From contig JAMCWS010000257.1 in assembly GCA_023480605.1 (NCBI GenBank), forward strand, positions 1-14,135: a stretch of 14,135 nt of DNA, written 5' to 3'. The DNA is from a bacterium. GTDB lineage: Bacteria > Sumerlaeota > Sumerlaeia > MVZB01. Shown one piece after another: positions 1-14,135 of the stretch (positions are counted from its first letter, which is position 1; each line of letters begins with the position of its first letter). A program made the position numbers and the translations under genes. Below the pieces are notes generated by a model. It was not told where the DNA came from and searched no databases. It was given only the letters and a program-made list of their open reading frames with translations.

Positions 1-378
1 CTGCTGCACGGGATTTGTTACGATTTCTTCTTCGTCACCGGGCAAATATACGTCGACCGGCAGGCGCCGCGAGAACTGCGCGCCAGCGCCCAGGGATTCA
101 TCGCCCTGGTCACCCTGGGCGTGGGGATGCTGATCGGCGCGAAGGCCTCCGGCTGGGTCGTCCAGCATTACCAGATCATGGACCAGGCCCAGAAGGTCAC
201 CGGCCACCTGTGGGGCCAGATCTGGCTTGCGCCGGCGATCATGGCGACCGTCGTTCTGGCGCTCTTCGGCCTGCTGTTCAAAGAGACCGGCATCCCCGTC
301 GCGGCCGGCGCCGGGGCGCAGCCGGCCGGCGGCGAATCACGGTCCGCGCCGGAACCGACGGGGTCGCGGCGAGGATAG
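1..378 (+). CDS. MFS-type transporter, C-terminal fragment (5' end outside the window); a nucleoside:H+ symporter-like family is possible but unconfirmed
   Basis: Frame 1 is open from base 1 to TAG at 376-378. Translation (LLHGICYDFFFVTGQIYVD...GFIALVTLGVGMLIGAKASGWVVQHY...LAPAIMATVVLALFGLLF) shows two hydrophobic helices separated by a charged loop, typical of the last transmembrane helices of an MFS permease. Third-codon positions are GC-rich, like the other genes here. Confidence 0.6.
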   Translation: MLHGICYDFFFVTGQIYVDRQAPRELRASAQGFIALVTLGVGMLIGAKASGWVVQHYQIMDQAQKVTGHLWGQIWLAPAIMATVVLALFGLLFKETGIPVAAGAGAQPAGGESRSAPEPTGSRRG

Positions 379-397
379 GGGCCCAGTCCGTTGACGC

Positions 398-432
398 TTG
401 GCAAAACGGGACCGCCGTGTTAGGTTCGGGGC
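398..432 (+). promoter_or_regulatory. Weak candidate sigma70-like promoter, followed by a Shine-Dalgarno sequence, for the URO-D family gene
   Basis: TTGACG at 398-403, with a poor -10-like TAGGTT about 18 bp downstream. AAGGAAA at 469-475 lies 8 nt before ATG 484. This is pattern matching only. Confidence 0.2.
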
Positions 433-483
433 ATCGTCCAGCGGAACGATAAAATTGCCCCAATTTCAAAGGAAATAGCCGCG

Positions 484-1542
484 ATGAACTCCCGGGAACG
501 ATTACTCGCCATTCTCGATCGCCGGCCCGTCGACCGGATGCCCGTCGATCTATGGTATACGCCCGAAATTTACACGGCGTTGGCCGGGCATTTCGGCGTG
601 CAAGAACCCACGGCCCTGTGGAAAGCGCTGGGGCTGGACAAGCTGGCCTGGGTCAACGCGCCCTACAAGGGACCGCGCGCCCCCTTCGGCGAAGGAGAGG
701 CGGTCAATGAATGGGGCGTGCGCACCAAAACGGTCCAAGCCGGCATGGCCGAATACGGCGAACGGACCACGCCCCCCCTGGCGGGCTTCGATACGCCCGA
801 GGCGGTGGCCGACTATGCCTGGTGGCCCGACCCCGACCAGTTCGATTACGACTGGGCGGTCCGGTACGCGCGGTCGGTCAACGGCGATTTCCTGACGCTG
901 GGGCCGTGGGTTTCGTTCTTCGAGATCTACTGCGCCATGCGGGGGCTTGAACAATCCCTCATCGACGTGCTGATCGCCCCCGACCTGGTCGACGCCGTCC
1001 TCGACCGGATCGAGGAATGCCAGACGGCGATGATCCGTCGTTTCCTCGACCGGGCGCAAGGGGCGGTGGACCTGATGTTTCTGAGCGACGACATGGGCAG
1101 CCAGAAAAACCTGCTCGTTTCGCTCGAAACCTGGGACCGTTTCTTCAAGGACCGGATGAAGCGCTGGTGCGACCTGGCCCATTCGTACGGCGTCAAGGTC
1201 TTCTACCACACCGACGGCGCGGCCGGCGAGCTGGTGCCGCGCCTCATCGAGGCCGGCATCGACGTGCTCAACCCCATTCAGCACGTCTGCCCGTCGATGG
1301 AGATGGCCGTCCTCAAGCAGCGCTACGGCGGGCGGATCATTTTCCACGGCGGGGTCGAGAACCAGTCGGTCCTGCCCTTCGGCACGGCCGACGACGTCCG
1401 CCGCGAGACGCTCGATTGCCTGCGAACGCTGGGCGCGGGCGGTCAGGGATACATCGCCTGCTCGTGCCACAACGTTCAGGCCGGCACGCCGGTCGGCAAC
1501 GTGCTGGCGATGGTCGAGACGGTGCGCAACTGGAAGTGGTAG
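484..1542 (+). CDS. Uroporphyrinogen decarboxylase (URO-D) family protein; could be a HemE or an MtaA/CmuA-like methyltransferase paralogue, exact function unassigned
   Basis: 352-aa ORF with a good Shine-Dalgarno sequence. N-terminus RLLAILDRRPVDRMPVDLW matches the URO-D family N-terminal motif (HemE has RQPVDVTPVWMMRQAGR). Length and the downstream DxxxE/HTDG-like segments (FYHTDGAAGEL) fit the URO-D TIM-barrel family. High GC at third-codon positions. Confidence 0.8.
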   Translation: MNSRERLLAILDRRPVDRMPVDLWYTPEIYTALAGHFGVQEPTALWKALGLDKLAWVNAPYKGPRAPFGEGEAVNEWGVRTKTVQAGMAEYGERTTPPLAGFDTPEAVADYAWWPDPDQFDYDWAVRYARSVNGDFLTLGPWVSFFEIYCAMRGLEQSLIDVLIAPDLVDAVLDRIEECQTAMIRRFLDRAQGAVDLMFLSDDMGSQKNLLVSLETWDRFFKDRMKRWCDLAHSYGVKVFYHTDGAAGELVPRLIEAGIDVLNPIQHVCPSMEMAVLKQRYGGRIIFHGGVENQSVLPFGTADDVRRETLDCLRTLGAGGQGYIACSCHNVQAGTPVGNVLAMVETVRNWKW

Positions 1543-1568
1543 ATCGACTGCGCGGAGTCGCCACGGTC

Positions 1569-2126
1569 ATGGCCGAGCGTACGCCAGACTGTCCGCTTTG
1601 CGGCGCGCCGACCGTCAAGGAGAATCTGCCCGACGGCCGGGCGGCGTATCGTTGCACGGCGTGCGAATGGGGGCGCGAGCGCGTCGCGGCGGCCATTCGG
1701 GGCGAAGAGCCGCGGCCGGCTGAGCAACGTCCCCGGACCTGGGAATGGTTTTTGCTCGTTCTGGGCTGGGCGGCGACGGCGGCGATCGTGCTGGGACCCT
1801 ATTACGTTTACACTCACGGCTGGTCGTGGATCGGCGAGGCAGGCGGTGCTAAAGGCGCCCTCACGGCGCCCCTCGTCGCGCCGTTGACCTCCAAATATTG
1901 GCTCTGGATGATCGTCTATGTCGGACTGGCGACGGCCATGAATCCGGCCGTTTTCACCCGCACGGGCGGCTTTTTCGCGATTCTGGACCACATGCCCGGT
2001 TGGTATGATCGGCGGGGCGAGGGTTATTTCGCGCTGTTGATGCTCCTCCTCGTTCCCGGCTGGATCGTCGTCCAGACGGTCCGGCAAACCTTCGTCCTGC
2101 CCCGGCGGCTGATCCGGGGACGGTGA
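1569..2126 (+). CDS. Hypothetical membrane protein with an N-terminal C4 zinc ribbon (CPLC...CTAC) followed by about 3 transmembrane helices
   Basis: ATG at 1569 lies 26 nt after the URO-D stop, and the frame is open to TGA 2124-2126. The N-terminus has CxxC-x17-CxxC. Hydrophobic segments are WEWFLLVLGWAATAAIVLG, YWLWMIVYVGLATAM and YFALLMLLLVPGWIVV. The ORF track shows this frame fused to a longer shadow ORF beginning at 1017, so I take the internal ATG at 1569 as the start. Confidence 0.55.
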   Translation: MAERTPDCPLCGAPTVKENLPDGRAAYRCTACEWGRERVAAAIRGEEPRPAEQRPRTWEWFLLVLGWAATAAIVLGPYYVYTHGWSWIGEAGGAKGALTAPLVAPLTSKYWLWMIVYVGLATAMNPAVFTRTGGFFAILDHMPGWYDRRGEGYFALLMLLLVPGWIVVQTVRQTFVLPRRLIRGR

Positions 2127-2181
2127 ATCCATCCCCGTCAATCATCGGATATTTATCCGTCGAAAATACCAATATGGATTC
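2125..2181 (+). promoter_or_regulatory. Nested inverted-repeat element in the leader of the NfeD operon; candidate operator or attenuator
   Basis: GAATCCAT (2125-2132) is the reverse complement of ATGGATTC (2174-2181). These 8-bp arms flank a 41-nt AT-rich segment that contains the perfect palindrome CGGATA-TT-TATCCG (2146-2159). The outer left arm overlaps the stop codon of the upstream gene. The right arm contains the ATG of a 19-codon uORF (2174-2233). Confidence 0.35.
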
Positions 2182-2280
2182 TCAGCGTCATTACGCCCTG
2201 GCGACGCGATGCCTTGAAGAGTCGCGGAGCTGAGCTGCGGATGCGGATTTTGATCAACTTCGCGGCCGAATGTGATTAAG

Positions 2281-3816
2281 ATGAAAAGCAGGTTCAGACA
2301 CGGTGCTGCATTTTTGGGCGGGGCGATTTCCATGCGATTTCGGCGGCTTACGTTTCTTCTGCTCGGCGGTCTGCTGATCCTGGCGGCGGGGGATAGGACG
2401 TATCGCCCGCCGGCGCTGGCGGCCCCGGCCGTCGCGCCGACTCCGACCGTCGCGGAAAAAGACTCCGCGCCCGGCCGCGTCGACCTGATCGTTCTCGACA
2501 ACCAGATTATCAGCCCCGTCACCGAGAATTACATCGACTCGGCCATCGCCCGCGCCGAGGACGAGGGAGCCGTCTGCCTTGTCATTGAACTCGACACCCC
2601 CGGCGGGCTGCTCGAGTCGACGCACACGATCGTCCGCAACATTCTGAACGCGCGCGTGCCGGTGGTCGTCTACGTCGCTCCGTCGGGGGCGCGGGCGGGA
2701 TCGGCCGGAGTGTTCATCACCCTGGCGGCGCACGTGGCCGCGATGGCCCCCTCGACCAACATCGGCGCCGCCCATCCGGTGACGCTCGATGGCGGCGGGG
2801 ATTTCCGGAAGTTCTTCTCGCCGGGGGGCGAGAGGCCGGGCGCCCGGAGCGCCGACGACGCGACCACCGGCGGCGCCACCGCCCCGGGGGGCGAGCGCTA
2901 CGCCAACCCGATGAGCGAGAAAATCGTGAACGACACGGTCGCATGGATCACGGCCATCGCCCGTCTGCGCGGCCGCAACGAGGCCTGGGCGCGCCGGGCC
3001 GTCACCGAAAGCGTCTCGGTGACCGACGAAGAGGCCCTCAAGGAGCATATCGTCGACTTCATCGCGACCAATCTGAATGACCTGCTCGCCAGGCTCGACG
3101 GCCGCCCGGTGAAACTTCCCACGGGCGTCATCACGCTGCACACGGCCGGCGCGCGGGTGGTCTCCACGCCGATGGGCCTGCGCCAACGTTTCCTATCGGT
3201 CATCGTCAATCCCAACGTCGCCTACCTGCTCATGATGCTCGGCGTGCTGGGACTCATCTTCGAGTTTACCCATCCCGGCATCGGTTTCCCGGGCATCGCC
3301 GGCCTCATCTGCCTGCTGCTGGCGCTCTATTCCTTCCAGACGCTGCCGGTCAACTACGCCGGCTTCGCCCTCATCCTGCTGGGCCTGGTGATGCTGGTGG
3401 CCGAGATCAAGATCATGAGCCACGGCCTGCTGGCGCTGGGCGGCATCCTGTCGCTCGTGCTGGGCAGCCTGATGCTGTTCGAGGAGCCCGGCTCGGGCAT
3501 CCGCGTGTCGCTGGGGATCGTCATTCCGGCCGTCGGAACGTTGGCCGCCATCGTGTTGTTCGTGGTCCACCGCGCCGTGGGCAGCGTCATGTTTCCGGTG
3601 GCCACGGGCGCCCAGGAACTGGTGGGGATGACGGGGCACGCCGCGACGGATCTTTCGCCGCGCGGCACGGTGTTCGTGCACGGCGAGTTGTGGGCGGCGC
3701 TGGCCACGGCCCCCGTCGGCAAGGGGCAGCCGGTGCGCGTGCTGCGTGTGGAAGGCTTGCGGCTCACGGTGGAACCGGCCGACCATGAATCGACCGCCGG
3801 TGAGAAGCAAAAGTAA
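2281..3816 (+). CDS. nfeD: NfeD family membrane-bound serine protease, long form: ClpP-class protease domain, multi-pass membrane region and C-terminal OB-fold. This is the stomatin operon partner protein.
   Basis: N-terminal signal/transmembrane segment (RLTFLLLGGLLILAAG). The ClpP/crotonase-like domain reads VDLIVLDNQI...VCLVIELDTPGG...VPVVVYVAPSGARAGSAGVFITLAAHVAAMAPSTNIGAAHPV. Four or five transmembrane helices follow. The C-terminal beta-barrel has the typical NfeD signature (GMTGHAATDLSPRGTVFVHGELWAA...GQPVRVLRVEGLRLTVEP). The start could be GTG 2272, ATG 2281 or ATG 2332. A Gly/Pro-rich low-complexity insert (GGGDFRKFFSPGGERPGARSADDATTGGATAPGGE) lies in the protease domain. Confidence 0.88.
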   Translation: MKSRFRHGAAFLGGAISMRFRRLTFLLLGGLLILAAGDRTYRPPALAAPAVAPTPTVAEKDSAPGRVDLIVLDNQIISPVTENYIDSAIARAEDEGAVCLVIELDTPGGLLESTHTIVRNILNARVPVVVYVAPSGARAGSAGVFITLAAHVAAMAPSTNIGAAHPVTLDGGGDFRKFFSPGGERPGARSADDATTGGATAPGGERYANPMSEKIVNDTVAWITAIARLRGRNEAWARRAVTESVSVTDEEALKEHIVDFIATNLNDLLARLDGRPVKLPTGVITLHTAGARVVSTPMGLRQRFLSVIVNPNVAYLLMMLGVLGLIFEFTHPGIGFPGIAGLICLLLALYSFQTLPVNYAGFALILLGLVMLVAEIKIMSHGLLALGGILSLVLGSLMLFEEPGSGIRVSLGIVIPAVGTLAAIVLFVVHRAVGSVMFPVATGAQELVGMTGHAATDLSPRGTVFVHGELWAALATAPVGKGQPVRVLRVEGLRLTVEPADHESTAGEKQK

Positions 3817-3822
3817 GACGAT

Positions 3823-3859
3823 GCGGCGTGAATGGTGGCAAAGCCACCATCCACGCCGC
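3823..3859 (+). terminator. Very stable intra-operon stem-loop (17-bp stem, AAA loop) directly after the nfeD stop, with no U-tract
   Basis: GCGGCGTGAATGGTGGC (3823-3839), AAA, GCCACCATCCACGCCGC (3843-3859) gives 16 of 17 complementary positions with one A/C mismatch. It begins 7 nt after the TAA at 3814-3816. No T-run follows. It is therefore either a processing or stability element, a partial attenuator, or a U-less intrinsic terminator of the kind common in GC-rich genomes. Confidence 0.5.
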
Positions 3860-4071
3860 GCCGGGCGTTGCGGAAAACGTCCTGAAACGAGACGCCGAGA
3901 CCGCCTGGACGCGACACGTCCGGGAGATTCAAAATCGTCGAACCGAAGAAAGTCATCGATCGCTACCGGGCCAATGACCCCCGGCAAGAAAGGAGGACCA
4001 ATAAGAACGTCAGCGTCAAGCGAGCGGGTAAAACGGGCTGCGCGATTCTCCTGGCCTTCACCATCCGGCTC

Positions 4072-4734
4072 ATGCCGGGGGTGGGCCGGGCGCACTGCGA
4101 CACGATGGATGGGCCGGTCGTCAAGGATGCCCGCAAGGCGCTCGAAAACGGCGACGTGACGCCCGTGCTCAAGTGGGTTCAGCCCAAGGACGAGGAAGCG
4201 ATTCGCGCGGCTTTCCAGAAAACGCTGACGGTCCGGGCCAAGGGGCCCGACGCCTGCGATCTGGCCGACCAGTATTTCTACGAGACACTCGTGCGGCTGC
4301 ATCGGGCGGGCGAGGGCGCGTCGTTCGAGGGACTCAAGCCGGCGGGAACGAAACTGGAGCCCGGCGTCGAGGAGGCCGACGCGGCCCTGGAGAAGAACAC
4401 GGAGGACGAATTGGTCAAAGTGGTGACGGCGGTGGTGGCCGCGGGCATCCGCGAGCGCTTTGAGCTAGCCGCCGAAACCCGAAGGAGTGCGAGCCAAAGC
4501 ATTGAAGCCGGTCGCGAGTCGGTCGAGGCGTATGTCCTTTTCGTTCACTCCGTGGAACGCCTGATGGCCGACGCCGCCGGAACGCCGGCCCATCACGGCG
4601 CGGAAGGTTTCGAGGCCGGCGATTCCGGACCGCATCACGAAGCGGCGCCGGCGGCCGGGCATTCCCACGAGGAAGCCGCGCCGCCCGCCGATCGCTCAAC
4701 CGGAGAGAAAACCGCTGCAATTGAAAAACACTGA
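4072..4734 (+). CDS. Hypothetical protein with a conserved-looking N-terminal domain (HCDTMDGPVV...) and a His/Glu/Ala/Pro-rich C-terminal tail. Possibly secreted, with an unresolved N-terminus.
   Basis: 220-aa ORF from the first ATG. The frame is open upstream to the stop at 3883-3885. The upstream in-frame translation KRAGKTGCAILLAFTIRLMPGVGRA|HCDTMDGPVV looks like a signal peptide (positive n-region, hydrophobic core, a GRA-H cleavage-like site), but there is no ATG/GTG/TTG in that stretch. The stop TGA 4732-4734 overlaps the Shine-Dalgarno sequence (GAAGGAG) of the downstream SPFH gene, indicating translational coupling. The C-terminal tail HHGAEGFEAGDSGPHHEAAPAAGHSHEEAAPPADRS resembles a metal-binding His-rich tail. 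Third-codon GC is high. Confidence 0.6.
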   Translation: MPGVGRAHCDTMDGPVVKDARKALENGDVTPVLKWVQPKDEEAIRAAFQKTLTVRAKGPDACDLADQYFYETLVRLHRAGEGASFEGLKPAGTKLEPGVEEADAALEKNTEDELVKVVTAVVAAGIRERFELAAETRRSASQSIEAGRESVEAYVLFVHSVERLMADAAGTPAHHGAEGFEAGDSGPHHEAAPAAGHSHEEAAPPADRSTGEKTAAIEKH

Positions 4735-4746
4735 AGGAGCGCGCGC

Positions 4747-5556
4747 ATGATTCCCGAAAGCATGTTCGTCGTCATCATCCTGATCGTTTTCTACCTGACC
4801 AACTGCATCAAAATTCTCAAGGAATACGAACGGGGGGTGATCTTCCGGCTGGGGCGGCTGCGGCCCGAGCCGCTGGGGCCGGGCCTCAAGGTCATCATCT
4901 GGCCCATCGACCGGCTGGTGCGCATCAGCCTGCGGATCGTAGCCCAGGACATCCCGCCGCAGGACGTAATCACGAAAGACAACGTGTCGATCAAAGTGAA
5001 CGCCGTCCTTTACTTCCGAGTGATCGACCCCAACCGGGCGGTGGTGCAGGTCGAGGATTTCCTTTACGCCACGTCGCAAATCGCCCAGACGACACTGCGG
5101 TCGATCCTGGGCCAGGTGGAGTTGGACGAACTGCTGGCTCACCGCGAGAAACTGAACCTGCAACTTCAGGAGACGATCGACGCCCAGACCGACCCGTGGG
5201 GAATCAAGGTGACGGCCGTTGAGACCAAGCAGGTGGATCTGCCCGACGAGATGCGCCGGGCGATCGCCCGCCAGGCCGAAGCCGAACGCATCCGCCGCGC
5301 CAAGGTCATCGGCGCCCAGGCGGAGTTCCAGTCGGCCCAGCGCCTGATCGACGCGGCCGAGATGATGGAGCGTCATCCCATCTCGCTCCAGTTGCGCTAC
5401 CTTCAGACCCTGGCGGAGATCGCGACCGAGAAGAACTCGACGACGCTTTTCCCGATCCCCATTGACCTGATTCAGCCTTTTATCGAAAAGTTCGCCGGCG
5501 TTAAAAAAGTGGCCGATGCGAACCCGGGGAAGGTGACCGAAGCCAACGGCGAGTAG
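4747..5556 (+). CDS. SPFH/band-7 domain protein of the stomatin/slipin family
   Basis: N-terminal membrane anchor ([15 protein letters not shown]). The canonical SPFH core reads [18 protein letters not shown]...[34 protein letters not shown]...TLRSILG and is followed by a coiled-coil region ([26 protein letters not shown]). Strong Shine-Dalgarno sequence GAAGGAG 7 nt upstream. It lies downstream of nfeD as in the classical NfeD-stomatin operons. Confidence 0.9.
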
Positions 5557-5581
5557 GCCGCGCCGCCGTTGTCATTGCGCG

Positions 5582-5619
5582 CCGGATACACACGTTCCGG
5601 GCCCTTTTAGCTCTTTTTA
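5582..5619 (+). terminator. Candidate Rho-independent terminator of the NfeD/SPFH operon
   Basis: CCGGA (5583-5587), an 8-nt loop, TCCGG (5596-5600), then GCCCTTTTAGCTCTTTTTA, about 26-60 nt after the TAG at 5554-5556. The stem is short (5 bp), so this is a weak call. Confidence 0.35.
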
Positions 5620-5897
5620 TACATAGCGCAGCATAGATGAGTCGAGAAGCCGTGCTGAAGCACGCTCAAAAAATCGCTCATCACGCTTATCAACTAACTG
5701 AAAGCCGGGGGCAAGGAAGAGCCGACTGAAGCCGGCTTAACAGACATCCTGCAAGATTAAAGACGCCATGTATAACACCTTTTCGCGGCACCTATTGAAA
5801 GATTGTGGATTCGCCCGCCGTTCGGGGTTGCCGGCCGTTCCGGGGATTGGATATAGTAGCCGACACCATTCCGGTCCGACTGAAGGACGGCCCCGCG

Positions 5898-7061
5898 ATG
5901 TCCGAATCATATACGTTGATTTCCGACCGTAAAGATCTTGATCCCCTGCTCCTTGCGGTCGCGGCGCACGACACGGTCGCACTCGACACCGAAGCCGACA
6001 ACCAGCACCATTATCGCGAAAAGCTCTGCCTCCTGCAGTTTACCGTCGGCGGACGCAACTGGATCGTCGATCCGCTTGCCGGGCCCGATCTCGAATCCCT
6101 GATGGGCCTGCTCGCCCGGCGCGAGTTGCTTATCCACGGGGCCGATTATGACCTACGGTTGCTTTACCGGACATATCGTTTCCGGCCGGAACGGGTGTTT
6201 GACACCATGCTGGCGGCTCAGTTGCTCGGACGGCCGCAGATTGGCCTGGCCGCGCTGGTGGGTGAGATCTGCCAGGTCAATCTTTCCAAACATGCCCAGC
6301 GCGCCGATTGGTCACGGCGGCCGCTGCCGCCCGAGCTTTTGGCCTACGCGGCCGACGACACTCGTTACCTGGGGCGCGTCGCGGCCGCCATGCGGAGGGA
6401 ACTGGCGCACGCCGGGCGCCTGCCGTGGCACGCCGAGAGCTGCCGCCGCACGGTCGCCGCGGCTGGCCATATCCGCCAGTCGCTTCCCGAGGACCCCTGG
6501 CGGATCAAGGGCGGCAAACACTACACCGGACGGGCGGCGGCCGTTTTACGCGCGCTCTGGCACTGGCGCGAGGAAGTCGCGCGTCGCAACGACCGTCCCC
6601 CATTCAAAATCGCCCGGCCGGATTTTCTGCTCGAATGGGCGGAATGGGCGGCCGGGCATCCCGACGCCGGGTTCGAAGACGCCCCGACCCGGCCCGCCTG
6701 GTTGCACGGCGCGCGTTTGCACGCGTTCGACTCGGCCCTTGAGCGCGCGCTCGCTATGCCCGCCGAATCATGGCCGGCGTCCGTTCCCCCTCGGCATGGA
6801 TCGCGACTGAGTCGTGACCAGGAAACCCGGTTAAAAAGTATTTTGGCCAGGCGGGATGCGCTGGCTCGCGATTTACGACTCGACCCCGGCGTGCTGGGCT
6901 CGCGCGATGTGCTCAAAGAGTTGATCCTGGGATGTGCGGCCGATTCGCGACCGCCTGACCACGAAGCATATGCGCATGCTGGCTTGATGGAATGGCAAAT
7001 CGAGTTGTTGCGGCCGTTAATCGAGCCTCTGCTGGAGAGAGCCGACACTGTGGATCAGTGA
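5898..7061 (+). CDS. rnd: Ribonuclease D: DEDDy 3'-5' exonuclease domain plus HRDC domains
   Basis: Exo I motif in VALDTEADNQHHYREKLCLLQF. Exo II in LIHGADYDLRLL. Exo III (YxxxD) in YAADDTRYL. The C-terminal helical HRDC-like region is about 200 aa, and the length (387 aa) matches RNase D. The ORF track starts at 5805, but the ATG at 5898 (AAGGA 10 nt upstream) begins the conserved N-terminus (MSESYTLISDRKDLDPLL). Confidence 0.85.
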   Translation: MSESYTLISDRKDLDPLLLAVAAHDTVALDTEADNQHHYREKLCLLQFTVGGRNWIVDPLAGPDLESLMGLLARRELLIHGADYDLRLLYRTYRFRPERVFDTMLAAQLLGRPQIGLAALVGEICQVNLSKHAQRADWSRRPLPPELLAYAADDTRYLGRVAAAMRRELAHAGRLPWHAESCRRTVAAAGHIRQSLPEDPWRIKGGKHYTGRAAAVLRALWHWREEVARRNDRPPFKIARPDFLLEWAEWAAGHPDAGFEDAPTRPAWLHGARLHAFDSALERALAMPAESWPASVPPRHGSRLSRDQETRLKSILARRDALARDLRLDPGVLGSRDVLKELILGCAADSRPPDHEAYAHAGLMEWQIELLRPLIEPLLERADTVDQ

Positions 7062-7669
7062 TTGGGTACCGGCGCCTCGTGAAGCATCCGGTTCATTTGA
7101 ACCAGTGTTTTGTTGAGCTCGAGCGCCGCTCTTTCCCAACCTTCGCCGGGGGTCGATTTGAACGCCGTCAGGCTGGTTTGCGCATCATTGGCCATCGGTT
7201 CAAGTTTTCGCAGCAGCGCTTCCAGACGTTCCTTGCGTGTCGGTGGCGAATTGCGCGCTTCTTCCGCGAGTTTGTCCATCTGAACGCGATAGAACTGTAG
7301 CAACTTGGTCTTTTGCTTTTCGAATTCCGCTTTACGCCGCAATGAATATTCGTAGCGAGTGGCGGCCGTCAACACCGGGGTCCGGCGCACGTGGGCAACC
7401 AGGGGCGACCCGGGCGTGGTTGGCCGAAGCATTTCGGGCAGCGGCTTGGCGCGTCCGGATTCGACTCGGCGCGTCGCGTTGTTATTGTCGCATCCAGTCA
7501 GAAGCCACAAGACCGCCAGGCATGCGATCAACGCGATCGTTCGCGCCCTTTGATCCGGTTCCGTCCACGATCGGTTGTGTCGTTGGGCAGTCTGTCGTGA
7601 CGTCAAGCTACAGGAAATTCTCGTGTACCGCCTATCCAATAACAAAACATTGTTTTTTTTCGTCACCAT
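7055..7669 (-). CDS. Putative lipoprotein with a coiled-coil C-terminal region. It has a lipobox (LLTGC) and an unusually long (~40 aa) basic N-region.
   Basis: Minus-strand ORF of 204 aa. The segment RARTIALIACLAVLWLLTGC-DNNN is a typical lipoprotein signal peptide with the lipobox cysteine. The C-terminal half is heptad-like (KAEFEKQKTKLLQFYRVQMDKLAEEARN...LEALLRKLEPMAN). Its 3' end overlaps rnd by 7 bp in convergent orientation. The competing + strand ORFs 6992-7300 and 7237-7773 are Arg-rich shadow ORFs. Confidence 0.6.
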   Translation of the reverse strand: MVTKKNNVLLLDRRYTRISCSLTSRQTAQRHNRSWTEPDQRARTIALIACLAVLWLLTGCDNNNATRRVESGRAKPLPEMLRPTTPGSPLVAHVRRTPVLTAATRYEYSLRRKAEFEKQKTKLLQFYRVQMDKLAEEARNSPPTRKERLEALLRKLEPMANDAQTSLTAFKSTPGEGWERAALELNKTLVQMNRMLHEAPVPNH

Positions 7670-7872
7670 TGGTTAACAACCGTTTTTGCCTTGGAATCCT
7701 GATCAACGATAGGTTACGCCATCGCATGGCACACGCCATTAAAAAATCGTATCAGCGTGGCGGTCGGCTGTGAATAGGATGCTCTGGCACGATCCTCGCC
7801 GCCCTCTCTCAATATAAGCTAACCTAAGCCAAATTAAGAATATCTATTTTATCCACAGGTTGCCCCTATCAT

Positions 7873-7884
7873 TGTGAATAACTC
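7873..7884 (+). repeat. Direct repeat copy A, TGTGAATAACTC (12 bp). Identical copy at 8006-8017. Shorter TGTGAATA/TGTGAATg copies at 7769-7776 and 8194-8201.
   Basis: Exact 12-mer identity read from the sequence. This gives four TGTGAAT occurrences within about 430 bp, with spacings of 104, 133 and 188 bp. Confidence 0.7.
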
Positions 7885-7925
7885 GGTGGAAGCAAATATT
7901 TTTCGGCCTTCCAATAGAGTGATTT

Positions 7926-7945
7926 ATATCATAGATATATGATAT
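7926..7945. promoter_or_regulatory. Perfect inverted repeat ATATCATA-gata-TATGATAT; candidate operator or regulator-binding site
   Basis: 8-bp arms are exact reverse complements with a 4-bp spacer. It sits in the centre of the AT-rich island, between TGTGAATAACTC copies A and B. Confidence 0.4.
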
Positions 7946-8005
7946 TATTACAGATACACAACTGGACGGTCAATCAAGTCTTTCGCGAGTCGGCCAAGCC
8001 CGGGA

Positions 8006-8017
8006 TGTGAATAACTC
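8006..8017 (+). repeat. Direct repeat copy B, TGTGAATAACTC
   Basis: Identical to 7873-7884. Confidence 0.7.
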
Positions 8018-8414
8018 TCATCCGATCATGCACTGCGTAATCGCATCGATACAAGGCTCATATCGCGACTTTGAGGAGACCACCGAATCGGGAAATCCCC
8101 GGTTCTCCCCTTTTTTTTATCCACATCTTATCCCCCCATCGCCGTCCATTCCCAGCACCATTTCCCCGACTTCCAATCGATCCATGCGGGACCTGTGAAT
8201 GGCGGAGCGATTTATTAAGCTTTTGTTAAGGCATACACATGGTTGCCACATATGAATTTAACAGGCTTTTCCACAGTATTCAGCTCCCTACGACGATGAC
8301 TTTATATCACAACTTCCCTACAAGTCATATCATTCGTCGCACGGCGATCTCATCCCTCGTCCGCCGGAGGCCGATACGACATCGAGAAACCTTCGACGCG
8401 ACAAGCGACCGAGA

Positions 8415-9467
8415 ATGGCAATGTATACAATATATCGGATGGTTTTGATTCTTTTTGTGTTGATGCTTACTTTGGCCGCGGCCGAGGGGGGGGCGCCAGT
8501 TGCTCCCCCAGCGGAAAGCGTTGTTGTACCACGATTTGCCGTAACGCTGACCCGTGAGAATAATATGCCTTCCTCGCTTCTTCTTCAAATACGGCAGAAT
8601 GGCGAGTTGGACTCGGTCGAATCGGTGGCCGACCTGCTGATTTGGTGGACGACTCCCTCGGGTTTGCGGAGGGCGATGATCATTAAACCGGTGGCGCGCG
8701 GGATCTGGGCCAACGGGATCGACCCAGGGCCGGAGACCGGATTGCATTCAGTGCGCATTTTCGCGATCATTGAGTCGCTCGACCGGCCGGTGAGTCGCGT
8801 GATTGACGAATCGTATACGGTCGAACTGCCGCAACTGTCCGTTCTCCATGGCGATGAGACCATTGTTTTTACGTCCAATACGTCGGGCGATCAATTGCGT
8901 CCGCCACGCGGAGCGAAAACCGAATCCGATAAAAAGATGGGGTATGGCGCCATTGTTGTTCAAATTGCGTTCGGCGCTCTTCTTATTATGCTGATTGGGT
9001 TGGGAGGATTCGTTTTCATCACTCGTCTGCCGCTGCGCCGACGCGTGGGAGGCGTTTTCGCCGCGATGGGCCCCCGGCCGGTAGAGTTGCCACGACTATC
9101 GGCGCAAAATTCTCTGGCTCAGGATGTTCCGGGCAGTGTTGGTGACTCGGCGGCCGAAATTGAGAATGCGGGTCCCGCTCCAGCGGAAAAAGCGAAGGAT
9201 TTCAACGAAGAGGCCGATTTATCGAATCAAGCCGACGTAACGGAAGCCGCTCATTCCCAAAACGAAACGGATTCCGAATCGTCCTCTGATTTAAACGTAT
9301 CGCAAAACCTTCCGGAATCCGGCGCGGATGGCGAAGTGCCAGGAGATGAGGAAGAGGATGCGCCGGCGGCGGCGGCGGCCGCGGAACCGGACGCCGCGCC
9401 TAAAGCCAGCATCGACGCGCGTGATAACGATGACCGCCGCTTCGATCCCAACGACTTGAGTTTCTGA
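8415..9467 (+). CDS. Hypothetical type I single-pass membrane protein: signal peptide, ~190-aa ectodomain, one transmembrane helix and an acidic disordered cytoplasmic tail. Compositionally atypical, so probably horizontally acquired.
   Basis: The N-terminus MAMYTIYRMVLILFVLMLTLAAAEG is a signal peptide. The transmembrane helix is YGAIVVQIAFGALLIMLIGLGGFVFI, followed by RLPLRRR (positive-inside). The C-terminal ~150 aa are rich in D/E/S/A (EEEDAPAAAAAAEPDAAP...). GC is about 55%, and codon choice (frequent A/T-ending codons such as att, gtt, ttg, aat) differs from the ~68% GC neighbours. Confidence 0.6.
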   Translation: MAMYTIYRMVLILFVLMLTLAAAEGGAPVAPPAESVVVPRFAVTLTRENNMPSSLLLQIRQNGELDSVESVADLLIWWTTPSGLRRAMIIKPVARGIWANGIDPGPETGLHSVRIFAIIESLDRPVSRVIDESYTVELPQLSVLHGDETIVFTSNTSGDQLRPPRGAKTESDKKMGYGAIVVQIAFGALLIMLIGLGGFVFITRLPLRRRVGGVFAAMGPRPVELPRLSAQNSLAQDVPGSVGDSAAEIENAGPAPAEKAKDFNEEADLSNQADVTEAAHSQNETDSESSSDLNVSQNLPESGADGEVPGDEEEDAPAAAAAAEPDAAPKASIDARDNDDRRFDPNDLSF

Positions 9468-9566
9468 CGTTCCCGCACCTCGGCGGCCTAACTACTTGAA
9501 AACCACCGACAGCCGGCCGTAAAATGATTGCCAACGGGATTGGATTTCCACCGGGTGTGAAAACGC

Positions 9567-10112
9567 ATGGATAAAGAACAGCTTCTTTCGATCGGCCGGC
9601 CGCAAAAGATCTGCATGAACTGCAACGCGCCGCTCAGCGTCCTCGAACGTCACCCGAGCATCCTCAAAACCGCACCCAGGAACAGCCTCGAACGTCTTGA
9701 CTACTGCCCCGACTGCTGGCAGCAGATGAAAGACGAAGCCTACGAATCGTTCTGGATCACGCACCGCGTCCCCAAGGAACGCAAGATCCGCCTGACGCGC
9801 AAGGAACGCAGCGCCGCCCTGCGCGTGCTGTTCGAGTCGCTCTGGGACCGGCGCGAAACCGAGGATGTCGGCCCGCACCTCTATTTTTTGGCTCACCTGC
9901 TTATGAAATGGGGCGGGCTTAAGTGGAAGGAAAACCTGAACGACGCACGGGGCGGCGAGGTCGTTGTTTTCGAGGACCCCGCCACGGGCGACCGTATCGA
10001 GCTTGCCGGCGTCGACATCGCCGATGAACGCATGACGGCCATCCAGGGCGAGATCGAGGAATTCCTCCACCAATATGCTCCCGAGGACGACGAGTCGACG
10101 CTCGGAGCCTGA
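9567..10112 (+). CDS. Hypothetical cytoplasmic zinc-ribbon protein (CMNC-x26-CPDC)
   Basis: 181-aa ORF with high third-codon GC. The antisense 237-aa ORF 9492-10205 is a shadow. It has an N-terminal C4 motif and no transmembrane segment. I do not recognise a known family. Confidence 0.6.
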   Translation: MDKEQLLSIGRPQKICMNCNAPLSVLERHPSILKTAPRNSLERLDYCPDCWQQMKDEAYESFWITHRVPKERKIRLTRKERSAALRVLFESLWDRRETEDVGPHLYFLAHLLMKWGGLKWKENLNDARGGEVVVFEDPATGDRIELAGVDIADERMTAIQGEIEEFLHQYAPEDDESTLGA

Positions 10113-10155
10113 CGCTTTTCCCATCGTAAAACACTTCCGGCACGCTGGCCCCGGC

Positions 10156-11481
10156 ATGACGAACTTCCGGCCCCGTATATTACAGGTCTGCGCGGTGGAT
10201 TTCACGGCGCGCCATTTCCTGCTGCCATTGATGCGTGCCCAGCGGGAGGCCGGATTCGACGTGCACCTGGCCTGCCATCCCGGTCCGGACGTGCCGGCGC
10301 TCGAAGCCGAAGGCTTTCCCGTTCATCCGGTCGCTTTCGAGCGTAGCATCGATCTTGGGGCGCACGCGCGCGCTTGGGTTCAGCTCGGGCGCCTCCTGCG
10401 CGGCGCCGGAAGGGTCAATCCCAAAGCCGGCTCCACCGCCGCGGGCCGGCGTTCGACGCCGGCCGGTCAAACGGAGCCGGTCTTCGCCGTCGTCCACGCT
10501 CACACGCCCGTTGCGGCGATGATCGCGCGTCCGGCCGCCCGCCGCGCCGGCGTGCCGGTGGTCATTTACACGGCGCACGGCTTTTATTTCCACGACCGAA
10601 TGGCCCCCTGGCTTCGCCGCCTGCATGTGGCGCTCGAGCGCTGGGCGCAACGCCGCGCCGATTACCTCTTCACTCAAAGTGCCGAAGACCTGGAGACAGC
10701 CGTGCGCGAGGGGATCGCGCCCGCCGCACGGGCCGAGGCGATCGGCAATGGGGTGGACCTGGCCCGGTTTGACCGCGGACGCATCTCGCCGGCGCGGCTT
10801 GAGCGGACCCGTCGCGAGTTGGGCCTCGAAGGGAACGGCGGCCCACTGGTCATTATGATCGGCCGCCTGGTGCGCGAGAAAGGGGTGATCGAATTCCTCC
10901 AGGCGCTGGCCGAAGTGCGTCGCGCCCACGCCGGCGCCCAGGCATTGATCATCGGCGAGGCGTTGCCCAGCGACCGCGCCGGCGCCGCGGAAGACATCCG
11001 CCGCCTGGCCGCCGCGCTGGGCCTGACCGAGGCGGGCCGACCGGCCGTTATTTTCACCGGCTTGCGCCGCGACGTTCCCGAGTTGCTGGCCCTGGGCGAC
11101 GTCTTCTGCCTGCCGTCGTGGCGCGAGGGGATGCCGCGGTCGATCATCGAGGCGATGGCGGCGGGGCTGCCGGTGGTGGCCAGCGCCATCCGCGGCTGCC
11201 GCGAGGAGGTGGCCGAGGGCGAGACGGGCCTGCTCGTGCCGCCGCGTGACGTCGGCGCGCTCGCCGGGGCGCTCGGGCGGCTGGCCGCCGACCCCGCCCT
11301 TCGCGCGCGACTGGGGGCCGCCGGCCGGCGCCGGGCCGAGGCTCTCTACGACGAGGAACGGGTGGTGGCCCGGCAGATGGCCCGGCTGCGCATCTTGTTT
11401 GCCGAGAAGAGCCTTGCCTGGCCCCCGGCCGGGCCGGGCGGCGCTTCGCCGCAGGGCGCCGTCGATTTACGAGGGGCTTGA
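10156..11481 (+). CDS. Glycosyltransferase family 4 (GT-B fold, retaining)
   Basis: N-terminal domain RILQVCAVDFTARHFLLPLMRA...VVHAHTPVAAMIAR. C-terminal domain LVIMIGRLVREKGV...DVFCLPSWREGMPRSIIEAMAAGLPVV (EX7E motif)...GETGLLVPPRD. The ORF track starts at 10075, but the ATG at 10156 begins the conserved GT4 N-terminus. A low-complexity insert (GRVNPKAGSTAAGRRSTPAGQTEP) lies in the N-terminal domain. Confidence 0.88.
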   Translation: MTNFRPRILQVCAVDFTARHFLLPLMRAQREAGFDVHLACHPGPDVPALEAEGFPVHPVAFERSIDLGAHARAWVQLGRLLRGAGRVNPKAGSTAAGRRSTPAGQTEPVFAVVHAHTPVAAMIARPAARRAGVPVVIYTAHGFYFHDRMAPWLRRLHVALERWAQRRADYLFTQSAEDLETAVREGIAPAARAEAIGNGVDLARFDRGRISPARLERTRRELGLEGNGGPLVIMIGRLVREKGVIEFLQALAEVRRAHAGAQALIIGEALPSDRAGAAEDIRRLAAALGLTEAGRPAVIFTGLRRDVPELLALGDVFCLPSWREGMPRSIIEAMAAGLPVVASAIRGCREEVAEGETGLLVPPRDVGALAGALGRLAADPALRARLGAAGRRRAEALYDEERVVARQMARLRILFAEKSLAWPPAGPGGASPQGAVDLRGA

Positions 11482-11868
11482 AATCGGCGCCGGAAAAGGC
11501 CATGATGGATGCGAATGCCAAACCGGCATGCTGTAAATAATGTCTGAATCGAGCGATCGGTCCGGCGGTGAGCGAAAAACCCCGGACTGCCCCGTCGTCG
11601 GTGTCGCCCTCGGCGAGGCTGCAACCACGATACGGCGGCAACCTGTGGATCAGCCCCCGATTTCCCCGGCGGCTGACGCCGCGGGGGCGAGCGCGGCCGC
11701 TTGTCAAGTAATCCGGCTTTTACTTGCATCGGTGAGTTCCGGCGAGTAAAACTATTAAGCTGCCGCGAAATTTGCGCGCGCGGCGACGCCGGTTTTGCGC
11801 GGTCGCTCGGTCTGGGGCCGCCCGGTTACGCACCGGCCGACGAATGGACACGACAGGCACGACATCCA

Positions 11869-13206
11869 GTGGCAGATAACAACGGAAAAAGCGCGTATGT
11901 GATTCTGGGATTGCACAAGGGGGCGACGGCGGACGAGATCAAAAAGGCCTACGTCGCCCTGGTCAAGAAATACGATCCGGAAAAACACACTGAACGCTTC
12001 ATGGTCATCCAAAAGGCCTTCGACCGGCTCAAAGAACCCGCGAGCCGCGCCCAGGAGGACGTGCGGACCTTCAACTATATCAAAGGCGAGTTTTTCTTTA
12101 ACAAAGAAGAGCGCATCGAGATCACCGACATTCAACTCACCCAGGGACTTGAACAACTTGAAAGCCGGAAAAAGAAGGGAGAGATCGCCCCCGAGGAGGC
12201 CGATAAGAAATTGATCCAGGCCTACATGGTTCGTTCCTGGAAAAATGTTCAGAAGAAGTTGTGGGCCGAGGCCATTCAGGATTGGAAGCGCGTCCTGACC
12301 CTCGACCCCACCCACCGCCGCGCCAAGAACAACCTGCTCTACAGCTACATCACCCTGGGCTATTCTTACGCCAGCCACGGCCTCTACGACGAAGCGCTGG
12401 AAGTCTGGACCAACGCCTCGCAGATGAATCCCGACGACGCGGCCATCATCCACAACCTCGCCTTGGCCTGCGAGCACGCCGGCCACATGCCCGAGGCGGG
12501 CAATTACTGGAAGGAAACCGTCAAGCGCTGGCGGGCGCAGCTCGAACGCGAGCCCGACAACGACTATCTCAAGAACTGCATCATCGAGGTGTTGCGCGAG
12601 CACACCGGCAGCGAGGAAATCCCGACCAGCGACGGCCAGCAGAAGGCGGCGCCGGCGGGCGCCGCGCCGCGCGCCAAGGCGGCCAAGAGCATCGACGATT
12701 ATCGCGAGATCCTAAAACTCAATCCCGAGGATTTCGAGGCCCACTTCAAGATCGCCAGCATCCTGATGAACGAGCACAAATGGGCCGAGGCCACGCGGGA
12801 ACTCCAGGTCCTGCAACGCAAGCACCCGCGCAACATCGAGGTCATGAACCTGCTGGGGTGGGGCCTGCTCAACGACGGCAAGGTCGACGACGCCTTCATG
12901 ATCTGGCGCAAGGCCCGCGTCATCGATCCCAAGAGCCACCTGATCAACACCTCACTCATCCAGGCCCACATGACGATGGGGCGGATGCTGCGCCAGAAGG
13001 GCCACTACACACCCAGCCTGGTGCATTTCAAGGCCCTGCAGCGCTACCAGCCCAACAGCGCCGAGGTGCGTTACGAGATCGGCAAGACCTACCAGATGCA
13101 GGGCAACGAGCGTTCGGCCTTCCTGGAATACACGGAGGTGTTGCGCCTGGATCCCAAGCACAGGGAAGCGCGCAACGGCCTTTCCAGCCTGAAACTGCGC
13201 CGGTGA
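11869..13206 (+). CDS. TPR-repeat protein with an N-terminal J-like domain that lacks the HPD motif (DPE in its place)
   Basis: SAYVILGLHKGATADEIKKAYVALVKKYDPEKH...IQKAFDRL matches J-domain helices II and III, but the invariant His-Pro-Asp is replaced by Asp-Pro-Glu. There are at least 6 TPR-like repeats downstream (for example AEAIQDWKRVLTLDP, ALEVWTNASQMNP, AHFKIASILMNEHKWAEA, AFLEYTEVLRLDP). The ORF track starts at TTG 11701, but the low-GC stretch 11701-11868 looks non-coding. GTG 11869 gives MADNNGKSAYVILG, with the J-like domain at the extreme N-terminus as is usual. Confidence 0.75.
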   Translation: MADNNGKSAYVILGLHKGATADEIKKAYVALVKKYDPEKHTERFMVIQKAFDRLKEPASRAQEDVRTFNYIKGEFFFNKEERIEITDIQLTQGLEQLESRKKKGEIAPEEADKKLIQAYMVRSWKNVQKKLWAEAIQDWKRVLTLDPTHRRAKNNLLYSYITLGYSYASHGLYDEALEVWTNASQMNPDDAAIIHNLALACEHAGHMPEAGNYWKETVKRWRAQLEREPDNDYLKNCIIEVLREHTGSEEIPTSDGQQKAAPAGAAPRAKAAKSIDDYREILKLNPEDFEAHFKIASILMNEHKWAEATRELQVLQRKHPRNIEVMNLLGWGLLNDGKVDDAFMIWRKARVIDPKSHLINTSLIQAHMTMGRMLRQKGHYTPSLVHFKALQRYQPNSAEVRYEIGKTYQMQGNERSAFLEYTEVLRLDPKHREARNGLSSLKLRR

Positions 13207-13207
13207 T

Positions 13208-13227
13208 TCGCGCGCCCCGGCGCGCGG
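13208..13227. terminator. GC-rich hairpin between convergent stop codons; candidate bidirectional terminator
   Basis: CGCGCGC-cccg-GCGCGCG is a 7-bp all-GC stem. It fills the 22-bp gap between the TGA at 13204-13206 (+ gene) and the stop at 13229-13231 (- gene). Confidence 0.35.
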
Positions 13228-13228
13228 T

Positions 13229-14135
13229 TCACGGTTTGGCCTTGGGCCGCGTCGGGTCGGCAAAACCATCGGTCCGGAACGGCGAGGCCGGCAGCCCGGC
13301 TCCGTCATGCAGGTTCGCCCCCTCGGGCCAGCCTTTCCAGGCGTAGCGGATCGCGACGGGATCGGGCACGGCGTCGCTGCCGACGACGATCGTGTCGCCG
13401 TCGATCACGGCCTGGGCCGGCACGAAGCGCTCGTCGGCGCCGGCGATGGTGAAACCCTCGAGGCCGTCCCCGCGCGCCGCGAGTCCTTCCCGGCCGCGCT
13501 TGAACGTCAAGCCGATCCTGCCGTCGCGTCGTGTCATGGACGTGTAACCCGGACCCGTATAGTCGAGTTTTTCGCCGTAAGCCAGGGCGCGGGCCGCCAG
13601 CGCCAGGCGCCGGCCGACGGTCTGTTTGTCGCCGGGGTGGATTTCGTTTCGTTCGCCGACGTCGATCGTGACGACCATTCCCGTGCCGGGCACCGATTGG
13701 GCCGTCCGGCGCTGGGCCTCGCGCACCCACGCCCAGGAGTTGTCGAGCAGGCCGGGTGGCGTGCCGGGGAACGCCTCGTAGGCGGTGATCTGGACAATGA
13801 GGAATATGAAATCACAGCGAAAGTCGCGGCGCCAGCTCTTGATGAGCGCCGTCAACAGATCTTGATACTCGAAGGCGCGCGAGGTGTTGCTCTCGCCCTG
13901 ATACCACGCGACCCCCTTGAGCGCGAACGGCCGCAGCGGGGCGATCATCGCGTTGTAAAGCACCGCCGGCCGTTGCGGGTCGGCCTCCGGCTTGCCGGGT
14001 TGAAAGGGCGGGTAGGGGATTTTCGCCGCCGCCGCGGGATCGGTCTTGAGAAGCTCGTTCCGTCGGTTGCCGTATTGGCGCCGGTAGGCGGCCCATTGGC
14101 GTTCCCACGCCTTAAGGCGTTCGCCGTAGGTTCGC
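13229..14135 (-). CDS. Sialate O-acetylesterase (SASA) / SGNH-hydrolase family carbohydrate esterase, C-terminal part (5' end beyond the window)
   Basis: GVAWYQGESN is the hallmark SASA motif. My own translation of the minus strand from 14134 downward stays open to the window edge (RTYGERLKAWERQWAAYRRQYGNRRNELLKTDPAAAKIPYPPFQPGKPEADPQRPAVLYNAMIAPLRP...). The N-terminal GDSN/GQSNM catalytic-Ser block therefore lies outside the window. The ORF track's GTG start at 13963 is internal. Confidence 0.78.
   Translation of the reverse strand, partial: RTYGERLKAWERQWAAYRRQYGNRRNELLKTDPAAAAKIPYPPFQPGKPEADPQRPAVLYNAMIAPLRPFALKGVAWYQGESNTSRAFEYQDLLTALIKSWRRDFRCDFIFLIVQITAYEAFPGTPPGLLDNSWAWVREAQRRTAQSVPGTGMVVTIDVGERNEIHPGDKQTVGRRLALAARALAYGEKLDYTGPGYTSMTRRDGRIGLTFKRGREGLAARGDGLEGFTIAGADERFVPAQAVIDGDTIVVGSDAVPDPVAIRYAWKGWPEGANLHDGAGLPASPFRTDGFADPTRPKAKP

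Follow-up and report, generated by a model that had tools for sequence, protein, structure and literature searches.

A conserved DnaA-box island as a candidate chromosomal replication origin in an uncultivated bacterium, probably of the Sumerlaeota

Background

The operational criteria that Ori-Finder and DoriC apply to chromosomal origins include an intergenic cluster of DnaA boxes of the TTATCCACA type, an AT-rich unwinding element in or beside that cluster, an adjacent indicator gene (dnaA, dnaN, gidA/mnmG, hemE or others) and a location at the genome-wide minimum of the GC disparity (PMC10225481). A finer description of the opening site is the basal unwinding system (BUS), in which a DnaA box with at most two mismatches, usually part of a co-oriented tandem pair, lies within 16 bp of at least three consecutive DnaA-trios of the form NAN, which are found on the strand reading TGTGGATAA, on the 5' side of the box (PMC8287927). 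The trio strand is the 5'-tail strand, the trio consensus is 3'-GAT-5', and an AT-rich region lies distal to the trios (PMC8287927). In the incC region of B. subtilis these parts are boxes 6 and 7, the DnaA-trios (3'-GAT-5' on the TGTGGATAA strand) and an AT-rich 27-mer (PMC6669920, PMC8287927).

Other described systems share some of these parts. The experimentally proven E. coli oriC lies between mnmG (gidA) and mioC and has an AT-rich unwinding element together with a phased series of TTATNCACA boxes in either orientation. Adjacency to an indicator gene is not universal, and E. coli oriC likewise does not lie beside dnaA. The Caulobacter-type Cori, which is hemE-proximal and CtrA-regulated, has an AT-rich island with DnaA boxes that does not lie near dnaN. 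Multi-box clusters that are not origins are also established, among them datA and DARS in E. coli and the DnaA-box clusters of B. subtilis. Loci of the datA/DARS type function through IHF sites and a specific box geometry, and to our knowledge neither they nor the B. subtilis clusters carry a module of the unwinding type, that is, a least-stable AT-rich segment together with a trinucleotide array adjacent to a box.

Here we analyse an intergenic island in a 14,135-bp stretch of DNA (the window), which is one complete contig, and argue that it is probably the origin of chromosomal replication (oriC) in an uncultivated bacterium that itself probably belongs to the Sumerlaeota. Exact matches to proteins of the window were found only on Logan contigs of 1.5-2.7 kb from SRR10267473.

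Results

The repeats are predicted DnaA boxes

The ORF map places the island between two divergent genes, at 7055-7669 (minus strand) and 8415-9467 (plus strand); the gene downstream of it is lower in GC content and fast-evolving. The GC content of the island is 47% (range 41-51%) compared with about 63% for the contig, as expected from a preliminary description that had pointed to an AT-rich island between divergent genes. The individual sequence features reported there were also recovered. TGTGAAT is present at 7769, 7873, 8006 and 8194 and nowhere else in the window; the exact 12-mer TGTGAATAACTC occurs twice, at 7873-7884 and 8006-8017; a perfect inverted repeat, ATATCATA-GATA-TATGATAT, occupies 7926-7945; TTTATATCA is found at 7923 and 8301; and the stretch from 8100 to 8190 is pyrimidine-rich on the plus strand, with a GC skew down to -0.28. 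The sites had been taken to be direct repeats throughout, which is incorrect, as the motif stands in the opposite orientation at 7849, 8117 and 8267. The suggestion of an iteron-like array or multi-site regulator-binding region was right in proposing an array for one DNA-binding protein, but the DnaA box, and with it the origin-type element, went unrecognised.

From their sequence, the "TGTGAATA repeats" are predicted to be DnaA boxes, the sites at which the bacterial replication initiator binds. Read on the other strand, TGTGAATAA becomes TTATTCACA, which matches the DnaA-box consensus TTATNCACA, and perfect boxes reading TTATCCACA, in the opposite orientation, stand at 7849 and 8117. As a 7-mer, TGTGAAT is modestly enriched (4 observed, 0.87 expected, with 4 reached in 3 of 200 shuffles). 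The 9-mer TTATNCACA, counted on both strands, has four perfect sites in the window, all within 7849-8125, where 0.07 are expected, and none of 200 shuffles reached that count. The expectation from the composition of the island itself is 0.039 (0 of 2,000 shuffles reached 4). When up to two mismatches are allowed, 7769-8275 contains 11 sites, four of them perfect, two with one mismatch and five with two. Across the islands of the five lineages compared below, 22 perfect boxes fall in about 4.8 kb, while about 159 kb of DNA of the same or related lineages outside the islands contains none, and the cluster is therefore the dominant one in everything sampled. An intergenic cluster of TTATCCACA-type boxes is one of the features by which Ori-Finder and DoriC recognise an origin (PMC10225481), and the island possesses it.

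The boxes extend to a longer consensus, AG-TTATYCACA-G, which is identical to the high-affinity R4 box of E. coli, AGTTATCCACAG, including its flanks (checked in the E. coli oriC sequence). E. coli R1 is GTTATCCACAGG, and the extended flanks of the high-affinity boxes are common to E. coli and the island. The 12-mer repeat is an extended DnaA box that is present twice, and the C/T-rich tract is a conserved C-rich spacer between boxes 4 and 5; both are by-products. The features of the island, with boxes predicted by their match to the consensus, are as follows.

7670-8414, no strand: candidate oriC, the whole intergenic island (745 bp, from ORF map and composition)
7769-7777, minus strand: box 0, weak DnaA box CTATTCACA, 1 mismatch; the first TGTGAAT of the preliminary description
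7785-7799, plus strand: TGGCAC-N5-TCGC, resembling a sigma-54 -24/-12 promoter and pointing into the box array; conserved
7849-7857, plus strand: box 1, perfect DnaA box TTATCCACA; position and orientation kept in all relatives
7873-7884, minus strand: box 2, perfect DnaA box TTATTCACA at 7873-7881 with extended flank; 12-mer copy 1
7913-7962, no strand: AT1, candidate element for DNA unwinding or bending; the palindrome (7926-7945) lies inside it
8006-8017, minus strand: box 3, perfect DnaA box TTATTCACA at 8006-8014 with flank; 12-mer copy 2
8085-8118, plus strand: GC-rich hairpin with a T8 run after it, similar to an intrinsic terminator
8117-8136, plus strand: box 4, perfect DnaA box TTATCCACA at 8117-8125, kept in 5/5 lineages, with a weak site, TTATCCCCC, in tandem after it (8128-8136)
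8194-8202, minus strand: box 5, degenerate here, CCATTCACA, 2 mismatches; the fourth TGTGAAT
8215-8229, plus strand: TTAA-N7-TTAA (CtrA-type) match, TTAAGCTTTTGTTAA
8267-8285, plus strand: boxes 6 and 7, weak co-oriented tandem pair, TTTTCCACA at 8267-8275 and then TATTCAGCT
8289-8300, plus strand: 3-nt-periodic array TAC GAC GAT GAC, 3 bp downstream of the tandem boxes
8301-8337, no strand: AT2, second AT-rich stretch of low stability, alternative unwinding site

The box layout is conserved in relatives

Orthologous islands were located through the lineage-specific gene for a 181-aa protein. Gene-free gaps of 0.9-2.4 kb corresponding to the island were found in four relatives (L015, L016, L017 and L138), which probably belong to the Sumerlaeota, and the 181-aa protein that flanks them is 59-71% identical to that of the window. 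The island lies upstream of a conserved block (181-aa protein, GT4, DnaJ/TPR) and stays joined to this right-hand block, while the left flank differs in all five lineages; in every lineage the immediate neighbours diverge from the island. The contigs that carry the islands measure 84-223 kb (L015-L017) and 98 kb (L138) and have housekeeping genes around them, the neighbours including RNase D, a release factor, pyrF, accA, GT4 and DnaJ/TPR. L017 has phage-like genes (terminase, HTH) to the left of the island, beyond a tRNA-Lys gene, and these are absent in the other lineages. The tRNA-Lys gene is a common integration site; no tRNA-Lys remnant was found in the window. In L139 the 181-aa gene occurs in a different context without a box cluster, from which it follows that the operon does not require the boxes. 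A search for synteny by way of RNase D yielded relatives at 40-59% identity that share neither the neighbourhood nor a box cluster. A link between the 181-aa protein and replication was sought in its modelled fold (pLDDT 84), which had no PDB match below E = 0.1.

A layout of seven boxes occupies the syntenic site in L015, L016, L017 and L138 in the same order, orientations (- + - - + - +) and spacings (about 80, 24, 133, 89, 76 and 81 bp), and spans about 520 bp. Box 0 aligns in all four relatives with a weak box (1-2 mismatches) that precedes box 1 by 79-81 bp. Boxes 1 and 2 are convergent, with a 15-bp spacer between them, and their spacing is 23-24 bp in 5/5 lineages; that between boxes 2 and 3 is 133, 133, 133, 132 and 144 bp, and that between boxes 4 and 5 is 76-77 bp in all five. 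Boxes 3 and 4 are 111 bp apart in the window compared with 88-89 bp in the relatives, because the relatives have a gap at the terminator-like hairpin, which sits in or beside a stretch of about 22 bp unique to this genome. As this hairpin is not conserved, it probably lies outside the core element. The only deviations in spacing across the five lineages are +11 and +22 bp, or about one and two helical turns, and rotational phasing appears to be under selection. Boxes 5 and 7 are degenerate in this particular genome: the counterpart of box 5 is perfect in L015, L016 and L017 and has one mismatch in L138, and box 7, TATTCAGCT, is a decayed copy of the nTTCACAG found in the relatives.

The preliminary description had allowed for relatives that retain the region as ordinary intergenic sequence without the repeats. 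The opposite was observed, in that the repeats are its most conserved part and the palindrome is not conserved. Neither the hairpin, the palindrome nor the TTAA-N7-TTAA site is conserved in the four relatives.

Candidate unwinding elements and the right end of the island

By nearest-neighbour stability, AT1 is the least stable duplex of the contig, ranking first at 30, 50 and 100 bp, and the GC content of 7921-7950 within it is 13%. In each relative, at most three segments are less stable than the spacer separating boxes 2 and 3. We rejected the palindrome in AT1 as a functional hairpin, since its predicted structure is weak (-5 kcal/mol, z = -1.5) and alignment with the relatives shows that its sequence is not conserved; it is an incidental feature of AT1. 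AT2 begins directly after the periodic array and holds the second TTTATATCA. It ranks fifth or sixth least stable in the contig, and its equivalent ranks first to third in L138, L015 and L017. Both segments are positionally conserved in the relatives and, as candidates drawn from duplex stability, provide the AT-rich unwinding element in or beside the box cluster that is expected of an origin (PMC10225481). A promoter-like site for the downstream gene (8306-8333, plus strand) overlaps AT2, and another promoter-like site lies on the minus strand at 7973-7944.

At its right end, the island has tandem boxes, a short spacer, a 3-nt-periodic element and an AT-rich stretch in the same order as in the B. 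subtilis incC BUS (PMC6669920, PMC8287927), an order kept in 5/5 lineages. The box part of the module is present in the window as TTTTCCACA at 8267, with one mismatch, and a second, decayed box beside it; every relative has a tandem pair, and the spacer from the second box to the array is 1-4 bp. The AT-rich region distal to the array is found at 8301-8337. The trios themselves differ. The strand on which they should be read was taken from the "5'-tail" statement in PMC8287927 and then checked against R1 and the DUE of E. coli. By this rule the window has a single canonical-frame trio (CTA, top strand) after boxes 6 and 7, and the relatives have 3 (L015), 3 (L016), 5 (L138) and 2 (L017), so that L015, L016 and L138 barely reach the number required; runs of three are common by chance in DNA as AT-rich as this. 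Although trio-like, the array at 8289 carries its adenines on the non-canonical strand. It is also on that strand that adenine periodicity is conserved, with run lengths of 4 (window) and 9-10 (L017 and L138). The aligned arrays of the relatives read as follows.

L017: TAC TAC GAT GAC GAT GAT TAT AAA CAA
L138: TAT GAT GAT GAT GAT GAG TAT TAA GAG
L015: TAC TAC TGC GAT GAT TAT AAG
L016: TAC TAT GAC

Unlike in B. subtilis incC, then, the best-conserved A-centred triplets (TAC, GAT, GAC) are on the TTATCCACA strand, the tandem boxes are weak (1-3 mismatches) and the island is not beside dnaA-dnaN. A conserved small ORF starting in the GATGA array was considered and dismissed; an ATG is present in each lineage, but the peptides share nothing. 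At the other end of the island, the TGGCA of the sigma-54-like element, with the T and G downstream of it, is invariant in the five aligned islands. Loose matches to the TGGCAC-N5-TCGC type number 12 in 164 kb, where 4.4 are expected, and 5 of the 12 are the island site.

Genomic context

The contig contains no dnaA, dnaN, recF, gyrB, yidC, jag, mnmG, parAB or hemE, and the same indicator genes are absent within 10 kb of the island in L015, L016, L017 and L138; the adjacent indicator gene listed for origins (dnaA, dnaN, gidA/mnmG, hemE, others; PMC10225481) is accordingly missing. Over flanks of 6-14 kb (14-20 kb per lineage), too small a scale for skew to be informative, neither GC skew nor GC3 skew switches consistently at the island. 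Of the seven genes left of the island in the window, six are oriented towards it, and a leftward fork would meet them head-on.

A metagenome-wide scan for a three-box geometry, used only to calibrate the base rate, returned at least 120 loci in unrelated bacteria, with no relatives among the matches listed. The ORFs flanking the listed matches were tallied by family, the commonest being DnaA (9), DnaN (8), YidC (8), LptF/LptG (8), Jag/R3H/KH (6-7), RecF-like (3) and ParB (2). This tally indicates that three-box clusters, among the listed matches, are largely classical origins.

Discussion

Taken together, the box cluster, its conserved phasing and its candidate unwinding elements argue that the island is probably an oriC. 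In the working model, DnaA would occupy the high-affinity boxes 1-5 as a phased scaffold, after which ATP-DnaA would fill the weak tandem boxes 6 and 7 and oligomerise onto the adjacent periodic array. An AT-rich segment would then melt; by analogy with the B. subtilis basal unwinding system AT2 is favoured, with AT1 as the alternative. The replicative helicase would load there, and two forks would depart, one to each side, each running in the same direction as the divergent gene immediately beside the island.

The likeness to E. coli oriC extends beyond the phased boxes in both orientations and the AT-rich element, as that origin too is not adjacent to dnaA and has promoters of the flanking genes at its edges; the island contains promoter-like sites. 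Outside the boxes the sequences are not homologous, the boxes differ in number and order, and the neighbouring genes are not shared. The island is without the GATC-containing 13-mer repeats of the E. coli DUE and without sign of control by Dam or SeqA, and while the E. coli origin is experimentally proven, the role of the island is that of a candidate identified from sequence. With Cori it shares a location of its boxes in an AT-rich island away from dnaN, and the window offers two further hints, one TTAA-N7-TTAA match and a gene of the URO-D family 6 kb away. We rejected an alphaproteobacterial, CtrA-controlled origin: the lineage is not alphaproteobacterial but resembles Sumerlaeota, the URO-D gene is MtaA/CmuA-like and not hemE, and in place of several conserved TTAA-N7-TTAA sites there is one, unconserved, which we judge to be a chance match outside the element.

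The principal alternative is that the island is a conserved DnaA-binding locus other than an origin, either a site that titrates DnaA or controls its nucleotide state or a DnaA-controlled promoter region for the divergent flanking genes. Like datA, DARS and the B. subtilis clusters, which establish that such loci exist, the island is an intergenic multi-box cluster away from dnaA that is conserved among relatives; sequence homology to them was neither found nor expected. The absence of dnaA, dnaN or another indicator gene within 10 kb in five lineages and of a skew switch in flanks of 6-14 kb would be natural for such a locus, as would the promoter-like sites inside the island (7973-7944 on the minus strand, 8306-8333 on the plus strand), the conserved sigma-54-like element and the constant linkage to the same downstream operon. 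That operon, however, does without a box cluster in L139. Phased boxes combined with two low-stability segments and a periodic array form an unwinding-type layout for which titration or promoter control has no need, and the cluster dominates DNA in which about 159 kb outside the islands holds no perfect box. We therefore consider a non-origin role unlikely, although it deserves to be taken seriously.

Readings that involve mobile or foreign DNA, or a transcript, fare much worse. AT-rich islands with short repeated motifs are characteristic of plasmid origins, and with the phage-like genes of L017 such motifs might suggest the origin of a plasmid, chromid or integrated element, with iteron-like repeats and auxiliary DnaA boxes. 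Tandem direct iterons of about 17-22 bp with a cognate rep gene, by which such an origin would be known, are not what is found: the repeats measure 9-12 bp, lie in both orientations and are 24-133 bp apart, and genes for Rep, Par or relaxase proteins are absent from the contig and from the relatives. The island has housekeeping genes as neighbours, on contigs of 84-223 kb, no similarity was detected to 72,556 plasmids or 50,697 phages, and the phage genes of L017 lie beyond its tRNA-Lys gene and in no other lineage. This reading is already largely refuted, and we hold it to be very improbable. Equally improbable are the other explanations offered in the preliminary description, namely a non-coding RNA, a MITE or the scar left by a decayed mobile element, or foreign AT-rich DNA that xenogeneic silencers would target. 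An AT-rich island in a GC-rich genome, a terminator-like hairpin and a downstream gene of lower GC and rapid evolution might be cited for them. Yet the Rfam and tRNA (ARAGORN) searches of the window returned nothing, the island has no Rfam match even at E <= 1, its hairpin and palindrome are unconserved, and conservation resides in 9-12-mers of the protein-binding type and their spacing rather than in a foldable transcript. A MITE should have terminal inverted repeats, a target-site duplication and dispersed copies; no convincing terminal repeats are present, the arms of the best inverted pair (15 nt, 80% complementary) do not enclose the island, and each locus has a single copy, at the same syntenic position in all five lineages. 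Being ancestral and syntenic, the island also speaks against a foreign insertion or silencing target.

A bolder version of the origin reading is that the Sumerlaeota origin is mechanistically unlike the textbook module, with array adenines on the opposite strand and a sigma-54-type element firing into the boxes. We regard this as improbable. If it were true, the DnaA filament would engage the other strand, or the same strand with reversed polarity, and the conserved element beside box 0 would couple origin opening to signalling by enhancer-binding proteins.

Conclusions

The island is an ordinary kind of element in a little-studied lineage; our literature search found no paper naming both Sumerlaeota and oriC, and nothing relevant on Sumerlaea and an origin. 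A practical lesson for scanning genomes is that, where an AT-rich island contains clusters of TGTGNATAA and TTATNCACA, DnaA boxes are the reading to consider ahead of more exotic proposals. If the island is the origin, it would give the position and anatomy of oriC for a globally distributed, uncultivated phylum, and a landmark for orienting and closing metagenome-assembled genomes and for coverage-based estimates of growth rate (peak-to-trough ratio). The five lineages, which tolerate only +11 and +22 bp, would amount to a natural experiment on DnaA-box phasing. An origin away from dnaA and dnaN, with a trio-like array that departs from the canonical strand rule, would also be a modest but concrete test of the generality of the basal unwinding system.

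DnaA boxes in the intergenic island

The preliminary description placed an AT-rich island between divergent genes, and this was borne out: GC content there is 41-51%, versus about 63% for the contig, and the flanking genes diverge. The four TGTGAAT copies it listed lie at 7769, 7873, 8006 and 8194, with no others in the window; the 12-mer TGTGAATAACTC recurs exactly at 7873 and 8006, both copies of TTTATATCA are present, the perfect palindrome (8+4+8) occupies 7926-7945, and the reported C/T tract is a pyrimidine-rich stretch in which GC skew falls to -0.28. As a plain 7-mer, TGTGAAT is only modestly unusual (4 copies vs. 0.87 expected in the window; a count of 4 is reached in 3 of 200 shuffles). 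Read on the opposite strand, TGTGAATAA becomes TTATTCACA, which matches the DnaA-box consensus TTATNCACA perfectly, and the 12-mer, judged by its sequence, is an extended DnaA box. Perfect matches on both strands of the window number four, all within the island, where chance predicts 0.07 for the window (0 of 200 shuffles) and 0.039 from the island's own AT-rich composition (0 of 2000 shuffles). At up to two mismatches there are 11 sites, spanning 7769 to 8275. Because perfect sites occur on both strands, the first reading had seen just one orientation of the motif; its "direct repeats" describe the copies in that orientation and not the whole array.

Features of the island
7670-8414, AT-rich island between divergent genes
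7769 (-), box 0, degenerate DnaA box CTATTCACA, first TGTGAAT copy
7785-7799, TGGCAY-N5-TYGY element
7849 (+), box 1, perfect
7873 (-), box 2, perfect
7913-7962, AT1, low-stability segment
8006 (-), box 3, perfect
8085-8118 (+), terminator-like hairpin
8117 (+), box 4, perfect
8194 (-), box 5, degenerate DnaA box CCATTCACA, fourth TGTGAAT copy
8267-8285 (+), boxes 6 and 7, weak
8301-8337, AT2, low-stability segment

The strong boxes of this and the related islands (n = 25) have the consensus TTATYCACA, preceded by A (20/25) and G (15/25) and followed by G (21/25). The E. coli R4 box, AGTTATCCACAG, is identical to this extended consensus and R1 is close to it; both were checked in the actual E. 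coli oriC, between mnmG and mioC.

Comparison with relatives

Four relatives (L015, L016, L017 and L138, probably Sumerlaeota, 59-71% identical to the window in the 181-aa protein) retain the block to the right of the island, comprising a variable membrane protein, the 181-aa protein, a GT4 glycosyltransferase and a DnaJ/TPR protein. Each genome leaves 0.9-2.4 kb free of genes upstream of this block, and all four gaps share with the window a box array in the orientations - + - - + - +.

Box spacings, start to start (bp)
Boxes 0 to 1: window 80; relatives 79-81
Boxes 1 to 2: window 24; relatives 23-24
Boxes 2 to 3: window 133; relatives 132-133, L138 144
Boxes 3 to 4: window 111; relatives 88-89
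Boxes 4 to 5: window 77; relatives 76
Boxes 5 to 7: window 83; relatives 80-82

The two deviations, +11 and +22 bp, are about one and two helical turns, which argues that the rotational phasing of the boxes may be under selection. The islands, about 4.8 kb in all, contain 22 perfect boxes; about 159 kb outside them in the same or related lineages contains none. A further relative, L139 (55% identity), carries the 181-aa gene in another context without a box cluster; the boxes are therefore not needed by the operon. Neighborhoods of RNase D genes from relatives at 40-59% identity had neither synteny nor DnaA boxes.

The left flank of the island differs in each of the five genomes. A nearly identical tRNA-Lys(CTT) gene marks its left edge on the minus strand in L015 (5559-5634), L016 (6237-6312) and L017 (7426-7501), and is absent without remnant from the window and L138. 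Phage-like genes (Terminase_2, HTH_17) just past the tRNA in L017 suggest a prophage integrated at or near it.

Anatomy of the island

Boxes 0-7 are conserved in the aligned islands, as are the AT-rich spacer between boxes 2 and 3 and the C-rich spacer between boxes 4 and 5, the latter being the C/T tract. The palindrome forms a weak hairpin and is not conserved in sequence; nor is a TTAA-N7-TTAA site. A terminal module is conserved as well: two weak co-oriented boxes, a 3-nt-periodic array (TAC GAC GAT GAC in the window; TAC TAC GAT GAC GAT GAT TAT AAA CAA in L017; TAT GAT GAT GAT GAT GAG TAT TAA GAG in L138), then an AT-rich stretch. By nearest-neighbor stability, AT1, which separates boxes 2 and 3, is where the contig's duplex is least stable at 30, 50 and 100 bp alike, and the equivalent spacer is in the top four for low stability in every relative. 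AT2, the second such stretch, follows the periodic array; its equivalent ranks first to third in L138, L015 and L017.

In the published basal unwinding system (PMC8287927), no more than 16 bp separate a DnaA box from a run of three or more NAN trios, which lie on the 5'-tail strand. We applied the canonical orientation, 5'-(NAN)n-spacer-TGTGGATAA-3', with which E. coli R1 and its DUE agree. The window and L017 lack the canonical arrangement; L015, L016 and L138 have it minimally (runs of 3, 3 and 5), and 3-runs are common by chance in such AT-rich DNA. Adenine periodicity is better conserved on the opposite strand, where the window has a run of 4 and L017 and L138 have runs of 9-10. Given these outcomes, we liken the layout of the island to the basal unwinding system, a resemblance and not an established membership.

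Eight nucleotides after box 0, a TGGCAY-N5-TYGY element (GG-N10-G[C/T]) is conserved in all five islands (L015 5875, L016 6561, L017 7733, L138 7354). It resembles a sigma-54 -24/-12 promoter directed into the box array. In three lineages GT replaces the -12 GC, an unusual variant for a sigma-54 promoter. In L016 the island is bordered directly on its left by a sigma-54 activator and a response regulator; in L015 a sigma-54 activator lies 9 kb to the right of the island.

An 8-bp GC-rich hairpin at 8085-8118 (+) leads into T8, much like an intrinsic terminator, and the T-run overlaps the initial two bases of box 4. The hairpin is not conserved; it sits in a roughly 22-bp segment between boxes 3 and 4 that is peculiar to the window, and no plus-strand promoter was found upstream of it.

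Neighboring genes

The window takes in the whole of its 14,135-bp MAG contig. By Pfam and NCBIfam, the genes left of the island are, reading rightwards, an MtaA/CmuA-like URO-D gene, NfeD, DUF6448, SPFH, RNase D and a small lipoprotein-like gene (-). On the right a fast-evolving membrane protein comes first; the 181-aa protein, which carries two CxxC motifs, is next, and then come a GT4 glycosyltransferase, a DnaJ/TPR protein and a SASA esterase. Among named relatives, Candidatus Sumerlaeia and Sumerlaeota are the closest for two window proteins, GTDB representatives of Verrucomicrobiota being more distant.

The URO-D-family gene (484-1542, +) is nearer to MtaA/CmuA methylcobamide methyltransferases than to hemE, though well under the family cut-offs; it is odd for the lineage and no origin marker. 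NfeD and SPFH are usual gene partners; in the gene string at 2332-5556 (+) a DUF6448 gene lies between the NfeD and SPFH/Band-7 genes. The RNase D gene (+, end 7061) and the lipoprotein-like gene (-, end 7055) are convergent, their stop-proximal ends overlapping by 7 bp. The latter, which matches the sll1863 stress-response family weakly and below threshold, probably starts downstream of its annotated ATG at 7669.

The product of the first right-hand gene (8415-9467, +; counterparts L015 6589-7761, L016 7190-8374) is a signal-peptide or transmembrane protein whose long tail is acidic and of low complexity. The gene's GC content is below that of the rest of the contig, and its evolution is unusually rapid, with 23-25% identity between lineages versus 60-70% for neighboring genes.

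The 181-aa protein (9567-10112, +) has 61 homologues, restricted to Sumerlaeota-like genomes, several on contigs of 84-223 kb; in five lineages its gene and the island are 1.1-3.4 kb apart. Invariant residues are C16, C19, C47 and C50, a zinc-ribbon-like motif, plus W51, W63, H110 and W115. The AlphaFold model is confident (pLDDT 84), and Foldseek gave no PDB match under E = 0.1.

Similar clusters in metagenomes

A metagenome scan for a three-box geometry returned at least 120 loci in 56 sequence families; no relative of the window was among the matches listed. For these matches, the commonest Pfam families among the 119 nearest flanking ORFs were DnaA (9), DnaN (8), YidC (8) and LptF/LptG (8), followed by Jag/R3H/KH (6-7), RecF-like (3) and ParB (2). 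Such clusters are therefore predominantly classical origins, and a sizeable share adjoin other genes.

One 39%-GC family (L116 and 42 similar loci, e.g. L018, L020, L030) makes up 43 of the 120 matches listed. It has nine perfect boxes, at fixed offsets of -226, -216, -204, -79, -69, 0, +23, +143 and +156, and in L116 a SPOUT methyltransferase is the nearest ORF on one side. Many of its contigs come from gut or fermentation metagenomes, so the family presumably represents an abundant bacterium's origin.

A probable chromosomal origin and its alternatives

From sequence comparison, the island is almost certainly a conserved multi-site DnaA-binding region, and a chromosomal origin is the best explanation and a probable one. 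In its favor are the number, quality and phasing of the boxes, their exclusivity in all DNA sampled, the two AT-rich low-stability elements, the unwinding-type terminal module, the chromosomal context and the divergent transcription of the flanking genes. Against it, no lineage has an indicator gene within 10 kb, skew over 6-14 kb is uninformative, a leftward fork would meet most genes to the left of the island in the window head-on, and the canonical trio arrangement is wanting. We consider the main rival unlikely: a DnaA-regulated promoter region, or a conserved DnaA locus of the datA, DARS or DBC type that is not an origin. A plasmid-type origin, a non-coding RNA, a MITE and a foreign insertion are each very improbable. 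The window holds no dnaA, dnaN, parAB, mnmG or rep genes, and neither Rfam families nor tRNA genes were found in it.

DnaA-box origins are textbook, and the kind is already known. No paper covering both Sumerlaeota and oriC was found in the library searched, and literature combining Sumerlaea and origin terms gave nothing relevant. The trio-like array on the non-canonical strand and the conserved sigma-54-like element are of some specialist interest, as leads and not findings. For specialists, the interest of a probable chromosomal origin here would lie in its position away from dnaA and dnaN, beside tRNA-Lys and a conserved glycosyltransferase/DnaJ block, and in a seven-box architecture whose spacing changes are limited to +11 and +22 bp.
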